Assembly (NCBI GenBank): GCA_003707115.1
Contig: PPNB01000021.1
Coordinates: 62,001-126,000, forward strand
Source of the DNA: Tortispora ganteri
Lineage: Eukaryota
Direction: 5' to 3'
DNA: 64,000 nt
In this document: positions 1 to 64,000 of the stretch, one piece after another
How positions within the stretch are numbered: the first letter of the stretch is position 1
How the letters are laid out: each line of letters opens with the position of its first letter
Program-made: the position numbers and the translations under genes
The notes under the pieces: generated by a model
What the model saw: only the letters and a program-made list of their open reading frames with translations
What the model was told of the DNA's origin: nothing
The model's database searches: none

Positions 1-876
1 TTTCACAATCTGAGTTTCTCATAGTAAGGTATTAGTAGCAAAGTAAAGCGAATGACTGAAGTGAGAAGAGTGTGGAAGTGATAACGCGAATCAGGAACGA
101 GCGTTTTGGTTGATACGAGAAGCCAGCTGGACGCAAGGAGGAGACAACCAGGCAAACAGAAATATAAACAGTGTAAAATAAAATACAGTGCTCGGAGGTA
201 AGAGTCTTGATAGCGTATGCAAAATAGTGTGAACGAAAGTGCGATCTAAGATAAAGGAAATAACAAACAAAAGAGGAGCCAAAAAAAACAGCAGCTATAG
301 AGTACAAAGAGAAATGGTAACGAGCTTGCAAATAAATATTTTGTATAAGTAAATCAAAGAGAATATGTAAGGAGAATTAAAGAGAGGTTTATGGAGAGAA
401 AAAAAAGTGAGTATAAGGTAAGAATTCAGGAATGGCTGGTACTATCGATGGCGGCTAGATCTACGCCGTTAGAAAGTGGGGAGAGAAGGCAGGCGCGGGT
501 ACCAATACCGGAAAAAACACTATCTGTTGTTATGACAACGTGTGGTAGTATATGGCCGTGATAGAGTTTTTTTTGTGTGCGATCTTCCACGGGGCTGGCG
601 GCCTAGTTTAGTAGCAACTTTGGCAGTCAAAATGCAGTTATAGGATTAACAATATGATCAAATTGGACAGTCAATGATTTTTTGCATGACTTTTTAATTC
701 TAATAACACGGCGGCTTTATCAAGGTCCAGGCAGCATTATCTGAAATCCTTTAGTAAACTTTATAGCAAATAAGGTTTACGATCCCCGTATATCTATGAC
801 TACCTAGATCTACAGTCGTAATGCGCATTAAAGGCAGATGCCGTGTGTATGTTTTTCTTTAGAGATCGCGGTTTTC

Positions 877-3800
877 TCAGAACTTGCCCACTTCTTTAGA
901 AAGCCGTTTCATTAGTTCCCAGTCAGCTTTGGTGACAGTGTCGCGAAACGCTTTGTCCTTGAGCAGGTTCACAGACTCTTGTGTAATCGCGGAGTAAATG
1001 GGATCAGTTTCGTCTATGTGTCTGCCCCATGTCGGTGCTCCTGAATCTGCGTCAAGTCTTACTGCTACTCCTGCACCAGATTGACCCTTTTTAACAGTTT
1101 CAACAGCCTTGTGATTCACCTCCATGCTGACAACGCGACCAAGACGTAGTACTTGTCGGTGTCCTTCATTATCATTCTTGACAATCGCAAGCGGAGTTCC
1201 GACCCGTAACGAACCTTCAACGAGATCTACACCAATAATCATCGGATTCCTCTTGTTGATTATCTGCAGTGTCTTCAGTATGCACGGATATACCAGCTTG
1301 CTGGCGTTTTCCTTGCGTTTCTGATCTAGAAGTTCTTCCTGATACGCCTTGAACTTATCGAATAGATGATAAATGATATCTGCCTTGAACATTTTGACAC
1401 CCTGTTCTCGCGCATATGCCTCAGCTTCTTTGTCCACTTTGACATCAAAACACAACATAACAGCAAACTGAGGCGCTCTTTCTAGCATAGTAGCAGCCAT
1501 CATGACATCTTTTTTGAATACGGGCCCAATAGAGAAATCCATTACGGGAATCTTCATCGACCGCAGGAAGTCTAGCAGAGCTTCTAGAGATCCAAGCGTA
1601 GACGCCTGCACCCAGACACCTTTGCCACTAGAGCTGACAGTCTTCTTGAGGTCCTGGAAATCCTTCTCAACTTCTCTGAGAATATCTTCCTCGTTATCGT
1701 CCGGTCCAACGACAAGCAATCGCGATCCAGCAATAGCCTTATCGAGATCGTTGGCGGCAATCTTAACACCTAGCGCCGCCTTGACCTGTTTATGATGCAC
1801 GTATTCAGACTTTATTCGCAGTTCGCGGAGTGGTTGCGGCGTCAGTAAAGCCCTCACATTTGTAGCAATACCACCGTTCATGCCGCACACAACAATCCGG
1901 TCTCCTTCGTGTAATATACCGTTCGACAATACCACATCAATAGTAGTACCTAAACCTTCAATGACTTTAACTTCCAATACCGTACATTCCAGTTTTGACA
2001 GATACATGAGACGCGAGGCCATACGCGTTTGCGTCAGCTCCACCAGTAATTGTAGTAGATCAGGAATTCCTTCTCCAGTGACGGCAGATGTCGGCACCAG
2101 TGAGACATACGATCCTTTCTTCTTATTCAAGTAGTACACCTCAGAGTTAAGTTCCTGCTCGGCTAATTGCACTTTTATATTTTCCAAGCGGTCCTGGAAC
2201 TCGTGCTGCACAGACTTGCTCTGCCTATTTAACGAGTTGCGCACAGCGTTGTTTGGAATTGACTTCCAGCCGTACAGACGGTCAATCTTGTTTAGCGCAA
2301 CAATAAATGGTGTCTTTCGCGCCTTTAGCAAATTGATAGACTCAATAGTTTGTTGTTCGAGTCCATGCATGATATCTATAACCAGAATAGCTATATTACA
2401 CAGCGACGAGCCACGAGATCTCAGATTCGTAAACGATTCGTGACCAGGCGTGTCGATAATAAGCAAACCAGGGATCTTGTATTCAAAGTCTTTAATCTTC
2501 ATGACTGCCGTCTTCTGCTTGATAGCATCCACAGGAAAATATGTGGCACCAATCTGCTGTGTAATACCACCGGCTTCTCCCTCCTGCACGTTCGTCTGAC
2601 GGATCTTGTCGAGTACCTTTGTCTTGCCGGTATCAACGTGTCCGAGAATACAGCAGATAGGCGAACGCAGATCCTCTCCAGGCTTTTCTGCGCTAGTTTC
2701 GAGCTCTTCTTTCGCTTCTGGAATCTTAGAAACGGCATCTTCTGTGTTGTTGAGGTTTTTCTTCTCTTTTTTGGGTTCAGTTTTAGCAACAGGCTTAACT
2801 GCCGTCTTAGTATCAACTTCAGGCTCTTCTTTAGGCTCTTCTTTGAGCTTTTCTTTGGGTTCAGTCTTAGACTCAGTGGTTTCTTCCTCAGCCATGGCTT
2901 CCCAAGACTCTTCGGGCTCATCATCAGCCATCTCTTCCCACGAAGCACCGACATCTTCTTCATCTTTTGTTTCCTCCTCGTCTAGAGCAGCTTCCCAAGA
3001 GTCTGCTACGTCATCGTCGTTTCCGGCAGCACCGACGCCATTCAACTTAGGTTCCTCTTTTCCAGCTACCAGGTCAGGCGGGGCAGCGACCTTTTTTGAC
3101 GATTTGACCTCGGAAGGAGCTGGTGTCGCCGCCACTACTGTTGCTGCCGGCTCAGACGCAGAAGACTTACCGGATTGTTTCTTCTTCTTACCGTAGACCG
3201 GCTTAACCTTCTTCTCACCCTCATTCAAGCCAGAAATCTGCACGCCAGACGCTAGAAGGGCCTGTAGCTTGCGCTCACGTGCAGCAGCAGCCTCTTTCTC
3301 TTTCTTGGTGAGGAGCTTTCCCTGGGCTCTGAGCTCCTCCTTCTTGAGTCGTTCCTTCTCCTTCTTAGCTTCGCGCGCCAGCTGAGCCTGTCGTTCCTCC
3401 TCTTCGAGACGTAGACGTTCCTCTTCTTCGCGCCGTCGTTCTTCCTCCTCTAGTCGAGCTTGCTCTTCCTCGGCCTTCCGTTTAGCCTCCATCTGCTTCT
3501 TCAGGGCAGCGACCGCGCCTGCATGTTTCTTTTTCGTTTTGGTCTTCTTTGGCTGTTCTTCTTCCTGAATAGATATCTGTTCGAGCTCTTCAGCGACCTG
3601 ATCTACTGGTTCTGGTTCTGGTGTCGGTTCCGGCTCTGAAGCCTCAATAGATTCAGCCGTAGCCGCTGCGGCTTCTGCAGCGGCTTTCCGTTTAGCAGCT
3701 TCTTCTTTCTTTTTCTGTTTCTCTCGCTCTTTACGTTCGCGTTCCTTTTCTTTCTTAGATTTCAGTACCGGCACGACGGGCGCCTCGGGCTCTTTGGCAG

Positions 3801-3963
3801 GCGTAGGCTTCGCAGGCTCTACTTCAGCTTCAACCTCAGTTTCAGCAGCCACATCAGCTGTAGGTTCAGCCACAACGCCAAATTCTACTGCTTCAGGCAT
3901 ATCCTCTGTAAAATCTTCGTCCCAGTAATCGGCATTCTTACTCTTCTTGTCTTTCTTCCCCAT
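877..3963 (-). CDS. FUN12: Translation initiation factor eIF5B (IF2 family GTPase)
   Basis: 1028-aa ORF; charged N-terminal region, then [16 protein letters not shown] (G1), [42 protein letters not shown]. Confidence 0.97.
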
Positions 3964-4085
3964 TTTGGTGCAATCGCGTGAAGTGCTAGTACGAGTATGT
4001 GCAGGAGTCTTTCAAAAATTTTAGAGTTTCTCAGATCACCACTCAGCCAATCACAGCATCTAGTGCACTATTCCTTAGACTTCAA

Positions 4086-5348
4086 ATGTACATCATTCAT
4101 GGACGTGAATATACGCGGACACAGTTGATAAATTGGTACCTGAGTCTGTTAGAGATATATCAGGACCCATTAATTCAAGCTCTTCTTGAGCTGCATATTG
4201 TCGACGCGCTCACAGGCCCGGAGTACAGCTCTTGCGCTCAATGGAAGCCAGACAATCCTGACAACTTCATCGCACAGCTTTTATCCAGAGAGTGCGACAA
4301 TCTCCCCAACTCGCTAAAAGACCTGCTTACGCGTATCGATAATGCGAGTTTGCGCCGGCACGAAAGCTGCGCTGCAAGCTCTGCTCTGCCGCGGAAACTG
4401 ACAATGGGTATGAACCCAAAGAAGATCCACGAATCAGAAAGATTCAGTCAACACCTCCAGGAACTCTGTCAACGCACAAATTCTTTTGATATTGTAGATT
4501 TTGGAAGCGGTAAAGGCTACATATCAAGAATAATGAACATTGTATACCGCAAGAACGTCATCTGCATTGAAGATCAGCCAGCGATCGTACAAAGTGCTCA
4601 ACGACTCGACAGCAAGTTCGACAACACCGACGCTACCCTGATACATGTTTCAAAGCGTATAATTGGTTCCGATTTGTGCCAATTAGGTATAAATCTACCC
4701 AGAAATATAGTAGTCTGCGGATTACACGCGTGTGGTGACCTCACAAACAACATACTTGCATCTCTAGCGGTCAATGATGCTGTGACAGCCGTGTGCGCCG
4801 TAGGATGCTGCTACAATATGCTCTCAGAAACATCTTTCCCTCTATTTAGATGTGCTGAAGTGCCTGAAATTACCCTTCCTGTGCGTGCGAAGATGCTGGC
4901 ATGCCAGAATCCACACGTCTGGACAGAGAAGCAACGAACGTCGTTCTTCAAGAAACATTACTACCGTGCAACCCTTCAAAGGCTTCTTAATGATGCAGGA
5001 ATTGACGGTCCCTATGCGAAATCTAGCAGAACACCACTTCTTGGATTGCTGCCAAAATCGGCATATAGCGATCCAGCCGCTTATTGCACAGCGGCTGTAC
5101 ATAAACTACATCTAAGCGATCAGATTAGCCTTGATAACATCGACAAATGTATTAATGTCCTAGCACACAGAGAAACTGAAGTCGCTGTAGTTTGGACGTT
5201 GTTGTGCAGAATATTCGGGCCATTGGTGGAATCTGTTATCGTTATTGATCGTTTATTGAGCATTAGAGGTGCGCAGGAGGTGCGATTAGACGCCATTTTT
5301 GATGAAAACATCTCAAGTCGTAACTTAGCGATCACCGCCATCAAATGA
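4086..5348 (+). CDS. METTL25/RRNAD1-like SAM-dependent methyltransferase
   Basis: First ATG at 4086 (track starts at GTG 3999). Motifs MNPKKIHE, IVDFGSGKGYISR, GLHACGDLT, VGCCYN, C-terminal ISSRNLAITAIK. Confidence 0.85.
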   Translation: MYIIHGREYTRTQLINWYLSLLEIYQDPLIQALLELHIVDALTGPEYSSCAQWKPDNPDNFIAQLLSRECDNLPNSLKDLLTRIDNASLRRHESCAASSALPRKLTMGMNPKKIHESERFSQHLQELCQRTNSFDIVDFGSGKGYISRIMNIVYRKNVICIEDQPAIVQSAQRLDSKFDNTDATLIHVSKRIIGSDLCQLGINLPRNIVVCGLHACGDLTNNILASLAVNDAVTAVCAVGCCYNMLSETSFPLFRCAEVPEITLPVRAKMLACQNPHVWTEKQRTSFFKKHYYRATLQRLLNDAGIDGPYAKSSRTPLLGLLPKSAYSDPAAYCTAAVHKLHLSDQISLDNIDKCINVLAHRETEVAVVWTLLCRIFGPLVESVIVIDRLLSIRGAQEVRLDAIFDENISSRNLAITAIK

Positions 5349-5349
5349 T

Positions 5350-6951
5350 TCATGTTATAGTCTTCTGCGACAGTGCATCGTCTTTGAAAATAATGTTTTC
5401 TTGGTCTGCAGCGTTCTCTTCGAGTGCACGTCGCATGAAATCGTTAGACACGGCATCTGTGGGGTTTATGAACAGCGCATTGTTGAAATGTTGAATCGCC
5501 TCCAGATAGTTGCGTTTCAGCAAATATACAAGACCGATCGCGGACTGCAGTGGAGCATTAGAAGCGACGAGTCTCTCGACCTGAAGAAATAGAGTCAGTG
5601 ATTCGTCCAGCTGTCCTATATTGCGATACACGTGTGCCAGGTTAGATTTAATTGATATAGAGGCAGTGAAGTCACTTTCGAACTCTTCGACAACTTCCAT
5701 GGCCTTTTGTAGGTATGACAGCGCCTCGGGATAGTTGCCCTTGTGGTAGTGTAGTACGCCGATTTCGTTTAGCACAAGTGGATCGTTTGGGCATAGCGTG
5801 AATGCCGATTTCATGTATTCTTCGGCTGTGAGGAAGTTGTTAAGTTGGGTGTGCTGCATGCCTAGAAATAGGAACGGAAGGTGAGAACCTTGGAATAGCC
5901 GAGCAGCTGTAGCGTAGGCAGAGAGAGCCTGTTCGTGCTCGCCATCTACTGCGAATGTGTGCGCGAAGCCGATCCAAGCGGGTCCGAAATGTGGATCTAG
6001 CACGGAGGCTTTAGAAAAGAATCTGCGTGCTTCTGGTATTTTTTTAATGTTCAAGTAGTATACAGCGACAGCTAGCCAAGATTCTGGCTGGTTTGGACAT
6101 GGTTCGACATATTCATGGGCGAGTGTAAACAGTTTAGCAGTCCTATTGAGCTCGTGCAGGCAGGATAAGTAGACTGGGAGGATAGAGAGGTCATATTTGT
6201 CAAGTTTAAGGGCGCGTTCGCAGACTTCTATGCATTTAAGAAATCTGTTGTGCGTGAAATGCATTTGTGCCTGTGCGAAGAGGATGCTTCGCGAATTTGC
6301 GAGATAGGCCTGCTCTGCGACAAGTATATCTTGTGAAAATTGAGCGGAGTGTTGAGAATCATAGCCATAAAGCTGAGTTCTGTATATGCGCTGTATAATA
6401 TCTGCGTCTGTATGGTCTGTGAGAGGTAATTTGGCGGAAGATACGAGATCGTTGAGAACAGGGTAAGGCAAGAGTGAGTTCTGAGTGAGCAGATGAAGTG
6501 CGTCGTAGCAGCCGGGGTTAGCGGTGAACGAGCGTGTAAGCGTCTGTGCAGCTGCAGCAAAGTCGTTCTGGGAGATGTGAACGATTCCGCGCGCGAGATC
6601 GATGAGACTACGATCCTCAGACGATCCGGTATCGTAAAGCGCAATGACGACAGAATCATCGTTATCAGTTGCTGATGAAATTCCCAGAACAGCTGCAGCG
6701 TCATCCCACCTACCAAGTTTGCCTAGACACTTAGATTGCAAGTAAATGCATTTAAGATCTTGGTAGTTCTGGAGAAGTTCGACTGCACGTGAGTGTTCGC
6801 CTTGATTGTAGTAGGACCTTGCAAGCGCGTAAGCGAGTGATGGATCGTCTTGCAGAGCGAGTAATTTGTCACCTACAAATTGTGGCGTATAATCTAAACA
6901 GTTTTCAAAACTCCATGAAGCCCATTTTTTCAAATCAAATGATTTATCCAT
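5350..6951 (-). CDS. CDC16: APC/C TPR subunit Apc6/Cdc16
   Basis: TPR protein with WLAVAVYY, EARRFFSKAS, FGPAWIGFAHTFA-DGEHEQALSAYATAARLFQGSHLP, DPLVLNEIGV. Confidence 0.93.
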   Translation of the reverse strand: MDKSFDLKKWASWSFENCLDYTPQFVGDKLLALQDDPSLAYALARSYYNQGEHSRAVELLQNYQDLKCIYLQSKCLGKLGRWDDAAAVLGISSATDNDDSVVIALYDTGSSEDRSLIDLARGIVHISQNDFAAAAQTLTRSFTANPGCYDALHLLTQNSLLPYPVLNDLVSSAKLPLTDHTDADIIQRIYRTQLYGYDSQHSAQFSQDILVAEQAYLANSRSILFAQAQMHFTHNRFLKCIEVCERALKLDKYDLSILPVYLSCLHELNRTAKLFTLAHEYVEPCPNQPESWLAVAVYYLNIKKIPEARRFFSKASVLDPHFGPAWIGFAHTFAVDGEHEQALSAYATAARLFQGSHLPFLFLGMQHTQLNNFLTAEEYMKSAFTLCPNDPLVLNEIGVLHYHKGNYPEALSYLQKAMEVVEEFESDFTASISIKSNLAHVYRNIGQLDESLTLFLQVERLVASNAPLQSAIGLVYLLKRNYLEAIQHFNNALFINPTDAVSNDFMRRALEENAADQENIIFKDDALSQKTIT

Positions 6952-7017
6952 GTCTTTATAGGCAATAATAATGAAGTTGTGCCACTGTTTACATCTTGCA
7001 TTGAGTGGATACCTATT

Positions 7018-7040
7018 TTAGGGTTGCGGCTCGACCCTAA
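7018..7040. promoter_or_regulatory. Inverted pair of TTAGGG (Tbf1/telobox-type) sites in the CDC16/ERG20 bidirectional promoter
   Basis: TTAGGGTtgcggctcgACCCTAA. Confidence 0.6.
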
Positions 7041-7091
7041 TGTCAAAACAGCTGCACCAACACGGTCAGTACCCCTTTCAACACGCTAACA

Positions 7092-8129
7092 ATGCCTGCA
7101 AATAGAGATCAGTTTAACAAGTTTTTCGACGAATTAGAGGATGAAGTTATTGCTGTCGCAGCCAATTATGGCCTTCCATCTGCAGCACTCGACTGGTACA
7201 GGCGCTCTCTACGCTACAATTCCGTCGGCGGCAAGGCCAATCGCGGCCTTTCTGTCATCGACACCTACGAGATCTTATTGGGCAAGGACCTCTCCAGCGA
7301 CGAATGGAAGAAGGCTGCCATTCTCGGCTGGTGCATCGAACTTCTTCAGGCTTTTTTCCTTGTGGCCGACGATATGATGGACCAGTCAAAAACACGAAGA
7401 GGCCAGCCTTGCTGGTACCGCGTCTCTGGAGTCGGTAATATTGCGATCAATGACTCTTTCATGCTCGAAACCGCTATCTATATCTTGCTTAAGAACCATT
7501 TCAAGCAAGAGTCTTACTATGTAGATCTCATTGAGCTGTTCCATGAAGTCACCTTCCAAACGGAACTCGGCCAAATCCTCGACCTTATAACGGCCCCTGA
7601 AGATTCTGTTGACTTATCCAAGTTCTCACTCGAAAAGCACAGCTTCATCGTCCGCTTCAAAACTGCCTACTACTCCTTTTACCTCCCAGTTGCTCTTGCT
7701 ATGTACATGGCCGGCATCGCCTCTGACGAAAACCTCCAACAGGCTAAGGATATTCTAATCCCACTAGGCGAGTACTTCCAGGTTCAGGACGACTATCTTG
7801 ACTGCTACGGCAATCCTGAGGTTATCGGCAAAATTGGCACAGATATCATTGACAATAAATGTTCCTGGTTAATCAATCTTGCCCTCAAGAAGGCATCTCC
7901 TGACCAACGTGCCATCCTCGACGCCAACTACGGTCGCAAGGATAGCGATTGCGAAGACCGCGTCCGTAAAGTATATGATGAACTCTTACTCGAGCAAGAA
8001 TACCTCAACTACGAAGAGCAGATTGTTGCAATGATCCGCGACCTTATCAAAAAGGTTAACCAATCTACAGGCCTCAAACCCGAAGTCTTTGAGGCTTTCC
8101 TCTCTAAGATTTACAAGCGCCAAAAGTAG
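7092..8129 (+). CDS. ERG20: Farnesyl diphosphate synthase
   Basis: [50 protein letters not shown]-terminal KIYKRQK. Confidence 0.97.
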
Positions 8130-8327
8130 ACTTGCTCATAAGAATTGCTTGCTAGATACATTATTCTCTCTCTAACTATTTAGCTATAATCAAACCAAAC
8201 TAGCTGGTATGTAATAGCTAATACCATTCATTAATAGTTTATAACATAGTGGCCGCAATATTAGCACATAGCACTCTAAACGCACATATTTTTCTTTTCT
8301 TTTTTATTTTCTTCTTCTTCTTCTTTC

Positions 8328-9944
8328 TCACTTCCCACGCTGCTGTCTTATATCTCGAACTATACTTCTGGCCTCCTCGACGTCATTTTGCGGGCCCTGT
8401 AGAAGTCCAGCCGCTAACTCTTCGGCTTCATCCCAGTGACCGTCCGCTAAGGCTCGTTTGGCAAGCCAGAGCCGTGCTTTAGAAATCTCATCGACAAAAT
8501 CGTTCTCTGTTTCAAACTCTAAGGCGTTCCGCATATGCGTTATGGCGTCATCTCTATCGTCTGTGCTATCATACAGCAGTCCCAGTCTATAATGCATAAC
8601 CGGATCTGGGCCAGTGAGTTCCAACGCGCGCGAGAACGCCTTTATAGCGTCATCTTTACGATCGAGCCGCTCGTAGCAGGATGCTACTGCATGCCACATG
8701 CGTGGATCCTGCGGTTTCAGCGCGACAGCACGTTGGTAGTAGGAAAGCGAGTAGTAGTGCATGTCGAGCACCTCGTATGCCTGTCCCAGGCCGTACCACG
8801 CCCTGAAGTCTCGCCTATTGATATCAGTGGCGCGTCTGTAGGACTCTATGGCGGCGTGTGAGTTTTTCAACTCAACAAACTCATGTCCCATCAGCGTCCA
8901 GGCTGACAGGTACGATCGGTTGAGCATGAGAGCCCGACGATAGTATGTGATCGCTTTGACGTGATTGTTCCGTATAGAATAGAAGTTTGCAATGATACAG
9001 CAGGTTTCTGGGCGTAGCTTGTCAACAGATGAGGTTAGTTGAGCGAGAAAAGAAAGTTTTGGAGCTTTTCCGGATATATAAAGGATGTTAGAGAACACGT
9101 CGAGGTCTTCAATTCGAAAAGGGTCGCTCTTTATGACATTGTCAAACAACGCCTCTGCCTCTTGGTACTCGAGCGAGTGGTAGTGAACTAGAGCACGCTG
9201 AATCTGTATAAAGAGCGAGTTGGGAAGGGCCGTTTGCCATGACTCTATAGTCGAGACGAGGGCAGGTGAGTGTTGTGCGAGTTCCTGCTCGATAGAGATA
9301 CGGAAGATAGATTTCATAGGAGATTCGTTAATCTGGTCAAGCACAGTAGCAAGATGCGAGACGCTCGTAATAGTACGTGAAAGGTCGATAAATGCAGACC
9401 ATATATAGGGAAACAAGTTGATGGATGCTATCAGAGAGTCGATCGCTGTTTGGTGCTGATTGAGCTGGAGTGCTATTATACCGTGCAAGTATAGGAGGAA
9501 AGGATCATTTTTTACAGCTTCAGGTCGAGCCTCGAGCTGTTGAATAATGTCATTGCAATAGGTATTAGGAGTAGAGGAAGAGGAGTTGCGACCGAGTATA
9601 AGTTCACCATCCTGATCCTTTTTACATTCGCCGGCGAGGTATTTCGCATAGAGACTCATGAACCAGAGAACTGGATCATATGACAAATTTTCAAGGATAT
9701 TTGCGGCACGTGCATACTCTTTACATTCGAAGCAAGATTTTGCGAAGAGGAATTTTCGACGGTTAGAGGGCATACGCGTTGCTGATTCGGGGACATAAGA
9801 AGGCAGGTTGAGATTAGTTTCATCAGAAGGACAAGAATCTAGCAGTTCAGAAGCCCATTTGGCAGATTGAAACAGACATCTATCTAGCAAAATTGGTACA
9901 GCAATTGACAGGTCATTGGCAAGTAAGTGAATCTCATCGTTCAT
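8328..9944 (-). CDS. CDC23: APC/C TPR subunit Apc8/Cdc23
   Basis: SAKWASELL, AKSCFECKEY, RPETCCIIANFYS, AWTLMGHEFVELKNSHAAIESYRRA, RDFRAWYGLGQAYE. Confidence 0.95.
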   Translation of the reverse strand: MNDEIHLLANDLSIAVPILLDRCLFQSAKWASELLDSCPSDETNLNLPSYVPESATRMPSNRRKFLFAKSCFECKEYARAANILENLSYDPVLWFMSLYAKYLAGECKKDQDGELILGRNSSSSTPNTYCNDIIQQLEARPEAVKNDPFLLYLHGIIALQLNQHQTAIDSLIASINLFPYIWSAFIDLSRTITSVSHLATVLDQINESPMKSIFRISIEQELAQHSPALVSTIESWQTALPNSLFIQIQRALVHYHSLEYQEAEALFDNVIKSDPFRIEDLDVFSNILYISGKAPKLSFLAQLTSSVDKLRPETCCIIANFYSIRNNHVKAITYYRRALMLNRSYLSAWTLMGHEFVELKNSHAAIESYRRATDINRRDFRAWYGLGQAYEVLDMHYYSLSYYQRAVALKPQDPRMWHAVASCYERLDRKDDAIKAFSRALELTGPDPVMHYRLGLLYDSTDDRDDAITHMRNALEFETENDFVDEISKARLWLAKRALADGHWDEAEELAAGLLQGPQNDVEEARSIVRDIRQQRGK

Positions 9945-10079
9945 TGTTTATTAAATGGAAAATGTAGAATTGTTGTTGTACGAGTCAAATTGACTAGGTA
10001 ACTCCCATTTCCCACTAAGGCTATATATTGAGGATTATAGATAAATCTCTATAGAAATTGCTTAAATATATACATAAAA

Positions 10080-10724
10080 CTATTGTTCTTCTTCAAGTGC
10101 CTTTTTACGGCCTTCAAATGTACGTAACAATTTCGTTCCAGAAGCTTCAAGTACACGTGCAAGTTCGGCACCGCCGACTGTGCTAAGTACGCCGAGCAAT
10201 TGTGCTCGTACGTCGTCGATACTGCCGAGTTCTTGCGCTTTCAGGATACCGGCTATATCCAACACGGTTCCGTCGATTCTAGCTCCTAACAGCAACATCT
10301 TGTCATTGGATTTCCGTAGAATTTCAACAACCTCTTTCACACGTTGCATATTCTGTTCTGGGAATGCTATAATAGCCGTCGGACCCATAATCAATTTTGA
10401 CACAGGATCAACTATATCTTTCGTCTTATTATATGCCTCTTTAGACGCCGGGTCTGTCTCCTTATATGTACGTAGTGCCGTCCGAAATATACCTGCACGG
10501 ATTATTTTTAATTGACCGCCTGCCAGTGAAATAGCGCTTCGAAGATTACGACTGTCGGCCTTGTTCAGGTGGTTGTGGTGCGTAATCAGTAGTACAGGAT
10601 TCGTCCGCAAAAGGTGCGCGTACCGATCCAGCAAAAATGTCTTCCTAGACTCTGCATTCTTAACTGTATTCCGTGTACTATGTACAAATCGGCGCCCGAG
10701 GATTTGCCACCATATTGGCGTCAT
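10080..10724 (-). CDS. MRPL11: Mitochondrial ribosomal protein uL10m
   Basis: First ATG at 10724; basic presequence, SRKTFLLDRY, GPTAIIAF, LLLGARIDG, RAQLLGVLS..GGAEL. Confidence 0.85.
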   Translation of the reverse strand: MTPIWWQILGRRFVHSTRNTVKNAESRKTFLLDRYAHLLRTNPVLLITHHNHLNKADSRNLRSAISLAGGQLKIIRAGIFRTALRTYKETDPASKEAYNKTKDIVDPVSKLIMGPTAIIAFPEQNMQRVKEVVEILRKSNDKMLLLGARIDGTVLDIAGILKAQELGSIDDVRAQLLGVLSTVGGAELARVLEASGTKLLRTFEGRKKALEEEQ

Positions 10725-10868
10725 TTTCAATCTTCAAGAAGTTCTCTCACAGGTAGGTTGCTTTTTCGGCTGTCATACAAAATTTACTTACTACTCACAA
10801 ACTCTATTTTTCCAACCTGGCATCATTTCGCCTTAAGACCATACAATTGGATTTTATATGTGTCTAAT

Positions 10869-11939
10869 ATGACTTCAAACTACTTGAATATTCTCATAGA
10901 CTCACCTGAAAAGTTCTCAGATTTGCTTACTTCTGAATTCCTCGAGCAAATAGTCTCAGGAACTATTCCTGATGCACAAATAGCCGCTTTCCTAGTTCTC
11001 ATGAAATCCTCAAAATTAGATAAAGACCCCGCACATATTGCCGCTGCTGCCTCTAAAATGCTTCAACATGCAAAAATTATAAAACTAAATAGTCAACTTC
11101 AAATGGCAGATATTGTAGGCACCGGTGGCGACGGTCACAACACTTACAATGCATCTACTACTGCCGCGATCGTAGCAGCTGGCGCAGGCCTCCATGTCTG
11201 TAAACATGGAAACAAGGCATCTTCTTCCAAATCTGGCTCCGCAGACTTGCTAATGAGCCTCGGCGCCCAGCTAAATAACGTCACAGCTACATCCGCTCCA
11301 GATATTTTAGATCAAACAAAGTTCACGTTCCTCTATGCGCCTGTGTTCCACCCGGCTATGGCCAAGGTCGCTCCAGCTCGCAAAGCGCTTGCTATACCTA
11401 CACTCTTTAACCTGCTCGGCCCGCTGCTTAATCCTGCACCTATAAGGTACCGCCTAATTGGCGTGAACTCGCCCGCAATAGGCAAGTTATACGCTGAATC
11501 GCTCCAGTTGCTAGACAGAATTAGGCAGAACCACTCTTCCGGTATTGTCGTTTGCGGAGCCGAGTCTCTTGACGAGATTTCGCCCGCAGGACCTACACAT
11601 ATATGGACTTTTGACTCCGATTCAATTGTCGAATCTACCGTGACGCCTGCAGATTTCGGCCTGCCGTCGCACTCGCTGTCCGAGGTCAAGTCTGGCACCC
11701 CAGAGGAAAACGCTGAATACCTCACGCGTCTCTTGAACAATCCAGAAACAATACCTGAAAATGAACCCAAACTAGATTTTGTGCTATTGAATGCGGCAGC
11801 GCTTTTATATATATCTGGAATCGCAGATTCCTGGAAAGACGGTGTCGTTAAAGCGCGTGAATCTATCAACTCCGGTGCCGCAAAAACAGCCTTCGAGACA
11901 TTTGCTAAACTTTCGCGACAGACAGCTGATGCTTCATGA
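10869..11939 (+). CDS. TRP4: Anthranilate phosphoribosyltransferase
   Basis: Likely start MTSNYL at 10869. DIVGTGGDGHNTYNAST, KHGNKASSSKSGSADLL, FNLLGPLLNP, LDEISP. Confidence 0.95.
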   Translation: MTSNYLNILIDSPEKFSDLLTSEFLEQIVSGTIPDAQIAAFLVLMKSSKLDKDPAHIAAAASKMLQHAKIIKLNSQLQMADIVGTGGDGHNTYNASTTAAIVAAGAGLHVCKHGNKASSSKSGSADLLMSLGAQLNNVTATSAPDILDQTKFTFLYAPVFHPAMAKVAPARKALAIPTLFNLLGPLLNPAPIRYRLIGVNSPAIGKLYAESLQLLDRIRQNHSSGIVVCGAESLDEISPAGPTHIWTFDSDSIVESTVTPADFGLPSHSLSEVKSGTPEENAEYLTRLLNNPETIPENEPKLDFVLLNAAALLYISGIADSWKDGVVKARESINSGAAKTAFETFAKLSRQTADAS

Positions 11940-13259
11940 TTCAAGCAGTTCATATTCATCTTCGTCAATTAGCCGCAGAAGCTCGTCAACCTTAGTTCTA
12001 GACGCCGCTGATGGCACCTCCGATTGTTGCTGAAGCATTTGGTTGGCCTCTTCGATGTTGTCATAGTCCATAGCCTCGTCCAGTTTATCTTCAGGCTTGC
12101 CTATATCCACTTCGTCTGACGTGCAGACTTTTTTAATCCTGTTTCGCAGCAGTGCACGTACCTGTGCTATATAATTCGTGTCGAACCAGCCATCCACAGA
12201 GTCTGGATGATCCTTGTATACCGGGTGTTCTAGCAGACCTTTAACTTCAGGGTCTGTGATATCGCAGAGCTGGAATGTCTTGGTGCGCGGAACATGTACG
12301 CCGTCAAATATGTAACCTTTTTCCTGGCTCTGAAGCATACCTTTGGACGGAAGTGCGGCGGTCAGTCGAAACGTTTCGACTTGATACACCGAGTATTTTT
12401 TGTCTGTGGCCGGATCAACTCCGAAACTTGTATACGTGCCCCGCCACGGTCCGCTTTTCCACGTATAGGCCACGTACGCCAGGGCCCACTTAAGCTGCGG
12501 GATCTGGGGTTCTGGCAGCATCGATTCGAACACTGCACGCGTACAGAACGGTCTTTCTCGTAGAATGCCGCTAATAGTATCAATGACGGCTTGAACTTCA
12601 GGTGTAGGTGTAGCTAGCTCTGCTGAGGGGCGCGAAGGGATCTTTTCACCCCAGCGAAGAGACTTAATATAAGTGCGTGGAGCTGTAGCGCGCGAAACAA
12701 GACGCTGGACGCCATCTGGGCCAGAAACGACAACAGCGGCTGGATTGGACCGGTAGCCATAATCAAAGGGCACAGCGACGCGGGAATACCTGGGCGGCGT
12801 GACGATGTCCTGGACGTCTCTGGCGATACCGCCAAAATCAAGGTTGTGGATCTGGTCAAAATCCATTGATTTCAGCGGATTTAGTACACGTTCAACAGAA
12901 GATTGGCCAAATCCAGTCTGGAAGTCGGCGAGTTCTCTGAATCGCACGGTCTTGTGGCAGACGAGTTTCGGCAAGACCGTAATCTGATCGCCATTGCTTT
13001 TTGCAGCTGCGAGAGCCGCCCTTGCATCCTCGAAAAACATGGTGCTATACTGCTCAGGCATGTCGATTTCCAGTACGATAGTTGTGTCGCTAGCACGTGT
13101 GCTGGCGATAGAGTGACCGAGCGGATCTTCTGGGTTGAGGAGCAGCTCCAACGGCTCACCGTTCGCAAGAGCTGCACGTACAGCATTGGCACCGCCAAGC
13201 ATGCTAACCACATGTGCCTCTGAGATGTTTAAAGGCAGCTCAATTGCATGGGCTTTCAT
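11934..13259 (-). CDS. TFC1: TFIIIC subunit tau95 (Tfc1/Sfc1)
   Basis: IELP..I, MLGG, RFRELADFQ, ERPFCTR, YVAYTWKSGPWRGTYTSFGVDP, FQLCDITDP, DGWF. Confidence 0.9.
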   Translation of the reverse strand: MKAHAIELPLNISEAHVVSMLGGANAVRAALANGEPLELLLNPEDPLGHSIASTRASDTTIVLEIDMPEQYSTMFFEDARAALAAAKSNGDQITVLPKLVCHKTVRFRELADFQTGFGQSSVERVLNPLKSMDFDQIHNLDFGGIARDVQDIVTPPRYSRVAVPFDYGYRSNPAAVVVSGPDGVQRLVSRATAPRTYIKSLRWGEKIPSRPSAELATPTPEVQAVIDTISGILRERPFCTRAVFESMLPEPQIPQLKWALAYVAYTWKSGPWRGTYTSFGVDPATDKKYSVYQVETFRLTAALPSKGMLQSQEKGYIFDGVHVPRTKTFQLCDITDPEVKGLLEHPVYKDHPDSVDGWFDTNYIAQVRALLRNRIKKVCTSDEVDIGKPEDKLDEAMDYDNIEEANQMLQQQSEVPSAASRTKVDELLRLIDEDEYELLES

Positions 13260-14012
13260 CAAGACACTATACTGCTTTGCCTTGGTGCGCGTCTTTCATC
13301 ATTGTAGAGCGGTACGGGTATTAACCCTAAACCCACAAGATATCGGGAATCGACGAGGCAGGTGAAGTGAGTTACAGCGTGATCGGCGTCGAGGGACTAA
13401 GCGCGCTCGGCCGTATTTGATACTAGTTTCTGCATAGAAAAAGCTAGAGCAAAACATAGCTATATGAATGCAGTATTAGTAAATTATTAGCAAGATTAAA
13501 TAGATATTTTGTGCAGATAATGTTCTTTTGTAGTGGCCGCGAAATGGCGGTGGGGCGTTGATTTGGGAGAGGGGGAAAAAGGGGGGGGAGCCGCCGTGGG
13601 CAAAGGGGGCCCAATACTCGGAACACTTATAGCTTAACCACACCACACTTAAGCAGAATATAAACGGAGACTCTTTCAGCATAATTTTGCTATATTTCTA
13701 TTTAAAAACAGTAGTGATACAGTTGTATACTTGCAATTTTTTTTTTTTAAAAAAAACCGTTGTTGAAACTTAGCGCGATTGCTGAATTTCCAGACTAATA
13801 CACGTCCACGTTACGACTATTTACCTGTTTTATACTATTACCCTTGGTTCTCCTGGTTCTCCTAGTTCTGCATTGCTACTTCGCTGAACCACCCCCGTTA
13901 CGACGTAATTACACCATCTTAAGCGTCATCGTCGACATATTCCACACTCTGATCGCCCGGCCTTCGCCGCATACTTTCTGACTTCAAAGCCGCCAGGCTC
14001 CTCGCTGCCAAC

Positions 14013-15857
14013 ATGAAAGGCATACGCCAGCGTATGCTTGGTCGAAGCAAGTCGTCTGACTCCGACGGTAAAGCCTCGAAGAAAAAGGACAAAAATATAC
14101 ACTCAAATTCAAACTCATCAAATTCAAACCAATCTCGAGGTCACACTAATGCCGACGCTAAACATATCTCTACCAACATTGCCTCCCACAAACAGAACGA
14201 CAACCAACCTTCCTCTGTACAGAACAATGACGCTCATCTGGCACCGTTTACACGCGCGTCTCCCGTTGCACCTTCGGCTACAAATGCCATACCCCAAGTC
14301 GTTTTGTCCTCCTCTGCAAATGATGATAGATCTACTAGACTTGACGGCTCTAACGTACCGGAAGCACAATGGGACCTCGTCACCGCGCTCAACAGCACAA
14401 GAACTGTCCCAGGCGCAGTCGTAGATGGCATAAAACTAGGAAAACGACAGTCCTCCTCAGTATTTGAAATATCTCCGCGCCGAGAGTTGCAGCGTCTCCC
14501 CTCCATTATGACTGTGGCCGCACCACACAGACAAGAAATATTCCTGCACCAAATTGAACAGTGCTCCGTCATATTTGATTTCAACGACCCCTCTTCAGAT
14601 CTCGAGGGTAAAGAAATAAAGCGATCAGCTCTTATAGATCTTGCTGAATACATTTCCAGTTCACGAGTTTCGTTCACTGACGAAGTTTATGCCGCAATGA
14701 TACACATGTTCTCCGTTAACATTTTCCGACCAATACCACCACCAGTTAACCCCTTCGGCGACATATTCGACCCCGATGAAGATGAACCAGTCTTTGAGGT
14801 TGCATGGCCTCATATGGAACTTGTATACAATCTCTTTTTGCGATTCCTTGAGTCAGAAGACTTCTCACACGCTGCAGCCAAGCCATACATAGACACAAAA
14901 TTTGTTCTCCAGCTGTTAGAATTATTTGATTCAGAAGACGCTCGAGAAAGAGAGCTACTGAAGACAACTCTTCACAGAATATATGGGAAATTCCTGGCTC
15001 TTCGTTCCTTTATTCGCAAATCTATTAGCAACATCTTCTTCCAGTTCATGTACGAAACGGAGCATTTCAATGGAATAGGCGAATTGCTTGAAATTCTTGG
15101 CTCAATTATAAATGGATTCGCCTTACCGCTAAAAGCAGAGCACAAAAATTTCCTGCTGCGTGCACTAATGCCTTTACATAAAGCATACTCGTTGCCGGTG
15201 TTCCATGCGCAGCTCTCTTACTGCGTCCTGCAGTTTGTCGAAAAAGATCGCACTCTCGGAAAGGATGTCGTCCTAAGTCTACTACGATACTGGCCGAAAG
15301 TGAACTCATCTAAAGAAGTTTTGTTTTTGTCCGAACTGGAGGATATCATTGAGTCCATCGAGCCGAACGAGTTTGTTCAGGTGCAGACCCAGATATTTCA
15401 ACAGCTTAGTCGTTGCATTTCATCTACACATTTCCAGGTGGCGGAAAGAGCCTTGGTTTTTTGGTGTAATGATTATTTCTTGCGTTTATTACACGAGAAT
15501 ATAAATGTTGCTTTGCCGATTTTTGTTGGAGCCTTAGAGAACCTATCGCATGGCCATTGGAATGAATCTATATCAAGTATGGGCAACGGAGCGCGTGCTG
15601 TTATACTGTCTAATCATCCAATGTTTTACGATGAATGCCATGCCAAGTCTGATGAAGAGCGCCGACTTGCAGAAAGACACCACGAAGCGCTGTTGCGACT
15701 TGAGGAATCTCTTCGAGCCAACAATGTTGCTCTTCCTACTCCTCGGTCGATCTTACAAGTGCAACCTCGAGTGTACGGAAGACCTCCTCGGAACATGGCT
15801 GCGTTGACGGACGACACCGACTCGAATTTGCTATCAGTTGTGCCTATGCAGCAGTGA
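14013..15857 (+). CDS. RTS1: PP2A B56/B' regulatory subunit
   Basis: [78 protein letters not shown]. Confidence 0.95.
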
Positions 15858-15864
15858 ATAGAGA

Positions 15865-15934
15865 GATGATGATGATGATGAAGAAGAAGGAGAAGAAGAA
15901 GGAGAAGAAGAAGAAGAAGAAGAAAAAGAAGAAG
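15865..15934 (+). repeat. (GAT)5 followed by imperfect (GAA)n microsatellite
   Basis: gatgatgatgatgatgaagaagaaggagaagaagaagg... a few bases after the RTS1 stop. Confidence 0.9.
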
Positions 15935-16142
15935 CAACTTAGAAGAATGATTTAAGAGAATGGAGTTATTATTATGTCATAGTGGAGTTTGCTGGTCGAG
16001 CCAACAATCTAGATTTACTCTTTTTATTTCTATTTTCTATGTTATATTTTTTCAATTCATTTTCCATTGTTTTACTTTTCTGGTTTGAAAAGAAGTAGAC
16101 TATGACCGATTTTTCAATTTCATCTTCCATCAATTAGTTCCC

Positions 16143-17333
16143 TTAAAGCAACTCATTAATGTTGGCAGGCATTTCGTTAATTTTTATTGAGTAGTATTTT
16201 TCAAGATCACGGATCATTTTCAAATCTTCAGAGGTGGAGAAGTTAATTGCGACACCTTTTCTGCCAAAACGGCCTGATCGTCCAATTCTGTGAATATAGT
16301 TCTCTCTGTTAGCGGGGACGTCATAGTTGATAACAAGTGAGACTTGCTGGACATCGATCCCACGGGCCCACACGTCTGTAGAGATAAGAACTCTGGTATT
16401 AGCTTGTCTAAAATTTTTCATTATAGCGTCACGTTCCTTTTGCATCATATCACCATGCATTGCAGCGACTGTGAACTCGTTTTCGCGCATTTTTTGTGCT
16501 AGCCAGTCAACTTTTCTGCGAGTGTTACAGAATATAACTGCCTGTGCGACAGTCAGTGTTTCATAGAGATCACATAAAGTATCGAATTTCCATTCCTCGC
16601 GTTCTACGTTAATATAAAATTGTTTGAGTCCATCTAGCGAGAGGTTGTCCCTTTTGACTAAAATCTTGACTGGATCAGTAGTGAACTTGTTCGTGATATC
16701 CAATACATCATTTGGCAGCGTAGCTGAAACAACTACAACCTGAGTTGAAGGTGGCAAATGTCTGTATATATCATTTATTTGTTCTTTGAACCCTTGATTC
16801 AGTAGTTCGTCGGCTTCATCAAGGATAAGCATCTTAACATGCCGCGTTGGTAGTGCTCGTCGCCGAATCATATCGGCAACTCGTCCAGGTGTACCAGAAA
16901 CTACATGTTGTCCTTGTTCAAGTTTGCGAATATCGTCACCGACACTGTTCCCACCCACGCATGCGTGACACTTGACATTCATATAATCACCTAGTGCCAT
17001 TATGACGTTCTCGATCTGCACTGCTAGTTCTCTTGTCGGGCTAAGTACAATACCTTGAACATGTTTTGATTTTGTATCTAGTACTTGTAATAACCCTATT
17101 GAGTAAGTCGCTGTCTTGCCAGTTCCAGATTGTGCTTGCGCCACTGTATCTCTGCCAGTTATGATTTGTGTAATTGCCCTACTTTGGATCGATGACGGCA
17201 ATTCGTATCCGTAAGAATAGATTCCTTTTAGTAGGTCAGGTTTTAAAGCCATATCTTCAAAAGTACGTGCAATTTTCACATCTTTTGATGTATTAAATTT
17301 CAATGAAGTGTCTAATGTACGATCAAAAGACAT
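16143..17333 (-). CDS. FAL1: DEAD-box helicase eIF4A-III/Fal1
   Basis: [72 protein letters not shown]. Confidence 0.95.
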
Positions 17334-17446
17334 TTTAGATCAGGTGATTCAAAGATGTGTTTGTCAAATTTTAGATTCTCCCAGTGTATATACATACATA
17401 CATACATAATATCAATTAAAATGATACATATATACATTATATCAAT

Positions 17447-19219
17447 TTAAGATGAACATGAACATTGCATCGATCTTTTCTCCCTCGGTGCAGGTTCTTT
17501 GTACTTATTTTCCATCTCAGTATCAAAACCCCATGTCTCAGCGAATGGATCAAGCGCCATACTCATAACCTTTTGCAACAATGTGTAATCTTCATTATAC
17601 GCCGCAGTGATCACATCATCAAGCACAGCACCTCGTAATACAAATGATGGATTTACTAAATTCATCTGCTGTTGTCGATATGTGTCGTTAGTCACTCCTT
17701 GTTCTGCCAACACTGACTTATATTGCTCCAACCATCCCCCTACATCTTTTGCAATTTCAGCATCGTTAGGTGAACCAACGTTTTTCACAGCAGGGATAAA
17801 CAATTTCGCTAACTCAGACCAGTCTTTGGTATCACTATCAAATAGTCTTAACGTACCAAGTCGGCGAAATGTACAGTGGAAATCAAGCATGTTAGTCTCC
17901 ATTGTCTCCAGCAAGTCTTTCACTAAATCCTCGTTGTATTCTGTCAGACCCAGTCTACGTGCAAAAAGACTGTTTCGAGTATATTTGTATTCGTACAAAT
18001 ATACTTCATGCGCATATGTGAGGACTTCTCGCAACCGCTCGACCAGTATACGCACAGTCTCTTCGTTTTTAGAGAAAGTCGTCATATATTCGTCACTGTT
18101 CAGCTCATCCTCTGTCGCTCCAAGCATTTCACCAAGATTCTCACCGAGCTTAGCAAGGTTCCACCAGATAATTTCTGGCGTGTTTTGATACGTGTAGCGC
18201 AACAACTGATCGTCATGGTTGGGCGTATATTGTGGATCAAACGTGTCCATGAACGCAAATGGACCATAATCCATTGAAAGACCTATCAGTGACGTGTTGT
18301 CTGTGTTCAACACACCATTCATGAATCCATACGCCTGCCACATACCCACCGACCGTGCATTTCTCCGTACTACCTCTAAGTAGAATTGTACATATACGTG
18401 CACCAGCTTAGGGATCGAGTCCGGACAATTTTTCGCAATCTCTGCAAACGATCGTTGCAACCCTTCTGCCCCACCAAATAAATGGCCAATAGCATAATCT
18501 GCCAACTGCCTGACTGCTTTACGATCACCCTTCCATGCATGTATGTCGAAGTTCCCTAACCGTAGCCATGACTCGGCGAACCTGCAGACCACTGCTGTGG
18601 GTTCTGGCCCATTCTCGCGCATAGCTACACGGTCATTAATTTTAATCAAAGATAATGCACGCGTTGTAGGAATATGCAGAGCGTTCAGATGCTCAGATAC
18701 TAAAAATTCGCGAATTGAAGACCGCAGAACCGCTAATCCATCGGCAAAACGTCCATAAGGAGTTTTGCCGGCACCTTTTAGTTGTATTTCGTACGATTTG
18801 TCGCCAACTTTAGTTTCAAACAGTGTAATAGCCCTTCCATCGCCTAATTGACCAGCACGTTGCCCGAATTGCCACCCTCCGTAATTGTTCGCCCACGGAT
18901 ATACAGATTGCTCGGATAAATCGCCCCCATCAGTCAAAATCTGTTTGAATTCCTCTGTCTTTGCATCTTCTGGGTCAATACCCAAATCTTTCAGCGCAGT
19001 AGGAGAAACAGCCAGCAACTCAGAATCTGTTGTCTTCAAAGGCGCTACGTACGAAAAATGGCCGTCAACTAGTCGCGCTGATCGCAGTAGCGACTCATGC
19101 GCATTCTTAGCTATGTCAGGAGTAGGAAGTGCTGTATCGGCACTTAAAGCTGCAGTCAGCGTATTGTACCGAGGCAAATCAACAAGTCTCATCCTACTGA
19201 CACTCCGTCTAAATGACAT
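17447..19219 (-). CDS. FMP40: SelO-family protein AMPylase, mitochondrial, Cys form
   Basis: YGGWQFG..AGQLGDGRAI, QLKGAGKTPYGRFADGLAVLRSSIREFL, GFMNGVLNTDN, DYGPF, C-terminal CSCSS. Confidence 0.95.
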   Translation of the reverse strand: MSFRRSVSRMRLVDLPRYNTLTAALSADTALPTPDIAKNAHESLLRSARLVDGHFSYVAPLKTTDSELLAVSPTALKDLGIDPEDAKTEEFKQILTDGGDLSEQSVYPWANNYGGWQFGQRAGQLGDGRAITLFETKVGDKSYEIQLKGAGKTPYGRFADGLAVLRSSIREFLVSEHLNALHIPTTRALSLIKINDRVAMRENGPEPTAVVCRFAESWLRLGNFDIHAWKGDRKAVRQLADYAIGHLFGGAEGLQRSFAEIAKNCPDSIPKLVHVYVQFYLEVVRRNARSVGMWQAYGFMNGVLNTDNTSLIGLSMDYGPFAFMDTFDPQYTPNHDDQLLRYTYQNTPEIIWWNLAKLGENLGEMLGATEDELNSDEYMTTFSKNEETVRILVERLREVLTYAHEVYLYEYKYTRNSLFARRLGLTEYNEDLVKDLLETMETNMLDFHCTFRRLGTLRLFDSDTKDWSELAKLFIPAVKNVGSPNDAEIAKDVGGWLEQYKSVLAEQGVTNDTYRQQQMNLVNPSFVLRGAVLDDVITAAYNEDYTLLQKVMSMALDPFAETWGFDTEMENKYKEPAPREKRSMQCSCSS

Positions 19220-19589
19220 CCAATTGTAGAGAAAAAGGGGTATCAGAATCTAACCGCCGTTTTATTGGCAAATCTGTCGCTGAGGTCATAAACCCTAATC
19301 TCTCTGTTAAGGTTTTGTGGGGTAAATCTATGGAAATTGCCTCCGCTACTAAGTGAAATCTGCTAAACTGAAGAATGATAGTATTAGTGCGTTAAATATT
19401 ACTTATATAGTTTAAAGAGGTCGCTCTAAGAAGTAACAGGAAGAATATAGTAACTGATGCGGATGGAACGCTGATACTCTCATCTAAACATACTATATAG
19501 AATAGGCTCAAAGCAGGAAGTAAACCTGATCGCCATGCCCGGTCTCATCGGGGCTGGTTTATATGCGTAGAACAGACTGAACATGTGGG

Positions 19590-20255
19590 TTATACAACAG
19601 GTGCAGTTAGATCAGCGTCCGGTTTAGTTTCTTCCGCGGTCTTCTCCGGGGCAGATTTCTCCTCTGAGTCTAGTTTCTCCTTCGAGAGATCTTGCTTTTC
19701 TTGCTTTTCTTGCTTTTCTTGCTTCTGCTGAATTTCCCTGAGCGCACCCTCAAACGAGTCTGCAGGGCTGATTCCCACCGAAACATTGAGGAACACACCG
19801 TCTTTAAGAATCCAGTGCGATCTGATAACGCCAGATGGAGACTTAGCAGCGCCAAGCTTTGAGATCAGTTCGCGTTTTGGGTCACTTAGAAGTGTATAGG
19901 GAAGCGACTGCTTTGTCTGGAACGTCTTCTGAGCTTTAGGCGAATCGGCGGAGATTCCGAATACCTGCGCATCTACAGCTGTGAACTTCGGGTACCGATC
20001 TCTAAATCCACAGGCCTGTTTCGTGCAGCCAGGAGTGCTGGCTTTCGGGTAAGAGAATATAACAACCAAATTGTCGGCGAGAATTTTATGGATATTCACC
20101 GGCTTACCGTCCTGGTCGAGTAACGTAAAATCCGGATCGATTTCTAGTCGTTTCCCTACCTCTGGACGCGCAGTCTTAGGCCGTTTAGAAATAACCGGCG
20201 CCGCCGTTGTCGGCTCCTCGGCAGAAGGTTTGCGCTTACTTCTCAATTCGACCAT
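19590..20255 (-). CDS. DOT5: BCP/PrxQ peroxiredoxin
   Basis: YPKASTPGCTKQACGFRD active site; start MVELRSKRK at 20255 (an upstream in-frame ATG exists at 20354). Confidence 0.9.
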   Translation of the reverse strand: MVELRSKRKPSAEEPTTAAPVISKRPKTARPEVGKRLEIDPDFTLLDQDGKPVNIHKILADNLVVIFSYPKASTPGCTKQACGFRDRYPKFTAVDAQVFGISADSPKAQKTFQTKQSLPYTLLSDPKRELISKLGAAKSPSGVIRSHWILKDGVFLNVSVGISPADSFEGALREIQQKQEKQEKQEKQDLSKEKLDSEEKSAPEKTAEETKPDADLTAPVV

Positions 20256-20477
20256 TCTAAGATGATAATTTCGTTGTGAAAGTAATGGAAAGAATGCAGG
20301 GTGCAGGAGTGATAGGCTGGTCTTTTTATATGCAAGTATTCTCCTTTTCCCCATCACGTTCTCGGGGCATAGCTTTTAGGGCGGACTTTCCGAAAGCCTA
20401 ATTACGATATTGGGCAGGGTAAATTCTACAAAGTTGTTAACTAAAAATTCATATAAAAACCTCATTAGTTGCATGAT

Positions 20478-21655
20478 CTAGATTTGGCGTTTGATGAGGT
20501 CGTTAATAAGATCCTCACGGTCGCCGAGAGAACCGCCTTCGATGAAGTGCTTGAATTTGCGGCGAACTCCCCATCCACCGTTGGGGTTAGAGAGTTTGAA
20601 AGGCCACAAGAAGTTGCTGGCCTGCTTGAAAGCAGGACCAACAGTATAGATCTCGTGGATCAAGTCTTCAACACAGATAATACCGTACTTGCCGAGATTT
20701 TCTTCAATAACGGCGTTGTCAGTAATTGGCAGACGCTGTCCGTTGACCTTGGCGTATCCACGCTTGTAGACAAGTTTGCGAACAGTGGAAAGGTTAGGAT
20801 AACCGTAAGCGACGTAAGGCTCTATGGCACGGAGCATCTCAGAGGTGGCAGAGGTGAGCTTAATAAACACACCGTTGTTCATTTGCAACAAACGTAAAAG
20901 TTTCATGATCTTTTTGGGTTTTGGTGGAACCTTGTTGATACCTTTAATACGAATAACGAATACAAGCTTGGGCTGAGTAGGAACGTAAAACTCGTCCTTG
21001 CTCTTAGCAAGTCTGTTAAGACGGATTTGTTCGCGCTCGGTATCACGGTATTCCTTAACGTACTTCTCAGCACGTTTGAAGATAACTTCGCGTTTTTCCT
21101 TAGCAGCCTAAATATGTTAGTATACTTTGTTGATCGCTCAAAAAAAAAAAAATTCGCTATAAAAAGATCGCGTGTCAGACCCGATAGATGGTTAACGTTT
21201 CAACATCATCGCTAACATGTAGCTTGTCGAAGCAAAGGTAAAAATTATGCATCATCTAGATCTCTATAATTGTAAACTTACCTTCTTGCGGGCTTCGGCG
21301 TTAGCAGCACGCTCAGCAGCGGCCTTCTCGGTAGCTTTACGCTTTTTCAAAATAGTCTCAGGGACTTGACTAGTATTGTTAGTTGCGAGCTCTCACTAAA
21401 CACTCGACACTGCAACTCGCACTTCTGCTTTTAATTCAAGCGATATCATTAAGGAATCGCAAGAACAATACCTGATTCTTCGTATAACAAAGAATCAGAG
21501 TCTCGGGCATAAATAAAATGCTCCCATTCTTTTCAGGAGAAAGAGCGAGCTTTACACCCAGTCCTCTTAATCCCACAACCCAGAAGATATCGTCTTCTGG
21601 AGAATGCAAATATACAGGCCGGTCGTACATTAAATATAACTTACGTTCCAGCCAT
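20478..21655 (-). CDS. RPL7: 60S ribosomal protein uL30 (L7), exons 21655-21645, 21369-21282, 21107-20478
   Basis: Spliced product [15 protein letters not shown]...[20 protein letters not shown]...[11 protein letters not shown]. Both introns have GTAAGT donor, ACTAAC branch point and TAG acceptor. Confidence 0.95.
21172..21260 (-). ncRNA. Intronic box C/D snoRNA, snR39/snR39B/snR59 family
   Basis: In RPL7 intron 2: C-like AUGAUGC (21255-21249), internal AUGAUGU, guide ACCAUCUAUCGGGU directly before D box CUGA (21178-21175). Guide is complementary, with one mismatch, to conserved LSU rRNA ACCCGAAAGAUGGU. S. cerevisiae RPL7 intron 2 hosts snR39/snR59. Confidence 0.85.
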
Positions 21656-21893
21656 TGTTTCTGTTTAATTTGGTACAAGGATAGTAGTATCAAAGTAAGA
21701 ACTTCGCAGTGTACTACCTATGTCGCTTTGTTGGGACTTAACCGTGACTGTGTTTTGTCTTAGAAACACAAAAACCTACCCTATACTTTTCTTAAACCTA
21801 CTAAACCCACACACGAACTCTATTTTACGTGAACCTACTACGTATTCTGCTGTATTCTGTCACCTCTAGCATACTCTCCCCCACAACTTCACA

Positions 21894-22667
21894 ATGAATC
21901 AGGACCTTGCTTCGGTTTTTCCACTTCCACCTTACTATCAACACTTTACCTCTGAGAATGTGGAGGCGGCAAAACAATACACAGCAGATACTGCCCCTGC
22001 ACACTTGCAGTACCTTTTCCCTCCTCCTGCCCCAGTCGACGACGATGCCACCTACCTTTCATTTGGATCAGTATGGCCCGTGAAAACGAAGCTTCCTACA
22101 CTTGAAGAAATGGGGATACAGAACTTATCTAATATTGATCATGATCAGCCCGTTCTGGCTCCAGTTGAAGAGCTGCAAAAGCTATCGCGATCGCTTATTC
22201 TACAGTATCTAGAGCTGCTCGGTTGCTTAATTAACGCGCCGGAACAGTTCCCTACCCACATAGATAATATGCGCACGCTGTTTATCAATATGCACCACCT
22301 CATAAACATGTATAGACCGCATCAGGCGCGCGATGCGCTTGTGTTGCTGCTGGAACAGCAACTTAATAAGAAGATCGCGCATACGCAAGAGGTCCGTGAA
22401 ACATGCGATAAAATAGAGACTCTATTAGAGAAGACACTTTCAAAGGAACAAAAAAATGAATTGAAGGAAGATGAGTCAAATGCAATATCAAATGAGCATG
22501 GAATATTCACGAACCCGCTGGTGCAGGACATTTACAAAGTTTTAGACCAAGCAAGAGAAATTCGAGAACGCAACGAATCCATATTGAAGGCTGGACAACA
22601 ATCGCCTACAGAAGACGATCTTATGAGTCAAAAAATACATATACTTAAAGAAGCTGGTCTTCTTTGA
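21894..22667 (+). CDS. MED7: Mediator subunit 7
   Basis: SVFPLPPYYQHFT, YLFPPP, LPTLEEMGIQ, LFINMHHLINMYRPHQARDAL. Confidence 0.93.
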   Translation: MNQDLASVFPLPPYYQHFTSENVEAAKQYTADTAPAHLQYLFPPPAPVDDDATYLSFGSVWPVKTKLPTLEEMGIQNLSNIDHDQPVLAPVEELQKLSRSLILQYLELLGCLINAPEQFPTHIDNMRTLFINMHHLINMYRPHQARDALVLLLEQQLNKKIAHTQEVRETCDKIETLLEKTLSKEQKNELKEDESNAISNEHGIFTNPLVQDIYKVLDQAREIRERNESILKAGQQSPTEDDLMSQKIHILKEAGLL

Positions 22668-22716
22668 GTGGTGTGTGCAAATAGTAATTGAAGACGTTAT
22701 TTGTATTTTTTAGGTT

Positions 22717-24162
22717 CTACACATTTAGCTCCACCTTGGAACGAACAATGACATCTTCATAAGGCTTCAAAGCCTCAGCGACATCGGTAGCAATAAATTT
22801 GGCCGTCTGTTCGGGGGCGCGGCCAACAAAAGTTCGTGCATCAAGAAGCTGCTCAAGTTCGGCCCAAATAGGCTCAAAATAAGCAGTCTTCTTGATGCGT
22901 TCGATTAGATCGTTGTCGCCGCCTTCTTCCTTGACAACACGCGCTGCCTGATGAGACAAAACGCGGATTTGTTCATGGCATTCTTGACGATCGCCTCCCT
23001 TCGAGACCATAGCCATAATAATGTTTTCTGTGGCCATGAAGGGCAGCTCTGCGTTTATACGGCGCTCAATGACCTTGGGATATACAACCAGACCAGATGT
23101 GATGTTGATTAGCGTGGTGAGGACGATATCAGCAGTAAGAAAAGCGGACGGCAGCGAGACACGGCGAATAGCAGAATCGTCTAGTGTGCGCTCGAACCAT
23201 TGTACAGAGGCAGTAGACAGGGCATCCTGCAGCAAGGAGTGCAAGTGTCTCGAAAGAGAGCAGACTCGTTCGCTGCGCATTGGGTTTCTCTTGTAAGCCA
23301 TTGCCGATGAACCAATTTGTGACTTCTCAAAAGGCTCTTCAATCTCCTTTAGGTTGGCCAAGAGACGCAGATCAGTTGCGAGCTTGTGGGTAGAGGCGCC
23401 CATGGAAGCAAGCGGGGTAAGAACGTCGATGTCGATCTTACGTGAATAAGTTTGGCCAGACACTGGGTAGACTTTTGAAAAACCACAAAGTTCAGTGACC
23501 CTCTGATCCAGTTTCTCCACCTTGTCGTGATCGCCATGGAAAAGAGCGAGGAAAGAGGCCTGAGTGCCGGTGGTTCCCTTTACACCGCGGAGACCCAGAT
23601 CGTTTCTGGCGCGGCTTAAATTGCGCAAATCCCACAGAAGCTCCTGGATCCAAAGAGTGGCTCTTTTTCCTACAGTCGTTAGCTGAGCGGGCTGGAAGTG
23701 GGTCCATCCAAGGACAGGCATGTCCTTGTATTGAAGGGCGAACTGGCTAAGACGCTCAATGACAGTAGCAAGTTTCGGCAGAAGGATGTCATAACCCTGG
23801 CGTAAAAAGATCAGATCAGCATTGTCGGTAACGAAGCAAGAAGTAGCACCTAAATGAATAATTCCAGCAGCAGCAGGTGCAGATACTCCATACACGTGTA
23901 CATGAGACATCACGTCATGTCGAACAATTGCTTCCTGCTTCTCGGCAGCGACTATCTCCTCGTCAGTAATATCTACATGCGCCTTTAGTTGTTCAATGGC
24001 TTCATCCGTGATATTTAAACCTAACTCTTGCTCTGCTATGGCCAAATTAAGCCACAGCTTGCGCCAGGTCGAGTATCTTGTCTTCAAAGAAAACAGATTA
24101 GACATCTCCTTAGACGCATATCTAGTTGCTAGCGGTGTTTGATAATTGTCATACGAAGACAT
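22717..24162 (-). CDS. ADE13: Adenylosuccinate lyase
   Basis: [36 protein letters not shown], signature [15 protein letters not shown]. Confidence 0.97.
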
Positions 24163-24358
24163 TTTTATTTTCTCCTTAGCAGAAAATGGTAATTGAAAAA
24201 GATTTAAAGGTTTAAATAGGAAAGACTAGTAAGCTATAGAGCAAACGTAGTACTATAATTATCGAAAGGTATTTTTTTCGACTTACAAGTAAAATAAAGT
24301 TCAAATTTAGCTTCATTTCTATTAATTATAGTACCATGGAAACTACTTCATGGGTTGA

Positions 24359-24371
24359 CCCTAATATAGGG
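24359..24371. promoter_or_regulatory. Palindromic Tbf1-type site in the ADE13/RPS14 promoter
   Basis: CCCTAATATAGGG about 90 nt upstream of the RPS14 ATG. Confidence 0.55.
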
Positions 24372-24457
24372 CTGAACGTGACTGCGATTTATCACTATCC
24401 ACTCACGCAAAGTCCCAAATACTATTTCTACTGTACAGTTCGTCTTTATAATCAATA

Positions 24458-25059
24458 ATGGCTTCTAAAGCAGGTAAGTAAATACAACACGATGAAAAGA
24501 GGGTCTTTAGCTGGCCCATGAAGACGTGGAGTCTGCATTTATTGCATACCAATTTTGCGTCTTACTATCGGGTTGGCTGGCCATCTAGAAAGTTCATCAT
24601 TTCTTTCTTTTGATGCCCTGGCTAACATGTATCCCTTTAGACAACATCGCTCTTGGTCCTCAGGCTAAAGATGGCACCCTTGTTTTTGGTGTTGCCCGCA
24701 TTTTCGCTTCTTTCAATGATACCTTCGTTCACGTTACTGATCTTTCTGGACGTGAAACCATCGCTCGTGTTACCGGTGGTATGAAGGTCAAAGCTGACCG
24801 TGATGAATCCTCTCCCTACGCTGCTATGCTTGCTGCCCAAGATGTAGCGGCTAAATGCAAGGAAGTTGGTATCACTGCCCTCCACATCAAAATCCGTGCT
24901 ACCGGTGGTACTGGTACTAAGACCCCTGGTCCTGGTGCTCAAAGCGCTCTCCGTGCTTTGGCTCGTGCTGGTATGCGCATCGGCCGCATTGAAGACGTCA
25001 CTCCTATTCCATCCGACTCTACTCGCAAGAAAGGTGGTCGCCGTGGTCGTCGTCTCTGA
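24458..25059 (+). CDS. RPS14: 40S ribosomal protein uS11 (S14), exons 24458-24473 and 24641-25059
   Basis: ATGGCTTCTAAAGCAG|GTAAGT...GCTAAC...TAG|ACAAC; product includes [24 protein letters not shown]...[12 protein letters not shown]. Confidence 0.96.
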
Positions 25060-25222
25060 ACGTGCACGTCTTTTTACATGTGCATTGTATGGTATTCTAC
25101 GATTTGCTTGTAGCAAATGGCATGATGAATGATTGTCTTGAATAATTTGTAAATGCAAGTTGTATTGTGTAATTCGTACTGTTCTTGAAAAATGAGTATG
25201 ACTCTCATGCTAGAGATATCGA

Positions 25223-26338
25223 CTATGAGTTGTTGAACGACAGTCGTCTTGGGATAACCATTTCATCTTCTGATACTTCGGAAATGGTCGATGCGCTAGA
25301 CCGACGTCTTCGTTTCTGTGGTCGGATTCCTGGTTCAACAGGTGTAGGAGGCTGATTTAGTTCTGAAAACATATTGACAGGACTGCGTAACAATTTTTCT
25401 TCGTAGACCTTGTTGTTATTTGACCCTGATTGTGGAGTGAGCAGCGGTGGTAGCATGTTTTCGGGCCGCTGAGGGGTTTTGCTTTGAGATACAGCTGCTG
25501 ATTCTTGCTGCGACGATGAACTAGGCGGAGAAACAAACGTGGTGTTGACAGAGCTAGTGTCACGCAACGTTTGTGGTTGTTCTTCTTGCGACAACACCTG
25601 CGTAGCTAACATGCCCAAAGTGTCTAGACCGCTTTCTACAGCAGAATGTTGCGAAGATGAAACTTGAGAGTGGTGTAATGCAGCAGAAGGATTCGAGTGA
25701 GTGCGTGATAACGATGTCACATTTGGCGTGGGAAGTATGTTCGCGCTGTAGCGTCTGAGTGGAGGACCAGTGGGGCTTATGACATAGCGTCTTAAGCGTT
25801 CTTTCAATTTCGTTATTTCTGCTGATTTTTCGGCGCATTCTGTCTGCGTCTCTTTCAGCTTCTGCTTAGCCTTGTACAATCTACGCCGGTACGTTTCGGC
25901 GAGTTCCTGCATAAACGTCAATTCATCGGATACATTGACGTTTACATTCTGGTCAGGTAGAAGCAAATCGACTTGCCGCTTAGCTATTTGAGACTCGACA
26001 AGCTGTCTTTGTTGAGACTCATGCGCTTCAATTGTGAGTAGTTGTGTTTGCAGATGGTAGTGCGATATTGACGACTTGGCAGACTTTAGTTGTTTAGCGA
26101 GCGCTTGTATTGTCGTTTCAGCTTTCTTTAGCCTCTCACGCGCAGGCAGCAGTTCTAATGTATCGATCATGGCGCCAGTCATAGGATCTGGCCATAATGC
26201 GTCGATGTCGGTAGTAGTATCAGCAGCCTTCATGATCTCTGGTGATCGTAGAATCGGCGTAGATGAGATCGACGGGGACAGCGCGGGACCAGCATTCGCA
26301 ATAGAAGGCATCTCTTCGGATTGAGACTGATTATCCAT
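25223..26338 (-). CDS. FDO1: Coiled-coil nuclear protein, probable Fdo1 (YMR144W) homolog
   Basis: Coiled coil (IQALAKQL...QLLT...RQLVE..IAKRQ) and GLDTLGMLATQVL resemble my recollection of S. cerevisiae Fdo1 (LNTLGILATHVL); basic KRRRR near C-terminus. Confidence 0.6.
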   Translation of the reverse strand: MDNQSQSEEMPSIANAGPALSPSISSTPILRSPEIMKAADTTTDIDALWPDPMTGAMIDTLELLPARERLKKAETTIQALAKQLKSAKSSISHYHLQTQLLTIEAHESQQRQLVESQIAKRQVDLLLPDQNVNVNVSDELTFMQELAETYRRRLYKAKQKLKETQTECAEKSAEITKLKERLRRYVISPTGPPLRRYSANILPTPNVTSLSRTHSNPSAALHHSQVSSSQHSAVESGLDTLGMLATQVLSQEEQPQTLRDTSSVNTTFVSPPSSSSQQESAAVSQSKTPQRPENMLPPLLTPQSGSNNNKVYEEKLLRSPVNMFSELNQPPTPVEPGIRPQKRRRRSSASTISEVSEDEMVIPRRLSFNNS

Positions 26339-26715
26339 GCAGAAAGTGAGTTTCTCTGCTGTTGAGTCCTGAAGGATTCAGTTTGTGTTTATATAGTATT
26401 GATAGTCAATAAACAAGGGACTTCAGGGGTGATACTCTTAAACTCAAACGTCTATTATCTGACAAGTAGCACGCCTGCAATCGAGCAATCAATAACAATA
26501 AATAAGTCGTCCAAATTAGTTTCAATAAATATGCAACTATGCTCAATTTCAAGCAATATTTTTCAATAAAGAAGGAAATGTAAAAGGAGGAATTAATACG
26601 ATGTGAAATGACTATAGACTTTGCGTACCCCAGGCAGGCAGGTCAATTTACCCAATCGGGAAAGACAGGCTGGAACTGTTTAGCAGTTACCATGGCGACT
26701 ATATCAATTAGTTAC

Positions 26716-27570
26716 CTAATGGATACGGTGTATGAGTGTAACGAGGTCAGCGCGCCAGTGGCCGTCGAGTTCTTCATTAACGAGACTTTCGAGCTGTATA
26801 AGATGATTTTCCAAAAATGGTATACTGATAATACTGATCATGTGGTCAGGTGTATGCTGGATCTGGATATCCCAGAGTGTTAAGAGATGTTTGTAAAAGG
26901 CTGGAGATTTGGATAGGAAAGAAGGAGCGTTACAGAGGATGGCCATCCATGATTTCCATTGATCAATTGCAGAGACGTTAGAAATAAGTGCACCGAGTAT
27001 CCAGGAGAGCTGTATCTCGGTAGCGAGACAGCTCAGGTCGACAGGGATTTGCCATGATCTGTCGAGAGCGAGGGCGGTCAGATCTGTTCCATGTACATCT
27101 TTTGATCGTGTGCGATTGAAATTGAGATCAGAAAATTTTAGCAGATCTTGAGAGCTGAGAGACTCGCCTAAAAGATTGGCATCAAGCTCATCGGTGAGAG
27201 TTGGAGTCGCTGAAGAAACCATAAAAGAAGGAGGCAGGATTCTTCTCAAATGGATAACTGATATTTCTGAAACGAGGTCGCGCCAAACTGCAAGTGGACG
27301 CGATTCTGGAAACTGAATAAGTCCTACATAACTCATTTGTGACGTAAGTTCAACAAATGACTCTGTTTCTGCTACATACTGCAAGATCAAGGTAGTTTCG
27401 GAATTAGCTATGAATAATTTAGCAGTTCGAAGAGAGTCAATTGAAACGCCCCAATGAAAGACATGAAACCCTGGAGGAATATGTGAGAAGCCTAAAAAAT
27501 TTTTTGCTTCAAAGAAATGCAAATCTATGCCCAGTAACAGGGACGGGCAATCGAGAAGGACAAGGTCCAT
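26716..27570 (-). CDS. AAR2: U5 snRNP assembly factor Aar2
   Basis: First ATG at 27570; LLGIDL..F...NFLGFSHIPPGFHVFHW, LT..ALDRSW, EIQLSWI, QWK. Confidence 0.85.
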   Translation of the reverse strand: MDLVLLDCPSLLLGIDLHFFEAKNFLGFSHIPPGFHVFHWGVSIDSLRTAKLFIANSETTLILQYVAETESFVELTSQMSYVGLIQFPESRPLAVWRDLVSEISVIHLRRILPPSFMVSSATPTLTDELDANLLGESLSSQDLLKFSDLNFNRTRSKDVHGTDLTALALDRSWQIPVDLSCLATEIQLSWILGALISNVSAIDQWKSWMAILCNAPSFLSKSPAFYKHLLTLWDIQIQHTPDHMISIISIPFLENHLIQLESLVNEELDGHWRADLVTLIHRIH

Positions 27571-27756
27571 TGAAGGAGAGTCGAATGCGAAGTGCAAAGC
27601 ATAAAGTAACCGGAAAGATAACTATTTTTAGAGACTTATTACTGTACATTCTTTAAATTGATAATTTAAAACGTAAGAATAGAATAGATTCTACATCATA
27701 TCATAAGTGGCCGCAGCCCCGTATACGCTAATATAGCAATAGCAATACAGAAAGGC

Positions 27757-28200
27757 TTAACGGTATGATTTTTGGTAGCGAGCGCGAGCACCGGGACCAC
27801 CGAACTTCTTGGGCTCCATTCTGCGGCTATCAGCAACAAGAAGAGACTTGTCGTAATCAACAAGAGCCTTCTTGAGCTCGAGCTTAGACTGCTCGTCAAC
27901 GTATTTCTGGTGATAGGCGACAATGGCCTTGGCAATGGCTTGTCTTATAGCATATACTTGAGAAACGTGACCACCACCAGTAACGCGTACACGGATATCC
28001 ACATAGGCAAACTTATCTAAACCAACAACTAAAAGAGGTTCGTATACTTTGAATCTTAGAACTTCGGGTTCGACGAGGTTAATGGGGCATCCGTTAATCT
28101 TCAAGAGACCACGGCCAGCTTTGCAGTAAGCAACAGCAGTAGCGGTCTTCTTTTTGCCAAAGGTCTGAACGCTTTGGATAACTTTGTCTTGTGAATCCAT
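27757..28200 (-). CDS. RPS16: 40S ribosomal protein uS9 (S16), intronless CDS
   Basis: [51 protein letters not shown]. Confidence 0.97.
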
Positions 28201-28315
28201 GCTGAAGGGTGTATGTGATTTGATGTGTTAACAAGACTTAAGTAACTGCTTGAGTGTTGTTGGGTCTGCTGGGTGTGTTTCCCGGTTTGCGTTAAAATGG
28301 GACTGCTATGTTTGT

Positions 28316-28344
28316 ACCCTATTGTTGCTATGCCAACATAGGGT
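28316..28344. promoter_or_regulatory. Inverted TAGGGT pair upstream of RPS16
   Basis: ACCCTAttgttg ctatgc caacaTAGGGT. Confidence 0.5.
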
Positions 28345-29331
28345 TATATGTAATGCTACTTTACAGTCTATGGGAGAGCATTTAACCAACGCTGGCAGAC
28401 AGTTTCAGGAAAAGCAGATGTTACAGATTTACTTATACCTTGATCCAGATAAAAACGTTTTGTAGACATAGAGAACCACAGCGAAGCGTATTTTGATCGC
28501 GAGTTCGGAATGTGGCTGAGTAGCACTAAGACTGTTAAGGTTGAAACTTTTCCGGAGCGGTATAACGCGAAAGTCATAGCGGTCCCATCACTATATACTA
28601 GGGCGTTAAGGTGCTATAAGCTATACTTTATACAATACATTACGTAGTAGTATTTATTATTAGAACTATATTACTTCATTTAGAATAATGAATCGCACCT
28701 TAGGCTAGATTAGTTGCTTGCTTTAGAAGGGGAGAATGATGTGTCACTAAAATTAGACTTTTAAGCTACACCATCTCTCCCCTCACCTGCTTCTCTCCCA
28801 TTCGCGCTAGGCACACCTAGCAATCGACTCTACCTTCGAAAATCTTCCTCTGTAAAAGAACATAATTTCTCTAGCCTTTTCACGCTATTGATTTGTCTTA
28901 GAATTTTTGAATTCTGGTTTTACACATTTCAATTTGGTCGAGAACTCCTTTTTTCTAACGCAAAAAGCCAATTATTTGCCTCCTTTGAACTTTCAGCAGC
29001 TCAACGTTAATTACTGCTACACTTCCGCCCCTCCCCCCTTTCTTCCGCCCGTTTACCTTTTGCTCCTTCTTTCTCTCCAGCCCTGAAGAAAAAAATATCC
29101 GTAGCAAACATACCACTAGCAATAGCCTTCAATATTTGAGTCCTTGCCTCTTCTTCTTCACCAATACAACTTCTCACTCATCTCCACATTATCCGGAGAG
29201 CGCGAAGAATATTTACTATACGATCCACTATTGTATCGCTCCCTTCATTCTGCTAACCTTTATTGATTATAGATCATACACACACAGAAAAATTTACAAT
29301 TACCTCTCTGCTTAGCTTATAATCGTTGCAA

Positions 29332-30579
29332 ATGTCCTCTTCCGCAATGGCTTTATCTCCATTTCCTTCCTCACCCGCAGTCGGCCAAAGAACCCTTAGA
29401 ACTACTTCTTCTATCGCTCCTCCTCTACCCGCTGCAGTGTCTACCGATCCAGATTTCACCGCTGACCATTACCAACAGGTGCAGCTTACTCTCAGAGCAG
29501 TCGTATCCTCCAAGGAAGCCGGCGTTATCATAGGTAAGGCCGGGAGAACAGTCGCTAGCTTAAGAGACGCTACTGGCGTTAAAGCTGGCGTTTCCAAACC
29601 TATTCCGGGCGTGCACGATCGTATCCTTACCGTATCTGGCCATATAAACGCAATAGCCGAGGCTTATGCAATGATAGCCGATTGCCTTATTAATGCCTCT
29701 CCTTCCGATTACTCCTCCCTGAGTTCTCCTGGCACTGCGACTATACGTCTGCTTATATCCCACAACCAAATGGGTACGATTATTGGCCGACAGGGCGCTA
29801 AGATAAAGTCTATTCAGGAATCCTGCAAAGTTCGCATGACTGCTTCCAAAGAAATGCTAGATCAATCAACAGAACGTGTTGTTGAGGTGCAAGGCGCTAC
29901 TGATGGTATGCGTGCCGCTATCTGGGAAATAGCTAAGTGCCTTGTTGATGATTGGCAGCATGCTGCTGGAACTGTATACTATCAACCAGGAACACGCTCC
30001 TCTAAGATTTCGTCCTCAGCCAGCGGCACTGCTGCTTCTTCATCCTCAGTTGCGAATAGGAATTCTCCAAAGTCATGGACCGGCCATGTTGCCGACTCTA
30101 TGCCTGCAGATGCACTTGCTGACATGGAAGCGCCTCCTCCACAGGTAGCAGCAGCTGCTGCGGCAGCCGCTGCTGAAGCTGTGATTCGTATTAGAGGGGA
30201 GCCTTCTGCACCTGCTGATACATCTGGCATTCCTGCGGTTAATCCTGGTTCGTCTGACGCAGGTGCCAATGGCTCATCTGATGCCGAAGAAGAACCTGAA
30301 TTAGAATCGCAGAATATTTCTATACCTGACAGCATGGTTGGATGTTTGATCGGTCGTGGTGGCTCTAAGATTCAGACTATCCGCCGATTATCCAATGCCA
30401 GAATCTCAATCCCGCGTCATCCACAGGACGATTCTGGAAATCGTGTTTTCTCTATCGTTGGCACTGGCTCGGCTATTGACAAGGCCATTTACTTGTTATA
30501 TGAACAGTTAGAAATTGAAAGATTGAGACGACAAGAAGAGCAACAGCAGCAGCAACAAGAATCGTCTGATAGTTCTTAA
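29332..30579 (+). CDS. Triple KH-domain RNA-binding protein (hnRNP K/PCBP-like; Hek2/Pbp2/Rnc1 family)
   Basis: Three GxxG loops: AGVIIGKAG, MGTIIGRQG, VGCLIGRGG; poly-Ala and poly-Gln tracts. Confidence 0.9.
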   Translation: MSSSAMALSPFPSSPAVGQRTLRTTSSIAPPLPAAVSTDPDFTADHYQQVQLTLRAVVSSKEAGVIIGKAGRTVASLRDATGVKAGVSKPIPGVHDRILTVSGHINAIAEAYAMIADCLINASPSDYSSLSSPGTATIRLLISHNQMGTIIGRQGAKIKSIQESCKVRMTASKEMLDQSTERVVEVQGATDGMRAAIWEIAKCLVDDWQHAAGTVYYQPGTRSSKISSSASGTAASSSSVANRNSPKSWTGHVADSMPADALADMEAPPPQVAAAAAAAAAEAVIRIRGEPSAPADTSGIPAVNPGSSDAGANGSSDAEEEPELESQNISIPDSMVGCLIGRGGSKIQTIRRLSNARISIPRHPQDDSGNRVFSIVGTGSAIDKAIYLLYEQLEIERLRRQEEQQQQQQESSDSS

Positions 30580-31015
30580 AGGAGATACAGTTTGATACTT
30601 TCTGCGCTACCTTAAAAAAAAAAAAAAGAAATACAGAAGCAATGAAACCAAAGCGGAGAAGAATATTAAGCTTCCCAAGAGCGGAATATTACTTTTTTGC
30701 GCTTTCTTACTACCTTTATTGTATGGGTTTCATCATACTACATATACTAAAATTGGGCACTCATATACATCTATTTATATATACATATCCTTAATTTATG
30801 ATGCTACCGTGGCTTTCGCCCTTCTTGCTTTCTGTGATTCTCCTTGTAATATTCGTTCTACTTTATTATGTTTTATGTCAGTTTACATAGTCCTGTGATT
30901 ATACCTACACTCAGATTATTATACAATAACTGTGCCATTTTAGTAATCGTAGCTATAATTATAGCGTCATTGTATGTGTATTTCGATCTTAGAACCACTG
31001 CAAGTTTGCATATTG

Positions 31016-31570
31016 TCATTTAGCTGGAGGTCTTGTTCTATCTGATCCGGGTCTTTGCATTTTACGGCTACTCGAAAGTTTGGGCTGCAGTATTTTTCTG
31101 TCCCGCAGAGAGCAGCCAGATGTCTGAAATGACGACGAAAAGGTGAATTTTATAGGCGGAGCAGGAGTCGGTGCGCTGGCGATTTTGTTGACAGTCGATT
31201 GCGACATCGATTCGAGTGAAGAGTCAGTGCTCCGCAGTTTTCTGCGTTTACTAGGAGTTGAGTTGATGGTTGTTTCCCGCTTTCCCCTAGAATTCACCGA
31301 GTCTTTCAAGATAATCTCATTAGTGTAAGAATGCGGTATTTGTGCCGGGCGTGGCTGCGGTCTACGAGGTCTTTTGGCAGCATAATGGTTCGTGAGCGAG
31401 TCCATTCGTGCAAAAGAAGAAGCATGTACGGACGAGAAGCGTGATCGTGCTGGCCGGACATTATGAGAGACAAGCCGTTGATTAGCACGCAGCGTTGAAG
31501 GAGCAATCTGGGAAGCTCTGGACTCGACTTCAGATAGAATCAAGTCTATGTCGTTCTTTTTCGATGACAT
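31016..31570 (-). CDS. Small basic disordered protein with a NuSAP-like motif
   Basis: 184-aa ATG ORF, R/K/S/P-rich, head-to-head with KRI1; motif RFSSVHASSFARMDSLTNHY. Confidence 0.65.
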   Translation of the reverse strand: MSSKKNDIDLILSEVESRASQIAPSTLRANQRLVSHNVRPARSRFSSVHASSFARMDSLTNHYAAKRPRRPQPRPAQIPHSYTNEIILKDSVNSRGKRETTINSTPSKRRKLRSTDSSLESMSQSTVNKIASAPTPAPPIKFTFSSSFQTSGCSLRDRKILQPKLSSSRKMQRPGSDRTRPPAK

Positions 31571-31747
31571 ATGTAATGCGCATTGACGTTGTTTATGATA
31601 TACCCAAATTAGAGTAATTTAACTGGAGTTACCCGGCGTAATGTCCCAGTGAGAAAATGCTGACGAAAAAAAGGAAAACCTCTAAAGAGTGTCCTTTTTT
31701 CTTTTTTTATTTCATTTTTTTTTCTCTTGGCTTTGTAGACAAACATT

Positions 31748-33259
31748 ATGCCTAGGAAATCGAAAAAGGCAAGATCCGAGAAACCTAAGTCGATATTTGA
31801 AGAGGAGTCGAATGACGAGAAAGAGGTGACGTTGTCGATCAACGAGGACTATGCAAAACGATTCCAACACAACAAGGAGCGTGAAGAGCTTGAACGGCTG
31901 AAATCCAAGTATGATAGTGATGAGGACATGAGTTCGAGTTCTGACGAAGACGAAGACGCCGAAATGATCACAGGCAAAGTGGAAGAGAAGTTTCAAGAGG
32001 TACTACAGGCTATTCGATCCGATGATTCACGTCTGTTTGACAAAAATGTGCGGTTCTTTGACGATGTCGACCTGGAACAGCCCAAGTCAAAAGAAAAGCC
32101 CGTTTACCTAAAAGATTACCAGCGCGAACGACTGCTAAATGGTGAAATGGACAAGGAAGAAGGTGAGGGCGAGTATCGGTCCTACGTAGAGCAGGAAGCC
32201 GAGGAAAGAGATCAGATCGTTAACGAGATGCACGAAGCTGCAGAATCAGCAGACGAGGATGAAGATTTCCTCGTAAAGTCTGCGAAGAAGCGCGAAGTGA
32301 CAGCCGTAGCTCTTCCAGATCCTAATGAAGACAAAGAGGCGTTTCTGAATGCGTACGTGTCTAATCCGAAGGCCTGGAAGCAGAGATCAGATGGTGACAC
32401 TGGCTATCGGTTCGAAGAAGACGAGGACGAGTTTGACGACAAAGTAGATCGGTTTGAAGCAGAATATAATTTCAGATTCGAAGAGCCTGGATCATCAGAA
32501 ATCGTTTCGTTTGCCCGAAATGTGGATTCAGTGAGGCGAGAAGAAGTATCTTCGCGGAAGAGGGCCCGCCAAGCCGAGAAGGAGAAGAAAGAAGAAGAGA
32601 AAAAGCGAAAGCAGGAAGAGATATCGAGAATGAAAAACCTCAAGACAAAACAGGTTATGAAGAAACTCGAAAAAGTACAGAAAGCGATTGGGGACGAGGC
32701 GGATGCCTCAAAAATCACGCCAGAAGACCTGGAGAAAGATTTCGATCCCAATGAATGGGACGATTTGACGAGAAAAGTGTTCAACGAAGTGTTCTACTCT
32801 AAGAGTGATGCCAAAAAACCCGAGTGGGATGATGATATACCTATAGATGACATTGTTTCTGAGCCAGAAGAAGACTTCTCCAAGAAGATTGTGGAGAAGC
32901 ACAGTAAAAAGCGAAAACATAGCCACAAGAATGAGTTTCGCGATCTAGTCGAAACCATTGTCGAGAAAGAGCTGACTGAAGTACCCGATTTGCCAGAAGA
33001 TAAGCGTTTCAGGTACAGAGAAGTATCACCGGATACTTACGGCCTTACTGCTGAAGACATATTTCTCGCTGACGACAAGGCACTCAATACCTATATGAGT
33101 CTGCGAAAGATGGCCCCTTACCGACCAGAAGAGAAGAAACAGAAAGACCGCAAAACGCTGTCGAAGAAGAAACGTTTAAAGGAATGGAGGAAATCAGTAT
33201 TCGGGTCTGCGGATGGGCCTCAAAAAGAACAGATCGACAAGCTATTCGGAAAAATATAG
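31748..33259 (+). CDS. KRI1: 40S biogenesis factor Kri1
   Basis: LSINEDYAKRFQHNKEREEL, FEAEYNFRFEEP, FRYREVSPDTYGLTAEDIFLADDKALN.YMSLRKMAPYR. Confidence 0.95.
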   Translation: MPRKSKKARSEKPKSIFEEESNDEKEVTLSINEDYAKRFQHNKEREELERLKSKYDSDEDMSSSSDEDEDAEMITGKVEEKFQEVLQAIRSDDSRLFDKNVRFFDDVDLEQPKSKEKPVYLKDYQRERLLNGEMDKEEGEGEYRSYVEQEAEERDQIVNEMHEAAESADEDEDFLVKSAKKREVTAVALPDPNEDKEAFLNAYVSNPKAWKQRSDGDTGYRFEEDEDEFDDKVDRFEAEYNFRFEEPGSSEIVSFARNVDSVRREEVSSRKRARQAEKEKKEEEKKRKQEEISRMKNLKTKQVMKKLEKVQKAIGDEADASKITPEDLEKDFDPNEWDDLTRKVFNEVFYSKSDAKKPEWDDDIPIDDIVSEPEEDFSKKIVEKHSKKRKHSHKNEFRDLVETIVEKELTEVPDLPEDKRFRYREVSPDTYGLTAEDIFLADDKALNTYMSLRKMAPYRPEEKKQKDRKTLSKKKRLKEWRKSVFGSADGPQKEQIDKLFGKI

Positions 33260-33512
33260 CTATAGTATCTATAACTTCTATATAATTCTCGACCAATGTA
33301 TATACGCGGCTGTTAGAGTTCATAATTGTGTCCTAATGTGGAAAGCGAAAAAAAGTCGGAAAGTACTCCGAGATATTGTCAGGGTCAAGGGTACCCTCCC
33401 CTGCTTCTCCTTTAAAAAAATCTTGCTCGATCGCATACTCTTCTTCCCTTTTAACACTCGCGAAACTAAAGCAGTCTCCTTTGTTTGTGTTACAAAAGAA
33501 TTTATATTCACA

Positions 33513-35131
33513 ATGTCTAAGCAAGATAGCGTAAGTAATTTAGAGACTATATGTGCTGGAAATTAGAGAAACTTGCTTCATTTATTGTATAACCCAGTCC
33601 CGCCCGCTGCCGCTTGCCATGACCGCTGTTCTTATCTTGAACCGAACGATGTATTCTCTTTTGTTCGGAATAGACGGACATTGTCATAAATTGCGCGTTT
33701 TGTCGGGTCGTACAAACCGCGAATTTTTTACGCAAGAATTTCGATACACAATTGTCCTTCTGCCGCGGGGTTTCTCATCCGCCCGGCCTGTCACATATTC
33801 CTTCACAATGACATTTTGTACTAACATTCCCGCAGAACTTTTTAATCGACTTCATGAGTACGTAATTTTTGCTTTTAGTAAAATTATTTGGTGCAATGTA
33901 AGGGGCCGCCCTGTATACAGCTTTTACCATTCATCTATAGCCTGTCCTTTCCTCTTCGTGGTTTCTGCTCTTTAATGAGTAGCCGGTCTTCACTTTTGGT
34001 TAGCCTCACCGCTTCCTACGCTTGCTGCCCATGAATGGTCAATTGGTCGGTCCCTTCCTTCCTATTGTCCAATAAGGCCGCGTATAGATGATGATAAAGT
34101 TCTCTTAATAAGGTTTTACGACCTTATTGTCCCCTTTCAATGCTAAACCAAATATCTATCTCGGTTCTTTGCGGAACCCGGCCACATGCGATAGTTTTGC
34201 GATGGCTGCGTAGTTCGGAGAAATCGCCGTTACCTCCTATCCAGATTACTAACTATTAATAGTGGGTGGTGTTTCCGCCGCTGTCTCCAAGACCGCCGCT
34301 GCCCCCATCGAGCGTGTCAAACTTTTGATTCAGAATCAAGCTGAGATGATCAAGGCTGGCCGTCTTGACCGTCCTTACTCTGGCATCATGGACTGCTTCC
34401 GTCGTACTGCTGCTGACCAGGGTATCATTTCCTTGTGGCGTGGTAATACCGCCAACGTTATTCGTTACTTCCCTACCCAGGCTCTTAACTTTGCCTTCCG
34501 TGACAAGTTCAAAGCCATGTTCGGTTTCAAAAAGGACGAAGGATACTGGAAATGGTTTGCCGGTAACCTTGCCTCTGGTGGTGCTGCCGGTGCCACTTCT
34601 CTTCTCTTTGTCTACTCCCTTGACTATGCTCGTACCCGTCTTGCTAACGATGCTAAGTCTGCTAAGGGCAATGGTGAGCGTCAATTTAACGGTCTCATTG
34701 ATGTGTACAGAAAAACTTTGGCTTCTGATGGTATTAGCGGTCTCTACCGTGGATTTGGTCCTTCTGTCCTCGGAATTGTTGTTTACCGTGGTCTCTACTT
34801 CGGTCTCTACGATTCCATCAAGCCCCTCATCCTTGTTGGACCTTTGGAAGGAAACTTCCTTGTCTCTTTCTTGCTCGGATGGGTCGTCACCACTGTTGCT
34901 GGTATCGCCTCTTACCCTCTTGACACTGTCCGTCGTCGTATGATGATGACTTCCGGTGAAGCCGTTAAGTACAAGTCTTCCTTCGATGCTTTCTCTAAGA
35001 TCGTTGCTGCTGAGGGTGTCAAGTCTCTCTTCAAGGGCGCTGGTGCTAACATTCTCCGTGGTGTTGCTTCTGCTGGTGTCATTTCCATCTATGATCAGCT
35101 CCAGATGATCATGTTTGGCAAGAAGTTCTAA
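33513..35131 (+). CDS. PET9: Mitochondrial ADP/ATP carrier, exons 33513-33530, 33836-33857, 34263-35131
   Basis: Spliced [35 protein letters not shown]...RRRMMM. Introns GTAAGT..TACTAAC..CAG and GTACGT..TACTAAC..TAG. Confidence 0.95.
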
Positions 35132-36019
35132 ACAGCCTTATTTAGCTTAAAACCGCATTAGACTGTTATAGTTTTCTTTGTTGTTTTCCTCTGTGTGCCT
35201 TTTTCCTCTTTTGCCTAAGTCTTGCTATTCATCGAACTTTCCTTCGATTAACAGTTTATATATAGACTTTGTCTGTTGAGCAATTGTGACAATTTCTATT
35301 GTGCGAATCGTCAAAGAAGCTAATATTTTACACACGCGTTCTGTTGTCTATTCATTGAGTTGTTCTAGCCGATCGCTTATTGGCTTCGATGCCGACTTCG
35401 GCAATAAATGGTCACCTTTGTTTCAAACTTCATCTGTATGTCGTACTTTCATATAAAGAAAAAAAGGCGCATATAAATTTTGTAGCAGCGCGTGGCTAAT
35501 TGCTACTGCTGGTTTCTGTACAGGCCGGTTATATTAAACTGTATCCAGACATTTACCCTAGACCACTGGTGGCTATAGACTCCTTCGCCAATCAGCGATC
35601 TTCATCTTTCTCCACCGCCATTTACCTGTCTTCTACGACAATTTAACACAAAATTTGCTCCAAACCTCGCGTAATAGATTACTTTACTGCGCGTATTGTA
35701 CTCTCCTCTGCATCTTTCCAATCGTTCAGTTTGCGATTGACGTAACTTCTGTAGTTACTGTATCTGTGGATCAGGTCTGGTACCCACGCAGAGCGTATCG
35801 TTTCCTCCATAGACGGCATCGACTGCGATCTGTAGCCGCCCGTCTGTGTTGCCTGATATTAACCATTTTCTACACGTCATATCATCTGCCATCCTATAGT
35901 GCTACAACATACCGTCTACAAGCGTGTAAACCATCATAGCCGTGAAAGTTTTGTCCTTTAACTGATCGCCACCCGCCACTCAATTTCACCTGTCTATATT
36001 ATATATCGCTCTTCCTCGA

Positions 36020-38710
36020 ATGTCATCTGCGCTAGACGTCTCTGACTCAGCCAGCCTGATACTTCCAGAAACTTCGTCGCCAGAAATCTCGGACACTGAA
36101 AGTTCGCCCGAGAGTCCGGACAACGGCTCTAGACGCAAATCTGAAGAAGGTAAACGTCGGCGCGTTCTACAAGCCTGCGAAAGTTGTCGCAAAAAGAAGA
36201 CAAAATGCGACGGTGTCCGACCAGAGTGCGCACACTGCAAATCACACGGCCTGGAGTGTCTTTATGCTGAAAAGAAGAAAAAACGCGTCGTACCTAAGAA
36301 CGTCAAGTACATATCTGGGCTGGAGGAACGTGTGGCACAATTGGAAAATGCTATAAAGGCCGTTTTGCCTGAATCAACTAACTTGGATAATCCCGAAATC
36401 TTGGCTGAAGAGCTGCGATCGAAAATAGGTGGTCGTTCAAATCGTGCTAGACATTACGCATGTGCGAACAGGTTCGACCACGACGACTCATCAGAGGAGT
36501 TGTCCTCAAGATTAAATCTGCTTAAAATAAGTAGTGGTGACAAACAGAACGGAACTGACATATTTATTTCCCCAGGCTCATTTGCTACTGTATTCTCCAC
36601 GCAAGGACTGGAATGGATTACTGCTCGAATGGGCAACGACGATGTTGCAAGGCTAGTCATTACTATGATGCTATTCAAGAAAGACGACAAAACTCCGGCA
36701 GAACTCATGCAGAAAGTCAACTCTGAACCGGTAGAGCTACCCCCTCAACATATTACCTTGAAAATCTGCAAATCTGTCACGCTGTCATGGCGAGCATTAG
36801 CTGTTGTCATTTCAATGGAAGAAATAGTTGACGCTATAGAAAAGGTATACACTTCTCTTGCTTTGTTCAGAAATGTCGAAGGCTGCCCACTCGAATATCT
36901 CTTGGTTAATTGTTTGCTAAATATTGGAGCCAAAGGGTTTGAATTCTCTGATAGCAACTGCGCTTACTACCACAGAGCAGCACTTTTTGACGAGTTTTCT
37001 GATCTTGAGCGGCAACTAATATGCGTTGATCGTACTGCAAACATTCTTCGCGTCATATCTATACTTCCTTTCATGCAACCTTCTTTGTTTGCTATTCAAT
37101 GCATCGATGTTGCCTGCAAAATCTTTTCCGTGATAAGCCACTGCCCAGTGCAAGGCAGGTTATTCGCTATAGCCGCGAACATGGCCTATCAGCTTGGCCT
37201 GCACCGTCGCGTTATTGGTTTACCTGAAGAAGTTCTATCGAAGCGCCGCCTAGTATGGTGGAGTTTATTTTTGCACGATGTTGAAGTTGCTTATCGCCAC
37301 AGTATGAGAGTCATAATTAACCCATTTGATATGTCGGTAGACATGCTGAAGGAATCTGATTTGCAGACTGTGCCACAATTGAAAGACGATGAGCTGTTTA
37401 TAAAAGTATATCGTCAAATAATTGAGTTTAGCATAATATCTGCTCGTGCGCACTATGTCCTTGCTGGTCCCGATATATCGAAACTATTCGTGAACGAAAT
37501 TGAAGATTTGGTTGGCACCATTGATCAGAAGCTCAATGATTGGATGCAGTCAATACCTGCTAAAATACGTGATGCTACTGTACTGACTGATCCAGAGGCG
37601 ACACCTGAACAAAAACACCTATGTTTGTATGTGCGCATTTTTTATAACAATGTCATCTCTACCATTCATCATATGTCTGTGCATCACTTTCTATGGGACG
37701 AGTCGCTCGTTGGTGTTACACACAAAAAGGATACATTTGGAGCTCTGAATTCGTCGTCAACATCTAATGATGCCTCTCCTTTGAACAGCAGTGGATCAGA
37801 CACGGCAGACTCTTCAAACTCTTCACGTCCTGCATTAAACCCTCGTGTTTATTCCTCTTCAGCTATTTGTGCAGAGTCTGCGCGGGACACTTTGAAGCTG
37901 TTTAATATGTCTAGTGACCAATCACTATTTTGGATTGTGAATATTCCGTACCATGGTGTTGCGTTTCTTTACATGGTGATCAATCTTATTCAATATCCTA
38001 CTGTGAGCTCCTCTCCAAGCGATCTTAAAGTCCTTGAAGATACCATAAGACTGATGTCCACTTTGAAGCAACTAATTGGAAACGAGAAACCGCGATCAGT
38101 ATGGTTTACTGTACTTGATGGACTGTACTCGTCCGTGTCTGCTTATGTTCGTAAATGTTCGAATGCGAATTCTCAATCACGGAAACGAAATATGGACACC
38201 TACAATACCGGATCGCTGTCACAGTTCGATCAATATAATGAGGGACACTTGCAAACGGCCAGCAGTTCGGAATTTTCAACTACTGTTGATACAGACTCTG
38301 CAAGTCAACGCAACTTTGAGATAACACCTCCCCATATTGATGACAGCTGGAAGGCGTTGGAGTTCATGGATAGTTCTCTCGACTACATTGGCCAATTTGA
38401 ACAAATGGAAGCATCTCAGCCATGGCTATTTCCTGGAAGCTCGCACAATTTTATAGGTAATGAACGAATGCTTACTCAAATGACAGGAACCGCACGAGGA
38501 GTCTCTACGTTTCCAGCTGAAGTGCCCACTATTGTGGATCCGATGTCTGCGCAAGACACTCAACTGAACTTTTCTGATGACTATATTAATGGATTCTCCG
38601 GAAATCCTCTATTGTTTGCCGCTGGCGACGCACAGAAAGAAGGATCTACTACTTTATGGGACAAAATTCTCTCAACAACTCCCTGGGATTTTTCTAAAGG
38701 CAACCTATAA
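36020..38710 (+). CDS. Zn(II)2Cys6 transcription factor with fungal TF middle domain
   Basis: ACESCRKKKTKCDGVRPECAHCKSHGLECLY, LEERVAQLE coiled coil, AYQLGLHR...RRLVWWSLF. Confidence 0.93.
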   Translation: MSSALDVSDSASLILPETSSPEISDTESSPESPDNGSRRKSEEGKRRRVLQACESCRKKKTKCDGVRPECAHCKSHGLECLYAEKKKKRVVPKNVKYISGLEERVAQLENAIKAVLPESTNLDNPEILAEELRSKIGGRSNRARHYACANRFDHDDSSEELSSRLNLLKISSGDKQNGTDIFISPGSFATVFSTQGLEWITARMGNDDVARLVITMMLFKKDDKTPAELMQKVNSEPVELPPQHITLKICKSVTLSWRALAVVISMEEIVDAIEKVYTSLALFRNVEGCPLEYLLVNCLLNIGAKGFEFSDSNCAYYHRAALFDEFSDLERQLICVDRTANILRVISILPFMQPSLFAIQCIDVACKIFSVISHCPVQGRLFAIAANMAYQLGLHRRVIGLPEEVLSKRRLVWWSLFLHDVEVAYRHSMRVIINPFDMSVDMLKESDLQTVPQLKDDELFIKVYRQIIEFSIISARAHYVLAGPDISKLFVNEIEDLVGTIDQKLNDWMQSIPAKIRDATVLTDPEATPEQKHLCLYVRIFYNNVISTIHHMSVHHFLWDESLVGVTHKKDTFGALNSSSTSNDASPLNSSGSDTADSSNSSRPALNPRVYSSSAICAESARDTLKLFNMSSDQSLFWIVNIPYHGVAFLYMVINLIQYPTVSSSPSDLKVLEDTIRLMSTLKQLIGNEKPRSVWFTVLDGLYSSVSAYVRKCSNANSQSRKRNMDTYNTGSLSQFDQYNEGHLQTASSSEFSTTVDTDSASQRNFEITPPHIDDSWKALEFMDSSLDYIGQFEQMEASQPWLFPGSSHNFIGNERMLTQMTGTARGVSTFPAEVPTIVDPMSAQDTQLNFSDDYINGFSGNPLLFAAGDAQKEGSTTLWDKILSTTPWDFSKGNL

Positions 38711-39057
38711 GACGACGCATGGATCTGACCGAGTTTCATCCCACCTTTCGCATTTTCGTGGCGATTCTTTCTGAAAATCCTTCCAAAAACCACAAGCACA
38801 TATTATCGCTGGTACTCGTCTATTGAAAAGTAATTATACAACCCAGATTACTAATCTTTACTAACCTGTTTCTACTCAACCGCTTCCTCTGAACGACGTT
38901 TGAATAACCCTAACCCCAATAATTTCTAAATTCATAAGAAGCCTCTGATCCATTCCACCACGCTACACTTACCTTGCTTGTATTATCAAGTTTTTCGCAG
39001 AAGCGATCGTGAAAAAATTACTTTGTATAAGAACTTGCACCAATTTCAGAATCTCTT

Positions 39058-41634
39058 ATGTCTGTTATTAGGGGTTTGAATGGCGCAAGGTTTGTCAGCA
39101 GGCAAGGTTTGCTGCCTCTAACCCGACGAATGACATTGAGCGCGGTGCCGGTCTTTTCGATGCGTAGAGCCATAGCGCAGCCTTACAAGCTCTTATTTTA
39201 TCGCGGATATAGTGATCAAAAAGATAAGCAATGGGTGTATAGACGAAATGGCCCGTCTGGCGGCGCGTCGAAACAAGAGCTTGAGAAAGAAATTGACGCC
39301 ACAATCTTGAAGCTAGATGAGCTCACTGAACAGGAGATTTCGCAGTTGCTCACCAAAAATTTGTCTGATCTTCCTAGTGCAGCTAAAATAATAATCAGCT
39401 CGGAAGAAAGACCTATAGTTGCAGAAAAACTTGCCCAATTGCGAGGATCTAATCCTCGTAAATTTCATGAAATTATGGGCGAGGTCACCAGGCTCGATCG
39501 GGAAGCTGCCACTAGAATCGAGAAAGATCTCGACAATAAGTACCCTGCCTCTCAAGCTGACCCGAATATTGATGCTAGGTCTAATATTGGCAGAGATAAA
39601 CCGCGACCTGCATCTGCGACTGGTGGGCCCGGTGGAAGTGGAGGTAATAAGGGCGGACCTGGCGGACCTAATGGTGGTCCTCCACGGCTAGATCGCTTTA
39701 TTGGTGAGATATTGCTATTTATGCTATTCCTGTATTTTGCATCTCGTTTATTCTCCGATAACTCAGGTGGCCGGGAAATAACATGGCAAGAGTTCCAGAA
39801 CATCTACCTTAATCGTGGCCTAGTCGAAAAGCTCTCTGTGGTTAACCGAGCCTATGTCCGCGCAACTCTCAGGCCTGATGCTGTCTCCTCTAATGGAACC
39901 AGATACGTTTATTTCTCTATCGGTTCTGTTGACTCGTTTGAGCGTCACTTAGACGAAGCTCAAGATTCTCTAGGAATACCGGCCACACAAAGACTCCCTG
40001 TTGCATACGTCGACGAAGGCTCACTGCTGAACGGCTTATTGGCGATCCTTCCGACGCTACTAGTTATTGGATCTATTCTGTTCATTACTCGCAGAATGGG
40101 CAGTGGCGCTTCTAGTGGCGGAGGTATATTTGGTGTTGGAAAGTCTAAAGCAAAACTTTTCAATCAAGAGACTGATGTTAAAATTAAATTCAAAGACGTT
40201 GCTGGTTGTGACGAAGCTAAGGAGGAAATTATGGAATTTGTCAAGTTTTTGAAGCACCCTCAACAATATGAACGTTTAGGAGCTAAAATCCCTCGAGGTG
40301 CTATTCTTTCAGGTCCTCCTGGTACCGGTAAGACTCTATTAGCAAAAGCTACCGCTGGTGAAGCCGGTGTACCTTTTTTGTCTGTATCTGGTTCTGAGTT
40401 TGTTGAAATGTTTGTTGGTGTTGGTGCTAGTCGCGTTCGTGATTTGTTCAAGACAGCAAGAAAGATGGCCCCAGCTATTATCTTCGTGGACGAAATCGAC
40501 GCTATCGGAAAAGCTCGCGGTCGAGGAAACTTTACTGGCGGAAACGATGAACGAGAAGCTACACTAAACCAGCTGCTAGTTGAGATGGACGGATTCGAAA
40601 GCTCAGATCATATTGTTGTACTGGCAGGTACTAATAGAGCAGATGTGCTGGATCCCGCTCTCACTAGACCTGGTAGATTTGACCGACATATAACTATTGA
40701 TAGACCCGATGTTGAAGGAAGGAAACAAATTTTCTTAGTTCATTTACGTCACATTCGCACGAAACTTGTGCTTGACGATCTCTCTGGCAGGTTAGCAGCA
40801 TTGACTCCTGGATTTTCAGGAGCCGACATTGCTAATTGTGTGAATGAAGCCGCTCTTATTGCAGCAAGATATCAAGCTAATGAAGTTGACCTAAAGCACT
40901 TTGAGCAAGCTATTGAACGTGTTATCGCTGGACTAGAAAAGAAGAGTAAAGTTCTCTCGCCCGATGACAAACGGACAGTAGCATACCATGAAGCTGGACA
41001 TGCTATCTGTGGATGGTTTTTGAAATGGGCTGATCCATTGTTAAAGGTATCTATTATACCACGCGGTCAAGGTGCTCTTGGGTACGCTCAATACCTACCT
41101 CCGGACCAATACCTTATGTCTGAAGAGCAGTTCAGTGATAGGCTTACTATGACGCTGGGTGGACGAGTGTCAGAAGAACTGCATTTTGCAAGCGTGACGA
41201 GTGGCGCGTCAGATGACTTCCGAAAAGTTACTCAAATGGCTACGGCTATGGTTACACAATATGGCATGTCTAAGAAGATTGGTCATGTATTTTTTGACCA
41301 AAGCCAAGAGTCTTTCAGCAAGCCGTTTTCAGAAAGCACGGCAGCTATAATTGATAGCGAAGTGAGACGTATAGTCGAGGATGCTCACGTAAAATGCCGA
41401 AACCTACTAATAGAGAAACAGAAAGAAGTGGGGCTTGTTGCTGAAGAGCTTTTGAAGAAGGAAGTTATAGGGCGGGAGGATATGATCAGATTGCTCGGAC
41501 CGCGACCTTTCCCCGAGAGGAATGACGCTTTTGACAAGTATTTATCAGAGAGAAATGGTAAGAAGGATGAACCTACCGAAGAAGGAGGAGCCGATGAATC
41601 TACAGTGAAAAACGATACTCCGAAGGAAACTTAG
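39058..41634 (+). CDS. Mitochondrial m-AAA protease subunit (Yta12/Afg3 family)
   Basis: [25 protein letters not shown], Walker [13 protein letters not shown], zinc motif HEAGH; paralog not resolved. Confidence 0.95.
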
Positions 41635-41788
41635 GCTCAAACATTCAAGACTACTACGCTTTATACTTTCTATTGTATATAACAATGCGCGAGCATTAGT
41701 GATAACTCATCATGTTATTTCATTAACTAAAGGGCAAAACGTCCAGTATGTTTTGGATTTTTTTTTGTTCTGTAAGCTATATAGTAGC

Positions 41789-42796
41789 TCAAGAGGAAGG
41801 TTCTTCTAGAATTTCCTTGAGATTAGTGCGGCCTGATCCACGCTCAAGAGGTTTCTGCTGATCTGGACTTGGTTTCCATCCAATTATGTGAATTATTCGG
41901 AAAGTAGCGGGTATTCCCTGTTCACTAGAGTCTTCTCCGACATGTAGAGCAGGATATAAGGCGGATGTGGCGAGTATGAGGTCGCGCGGCATGAACTCCG
42001 GACGATTATGAACAGCGTTCGACTCGCCCATCAAAGGTAAGTCACGCATGAGAGAGAGAACATCCGGATACGAGACTATGATTTCGTCCACGTCTACGGT
42101 GTTTAAACTGAACCCGGCTTGCTGCATGAGCTGGCCGATGTCGCGGACTTCAGCCAGTGGTGAGAGACGTGGGGAAAAAGTACCGTATCGTTCCATTTCG
42201 GCAAGTTGTAAGGATGTTCTCAGTTCAAATAAAGAGTCGCCACCGATCATAGAAGCCATGAACATGCCGTCTGGGACAAGGACACGATTGATGTTTTTCA
42301 GTACCCCGGGGAGGTCGTTGATCCAGTGCAGGGACAGGTTGCTAATAACGGCATCAAAAGAGTTTTCTGGGTACTTTGCGATCGCATGCTCTTCGTCCGC
42401 ATGCTGACGTTCGATTTTGAGACGAGTGTTGAATGGAAACTTGTCTGGGTCAGCGTCGCGGTAGAGAAGTGCCCTAGAGCTTTCCAGCATTGTTATGTGA
42501 TCTAAGCGCGACAACAGCGCTTCTTTATGTTCTGTAGATTCTGACGAGCAAAGACTTGACTCAATTGAGCCCGGTCCTGAACCGAAGTCAAGGACGTTTG
42601 GGAACTTACGAGAGACGAATTCGAGCCGTTCGACGATCCGGGTAGCCACTTCGTTGCGTAGGTAATCTGCCTGGCGCGCGTTTTCGCTAGCTGCACGATC
42701 GCGGTGTATTTCTTTTATTTTGCGGTCAAATATTTGTAGGTTACTATAGCTGCGCATTGTAACGTTTAACCGACGTTTAGTGCAGCATCGCAGCAT
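41789..42796 (-). CDS. NDUFAF5: Complex I assembly factor NDUFAF5 (SAM-dependent)
   Basis: IFDRKIK..HRDRAA, DYLRNEVA, LDFGSG, SNLSLHWINDLPG, LFELRTSLQLAE.ER, IGWKP.P.Q.KPLERGSG. Confidence 0.92.
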   Translation of the reverse strand: MLRCCTKRRLNVTMRSYSNLQIFDRKIKEIHRDRAASENARQADYLRNEVATRIVERLEFVSRKFPNVLDFGSGPGSIESSLCSSESTEHKEALLSRLDHITMLESSRALLYRDADPDKFPFNTRLKIERQHADEEHAIAKYPENSFDAVISNLSLHWINDLPGVLKNINRVLVPDGMFMASMIGGDSLFELRTSLQLAEMERYGTFSPRLSPLAEVRDIGQLMQQAGFSLNTVDVDEIIVSYPDVLSLMRDLPLMGESNAVHNRPEFMPRDLILATSALYPALHVGEDSSEQGIPATFRIIHIIGWKPSPDQQKPLERGSGRTNLKEILEEPSS

Positions 42797-42854
42797 TTTT
42801 TGCGTCAGGTGGAGGTAGGAAACTAGAAATCATGAGGTCCCAAATGTAAAAAGC

Positions 42855-44648
42855 CTAGCCGTTTAAAAGGTCGTCGATGGATGGCAGGTCACCAGAATTC
42901 GCCTCGATATCCTGTTCGTACGCTGTTTTAGCAAATTTAGTGTTCACTTTCAAGTCAGCATGACGTTTAAGCGCATCTATAAGCCTCTTGGTTTGCGGCG
43001 TGTCGGGGGGAAAGTACCTGTTCGAGAACCCAGGCGGTGATCCGGCATGTATGTGCGCTAGAAGGTCATCTTCATCTTTGTCCGGGTTGAGCGCTCGAAA
43101 CATAGCTGCTTGCTGTAAGCGAAAAATATACGGATTTGCAAGCGCTACCGGGTCCAGAGAGTCATAGTATTCTGAGTCTTGCGGGATTGTAGCTGCAGCT
43201 ACATACTCATCCATAGCAGTCTGGAGGTCGATAGAAGGTGTAAACTTTTTCGTTTTAGCTTTCAAAGAGTCGGAAGACTTGAGCAAAATGTTGGAGAAAT
43301 CAGGATAGGGGAAAGAGGCAAAGTCGTTGTAGTGCGGCAGGTTGCAGTGCATGAGATGTGGCGGCAACTCTTCAAGAGTCGACGACGAGGGCACGAACAC
43401 GCAGGCAAGTTTCGGGGGTTTATTATTTGTCAGAATGGATCGCACTATCGCTACTGAATCTGTAATGATAAGCGCCGCTGCGAGCTGCACCATTGCTGAA
43501 GAGTCAAATTCCGTCACGTACAAGTTCTTGCCTGTACCATTGCGTGCAGGGACTACATAACTGACTTCGCCCATTAGGAAATGTCGCGGCAGTTGACTCT
43601 TTGCGACAAAAGCAATGATCTCGATTGCGACAGAAGTGCGGATCTCTAGCAGGTCCTTATATCGTGATTCCATGGGAATGATAGAATCTCCGAGACGATA
43701 GCCGGGTGCAATACAGTCCTTTTCGACTTCAACGAGATCTGGACGGTGTTCGCAGGGAATAGTCTCGTCCACGGGTTCATCCTTGGTATAGTCTTTAGAT
43801 TTGATGAAGTAGTGGATTGAGGAACTAATAGGTTCAAGGAATCTACCTGGTTTAGATGTCGGAACAGGCTGCGGACCCGGCTGGTCCTTGAAAACATCTG
43901 GCAGCGGGCAGACCGTATAGCGGGTGGCAGTAGGTGGTTTTGTGGCCTTTGTTAATGGGTAGAGGAAGACGGAGATACGTAGATTTGTGAGATCATCTGA
44001 GTACTCTGGAGGGCCAAGGGTGAGGTCTGCAAGTGCCATACGGCGAATAGCTTTGCTGCGGATGGATGCGACATCGAGATATGCAATTGCATCGTGAATA
44101 TTGACGATGTTTGCAGCAGAGAGGCCAGTGAATTGCGGGTACGCGTCTTGGTCTGCGGGTAGGAAGAGAGATAGCTGGATATCGCTGGTGGCGAGACGCG
44201 ACGAAAAGAGATCAAATGCCGATGAAGAGATTGATCTATTACCGTCTGTAAATATTTTTATATATTTTTTGAATTTTAGGTGTTGGCAGAAAGTATCTAT
44301 GGCTGTGATGGCGTAATCAATTACGGCGTCGAGTGGGTCAGCGCTGCTATCTCCGATGGTCAAGAATGAGTCAATTTGCTGTAAATAAGTAGCACTAGAT
44401 ACATCAATTGGCATAATAACATTGACATTTGGTGGTGGTTCTGACATTTCATTGGTTTCACATTTCAGCTCTGATTGACCTAAACTGACTACAGAGACGT
44501 AGTCACGCGTTCTAGCGGCAAGAGCTTTTGATGTTAGAACATTATATATATATTTTTTCACTGAATCAATTAATGGTGTATCACTATAAATATCAGCCAT
44601 TGTTGGAGATAAATCTACAATACAAATAAGTATTTCTTTATCGGCCAT
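42855..44648 (-). CDS. YKU80: Ku80 DNA end-binding subunit
   Basis: N-terminal vWA (IVDLSPTM, FTDG), beta-barrel (GYRLGDSIIP, IEIIAFV, LPHYNDF), NPYIFRLQQ. Confidence 0.8.
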   Translation of the reverse strand: MADKEILICIVDLSPTMADIYSDTPLIDSVKKYIYNVLTSKALAARTRDYVSVVSLGQSELKCETNEMSEPPPNVNVIMPIDVSSATYLQQIDSFLTIGDSSADPLDAVIDYAITAIDTFCQHLKFKKYIKIFTDGNRSISSSAFDLFSSRLATSDIQLSLFLPADQDAYPQFTGLSAANIVNIHDAIAYLDVASIRSKAIRRMALADLTLGPPEYSDDLTNLRISVFLYPLTKATKPPTATRYTVCPLPDVFKDQPGPQPVPTSKPGRFLEPISSSIHYFIKSKDYTKDEPVDETIPCEHRPDLVEVEKDCIAPGYRLGDSIIPMESRYKDLLEIRTSVAIEIIAFVAKSQLPRHFLMGEVSYVVPARNGTGKNLYVTEFDSSAMVQLAAALIITDSVAIVRSILTNNKPPKLACVFVPSSSTLEELPPHLMHCNLPHYNDFASFPYPDFSNILLKSSDSLKAKTKKFTPSIDLQTAMDEYVAAATIPQDSEYYDSLDPVALANPYIFRLQQAAMFRALNPDKDEDDLLAHIHAGSPPGFSNRYFPPDTPQTKRLIDALKRHADLKVNTKFAKTAYEQDIEANSGDLPSIDDLLNG

Positions 44649-44754
44649 TCTTAATATAGTAGTCGTCGTTTAAGTTATTCCCAAGTATTGCAGTACTTTA
44701 ATGTAGTACAGTTGTAAAAGCTATAACTAATAGCTTTTGCCATTAACCCGCTAT

Positions 44755-45303
44755 TTAATTCAATTTATTTTTCCGTTTATTCATCACCTTGATAGCAATA
44801 GGCTGTTCTGTCTCTTTCATAGCAATATCTTCATTATTATCTTGATTTAATAATGAAGCTTGTTTTTCAGCTGCGCGACGCACTTCCACGTCAAGTTGTC
44901 TTAAAATCTCAGGATGATTCTCAACCAATTTTTTATCTTCAGCAAGATCTTTGCTCTTGTTACCGCGCATACGATTTTTATAAAATGCATGCTCGCGTTT
45001 CTTTCTAATCTTTTCGATTCGCTCCATGGCATCGAGCGTAGTTTGTACAAGTTCACGATTGTATCGTACAGGTTCATTCCGTCGAGCAGCAAACATCAAT
45101 GACGAATCAACAACCATTTCTTTTCCTGCAGCTTTTCTGAATGCTTTAGTCCAACGTAATTTACGTGGGTTTCGCTTCATCTTGAAGTTCTTATGACATT
45201 TCGACCTACAAAATCGAAACTCCTTTGCATCGTTACGTACAAACATAATCCCATGTCCAGGGTAAACTGGAGATGAGCAAAAATGACAATTGTATATTCT
45301 CAT
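44755..45303 (-). CDS. RLP24: 60S biogenesis factor Rlp24
   Basis: [57 protein letters not shown]. Confidence 0.97.
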
Positions 45304-45727
45304 TTTTAACCTATTAACAGATCACTTTATTGAGCAAATTCTTAGTGAAATCTGATAAAAATAAAAAGAGAATAAAAAATATTAATTTGTATCAAAATGC
45401 AAACGAGAAAAAAAGGATGCAAAAAAATTTAAATCGCTTTTGCGTACCTCATTTCCTAAAATGGAAACTCCCAAATTTATCTTCCTCTCGAAGCCGCCTA
45501 CTCCGTCCCCTTCCCCTTCTAAGCTAAGCACCCTTTCTCTTTCTAAAGACTTACTTACCCCTGAAAGGGCTTAAGTCGCTCAATTTACCGCTTATATCAC
45601 TTACACTTCACATATTGCATTGATATTATAATTTTGATTCTTTTTTGATACTTTGTAACTATCTTTTCTACAACTATAGTCCTTCATCTTTGCATATTCC
45701 ACTATCTTTCTACTCATTGTACACACA

Positions 45728-48550
45728 ATGACCAACTATTCAGCCGCACAACCTAAACGATCATCACTGAAACCACCAAAACCACCAAAACCGCTGCATT
45801 TATCGGCATCACCAATTCCTTCACTTGGACACTCTGACTCGTCTCTGTCCAATGACATAACTGCTGACCTCGACGTTCCAGAACCGCACCCGTGTTCCCC
45901 GCGTCCTTTTTCTTCTACTTGTTCAGTGCTTCAGCCCTCTTCGCTACCCATCCCGTCACTAGCTAGATCTTCTACATCACCAGCTCCACCACCATCACGC
46001 GGTTCGAGATCCGTTGGCTCGCGATCCGTCAGCCCTGCTCCCCCACCGCCACCGCGACCAGGCTCACTGGCCCGAAGTACATCACCTCTCGACACCGTCA
46101 TCCTTGCTGCTGGCGCTCCACCACCGCTACCTTCTAGACCATCCTCGGGAGCTATTGAGTCTAAGAAAGATGCTGCCATACGCAGAGGTCTTGAACTCAA
46201 AAGTGTCGATATCTCGAAATTTGAACCACCACCAAAAATGGCTCTTTCATTTACAAGAAAGTCCACATATCCTCAGGACAAATCACAACTTCAAGTTCAA
46301 AAGCATTCTCAACCAGAATCAAAACCTACAATGCCATTAGCATTCGAACCAGACTCATTTCCAACTCCACCTTCCGGCTGTACAACACTACCACACAACC
46401 CTGATACAGCCCCCAGGACATTCCCTACCGTCAGAAGCACCGGAAAGTCAGTGCCTTACTACAATTCGCGTGTACGCAATGTGTATACCAAAGACGCCCG
46501 TGTCATCGCTTGCAACAACCACAGACTCTACGTTATGGGTAACATGCTTACAGTCACAGATCTTATCTCTGGGCGACACATATACTCATATGGGACTGAA
46601 GAAACGAGGTTTACAGCTATTGGATTTTGCGGTACTGAGACATGGATCGGCACTAAAGAAGGTTCCCTGAAAGTTATAGATCACCACGGAAGTTTAATTG
46701 AAACCAGAAAACGTTGCCATAGTGCTCCTGTGCATGCCATTTATTCTTTAGACAACTCTATGTGGACTCTTGACATAGATGGCAGACTTAAGATATGGTT
46801 TGCAGACAAAGCTAGCGACTCTTTGTTCCCCACATTGCAACATTCTCCCGGTACGTATAAGGTGCTGCCACATTTTTCAGTTGCGCTGCTTGTCAATAAA
46901 GAGCTCTGGGTAGCCAGAAAGAACATTATCAGCGTATACACTCCACTGGCAGATAACTTTCAGAAATGCCAGTTCCATATCCCATCTGACGACAAGATCG
47001 GCGCTGTTACCTGCGCTGCTGTTATAGAAGGCAAGTCATCTGATGTGTATATTGGTCACGCGTCTGGTCATGTCTCAGTGTTTTGTTCGAATACATACAA
47101 ATGCAAGAAGACTGTGTTTGTATCGATCCACAGGATACTGACGATGTGCAGCGTGGGATCGACTATATGGCTTGTTCTGAGTTCAGGTCGCGTTCAGGTA
47201 TACGACCCCGAGGGCGAGATCTGGACTATGTTGCGTGACTGGAAGGAATTCAGCGGCAATACTACTTACTTGTTACAAACCAGGATTGCTTCTGACCACT
47301 CACGCATTGAACACTATGAGCTGCCCGTAGTTCTACTGGGTCCGGACCATCAGGTACGTATCTGGAACGGATTGCTCAAAGACGACACCGTGAACAGATG
47401 TGCTATAAGTAAATATGAGGAATACTGTAAATTTGACAGTATCACGGTATTTGCATGCACGTGGAATGCGGGTGACGCTAAGGCCGCCGGTGTTAGTGGA
47501 TCTTGTCGGCACAAGTTTACTGAAATGCTTCAAACCGCTAAAGGCTGCGATATATTGTTTTTTGGGTTCCAGGAATTAATTGACTTGGGTAACAAGCAAA
47601 TGGCCGCGAAGTCTATGTTCAGATCAAAACGGTCGCGCAAAGTAGATCAGGGAAAGTCAGGACTTGCTATTGAATACAAAGAATGGCTGGAAACGCTCAC
47701 GACGATGGTTGACATGGAGCTTAAGAGTGATCCATACACCATGGTCTACAGCGATGGTATGATGGGGTTGTTTTCTGTGGTCTTTGTCAAGAATCAGAGA
47801 ATGATGAATATTTACTCCATCCAGGCGTCTTTGGTGAAGACAGGACTTGGCGGACTGCACGGTAATAAGGGTGCATTGGTAGTCCGCTTCAGATACGACG
47901 ATACACCTATATGTTTTGTGAATTGTCACTTAGCTGCGGGGCAAACGAGCATTATACAGAGGAATGACGACTTTGTGTCTATTCTCGAGAGTAAGTTAAC
48001 GGCAGTTGATTCAGAAGAGGCTAGGGCTACACAGCTATTTGCGAACAACGGTAATGGGTCATTGATTCTTGATCACGAAGTGTGTTTTGCGCTTGGCGAT
48101 ATGAACTATCGCATAGGGCTTCCACGCGGCGACGTTATGAGACTACTGTCTGCAGACAATTTAGACCGGCTATTAGAATCAGACCAGCTGCGTCAGGAAC
48201 AGAACAGGAATCCAGATATGAAACTACGTCTTTTTAACGAGAAAGAGATTAAATTTATGCCGACATACAAGTACGACGTTGGCACAAACAACTACGACTC
48301 TTCATCAAAGATGAGAGTACCCGCATGGTGTGATCGGATATTCTACAGAGCCGGTAATGAAAGAACCAGTATTGAGGCGTTGGACTATCGCCGGCATGAA
48401 ATAATGCTGTCGGACCACAGACCCGTGACGGGTATCTACAAGGTACGTGTGAAGGACGTCGATGAGGCTAAATTTGCGCAGGTGGTTAGGCGATGTCGCG
48501 ATGAATGGAAGCTGAGATTCACTAAGAGATTTTTGAATACTTCAGATTAA
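45728..48550 (+). CDS. Inositol polyphosphate 5-phosphatase with Pro-rich N-terminus and WD40-like region
   Basis: CTWNAG, FGFQELIDL, GNKGA, CFVNCHLAAG, GDMNYRI, PTYKYD, PAWCDRI, SDHRPV. Confidence 0.92.
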   Translation: MTNYSAAQPKRSSLKPPKPPKPLHLSASPIPSLGHSDSSLSNDITADLDVPEPHPCSPRPFSSTCSVLQPSSLPIPSLARSSTSPAPPPSRGSRSVGSRSVSPAPPPPPRPGSLARSTSPLDTVILAAGAPPPLPSRPSSGAIESKKDAAIRRGLELKSVDISKFEPPPKMALSFTRKSTYPQDKSQLQVQKHSQPESKPTMPLAFEPDSFPTPPSGCTTLPHNPDTAPRTFPTVRSTGKSVPYYNSRVRNVYTKDARVIACNNHRLYVMGNMLTVTDLISGRHIYSYGTEETRFTAIGFCGTETWIGTKEGSLKVIDHHGSLIETRKRCHSAPVHAIYSLDNSMWTLDIDGRLKIWFADKASDSLFPTLQHSPGTYKVLPHFSVALLVNKELWVARKNIISVYTPLADNFQKCQFHIPSDDKIGAVTCAAVIEGKSSDVYIGHASGHVSVFCSNTYKCKKTVFVSIHRILTMCSVGSTIWLVLSSGRVQVYDPEGEIWTMLRDWKEFSGNTTYLLQTRIASDHSRIEHYELPVVLLGPDHQVRIWNGLLKDDTVNRCAISKYEEYCKFDSITVFACTWNAGDAKAAGVSGSCRHKFTEMLQTAKGCDILFFGFQELIDLGNKQMAAKSMFRSKRSRKVDQGKSGLAIEYKEWLETLTTMVDMELKSDPYTMVYSDGMMGLFSVVFVKNQRMMNIYSIQASLVKTGLGGLHGNKGALVVRFRYDDTPICFVNCHLAAGQTSIIQRNDDFVSILESKLTAVDSEEARATQLFANNGNGSLILDHEVCFALGDMNYRIGLPRGDVMRLLSADNLDRLLESDQLRQEQNRNPDMKLRLFNEKEIKFMPTYKYDVGTNNYDSSSKMRVPAWCDRIFYRAGNERTSIEALDYRRHEIMLSDHRPVTGIYKVRVKDVDEAKFAQVVRRCRDEWKLRFTKRFLNTSD

Positions 48551-48625
48551 TACAGATATAAATCAGAGCATAACTATTAATAATAATCACGGCTAATGAT
48601 AACGATAGATGTTTAGAGATGGTCA

Positions 48626-49219
48626 TTACACTGGACGCGCCTTGTCTATGCGCGAGTGGTATTCGTGGAGTGCATTTATGGCCTCCTTCCGCTTAGCGCG
48701 TGCGTCTGCGTCACCTGTTGTGTCTATGCCATCAAGTGCGACCATTTTCTGAAGTACAAGTTCACCAAGTTTCCTGTGCTCAAGGTCCTGGTGTTTCTTG
48801 TCTGCAGGGGGCTCAGCCTCGAACTTCTCTATCAGGGGTACAATTGCGGTCTCTGTATCATGGACTAGCGCGTCAATCTTTTCTGAGCTGGACTGCGGTG
48901 GCGTTTGTTCAACTTTTGGTTTCGATTTAGTGTGACGTTTGTGTGATTTCGGCAAACTGCAGAGGATTCGCGAGTCAGGTCTGATTCCATAGGACAAAAG
49001 GGACGAACTGTCGTTAGTGAGTTTCTTGCCGGCATAGATCAAAGTGAAGTCATCCGTTTTCACAATATCCGCGACGAGTTTGCGTAAATAGCCGACAGTG
49101 ACTTTGCCGCGGGATACTTCGCCGGGTGTGTCAAACTGGATTCGATAGTTGTTTACGAACACAGCTTCTAAGTCCGGGCTGGAATTGTCCGCGGACAGGC
49201 CGAAGAAGCGGCGCATCAT
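48626..49219 (-). CDS. BAG-domain Hsp70 co-chaperone with ubiquitin-like domain (Bag1 type); probable non-AUG N-terminal extension
   Basis: UBL-like LIYAGKKL..D...L.SYGI; BAG-like ELVLQKMVALDGIDT.GD..ARAKRKEAI. First ATG is 49219; frame is open up to 49504. Confidence 0.88.
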   Translation of the reverse strand: MMRRFFGLSADNSSPDLEAVFVNNYRIQFDTPGEVSRGKVTVGYLRKLVADIVKTDDFTLIYAGKKLTNDSSSLLSYGIRPDSRILCSLPKSHKRHTKSKPKVEQTPPQSSSEKIDALVHDTETAIVPLIEKFEAEPPADKKHQDLEHRKLGELVLQKMVALDGIDTTGDADARAKRKEAINALHEYHSRIDKARPV

Positions 49220-49549
49220 GATCACAGATACAAGTGCAGCCACAAGTCCTGCAAACACCGAATAGTTCTGGTGAGGTTGCAGATAGGAAATGTACGGTTG
49301 GCAGGCTTTGATTATGGGCTCAAGCGCCGTGGTAAATAAACTAATGTCGAGAATGGTTATCGTTTGTGAAGAATCAGCGGTGTCGGACAGACTGGGGGGT
49401 GGATAGACGGCGGTAGGGTAACTACACTTCGGAGTTTTGTTTGAATGCAGATATAGCGGTGAAAGAGTGCAAATTTGATAGCGGTAATGGTTTAAGCAGA
49501 TTAATTAGTTTAGTTATGAGGCCAGAATTTTTTTGGTTTAAGTGCGGTT

Positions 49550-49595
49550 TCGTGACGGTGTCGTGACGGTGGCGTGACGGTGTCGTGACGATGTC
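49550..49595. repeat. 11-bp tandem repeat (TCGTGACGGTG) x4
   Basis: tcgtgacggtg tcgtgacggtg gcgtgacggtg tcgtgacgatg tc in the BAG/NPY1 divergent intergenic. Confidence 0.9.
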
Positions 49596-49958
49596 ATTCA
49601 AGTAGGTTCAGTCGCTTCTGGCGGCAACTAATTGACAGTCGTGTTTGTAACATTTCTATTGCAAAACGTCAATGTAATACAATAAAATCAACGAAATAAA
49701 GAGAGTAAACTAAACTTATTGTTCAGCGTATTTCGACTTTTAAACCATTTCAAGACTCATATATACCTCATTAGATTATGTAACTTGGAAAGCGAAATAA
49801 ACTTTTTGCGGGGTCATACATCCTATCTACCGAAAGACAAATAAAAAAGCAGGGCTCGAAACTGTTGACCCTTGCACTTGGAAATAACGTCTTTACTTCT
49901 GAGATACCAGCTAAATTCTTGTCGATTGTCATCTAAATTTATAGATTGCACCAAAAAT

Positions 49959-51134
49959 ATGTCGACACTGCTGACTAGACGGTTCGGCAACCCCGGTGAC
50001 TGCTTCTATGCGGGCAACCCGCTGAACAGGGTCTCCTTCAAACGAGAAGATAATGCATTCCTAAGCATGGCGTTAACACACCAATCAGCACTTTTTTTGC
50101 CATTAAATGATCTGAATCCTGCAGTTAAACAGGATGACCGTTCGACACTGCTAAATTACATCCCTTACGATGTAGTTAAACCACTTATCGGCAACCCATT
50201 TGCTCTATCCGATGAGGAACGCGAGAAACAGTTCGATTCGTCCAAGTATCAACCATTGGTTGTATTTTTGGGCTTGAATACTAGTGAAGAGGGCCTGGAT
50301 GCTGGTGAGTATAAGGGACGACCCTACTTTGCTGTCGACCTGACAGTCAGCACAGAGTTTGCAGCCGAACAAGCGCTCGCGCAGAAAGTTATCGAAGACA
50401 TTGTCGCTGACGGCGCATCATTCCCGGCAGTACGTTTTGGGTTTGCGCTATCTCCAACAGATGCTGCGGTTTACGCACAGGCGCGCATGTTTGTAGACTG
50501 GAATAACCGTAACCCGTACTGCGGCGGCTGTGGCCAGCGCACCTTAACAGCATCCGCCGGCTGTAAGCGCGTGTGCCCAAGTACTGACCAAGCTGGCGAG
50601 CGCAAATCTTGCCCCACACGTGGAACGCTTACCAACTTGTCGTTCCCGCGCACCGACCCGACTGTGATTGCTGCCGTCGTCAACGCGAAAGGCGATAAGA
50701 TCCTCCTAGGCAGAAACAAGCGGTTCCCCAAACAGTTCTACTCGTGTCTTGCAGGGTTCGTTGAGCCTGCCGAATCTATTGAAGAGGCTGTACGCCGCGA
50801 GATCTGGGAAGAAGCAGGCGTTCATTGCGGCCGCGTCGTAGTTTACGTTACGCAGCCTTGGCCTTACCCGGCGAATCTCATGCTCGGCTGCATCGCCGAA
50901 GCCAAGGAAGACGGTCATGATGTTTGTCTCAGCCATGATCCAGAACTACACGACGCCAGATGGTTTGATTTTGACAAGGTATCGGTGGCACTCGATTACT
51001 CTAAGACTTGTGACACAATGGCAACACCTCCGCCAGATGACGAGTTTCTACTCCTTCCGGGTCCAAACGCTGTCGCGCATACTCTTATTGATGCTGTCGT
51101 GAACTCACAAATTCATCTGCCTCCGAGAATGTAA
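49959..51134 (+). CDS. NPY1: NADH pyrophosphatase (NudC Nudix family), likely peroxisomal
   Basis: DWNNRNPYCGGCG, FPRTDP, Nudix box GFVEPAESIEEAVRREIWEEAG, QPWPYP; C-terminal PRM is PTS1-like. Confidence 0.93.
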   Translation: MSTLLTRRFGNPGDCFYAGNPLNRVSFKREDNAFLSMALTHQSALFLPLNDLNPAVKQDDRSTLLNYIPYDVVKPLIGNPFALSDEEREKQFDSSKYQPLVVFLGLNTSEEGLDAGEYKGRPYFAVDLTVSTEFAAEQALAQKVIEDIVADGASFPAVRFGFALSPTDAAVYAQARMFVDWNNRNPYCGGCGQRTLTASAGCKRVCPSTDQAGERKSCPTRGTLTNLSFPRTDPTVIAAVVNAKGDKILLGRNKRFPKQFYSCLAGFVEPAESIEEAVRREIWEEAGVHCGRVVVYVTQPWPYPANLMLGCIAEAKEDGHDVCLSHDPELHDARWFDFDKVSVALDYSKTCDTMATPPPDDEFLLLPGPNAVAHTLIDAVVNSQIHLPPRM

Positions 51135-51458
51135 AGCGACGCGTAAAGTCACTTTATATGACATACTAACAGTACCTTGCTAGCAGCTATTTCGCCATTC
51201 TTGAACTCTATTTATGGCTCAACCTTCCGTTTATGGCCATTTCTCCCAAACAGTTTCTCTGTCATTAGTTGTTGTTAGTACTGCGTTACATCGAGCTGCA
51301 GTTGTGAGCACTAGAGTGCTAATAAGCAATGTCTCGTTATGTCAGAGTATTGAGTCATTTTTAAGTCCTTTAAGAACTTCTTTTCAATCCCTTTAGAGCT
51401 GATCCTATCATTAAACATGGGCATGACCTAATATGGCGTCTAAATCCTTTACATGAAC

Positions 51459-51736
51459 CTTATCCCTTTTAAACTGTACGACTTCCTACTCCCAACTCCC
51501 AAACGACGGCCCACATTTATCATTTACCCAGCTAGTGGCGCGTACCTGTCCTCTTACTACATTTTGACCTACATTTTTGCCACAATCTTTGCTGCATACT
51601 TATCTGTATTCTAATACCATATTAAAATATATTGAAATATCTGACCAGATTTAGTGCTTACTGAACCAACATCTGCTTATCTCTGATCTCACATCGTTGC
51701 TCATCCGTGGAAAGCATCCATGTGATTTGTGATAAG
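51459..51736. promoter_or_regulatory. Four GATAAG (GATA-factor) sites upstream of ATG1
   Basis: CTTATC at 51459, 51599, 51676 and GATAAG at 51731. Confidence 0.5.
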
Positions 51737-51896
51737 CAGCTTCTGACACATATCACTACTTCTGCTACTGTGACTCGTTCGCATTAAGTAACTACAATTA
51801 CTTTTATTGATTGTTTACATATATTGATATCTTTCTATATCAGGGGTTTTTTAGTTTCATCCAGCTCTTCCTATCGCTTCCTCATACTACCCGCTA

Positions 51897-54749
51897 ATGT
51901 CGCACAAGAACACCTCCCCACTGCCGAACACCTCAGAAGCTCTCCGCAATTACAAGATTTTGTCGGAAATTGGTAAAGGCTCTTTTGCCAATGTATATAA
52001 GGCAACAGATATTAGAACAAATTCCGTCGTCGCTATAAAAAGCGCCGCTACAGGGAAACTGCTCGAAAAACTCCTCCAAAGCCTTGAAAGCGAAATCCAA
52101 ATTCTGAAAAATGTAACTCATCCGCACATAGTCTCACTGCTCGACTGCCAGCGATCTACCGGTCATATATATATAGTTACAGAATACTGCTCACTAGGTG
52201 ATCTATCGTTCTTTATAAAGCACAGAAACGATATCGCCAACATATCTGCCGTTGGCTCTGTCTTTGAAAGATATCCTTCTCCGCAAAATAGCGATGGATT
52301 AAATGAGACCCTCGTAAAACATTTTGTCCAGCAGTTGGCTAGTGCCCTCAAGTTCCTTCGCTCAAAGAACCTCATACACAGAGATATAAAACCGCAAAAT
52401 CTACTCTTATCTCCAGCTAAGCATACCAAATCCGAATTCGAGTCAATGGGATTCGCCGGTGTATACTCTCTACCATTATTGCAGCTTGCAGATTTTGGGT
52501 TCGCCAGAGTGTTACCTTCTACATCCATGGCCGAGACATTATGCGGATCACCATTGTATATGGCTCCAGAGATATTGCGCTATGAAAAGTACGATTCGAA
52601 AGTTGATTTATGGTCTACCGGAACTGTCATATATGAGATGGCTGTAGGTAAACCTCCTTTTCGCGCTGCTAATCACATTGATTTGCTTCGTAAAATCGAT
52701 ACTAATCATGACAAAATTAAGTTCAGAAACGCAGATCTATCTCTAGAGCTTGCTTCACTTATAAAGGGACTGCTTAAACGCAAACCCTCTGATAGAATGT
52801 CTTTTAAGGAATTCTTCGAATGCGAAGTAGTCACAACCCCTATTAATGACAGCGTTGATAGCTCAACTTTTTCCATTCTCGACTCGGATACTTTCATAAC
52901 CGAGCAGATTGCTACTTCTCGCATGAAGAAAAGCTCTAATACTACGGCTAACTCGGCTGGTTTAGACACCCAGGATATTGGAAGAAGTCCTTACCCGGAT
53001 TTATCAAGAGAATTGATTAGTGCAAATGGCAAAGCGGTTAATGTCCCAGTGATGCGCACTGGTTTTCAGATTACGACCTCTTTGTCCGATGACGTACGCA
53101 ATGCTACTGCCCCTACTGAACTTGAAACCAGCAACAGTGGAACCAGTGAATCTTCGTTCAGTACCACCCCGCCAAGCCGATTGCGACTCGAACAGCGTCG
53201 TCTAACTATGCCCTTAACTGAAGAAAGACCTAAGCTAGTTCACCTTTCCCGGCCAAGCGCTCTCGAGGCTCTCCAGTCCAAGGCATACGTTGGAAAACAA
53301 AAGTCCCGATTCAGTTCGTCAGTCACACTTAACCGGCCTAATTTTGTATCTGTACGCACCAGTCAAAATACTGGAACTTCAGCTCCACATATGGATCGCA
53401 CAGATTCCGGCGCTAGCTCTAAAAATTGCTCTACGGCATCTACCAGTCTGGTCATTGAAAGGGATTATGTGGTCGTTGAGAAGAGGGCTGTTGAAGTTAA
53501 CGCGCTTGCTGACCAAATTGCTAACACTCCTATATATGATGGAAGAATGTCTCCTGCACCCAGGCAAGCCTCTAGCGACAGACGAAGAGACAGTTCGGAA
53601 AGTAATAGAAGTGTCTCAATATATAAAGGCAGTCCCAATGATCGCAATGGAAATTGGAAGCTTAGTTATGGTGCGATTTCACCATCTGCACTTAGCAAGG
53701 CAATTACTGTTGTAGGGGCTCGGCTTTTTGGCAAACCAGACCCTGTTGTGAGATATAGAATGTCTGGAAATTCTAGCAATCCTAATGCAGGTAATATATC
53801 TTTTAGTGCTTCTCCAGGTAAGACTGCCTCAATCGCTAATGCAGGACGCCCTTATCCGTTACAAGCAGCAGATGATCCTGAGCTAAGCAGCATGAATCCT
53901 AAAGATGCCAAGGTTCTTTTATCAATTGAGGACGCTGTTATCAAGGCTGGAGTAACTTACCAGTTTGCTGAAATTAAACTGATACAATTGCTCCCTATGA
54001 CTCCAGAACAAGTTGAACAAGTTGAGAATGGTCGAAACACGAAGCAGGTTGATACCGGCCTCGGGCCAAATCAATTTCTTGATGTCAACGAAGGAAAATC
54101 GCCTGATGATACACCGCGTCCTCTTATGATGCGAAGTCTAGCAGAGGACGCGCTTGCATTGTATGTGAAGACACTGTCCTTACTAGCGAAGGCTATGGGA
54201 ATTGCGACTGAATGGTGGGAACAAACTGGAAAAAGTGGCGATACTGCTGGTGTATCAACTTCCAATCAGTTTGCAAGCCCAGCTGAAAGAATTGTAGCTA
54301 GAAGGATGAATGTTAACATTCAATGGATTAGAGACCACTTTAATCTAGCTCTGGAGAAGGCCGAAGTTGCGCGAATGAAACTTGCAGAAGCCGAACTGAA
54401 ACTGTCTCCTCGGGATTCTTCTGACACTGTGGCTAATGTATCCGCGGAGTCATTGCTTTATGAAAGAGCCCTAGAAATGTCAAGACTTGCGGCCGTGAAC
54501 GAGCTTGTTGGAAAAGATATTTCTGGTTGCGAGATTGTTTATGCGAATTCAGTGTGGATGCTAGCTGCGATACTGGATTCAGATAACTGGTCTCAATCTG
54601 GAAACGGTGAGGTGTTTTTAATGGATGAAGAAGATCAGGTTATGGTTGAGAAGTTCATTGGGTCTATCAAGAAACGACTTAAATCATTACAACGCAAATT
54701 GTATCAAGTCAATACAGAACAAGGCTTGAATGTATCACCAACACGATAA
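51897..54749 (+). CDS. ATG1: Autophagy Ser/Thr kinase Atg1
   Basis: EIGKGSFANVY, HRDIKPQNLLL, ADFGFAR.LP.TSMAETLCGSPLYMAPEILRYEKY, ERDYVVVEKRAVEVNALAD, C-terminal YERALEMSR.AA.NEL. Confidence 0.96.
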   Translation: MSHKNTSPLPNTSEALRNYKILSEIGKGSFANVYKATDIRTNSVVAIKSAATGKLLEKLLQSLESEIQILKNVTHPHIVSLLDCQRSTGHIYIVTEYCSLGDLSFFIKHRNDIANISAVGSVFERYPSPQNSDGLNETLVKHFVQQLASALKFLRSKNLIHRDIKPQNLLLSPAKHTKSEFESMGFAGVYSLPLLQLADFGFARVLPSTSMAETLCGSPLYMAPEILRYEKYDSKVDLWSTGTVIYEMAVGKPPFRAANHIDLLRKIDTNHDKIKFRNADLSLELASLIKGLLKRKPSDRMSFKEFFECEVVTTPINDSVDSSTFSILDSDTFITEQIATSRMKKSSNTTANSAGLDTQDIGRSPYPDLSRELISANGKAVNVPVMRTGFQITTSLSDDVRNATAPTELETSNSGTSESSFSTTPPSRLRLEQRRLTMPLTEERPKLVHLSRPSALEALQSKAYVGKQKSRFSSSVTLNRPNFVSVRTSQNTGTSAPHMDRTDSGASSKNCSTASTSLVIERDYVVVEKRAVEVNALADQIANTPIYDGRMSPAPRQASSDRRRDSSESNRSVSIYKGSPNDRNGNWKLSYGAISPSALSKAITVVGARLFGKPDPVVRYRMSGNSSNPNAGNISFSASPGKTASIANAGRPYPLQAADDPELSSMNPKDAKVLLSIEDAVIKAGVTYQFAEIKLIQLLPMTPEQVEQVENGRNTKQVDTGLGPNQFLDVNEGKSPDDTPRPLMMRSLAEDALALYVKTLSLLAKAMGIATEWWEQTGKSGDTAGVSTSNQFASPAERIVARRMNVNIQWIRDHFNLALEKAEVARMKLAEAELKLSPRDSSDTVANVSAESLLYERALEMSRLAAVNELVGKDISGCEIVYANSVWMLAAILDSDNWSQSGNGEVFLMDEEDQVMVEKFIGSIKKRLKSLQRKLYQVNTEQGLNVSPTR

Positions 54750-54932
54750 TTTATACTATAACAGCTGGGACGGAAATACAAAGAATAAATGTAACAGGAA
54801 TAAGATAATTATTATGGAATCGAATAATTTGTAGTAAATGAAACCAGACATAGAGTAGCACGTCGTTATTACAGAGAACATAACTTATAGATGTTATTGT
54901 TGCATTGCTGTCATTGGCTTTGAATGCTCAGC

Positions 54933-56918
54933 TTAAGAAAGAGTGTCTGCGTTTTGAGAGTGATTTCGTTCATGTAAAGAAGGCTGAGAAAACTGAGAAT
55001 GCTGAGAAGGCGCTGTGGGGATTGGTGCATCAGGTAAATCAGATGGACTAGAGGCAGCCATATGAGGAGGTGCATCAGGTAAATCAGATGGACTAGAGGC
55101 AGCCATGTGAGGAGCGTTCAGACTTGTTGTAGACTTTGATGCAGAAGGGACGTGTGTAGACTGAGACTCTTCATAAAGCGGAAGAGTCATATCGCTATGA
55201 TTATGATATACAGGTTCGCTTTGAAGTCGTTGAAGATGCAGTCGTTCACGTTCAAGCTTGTCAAGGTGCCTCGGTGAAGGCTCAGGAGTTGTGTTATGTG
55301 AATGCGAAGTAATGGGGCCCATAGAGGGAGAAGAAGGTAATAGGCGTAGTTCGGCCAGTCGGACTTGCTCCTTCTCAGATAGTGGACGAGTGGACGGTGG
55401 TGTCAGTTGACTTGCAACCGGCATAGTCGTTGAGTTGCAAGAAGACGGATTATGTGAGTCATTACGGGGTAATGCCTGAAGACTATTGTTTTGAGATACG
55501 CCAGATGAGCGCGGTAAATCAGACAAGCTAGAAGGGATGCGGCTGGAAGCGCTGCTAGCAGAGGCAGGCGGCGGGGCAGCGACTGTGCCCACTATAATGT
55601 TGTGCCAAACAGATATGACACCACGCACTCTCTTCAGCGAGCCTGTATCAATAAAGGAAGAGTCATGTCTGGGTTTAACAAGTTCGCTGTTATTGAGTAC
55701 TCCAGTGAGATCAATAATAGTTTCGATGCCGTAGCTGAACGAAACCATATCGGCAGCTTTAGTAGTAGGAAACACCGAAAGAGGCACTCTTAAAGTCCCC
55801 TGAACATCAATTGACATTGTAGTGTGATTTACATAAAGAGGCAGAGTGACTTGCGCGAGGTCTTTGCGAAAAGAACGCTGTTCATTCTGACTGACAGCGA
55901 TACGACTGAGTCGGCAGAATGTGAGAATGACGCCCGTCACTGATCTAACTTCATTAACATGGTTCGCCGATATGGAAACTGTGACATCGTCGCCCTTCAG
56001 TACGCCAGCCGGGATACCAGATATTGAGACATTAATGTTGGGGGTTGAGCCACGTGACAAACCACTGACGGAACGTTGTATAGTGTGGGCAGACAGGTCT
56101 GGGTCGGCTTCTGGCGAAGAGCCGGTTCTAGCGGTTTCTGTAGCGAGTGTGGCAGGCGAGGTCCCAGAGCCAGTAGATGTAGAAAAAGTAGAAGAGGACG
56201 AAGAAGATGAGGAAGATTTTGAAACAGGAGTAGGCGTCGGTGAGTTAAAGGAAGTCGAGGCTGAATGGGTTGGGTAGAGAGCTGAATGCTTTTTTGACTT
56301 ATGGGGCCGTAGAGAAACTTCTATAATTGAAGGGGGGACTTTCTGGAGGCGAGATATATTAATAGGAGTTTGAATTCGCAGCTTTAGGTGTGCTTTTGTG
56401 GTTGAGTATGTGGACTGGCGCCTATGTGTGGCTAGCAGAGAATAAGATATTGAGCCAAGGTCAAAGTCGACGCTGTTAGGAAGCGGCGACTTTGGTAACT
56501 GGAAAATAAACTGAAAAAGGTGTTCACCTGGTGGCAGGTCTTTTGATAAAGAAATATTTTTTGAAGACTCTGCTCCAGTTTCTGGGCGCTGCCAAAGGCA
56601 AACATGGTCTTTGAGGATAGTGTGTGTTGTCGCCTTCGATCTTAGTGAGTTGCCGTTCAAAGTTACTTCGCCAAAAAGGGAGATATCAACGGCAGTTGTA
56701 GGGAGGCTTTTTGTACATTGAAGAACGACATCACCGCGGATCTGGTCGCCAGGTTTATACACCTTGAGTGGTTCGCTTAGATCGATGTAGAGTTCCATAC
56801 CAGTGGCTTTAGAAAGAGGTAATTCAGGGCGTAGTTTCGTTAATGATTGACGCAGTTTAGACATCAGTGGCCTTCTGGCCTTCGACATGTCTGGTTTCGC
56901 GTCAGTACTATCAACCAT
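54933..56918 (-). CDS. RIM8: Arrestin-related pH-signalling protein Rim8/PalF
   Basis: YIDL.EP.KVY.PGD.IRG, GEHLFQFIF.LP, GSISY.L, FRKDLAQ..LPL, SEKEQVR.AE.RLLPSSP, DKLERER..LQ...SEP, LPLY. Confidence 0.88.
   Translation of the reverse strand: MVDSTDAKPDMSKARRPLMSKLRQSLTKLRPELPLSKATGMELYIDLSEPLKVYKPGDQIRGDVVLQCTKSLPTTAVDISLFGEVTLNGNSLRSKATTHTILKDHVCLWQRPETGAESSKNISLSKDLPPGEHLFQFIFQLPKSPLPNSVDFDLGSISYSLLATHRRQSTYSTTKAHLKLRIQTPINISRLQKVPPSIIEVSLRPHKSKKHSALYPTHSASTSFNSPTPTPVSKSSSSSSSSSTFSTSTGSGTSPATLATETARTGSSPEADPDLSAHTIQRSVSGLSRGSTPNINVSISGIPAGVLKGDDVTVSISANHVNEVRSVTGVILTFCRLSRIAVSQNEQRSFRKDLAQVTLPLYVNHTTMSIDVQGTLRVPLSVFPTTKAADMVSFSYGIETIIDLTGVLNNSELVKPRHDSSFIDTGSLKRVRGVISVWHNIIVGTVAAPPPASASSASSRIPSSLSDLPRSSGVSQNNSLQALPRNDSHNPSSCNSTTMPVASQLTPPSTRPLSEKEQVRLAELRLLPSSPSMGPITSHSHNTTPEPSPRHLDKLERERLHLQRLQSEPVYHNHSDMTLPLYEESQSTHVPSASKSTTSLNAPHMAASSPSDLPDAPPHMAASSPSDLPDAPIPTAPSQHSQFSQPSLHERNHSQNADTLS
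55024..55113 (-). repeat. 45-bp in-frame tandem duplication in RIM8
   Basis: Two copies differing at one base, encoding PHMAASSPSDLPDAP twice. Confidence 0.92.
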
Positions 56919-57127
56919 GGGCCGCACAGCTGGGTAGATAGGTCCACTTTAGAGCGGCGAGTAAACCCTCGCGACGTCTTGGCGTTGTTTGGAGGGGGAG
57001 GAAATGTGGACCGCCGCAATTTCGGTTCGAAATTAGAGTTACCCGGCTTTTCCCAGATACTTCACGCCAGTGCTAAGCGACCTGCGAATAGTTGATTTTT
57101 TGCCTACCACAGAACGCAAAGTATGAC

Positions 57128-58594
57128 ATGGCTTTCTATGATCTAGCACAGGTGCTTGATCTCACGCGGTCATTGACGGTGGCGAAACTGAAAGTTGTCT
57201 GCAGAGAGTGTAGTCTGCCCGTGAGCGGCCGCAAGGCTGACCTGATCAGACACGTCGAAGGCGAAGTCATACTTCGCAATGAATCTTCTGATGCGCATGC
57301 TTTCACACACATAGCTGAGCTTATCGCCCGCTTATATGCTGTTGGAAATCCAAGACTGCAAAGGCCTTCTGCAGCGGCTACCGCTTCCAGCTACAACCGC
57401 GACTCTGTCGGACACTATGTGCCGTCTTACTCACTCTACACCGGACCTGATCCGACTGCCACTGCTACCGCCTCTATCGCTCCCGTTCCGATGACTCCCT
57501 CGCCTGTGCCACTTAAGGACCTCAAAACTGATTATGTAGCACTCAAACAGGTTTCTAAAATCCCCTTCTACAAATTCAGGTACCGTGTCTCTACCTACTG
57601 TAACCTCACATACTCCAACCAAGCCATCATCTCTTATGACATGCACAAATACAACACAGAGCTCAAATTGAGCGACCCCGTGGCGTGGAAAAAACTCAAA
57701 GTACTGTTATTTTGCACTAGTGAGTACCTCGTGCCCACAACTGGCGAGTATCCGAAAGTACTTCAGTTCCCCAAACGCATGCTTCTCAAGTCCGTGCTCA
57801 AATCAGCTGCGCTTGTCCCCGCACGACCAATCAACTCAGAGGACCCAATCTTACCCATAGATATTACAGACTTTATTGTCAACCCAGCTACGGGGCTGCC
57901 ACTGCTGAGTGGATCTGTACGACTCACCTACAACCTTATTACGCCTCTAACTGTGTGGATTGTTATTGCTAACTATATCCCAGCGAGCAGCATAGTCACG
58001 CAGATCATATCGGGCCGGCATTTAAGCAATGATATGGTGAAAAAAGATTTTGTGGCGCGGCAACAGGATGACGACATCGAATCCACATCGATGATCCTGT
58101 CGCTGCGCTGCCCGCTAACTTATGCCAGAATAGAGGTGCCGATAAGGACCACGGCCTGCACGCATCTGCAATGTTTTGATGCCTCAGCGTTTATAATGCT
58201 ACAGGAGCAGGGAATACAGTGGGTATGCCCTGTCTGCTCCCGTTCTGCAAACCTGACAGAACTCGCTGTAGACGACTACTGCGCGAACATTTTGAAATCA
58301 GTGTCTCCGCACGAAAATTCTGTCAGGATCGACCCTGATGGCACCTGGCACCGCATAATAAAATCAGAGAACTCAGAAGATTCTGGTGATGAATCTACAG
58401 ACGAAGAAACGCAGATTCGACCAGCCAAAAAAGTTTCACTGACTATTGATTCCGATGAGGAACCGGGTCGCAGCTCGAACGGGGTACTGCCGCCACTGTT
58501 CTCTGAGCCTATGCGGTCTAACGGGGTAGTGGGCTCATATACTAGTCCATTAAATAATTCTTCGAATGTCGAGGTCATAGAGCTGAGCGACTAA
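57128..58594 (+). CDS. SIZ1: SIZ/PIAS-family SUMO E3 ligase
   Basis: SAP domain LTVAKLKVVCRECSLPVSGRKADLI, SP-RING LSLRCPLT..RI..P.R...CTHLQCFD...WVCPVC, C-terminal SIM VEVIELSD. Confidence 0.9.
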   Translation: MAFYDLAQVLDLTRSLTVAKLKVVCRECSLPVSGRKADLIRHVEGEVILRNESSDAHAFTHIAELIARLYAVGNPRLQRPSAAATASSYNRDSVGHYVPSYSLYTGPDPTATATASIAPVPMTPSPVPLKDLKTDYVALKQVSKIPFYKFRYRVSTYCNLTYSNQAIISYDMHKYNTELKLSDPVAWKKLKVLLFCTSEYLVPTTGEYPKVLQFPKRMLLKSVLKSAALVPARPINSEDPILPIDITDFIVNPATGLPLLSGSVRLTYNLITPLTVWIVIANYIPASSIVTQIISGRHLSNDMVKKDFVARQQDDDIESTSMILSLRCPLTYARIEVPIRTTACTHLQCFDASAFIMLQEQGIQWVCPVCSRSANLTELAVDDYCANILKSVSPHENSVRIDPDGTWHRIIKSENSEDSGDESTDEETQIRPAKKVSLTIDSDEEPGRSSNGVLPPLFSEPMRSNGVVGSYTSPLNNSSNVEVIELSD

Positions 58595-58746
58595 TGAGCC
58601 CCATGCGTTATACTCTGGTTTCAGTACCAACCAACGTTTCTCAGCCGCATATCTACCCAAAAGGGTGGCCGCGACCAACCAACCACAACCACAGCCACAG
58701 CAGAAACCGACAATTGATATTCAGATATTAAGGCTGCGGTAAGAAA

Positions 58747-59259
58747 ATGACGATGGAGCAGGAAATATTGTTGGCATCAGAGCCACATGCAATGTTTGTA
58801 TCTTATAATGCGTTCGACCTAATACTAGGCGAGCTTGTGCCGCAAATGCAGGAAGTCTCGCAATCTGTTTATGGCCACTCAAACCCTTCGCGAATAGAAC
58901 AGTTAGGATGGCGTGTAGGATTAGCTATTGTTGAACGATTTGGATCGACAAAGGGTGATACATTAGATATAATGAAATTTATATGCAAAGATGTGTGGTT
59001 AGTACTATTTCGAAAGCAAATCGATAACCTCAAAACCAATCATCGCGGAGTGTATGTTCTGACTGATACGCAATTTCGGTTATTTCAACGCATGAGTCGA
59101 CCAACACCAAGCGAAACAATTGCGATGGCTACGCCTTACTTAGAATTTCCAGCAGGAATAATTCGTGGGATTCTAGAAGCTTTAGGCGTCAAGGCGAGCG
59201 TCAAGGCCGAAACGCCAGGATTTCCTACGGCAGTTTTCCACATCACGACTACACATTAG
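58747..59259 (+). CDS. TRS33: TRAPP subunit Trs33
   Basis: IEQLGWRVG, LDIMKFICKDVW..LFRKQIDNLKTNHRGVYVLTD, FPAGIIRG.L. Confidence 0.95.
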   Translation: MTMEQEILLASEPHAMFVSYNAFDLILGELVPQMQEVSQSVYGHSNPSRIEQLGWRVGLAIVERFGSTKGDTLDIMKFICKDVWLVLFRKQIDNLKTNHRGVYVLTDTQFRLFQRMSRPTPSETIAMATPYLEFPAGIIRGILEALGVKASVKAETPGFPTAVFHITTTH

Positions 59260-59324
59260 TAAAACCAGGACGGATTTAAAGACTTAACGGAATGTAATAT
59301 GACGATACCACTAGCATTTACACC

Positions 59325-60320
59325 TTAAAGCTTGTGAAAGGCGATACCCTTCTCGATATTACCTTGAAGACCTTTGATAGCAGTCTCCAAAAGCCCCTTT
59401 TCATAGCTGGAGATCTTGTCTAGTGGCGACACAACCTTTTCCACACCATTAGGGCCAAGCTGCACGGGGATAGCAAAGAAGTCAGTGCCGACTTTGGCCT
59501 TGACCTCTTCGCCACCGGGGACACCGGACAAGTAGACAAAAGAAGGCTCCACTGAGGTTTTTCCGGCATAGGCGGCCTCTAGAAGCGCGTTGGCAAATCT
59601 ATAACCGGCGTAAGCCATAGAAAGAGTAGCAGAACCAGCACCATTCTTGGCCTGAACGACTTCGTCACCGCCAAACTGGATGCGGTGTGTAAGAGCGTCG
59701 CGCTGGGCGTCAGTAAGGGTAACGGCAGGCTCGGCAAGACTGAGTAAAGGCACAATGGTGTCACCAGAGTGGCCACCAACAACAGGTACCGTAAAACTCT
59801 CAGGGTTGCCGCCCTGTTGCGTATCACCGTCGACAACAGCAGCAGTGAATGTCTGGGCGCGGACGACGTCGAGGGTGGTTACACCAAAGAGCTTTCTGGG
59901 GTTGAAAACACCGGCTTCACGCAGGACCTGAGCGGCTATTGGGACGGTAGAATTGACCGGGTTAGAAATGACGAGGACAAAAGCATCTGGACAGTAAGAA
60001 GCGACGCCCTTAATTAAATCACGGACGATTCCTGCATTGATTTTGAACAAATCGTCTCTGGTCATGCCGGGTTTGCGGGGAATGCCAGCGGGTATGACGA
60101 CGATACCGGCGCCAGTGAAAGCCTTCTGCATTCCGTTATCATCAGGAAGGTATCCATTGACGGCACCAGTGGTACAGATATGAGATAAATCCGTGGCAAC
60201 TCCGGGGGAGTTAACTACATCGTAGAGAGCAAGGTCAGAGACGTGAGGGCAAAGTTTCAACAGTAAAGAGAGGGGCTGGCCAATACCGCCAGCAGCGCCT
60301 GCAACAACAGCTTTAACCAT
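59325..60320 (-). CDS. NAD-malate dehydrogenase, no mitochondrial presequence (cytosolic/peroxisomal)
   Basis: [60 protein letters not shown]; ends HKL. Confidence 0.95.
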
Positions 60321-61566
60321 GATTTATAGGGATTAGAATATTGACCGACACCACTTAAATTGCAATCGAAACAAAAGGAACAGATTTTTTCCCTAAGCAC
60401 CAAAGATATCACGAAAGTAGAGTTTAAAAGGAAGAACCGTGAAAGTGGTATTTGCACGATAGGCGGGGATAGTCATGAAAAGCCTTTGGCCAATCAGAAC
60501 GTTAGTATCTTGCGTAGGACTAGTGATGATCGACCATGAGTATCGTCAGGAACTAGGGTCTACTATGGTCAAATTGGCAATCACAATATACATAGTGATT
60601 CTTAAAAATATTTACTGAGATTAATAGTATACTTGCGGTACACCTAGATAAGCCAAGATCTTAATAAAGGGCTATTTTGTGTCCTTTTATCGGCAAAGCT
60701 CGTGTTCCGAGGTTGCTCAGTTGGGAGATACGTCAATCATTGAGTTCCCCTCTCTTTTGAAGGTTCTGCATATGTTTTATGTGCTTCTTGCAAAAAAAAA
60801 ACAAATAGAGAATCTAACATCGCCTAAAGGAGTACAAGTCAAATCGAAAATTTGTAATAGTGTTGTTTTCACAGCTCGCCCTTTGGCAGTGCTTGTAGCA
60901 GAAGATCGCCCCGCGCTGCCGTGAGACTAAAAACAACGCTAATTGTGTACTATTGGTAATCGGCAAGAAAACTCTCAAAACCTTGGGTAATACAGCAATA
61001 TGATATAGCCCTTCAGTAAAAACACAGCTCAGTTACAGCACATCAATGAAAGAGACTGCTCAAAATAGAGCAATCGGAGCCCAGATACTGTGTTACCTGA
61101 GAATCGGCTCGGATAAACTTATAGCCAATCATGTGAAAGGCGTTTCGATATCGACCCTGGACTCTAGTATGTGTGATTGGTGGGAGAAATGCCTCCCCCC
61201 GCTTTTTCTCACAGCAGAAGAAGGCCAGTCCCCCACTCTTTTTGCAGTCCTCTAGCCTAAACCCGTTATCAGCAAAATATTTGAGCGAAATGAAATAATT
61301 TCTAATTGCTGCGAAATCAACAGGGATAATTGCCACACATAAAAATGCATGTGTAAAGAGTCACGCGGCAAGCCGGGGATTGCCAGGAAAAGATCACGTT
61401 CAGTTATCGGCCCACATTACATAGCCAGAACCTTATTTACGAGAAATCAATAGCATCTATACTTTTTCCCCTCATTTTTAGCATCTCATTCACACGTTTC
61501 CTGTATATATATACAGGAAGGTTTTGATCGAGTATTTCTTACTCTTTTAGCACCACTGCCGTAATC

Positions 61567-63474
61567 ATGCCGCAACAAGTTATCGTAGTAGGTGGAGGCC
61601 TCTCTGGCTTATCAGCCGCACACCAACTGCTCATCCACGGCGCCAATGTTCACGTTTTCGACAAGCAGGGATTCTTTGGAGGCAATTCCACCAAGGCTAC
61701 CTCTGGCATCAATGGTGCATTGACCAGGACACAGATAGATCTCGAAATCAGAGACTCTGTCCAGCAGTTCTATGATGACACACTGAAATCAGCAAAAGAC
61801 CGTGCCCGTCCTGATCTCATCAGAGTGCTCACATACAATTCAGCCGCTGCTGTTGAATGGCTTCAGGATATATTCAAGCTTGACTTGACTCTTGTGTCTC
61901 GCCTTGGCGGCCATAGTCAGCCCCGTACTCACCGTGGCCACGACGCAAAGTTCCCCGGTATGGCGATCACTTATGCGCTCATGGAGAAGATCGAAGAGAT
62001 CGCAGAGCAGACTCCGGATCGCGCAAAGATTTTTATGAAGTGCCGCGTCACATCTATTTTGAAAGAAGGTAACAAAATTATTGGTGTTGAGTATGAAGAT
62101 GCTCAAGGTGAGAAGAAACGCGACTACGGCCCCGTTGTCCTTGCCACCGGAGGTTACGCCGCCGATTTCACCGAAACCTCCTTCATCAAAAAATATCGTC
62201 CTGAAATTTTTGATTTGCCCTCGACAAACGGCACGCATGCTACTGGTGACGGCCAGAAAATGGTGCTCGCTATTGGCGGCAACGGCGTAGATCTCGAGAA
62301 GATCCAGGTTCACCCTACTGGACTTGTCGACCCACGCGATCCCGACAACAAATGGAAGTTTTTGGCCGCTGAGGCCCTACGTGGAGAGGGCGGTTTGCTT
62401 TTGAATGGCAATGGAGAGCGCTTCTGTGACGAACTTGGTCGTCGTGACTACGTATCCGGTGAAATGTTCAAAAACAAGTTCCCTATCCGACTCGTCCTCA
62501 ACGGCAAGGCATCTAATGTGCTCGACTTCCATACCAAGCACTATGCTGGCCGTGGACTTATGAAGAAAATGACGGGGGAAGAGCTTGCTAAAGATATCGG
62601 TATCCCTGCGTCTAAACTCCAAAAGGTATTTGAGGAGTACAACGAGATTGCTGACGGCAAAAAGAAGGATCCCTTCGGCAAGAAGTTCTTCGCAAATGGT
62701 CCTGTCACTATTGACGACGACAACTTTTATGTAGCTCTCGTCACGCCTGTACTGCATTTCACAATGGGTGGTGTTGAAATTAATGACAAAGCGGAGGTAC
62801 TGAACCACGACAAGGAGCCATTTGAAGGTCTGTTTGCCTGTGGTGAACTCGCAGGTGGTGTACACGGAGCCAACCGTCTTGGTGGATCGTCGCTTTTAGG
62901 TTGTGTAGTCTACGGACGTGTTGCAGCTGACTCTGCCAGCAAGTACCTCTTCCAGAAAGTGCTCAAGGAAGATAGCGGTGCTTCTGGCGCTGCTAGCCGT
63001 CTGGGTCAGATCAGTCTGCACATCGATCCGTCGCAGCCCGGTCGCATTGTAGTCGACTGGAGTAATAAAGGCGGCAATGACGACGACAATAATGGCGGAA
63101 ACGCTCCACCTGCTGCCGGCGGTCAAGGCGCGTCGATCGCTTCATCGTCGTCTTCTGGGTCGTCATCCTCTTCGGCCGCTCCACCCGCAGCGAAACCCAA
63201 AGCATTCAGTATCCCCGATAAGGAGTACTCAATGGAAGACGTAGCTAAGCATAATAAGAAAGACGACTGCTGGGTTGTGGTAAAGGGTGTGGTTATGGAC
63301 GTGACTAAGTTCCTTCCTGACCATCCTGGCGGTGAGAATGCTATTGTGAACTTCGCTGGTCGCGACGCCACCGAGGAATTCGAGATGCTGCACGAAGACC
63401 GTGTTATCCCGAAATATGCCGGTTACGCTGTCATCGGCAAGCTTGCAGGATCTGAGCCTTCTCTCGAGCTGTAA
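61567..63474 (+). CDS. OSM1: Soluble FAD-dependent fumarate reductase (Osm1/Frd1 family) fused to C-terminal cytochrome b5
   Basis: VIVVGGGLSG, GGNSTKATSGING, QVHPTG, AEALRGEG, HFTMGG, GVHGANRLGGSSL; linker; b5 domain HNKKDDCWVV...FLPDHPGG...EFEMLH. Confidence 0.93.
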   Translation: MPQQVIVVGGGLSGLSAAHQLLIHGANVHVFDKQGFFGGNSTKATSGINGALTRTQIDLEIRDSVQQFYDDTLKSAKDRARPDLIRVLTYNSAAAVEWLQDIFKLDLTLVSRLGGHSQPRTHRGHDAKFPGMAITYALMEKIEEIAEQTPDRAKIFMKCRVTSILKEGNKIIGVEYEDAQGEKKRDYGPVVLATGGYAADFTETSFIKKYRPEIFDLPSTNGTHATGDGQKMVLAIGGNGVDLEKIQVHPTGLVDPRDPDNKWKFLAAEALRGEGGLLLNGNGERFCDELGRRDYVSGEMFKNKFPIRLVLNGKASNVLDFHTKHYAGRGLMKKMTGEELAKDIGIPASKLQKVFEEYNEIADGKKKDPFGKKFFANGPVTIDDDNFYVALVTPVLHFTMGGVEINDKAEVLNHDKEPFEGLFACGELAGGVHGANRLGGSSLLGCVVYGRVAADSASKYLFQKVLKEDSGASGAASRLGQISLHIDPSQPGRIVVDWSNKGGNDDDNNGGNAPPAAGGQGASIASSSSSGSSSSSAAPPAAKPKAFSIPDKEYSMEDVAKHNKKDDCWVVVKGVVMDVTKFLPDHPGGENAIVNFAGRDATEEFEMLHEDRVIPKYAGYAVIGKLAGSEPSLEL

Positions 63475-63735
63475 AAAAAAGAGCAGGAGCAAATGCAGTT
63501 CAAAATTTTAGTTTACAGTAATACCAATATATACGGCTATTATAGTTGTTCAGTGAGTTACCCGGTTCAATATAATAAACCTTGAGCTCCCAACTTTAAA
63601 ATGAAGAAGAAAAAAAAAAATTTTGAGTTTCCAACCCACCGACAACTTCTTCTTCATTTTTTTTTTTGCAAGAACAGTCGCCCTTCTTACCCTTTCTTTT
63701 CTTATCTTTATACTCCTTAAAATAAAAATTTCATA

Positions 63736-64000
63736 ATGTCTGAAGCTTACGACGGTGCTATTGGTATCGATTTAGGTACCACCTACTCCTGCGTAGCTGT
63801 CTACGAGTCTGCTGTTGAGATCATTGCTAATGAACAAGGTAACCGTGTTACTCCTTCATTCGTATCTTTCACTGCCGAAGAGCGTCTTATTGGTGATGCC
63901 GCTAAGAACCAGGCCGCCATGAATCCGGCGAACACTGTTTTTGATGCTAAGCGCCTCATTGGCCGTCGTTTCGATGACCCCACTGTCAAGAAAGATGCCG
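63736..64000 (+). CDS. SSB1: Ribosome-associated Hsp70 Ssb, 5' part only
   Basis: [45 protein letters not shown]...[10 protein letters not shown]; runs off the window. Confidence 0.92.

Follow-up and report, generated by a model that had tools for sequence, protein, structure and literature searches.

A candidate membrane anchor encoded upstream of the first AUG of a BAG1-type co-chaperone gene in Tortispora ganteri

The DNA analysed here is a 64,000-nucleotide stretch of a Tortispora ganteri contig (hereafter the window). On its minus strand, at 48626..49219, lies the AUG-initiated coding sequence of a UBL+BAG co-chaperone, which comprises 197 amino acids plus a TAA stop and opens with a tandem AUG AUG (MMRRFFGL). 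The gene encodes a BAG1-type protein, in which a ubiquitin-like (UBL) domain lies N-terminal to a BAG domain. The BAG domain, a three-helix bundle at 48638..48877 (minus strand), passes the family threshold of Pfam PF02179, scoring 66.2 bits (E = 3.8e-18) where 23.4 are required, and its helices occupy residues 148-231 of an AF2 model of the extended form described below, with pLDDT values >90. The UBL domain at 48956..49165 (minus strand) reaches 20.3 bits with the Pfam ubiquitin family, which is under the cutoff of 25.4. The AF2 model of the extended form shows beta-grasp elements at residues 56-125 (mean pLDDT 85.5), and a Foldseek search with the model returned ubiquitin and UBL chains at TM scores of 0.6-0.75 and an rmsd of 2.3-3 Å. 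The predicted structure confirms the UBL domain that remains sub-cutoff in Pfam, and homologues of the protein bear precomputed matches to PF00240 (ubiquitin). The top fold match in the PDB is Arabidopsis BAG1 (AtBAG1) bound to HSP70 (4hwi_B). The product is a putative Hsp70 nucleotide-exchange co-chaperone of the BAG1 type. Its nearest database protein, the hypothetical protein CANCADRAFT_43338 of Tortispora caseinolytica NRRL Y-17796 (202 aa, 89-92% identity), has a gene model that begins at the same MMRR as the window gene.

The reading frame of this gene extends well beyond its first ATG at 49219, which is directly followed by a second one (MMRR). From stop to stop, the frame spans 49504..48626 on the minus strand and encodes 292 aa. 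An earlier note on this DNA had described about 95 open codons upstream of the AUG, up to a TAA at 49507-49505, and all of this was found in the sequence, where the in-frame TAA at 49505..49507 (minus strand) closes the upstream frame. The same note had stated that the strand is free of AUG from 49220 to about 49594; this also holds, as the next upstream ATG in any frame lies at 49597. The resulting ATG-free gap of 378 nt ranks only fifth among the gaps between the 992 ATGs of the minus strand, and is thus not exceptional by itself. We generated 5000 dinucleotide-preserving shuffles of the 377-nt leader as a reference. The probability of finding no ATG was 0.004 in these shuffles, a value that is biased because the region was picked for its absence of ATG. 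A frame open over at least 95 codons had a probability of 0.023, and a mean Kyte-Doolittle hydropathy of at least 2.25 over the last 15 residues had a probability of 0.0002. The combination of no ATG, an open frame and a hydrophobic end was obtained in 0 of the 5000 shuffles.

Directly before the AUG the frame reads ...HQNYSVFAGLVAALVSVI, followed by MMRR. The earlier note had seen here a hydrophobic run with a basic end resembling a transmembrane (TM) anchor, and the hydropathy values bear this out: the 15 residues preceding the AUG (VFAGLVAALVSVI, with YS before it) average 2.25 on the Kyte-Doolittle scale and are succeeded by Met-Met-Arg-Arg. The TM-like segment as a whole, YSVFAGLVAALVSVIMM followed by RR, maps to 49214..49264 (minus strand) as judged by Kyte-Doolittle hydropathy, shuffles and AF2. 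Windows of 19 residues over this segment score 1.6-1.9. The hydrophobic run measures 15-17 residues, fewer than is usual for a transmembrane helix. In the AF2 model of the form initiated at an upstream ACG (see below), helices are predicted at residues 4-16 and 24-41 with moderate confidence (pLDDT 60-76). As the TM-like segment spans the AUG, a protein initiated at this AUG would be made without it. The positive charges that follow the helix suggest a signal anchor with its N-terminus outside and its C-terminus in the cytosol, at the level of a modelled topology. This orientation is favoured by the fact that UBL and BAG domains must meet Hsp70 and the proteasome in the cytosol.

Between the TAA and the AUG, 18 near-cognate codons lie in frame. 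The ACG at 49328..49330 (minus strand) is the only one of these that combines a purine at position -3 with a G at +4 (TTTACC ACG GCG; A at -3, next codon Ala). The strong context of the ACG at 49330 had been pointed out before. The ATT at 49354, which had been named as a second candidate, is present in the context ATAACC ATT CTC. The CTG at 49390 carries an A at -3 and has a T at +4, and the near-cognate codons within 49331..49504 generally lie in a poor context. The AUG at 49219 carries an A at -3. Judged by these contexts, the ACG at 49330 is the most likely start codon and remains a candidate; an alternative near-cognate start, e.g., CTG 49390, may be used. Initiation at the ACG would yield a candidate N-terminal extension of 37 codons (49220..49330, minus strand), which is open, free of ATG in all frames and, with Met at the ACG, reads (M)ALEPIIKACQPYISYLQPHQNYSVFAGLVAALVSVI. 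Its codon usage was scored as log-odds against the 25 long ORFs of the window, for which coding windows have a mean of 0.294 (sd 0.163) and out-of-frame windows a 95th percentile of -0.022. The segment from ACG to AUG reached 0.166 per codon in frame, and the alternative frames gave -0.69 and -0.37. It is coding-like in the main frame only. Above the ACG, the frame holds 58 more open codons (49331..49504, minus strand), which may represent leader or belong to an earlier start; they score -0.054 per codon and are not coding-like. As these codons are open and yet lack a coding-like composition, the position of the real start is uncertain.

To see how the region before the Met behaves among homologues, we performed a HMMER search against 1.84 billion representatives, which gave 387 matches at E<=0.001, and used the best 150 of the 387. 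Two word-index searches with alignments, which gave at least 12 matches each, added 14 proteins, so that the total came to 164. All 164 matched the profile, which starts at the conserved Met. Forty of the 164 aligned from the first six positions, and the other 124 showed no alignment at the N-terminal motif and were left unclassed. Among the 40 N-terminally aligned homologues, 27 start no more than 4 residues from the conserved Met (MFRKL..., MRRFF..., MRKFF...). The remaining 13 have residues before it, and in 13 of 13 these are hydrophobic, with Kyte-Doolittle means of 1.59-2.87 over the 13-15 residues preceding the Met. The 13 helix-bearing models span yeast-type and Pezizomycotina-type lineages. 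By sequence comparison, a hydrophobic helix directly before the conserved Met is a family-wide feature. The models with an upstream helix come mainly from metagenome or run assemblies. One of them, P0028, corresponds to a metagenome locus treated below (L002), and the first 'M' of its model is GTG in the DNA; such models are therefore no proof of an upstream AUG. The Met itself is shared by all 12 rows of a Pezizales-type alignment (A3) and by all 12 rows of a yeast-type alignment (A4). It is doubled in Tortispora and in Geopyxis carbonaria (MMRRFF). All six models named by NCBI, i.e., those of T. caseinolytica, Wilcoxina mikolae, G. carbonaria, Sphaerosporella brunnea, Sugiyamaella lignohabitans and Wickerhamiella sorbophila, begin at the conserved Met, and the S. 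lignohabitans homologue is labelled Bag102 by NCBI.

Alignment A3 was also used to scan metagenomes, where 495 stretches matched and 6 encode a relative; in contigs of bacterial and archaeal genomes, 110 pattern matches were obtained and none was a relative. The six metagenome loci represent three distinct sequences, namely L001, L002 (equal to L003) and the nearly identical L004, L005 and L006. Their AUG-initiated forms share 88% (L004) and about 71% (L001, L002) identity with the W. mikolae protein, and we refer to the loci as Pezizales-like. In the three distinct loci, the frame before the conserved Met is open over 167, 180 and 101 codons and contains no in-frame Met. Going upstream from the conserved Met, the first ATG of any frame is reached after 571, 646 and 538 nt. 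Conservation at the amino-acid level sets in abruptly at Lys-Leu-Ala, which is encoded by AAG/AAG/AAA CTG GCG in all three distinct loci. The CTG of this motif carries an A at -3 and a G at +4 and is located 82, 82 and 64 codons ahead of the Met. The run from CTG to Met (192-246 nt) is free of ATG in all frames, as are a further 325-400 nt above the CTG. Lys-Leu-Ala is likewise present in the extended models P0099, P0029, P0154, P0158, P0159 and P0160.

The 82-codon extensions of L001 and L002 differ by 26 synonymous and 21 non-synonymous changes, distributed as 12, 5 and 30 over codon positions 1, 2 and 3. This corresponds to a dN/dS of 0.225 in the main frame (Fisher p=4.8e-6); the two remaining frames give 1.1 and 2.2. 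For the other pairs of loci, the extension has dN/dS values of 0.354 and 0.267, and the main ORF ranges from 0.085 to 0.116 across the loci. By this measure, the extension is under purifying selection in the Pezizales-like loci, for L001/L002 in the main frame only. Within the 300 nt above the CTG, L001 and L002 are separated by indels of 1, 22, 17, 1, 7, 38, 9 and 1 nt. These indels are not confined to triplets, which indicates that coding starts at or just before the CTG. Judged from their sequences, the Pezizales-like loci present a clear case of a conserved extension with a predicted CUG start, a TM helix directly before the AUG and a leader purged of AUG.

The window gene and the Pezizales-like loci share a common layout, which is smaller in the window: a near-cognate codon that carries A at -3 and is followed by GCG, with its G at +4, an ATG-free run, a helix abutting the Met and Arg-Arg downstream of it. 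They differ in the near-cognate itself, which is ACG in the window and CTG in the Pezizales-like loci. We built an HMM of 11 Pezizomycotina extensions and used it to search the window, translated into 1869 six-frame fragments. The BAG ORF was absent from the 226 matches at E<=100, and the best E-value in the window, 0.32, fell on an unrelated fragment; as the profile misses the BAG ORF, homology between the window extension and those of Pezizales is not demonstrable. Repeats of 11 residues that open with a proline motif (SPYIERxxxLL; DPYISHLDSLL in L001) are present one to four times in the Pezizales extensions. The window extension holds QPYISYL, and among the 91,969 residues of six-frame fragments the pattern PYI[ES].[LV] has a single match, at this very place. 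The PYISYL motif counts as a hint only, since the pattern was picked after both sequences had been seen.

Membrane-anchored BAG proteins are known from other fungi. According to PMC3907333, S. pombe Bag102 bears a TM at its N-terminus and is recovered in the pellet together with microsomes, and the statement in the earlier note that both Bag102 and Snl1 are membrane-anchored agrees with this paper and with PMC3962485. Like the long form proposed here, Bag102 and S. cerevisiae Snl1 carry a single N-terminal TM and cytosolic domains of which BAG is the last. Bag102 also contains a UBL domain, as does the window gene, and its reported orientation matches the anchor with N-terminus out and cytosolic C-terminus that is proposed here (PMC3907333). 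Bag102 and Snl1 are annotated in these sources with an ordinary AUG before the TM, whereas the TM of the window gene precedes its first AUG. With this AUG at the end of the helix, a soluble form would be possible from the same gene.

Human BAG1, a UBL and BAG protein of the same family, is reported to produce from one mRNA a CUG-initiated long isoform and shorter AUG-initiated ones, and its non-AUG long isoform differs in localisation (PMC9082881; PMC6821271). The CUG start of this isoform had been named in the earlier note, in agreement with PMC9082881. Between the human BAG1 extension and the fungal extensions, no sequence similarity is detectable. The human extension carries nuclear-localisation information and is not known to contain a membrane anchor.

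Non-AUG starts that deliver targeting signals have been described in fungi for other proteins. In S. cerevisiae, alternative translation starts comprise ACG in ALA1 and TTG/UUG in GRS1, and all near-cognates except AAG and AGG are stated to be usable as starts in yeast (PMC2909995). The fungal 6-phosphogluconate dehydrogenase contains a cryptic PTS2 in its annotated 5'UTR, which is reached from a non-AUG start and conserved across fungi (PMC7214817). In these three cases, as proposed for the window gene, initiation at a near-cognate located before the AUG equips the protein with a targeting signal at its N-terminus, and leaky scanning results in dual localisation. The signals of ALA1, GRS1 and 6-phosphogluconate dehydrogenase are mitochondrial or peroxisomal, whereas here a putative signal-anchor TM would be added to a chaperone cofactor. 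For cpc-1 of Pezizomycotina, PMC5487733 describes an open frame before the AUG, conserved near-cognates in good context and a dN/dS <1; this is the same comparative signature, but in another gene and with a regulatory purpose. The earlier note had also mentioned a Neurospora BAG gene proposed to use a near-cognate start. Our literature search did not find such a report, and PMC5487733 concerns cpc-1; the words 'chaperone' and 'transmembrane' are both absent from its main text.

Taken together, the data suggest that the gene probably produces a non-AUG-initiated, membrane-anchored isoform and an AUG-initiated, soluble isoform by leaky scanning. This two-isoform reading had already been put forward, and the comparative evidence at sequence level now favours it: the helix in 13 of 13 homologues, the three AUG-less CTG loci and the selection acting on their extension. 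We infer for Tortispora that the extension is translated, that it starts at the ACG, and the topology and leaky-scanning ratio given below. One mRNA would give rise to two proteins. A minority of the scanning ribosomes would start at ACG 49330, or at another near-cognate, and decode it as Met. This start would add ~37 residues, of which the last 17 would form the signal-anchor TM helix, followed by Arg-Arg. The resulting isoform of 234 aa would be tethered to the ER or the nuclear envelope, with its UBL and BAG domains facing the cytosol. The remaining ribosomes, i.e., most of them, would continue scanning as far as the tandem AUG at 49219 and produce the soluble isoform of 197 aa. This AUG would coincide with the point where the helix ends on its cytosolic side. 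That most ribosomes should arrive there follows from the weakness of non-AUG starts and from the lack of any AUG between ACG and AUG.

It seems unlikely that the upstream frame is instead an untranslated leader, open by chance or as the decaying relic of a TM exon, and that the 197-aa protein is the only product. The annotated T. caseinolytica orthologue does begin at the same Met, the ATG-free gap is not extreme, 37 open codons are not rare by themselves, and the extension profile misses the window ORF. Against such a leader speaks the hydrophobicity of 2.25 before the Met, which so few shuffles attain, together with the same placement of the helix in all 13 homologues of both the yeast type and the Pezizomycotina type. 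A neutral relic would not be expected to retain a helix over such distances. Moreover, the equivalent region of the Pezizales-like loci appears to be under purifying selection, and the codon usage of the window extension is coding-like.

Two transcripts could also supply the two isoforms, namely a long mRNA with a near-cognate start and a short one that begins downstream. Dual localisation is commonly achieved through alternative transcription start sites, and the window data do not fix the start of transcription. We regard this arrangement as quite improbable, because no ATG is present between the near-cognate and the Met over 111 nt in the window and over 192-246 nt in the loci, and a further 267-400 nt upstream are also ATG-free in the window and the three loci. 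A stretch free of ATG in all frames is the signature expected where ribosomes must scan through. A non-AUG start would be required with two transcripts as well.

A third possibility is that the anchored form alone matters, the conserved Met being an internal boundary residue and the soluble product a minor by-product. Bag102 and Snl1 indeed act as anchored proteins (PMC3907333; PMC3962485). The Met, however, is invariant in the rows of both alignments (12 of 12) and doubled in Tortispora and Geopyxis, which gives it the look of a conserved start codon and makes its role as a mere boundary very doubtful. Near-cognate codons initiate less efficiently than AUG. Given this, its A at -3 and the ATG-free leader before it, AUG 49219 should capture most ribosomes. 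Finally, 5' introns are common in some yeasts, but an unrecognised upstream exon with a normal AUG, spliced into the open frame so that the anchored form would be AUG-initiated, is highly improbable, since neither a GT[AG]NGT donor nor a TACTAAC branch site was found within 49220-49960 on the minus strand, and since conservation in the Pezizales-like loci begins at a CTG in start context with non-triplet indels directly above it and 325-400 nt of ATG-free sequence.

The leaky-scanning reading with its two isoforms joins elements that are already known singly, i.e., anchored fungal BAG proteins, non-AUG targeting extensions and the CUG isoform of human BAG1. What appears new, on sequence grounds, is a probable non-AUG-initiated anchor on fungal BAG1 orthologues, Ascomycota-wide, of which we found no report in the open literature (including PMC5487733 and PMC6467101). 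A non-AUG start of a fungal BAG gene was not found in our literature search, which had most subscription journals outside its reach. All six named fungal genomes annotate the BAG1 orthologue as a small soluble protein. If our proposal is true, these six models omit a membrane anchor hidden in the annotated 5' UTR, and constructs made from the annotated CDS would never show the anchored form. It would also connect those fungal BAG proteins that pass as 'soluble' to Bag102 and Snl1, which are anchored, and a signal-anchor helix would join the short list of fungal targeting signals delivered by non-AUG starts. The choice of start codon would then decide how much of an Hsp70 exchange factor goes to the membrane and how much to the cytosol, a tractable case comparable to the CUG-initiated isoform of human BAG1. 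We consider it a long shot that the dual non-AUG/AUG start is ancestral to BAG1 orthologues, such that the fungal CUG/ACG anchor and human BAG-1L are co-descended. If this were true, the ratio of membrane-bound to soluble protein would be set by start-codon stringency, and a stress that relaxes stringency would move BAG activity to the ER or the nuclear envelope.

Several minor features of the locus were also recorded. A hairpin past the ACG was considered and rejected: its MFE is -16.9 kcal/mol (z=-1.82), 9 of 200 shuffles fold as well, and it lends the ACG start no support because the stem begins at the ACG itself and not ~15 nt downstream. Contigs of two DNA runs (X1 and X2) showed 0 differences from the window over 48600-49700; their identical depths indicate that both probably stem from a single data set, from which the window itself may derive, and that they are hence not independent. 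The motif ACCGTCACG, allowing at most one mismatch, gave 13 matches in the whole window against 7.95 expected, a number reached in 9 of 100 shuffles and thus no enrichment, and 4 of the 13 matches belong to one array. This array, at 49545..49595, consists of 4.6 tandem copies of an 11-nt unit and forms the 5' edge of the ATG-free leader. The nearest upstream ATG opens a potential uORF of 19 codons in the same frame as the BAG gene, which maps to 49538..49597 on the minus strand and ends in TAA.

The initial 'M' of the database homologue model P0028 corresponds to GTG in the DNA, as judged by comparison with the Pezizales-like metagenome locus L002 (2716-3927), and this model is a prokaryote-style gene call made on a fungal contig. 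Where the model of a eukaryotic gene derives from metagenome data, an upstream 'Met' cannot be accepted as an AUG. The extended homologue P0034 begins with M-A-S, where the other extended homologues read (K)-L-A-S; this would fit an AUG replacing CUG at the homologous start position.

The extensions of the BAG homologues at the three Pezizales-like loci (L001, 3016-3261; L002, 3010-3255; L004, 2977-3168) contain proline-led 11-residue repeats (SPYIERxxxLL), which are placed between the CTG, the candidate start of the extension, and the TM helix. Their copy number is variable, ranging between one repeat in L004 and four in the homologue P0154. In appearance, these repeats are similar to proline-punctuated amphipathic repeats.

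At its 5' edge, the ATG-free leader of the T. ganteri BAG gene carries an 11-nt tandem repeat of 4.6 copies (49545-49595; unit CGGTGTCGTGA on the + strand), which overlaps a 19-codon uORF (49597-49538). The motif is not enriched elsewhere within the window. Contigs of two DNA sequencing runs, probably one data set, are interrupted at this array by a 136-nt piece with a depth of 52.7, compared to 86.6 and 80.2 in the flanking contigs. Copy-number variation of the repeat may be the source of both the contig break and the lower depth.

The BAG gene shares a 739-bp intergenic region with a divergent NUDIX NADH-pyrophosphatase-type gene (49959-51134, + strand), which encodes NUDIX, NUDIX-like and zinc-ribbon domains. 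On its other side, an inositol-polyphosphate-5-phosphatase-like gene (45728-48550, + strand; Exo_endo_phos2, E=2.4e-80) is convergent with the BAG gene (- strand, end at 48626). Because the two stop codons lie just 75 nt apart, the 3' UTRs of both genes probably overlap.
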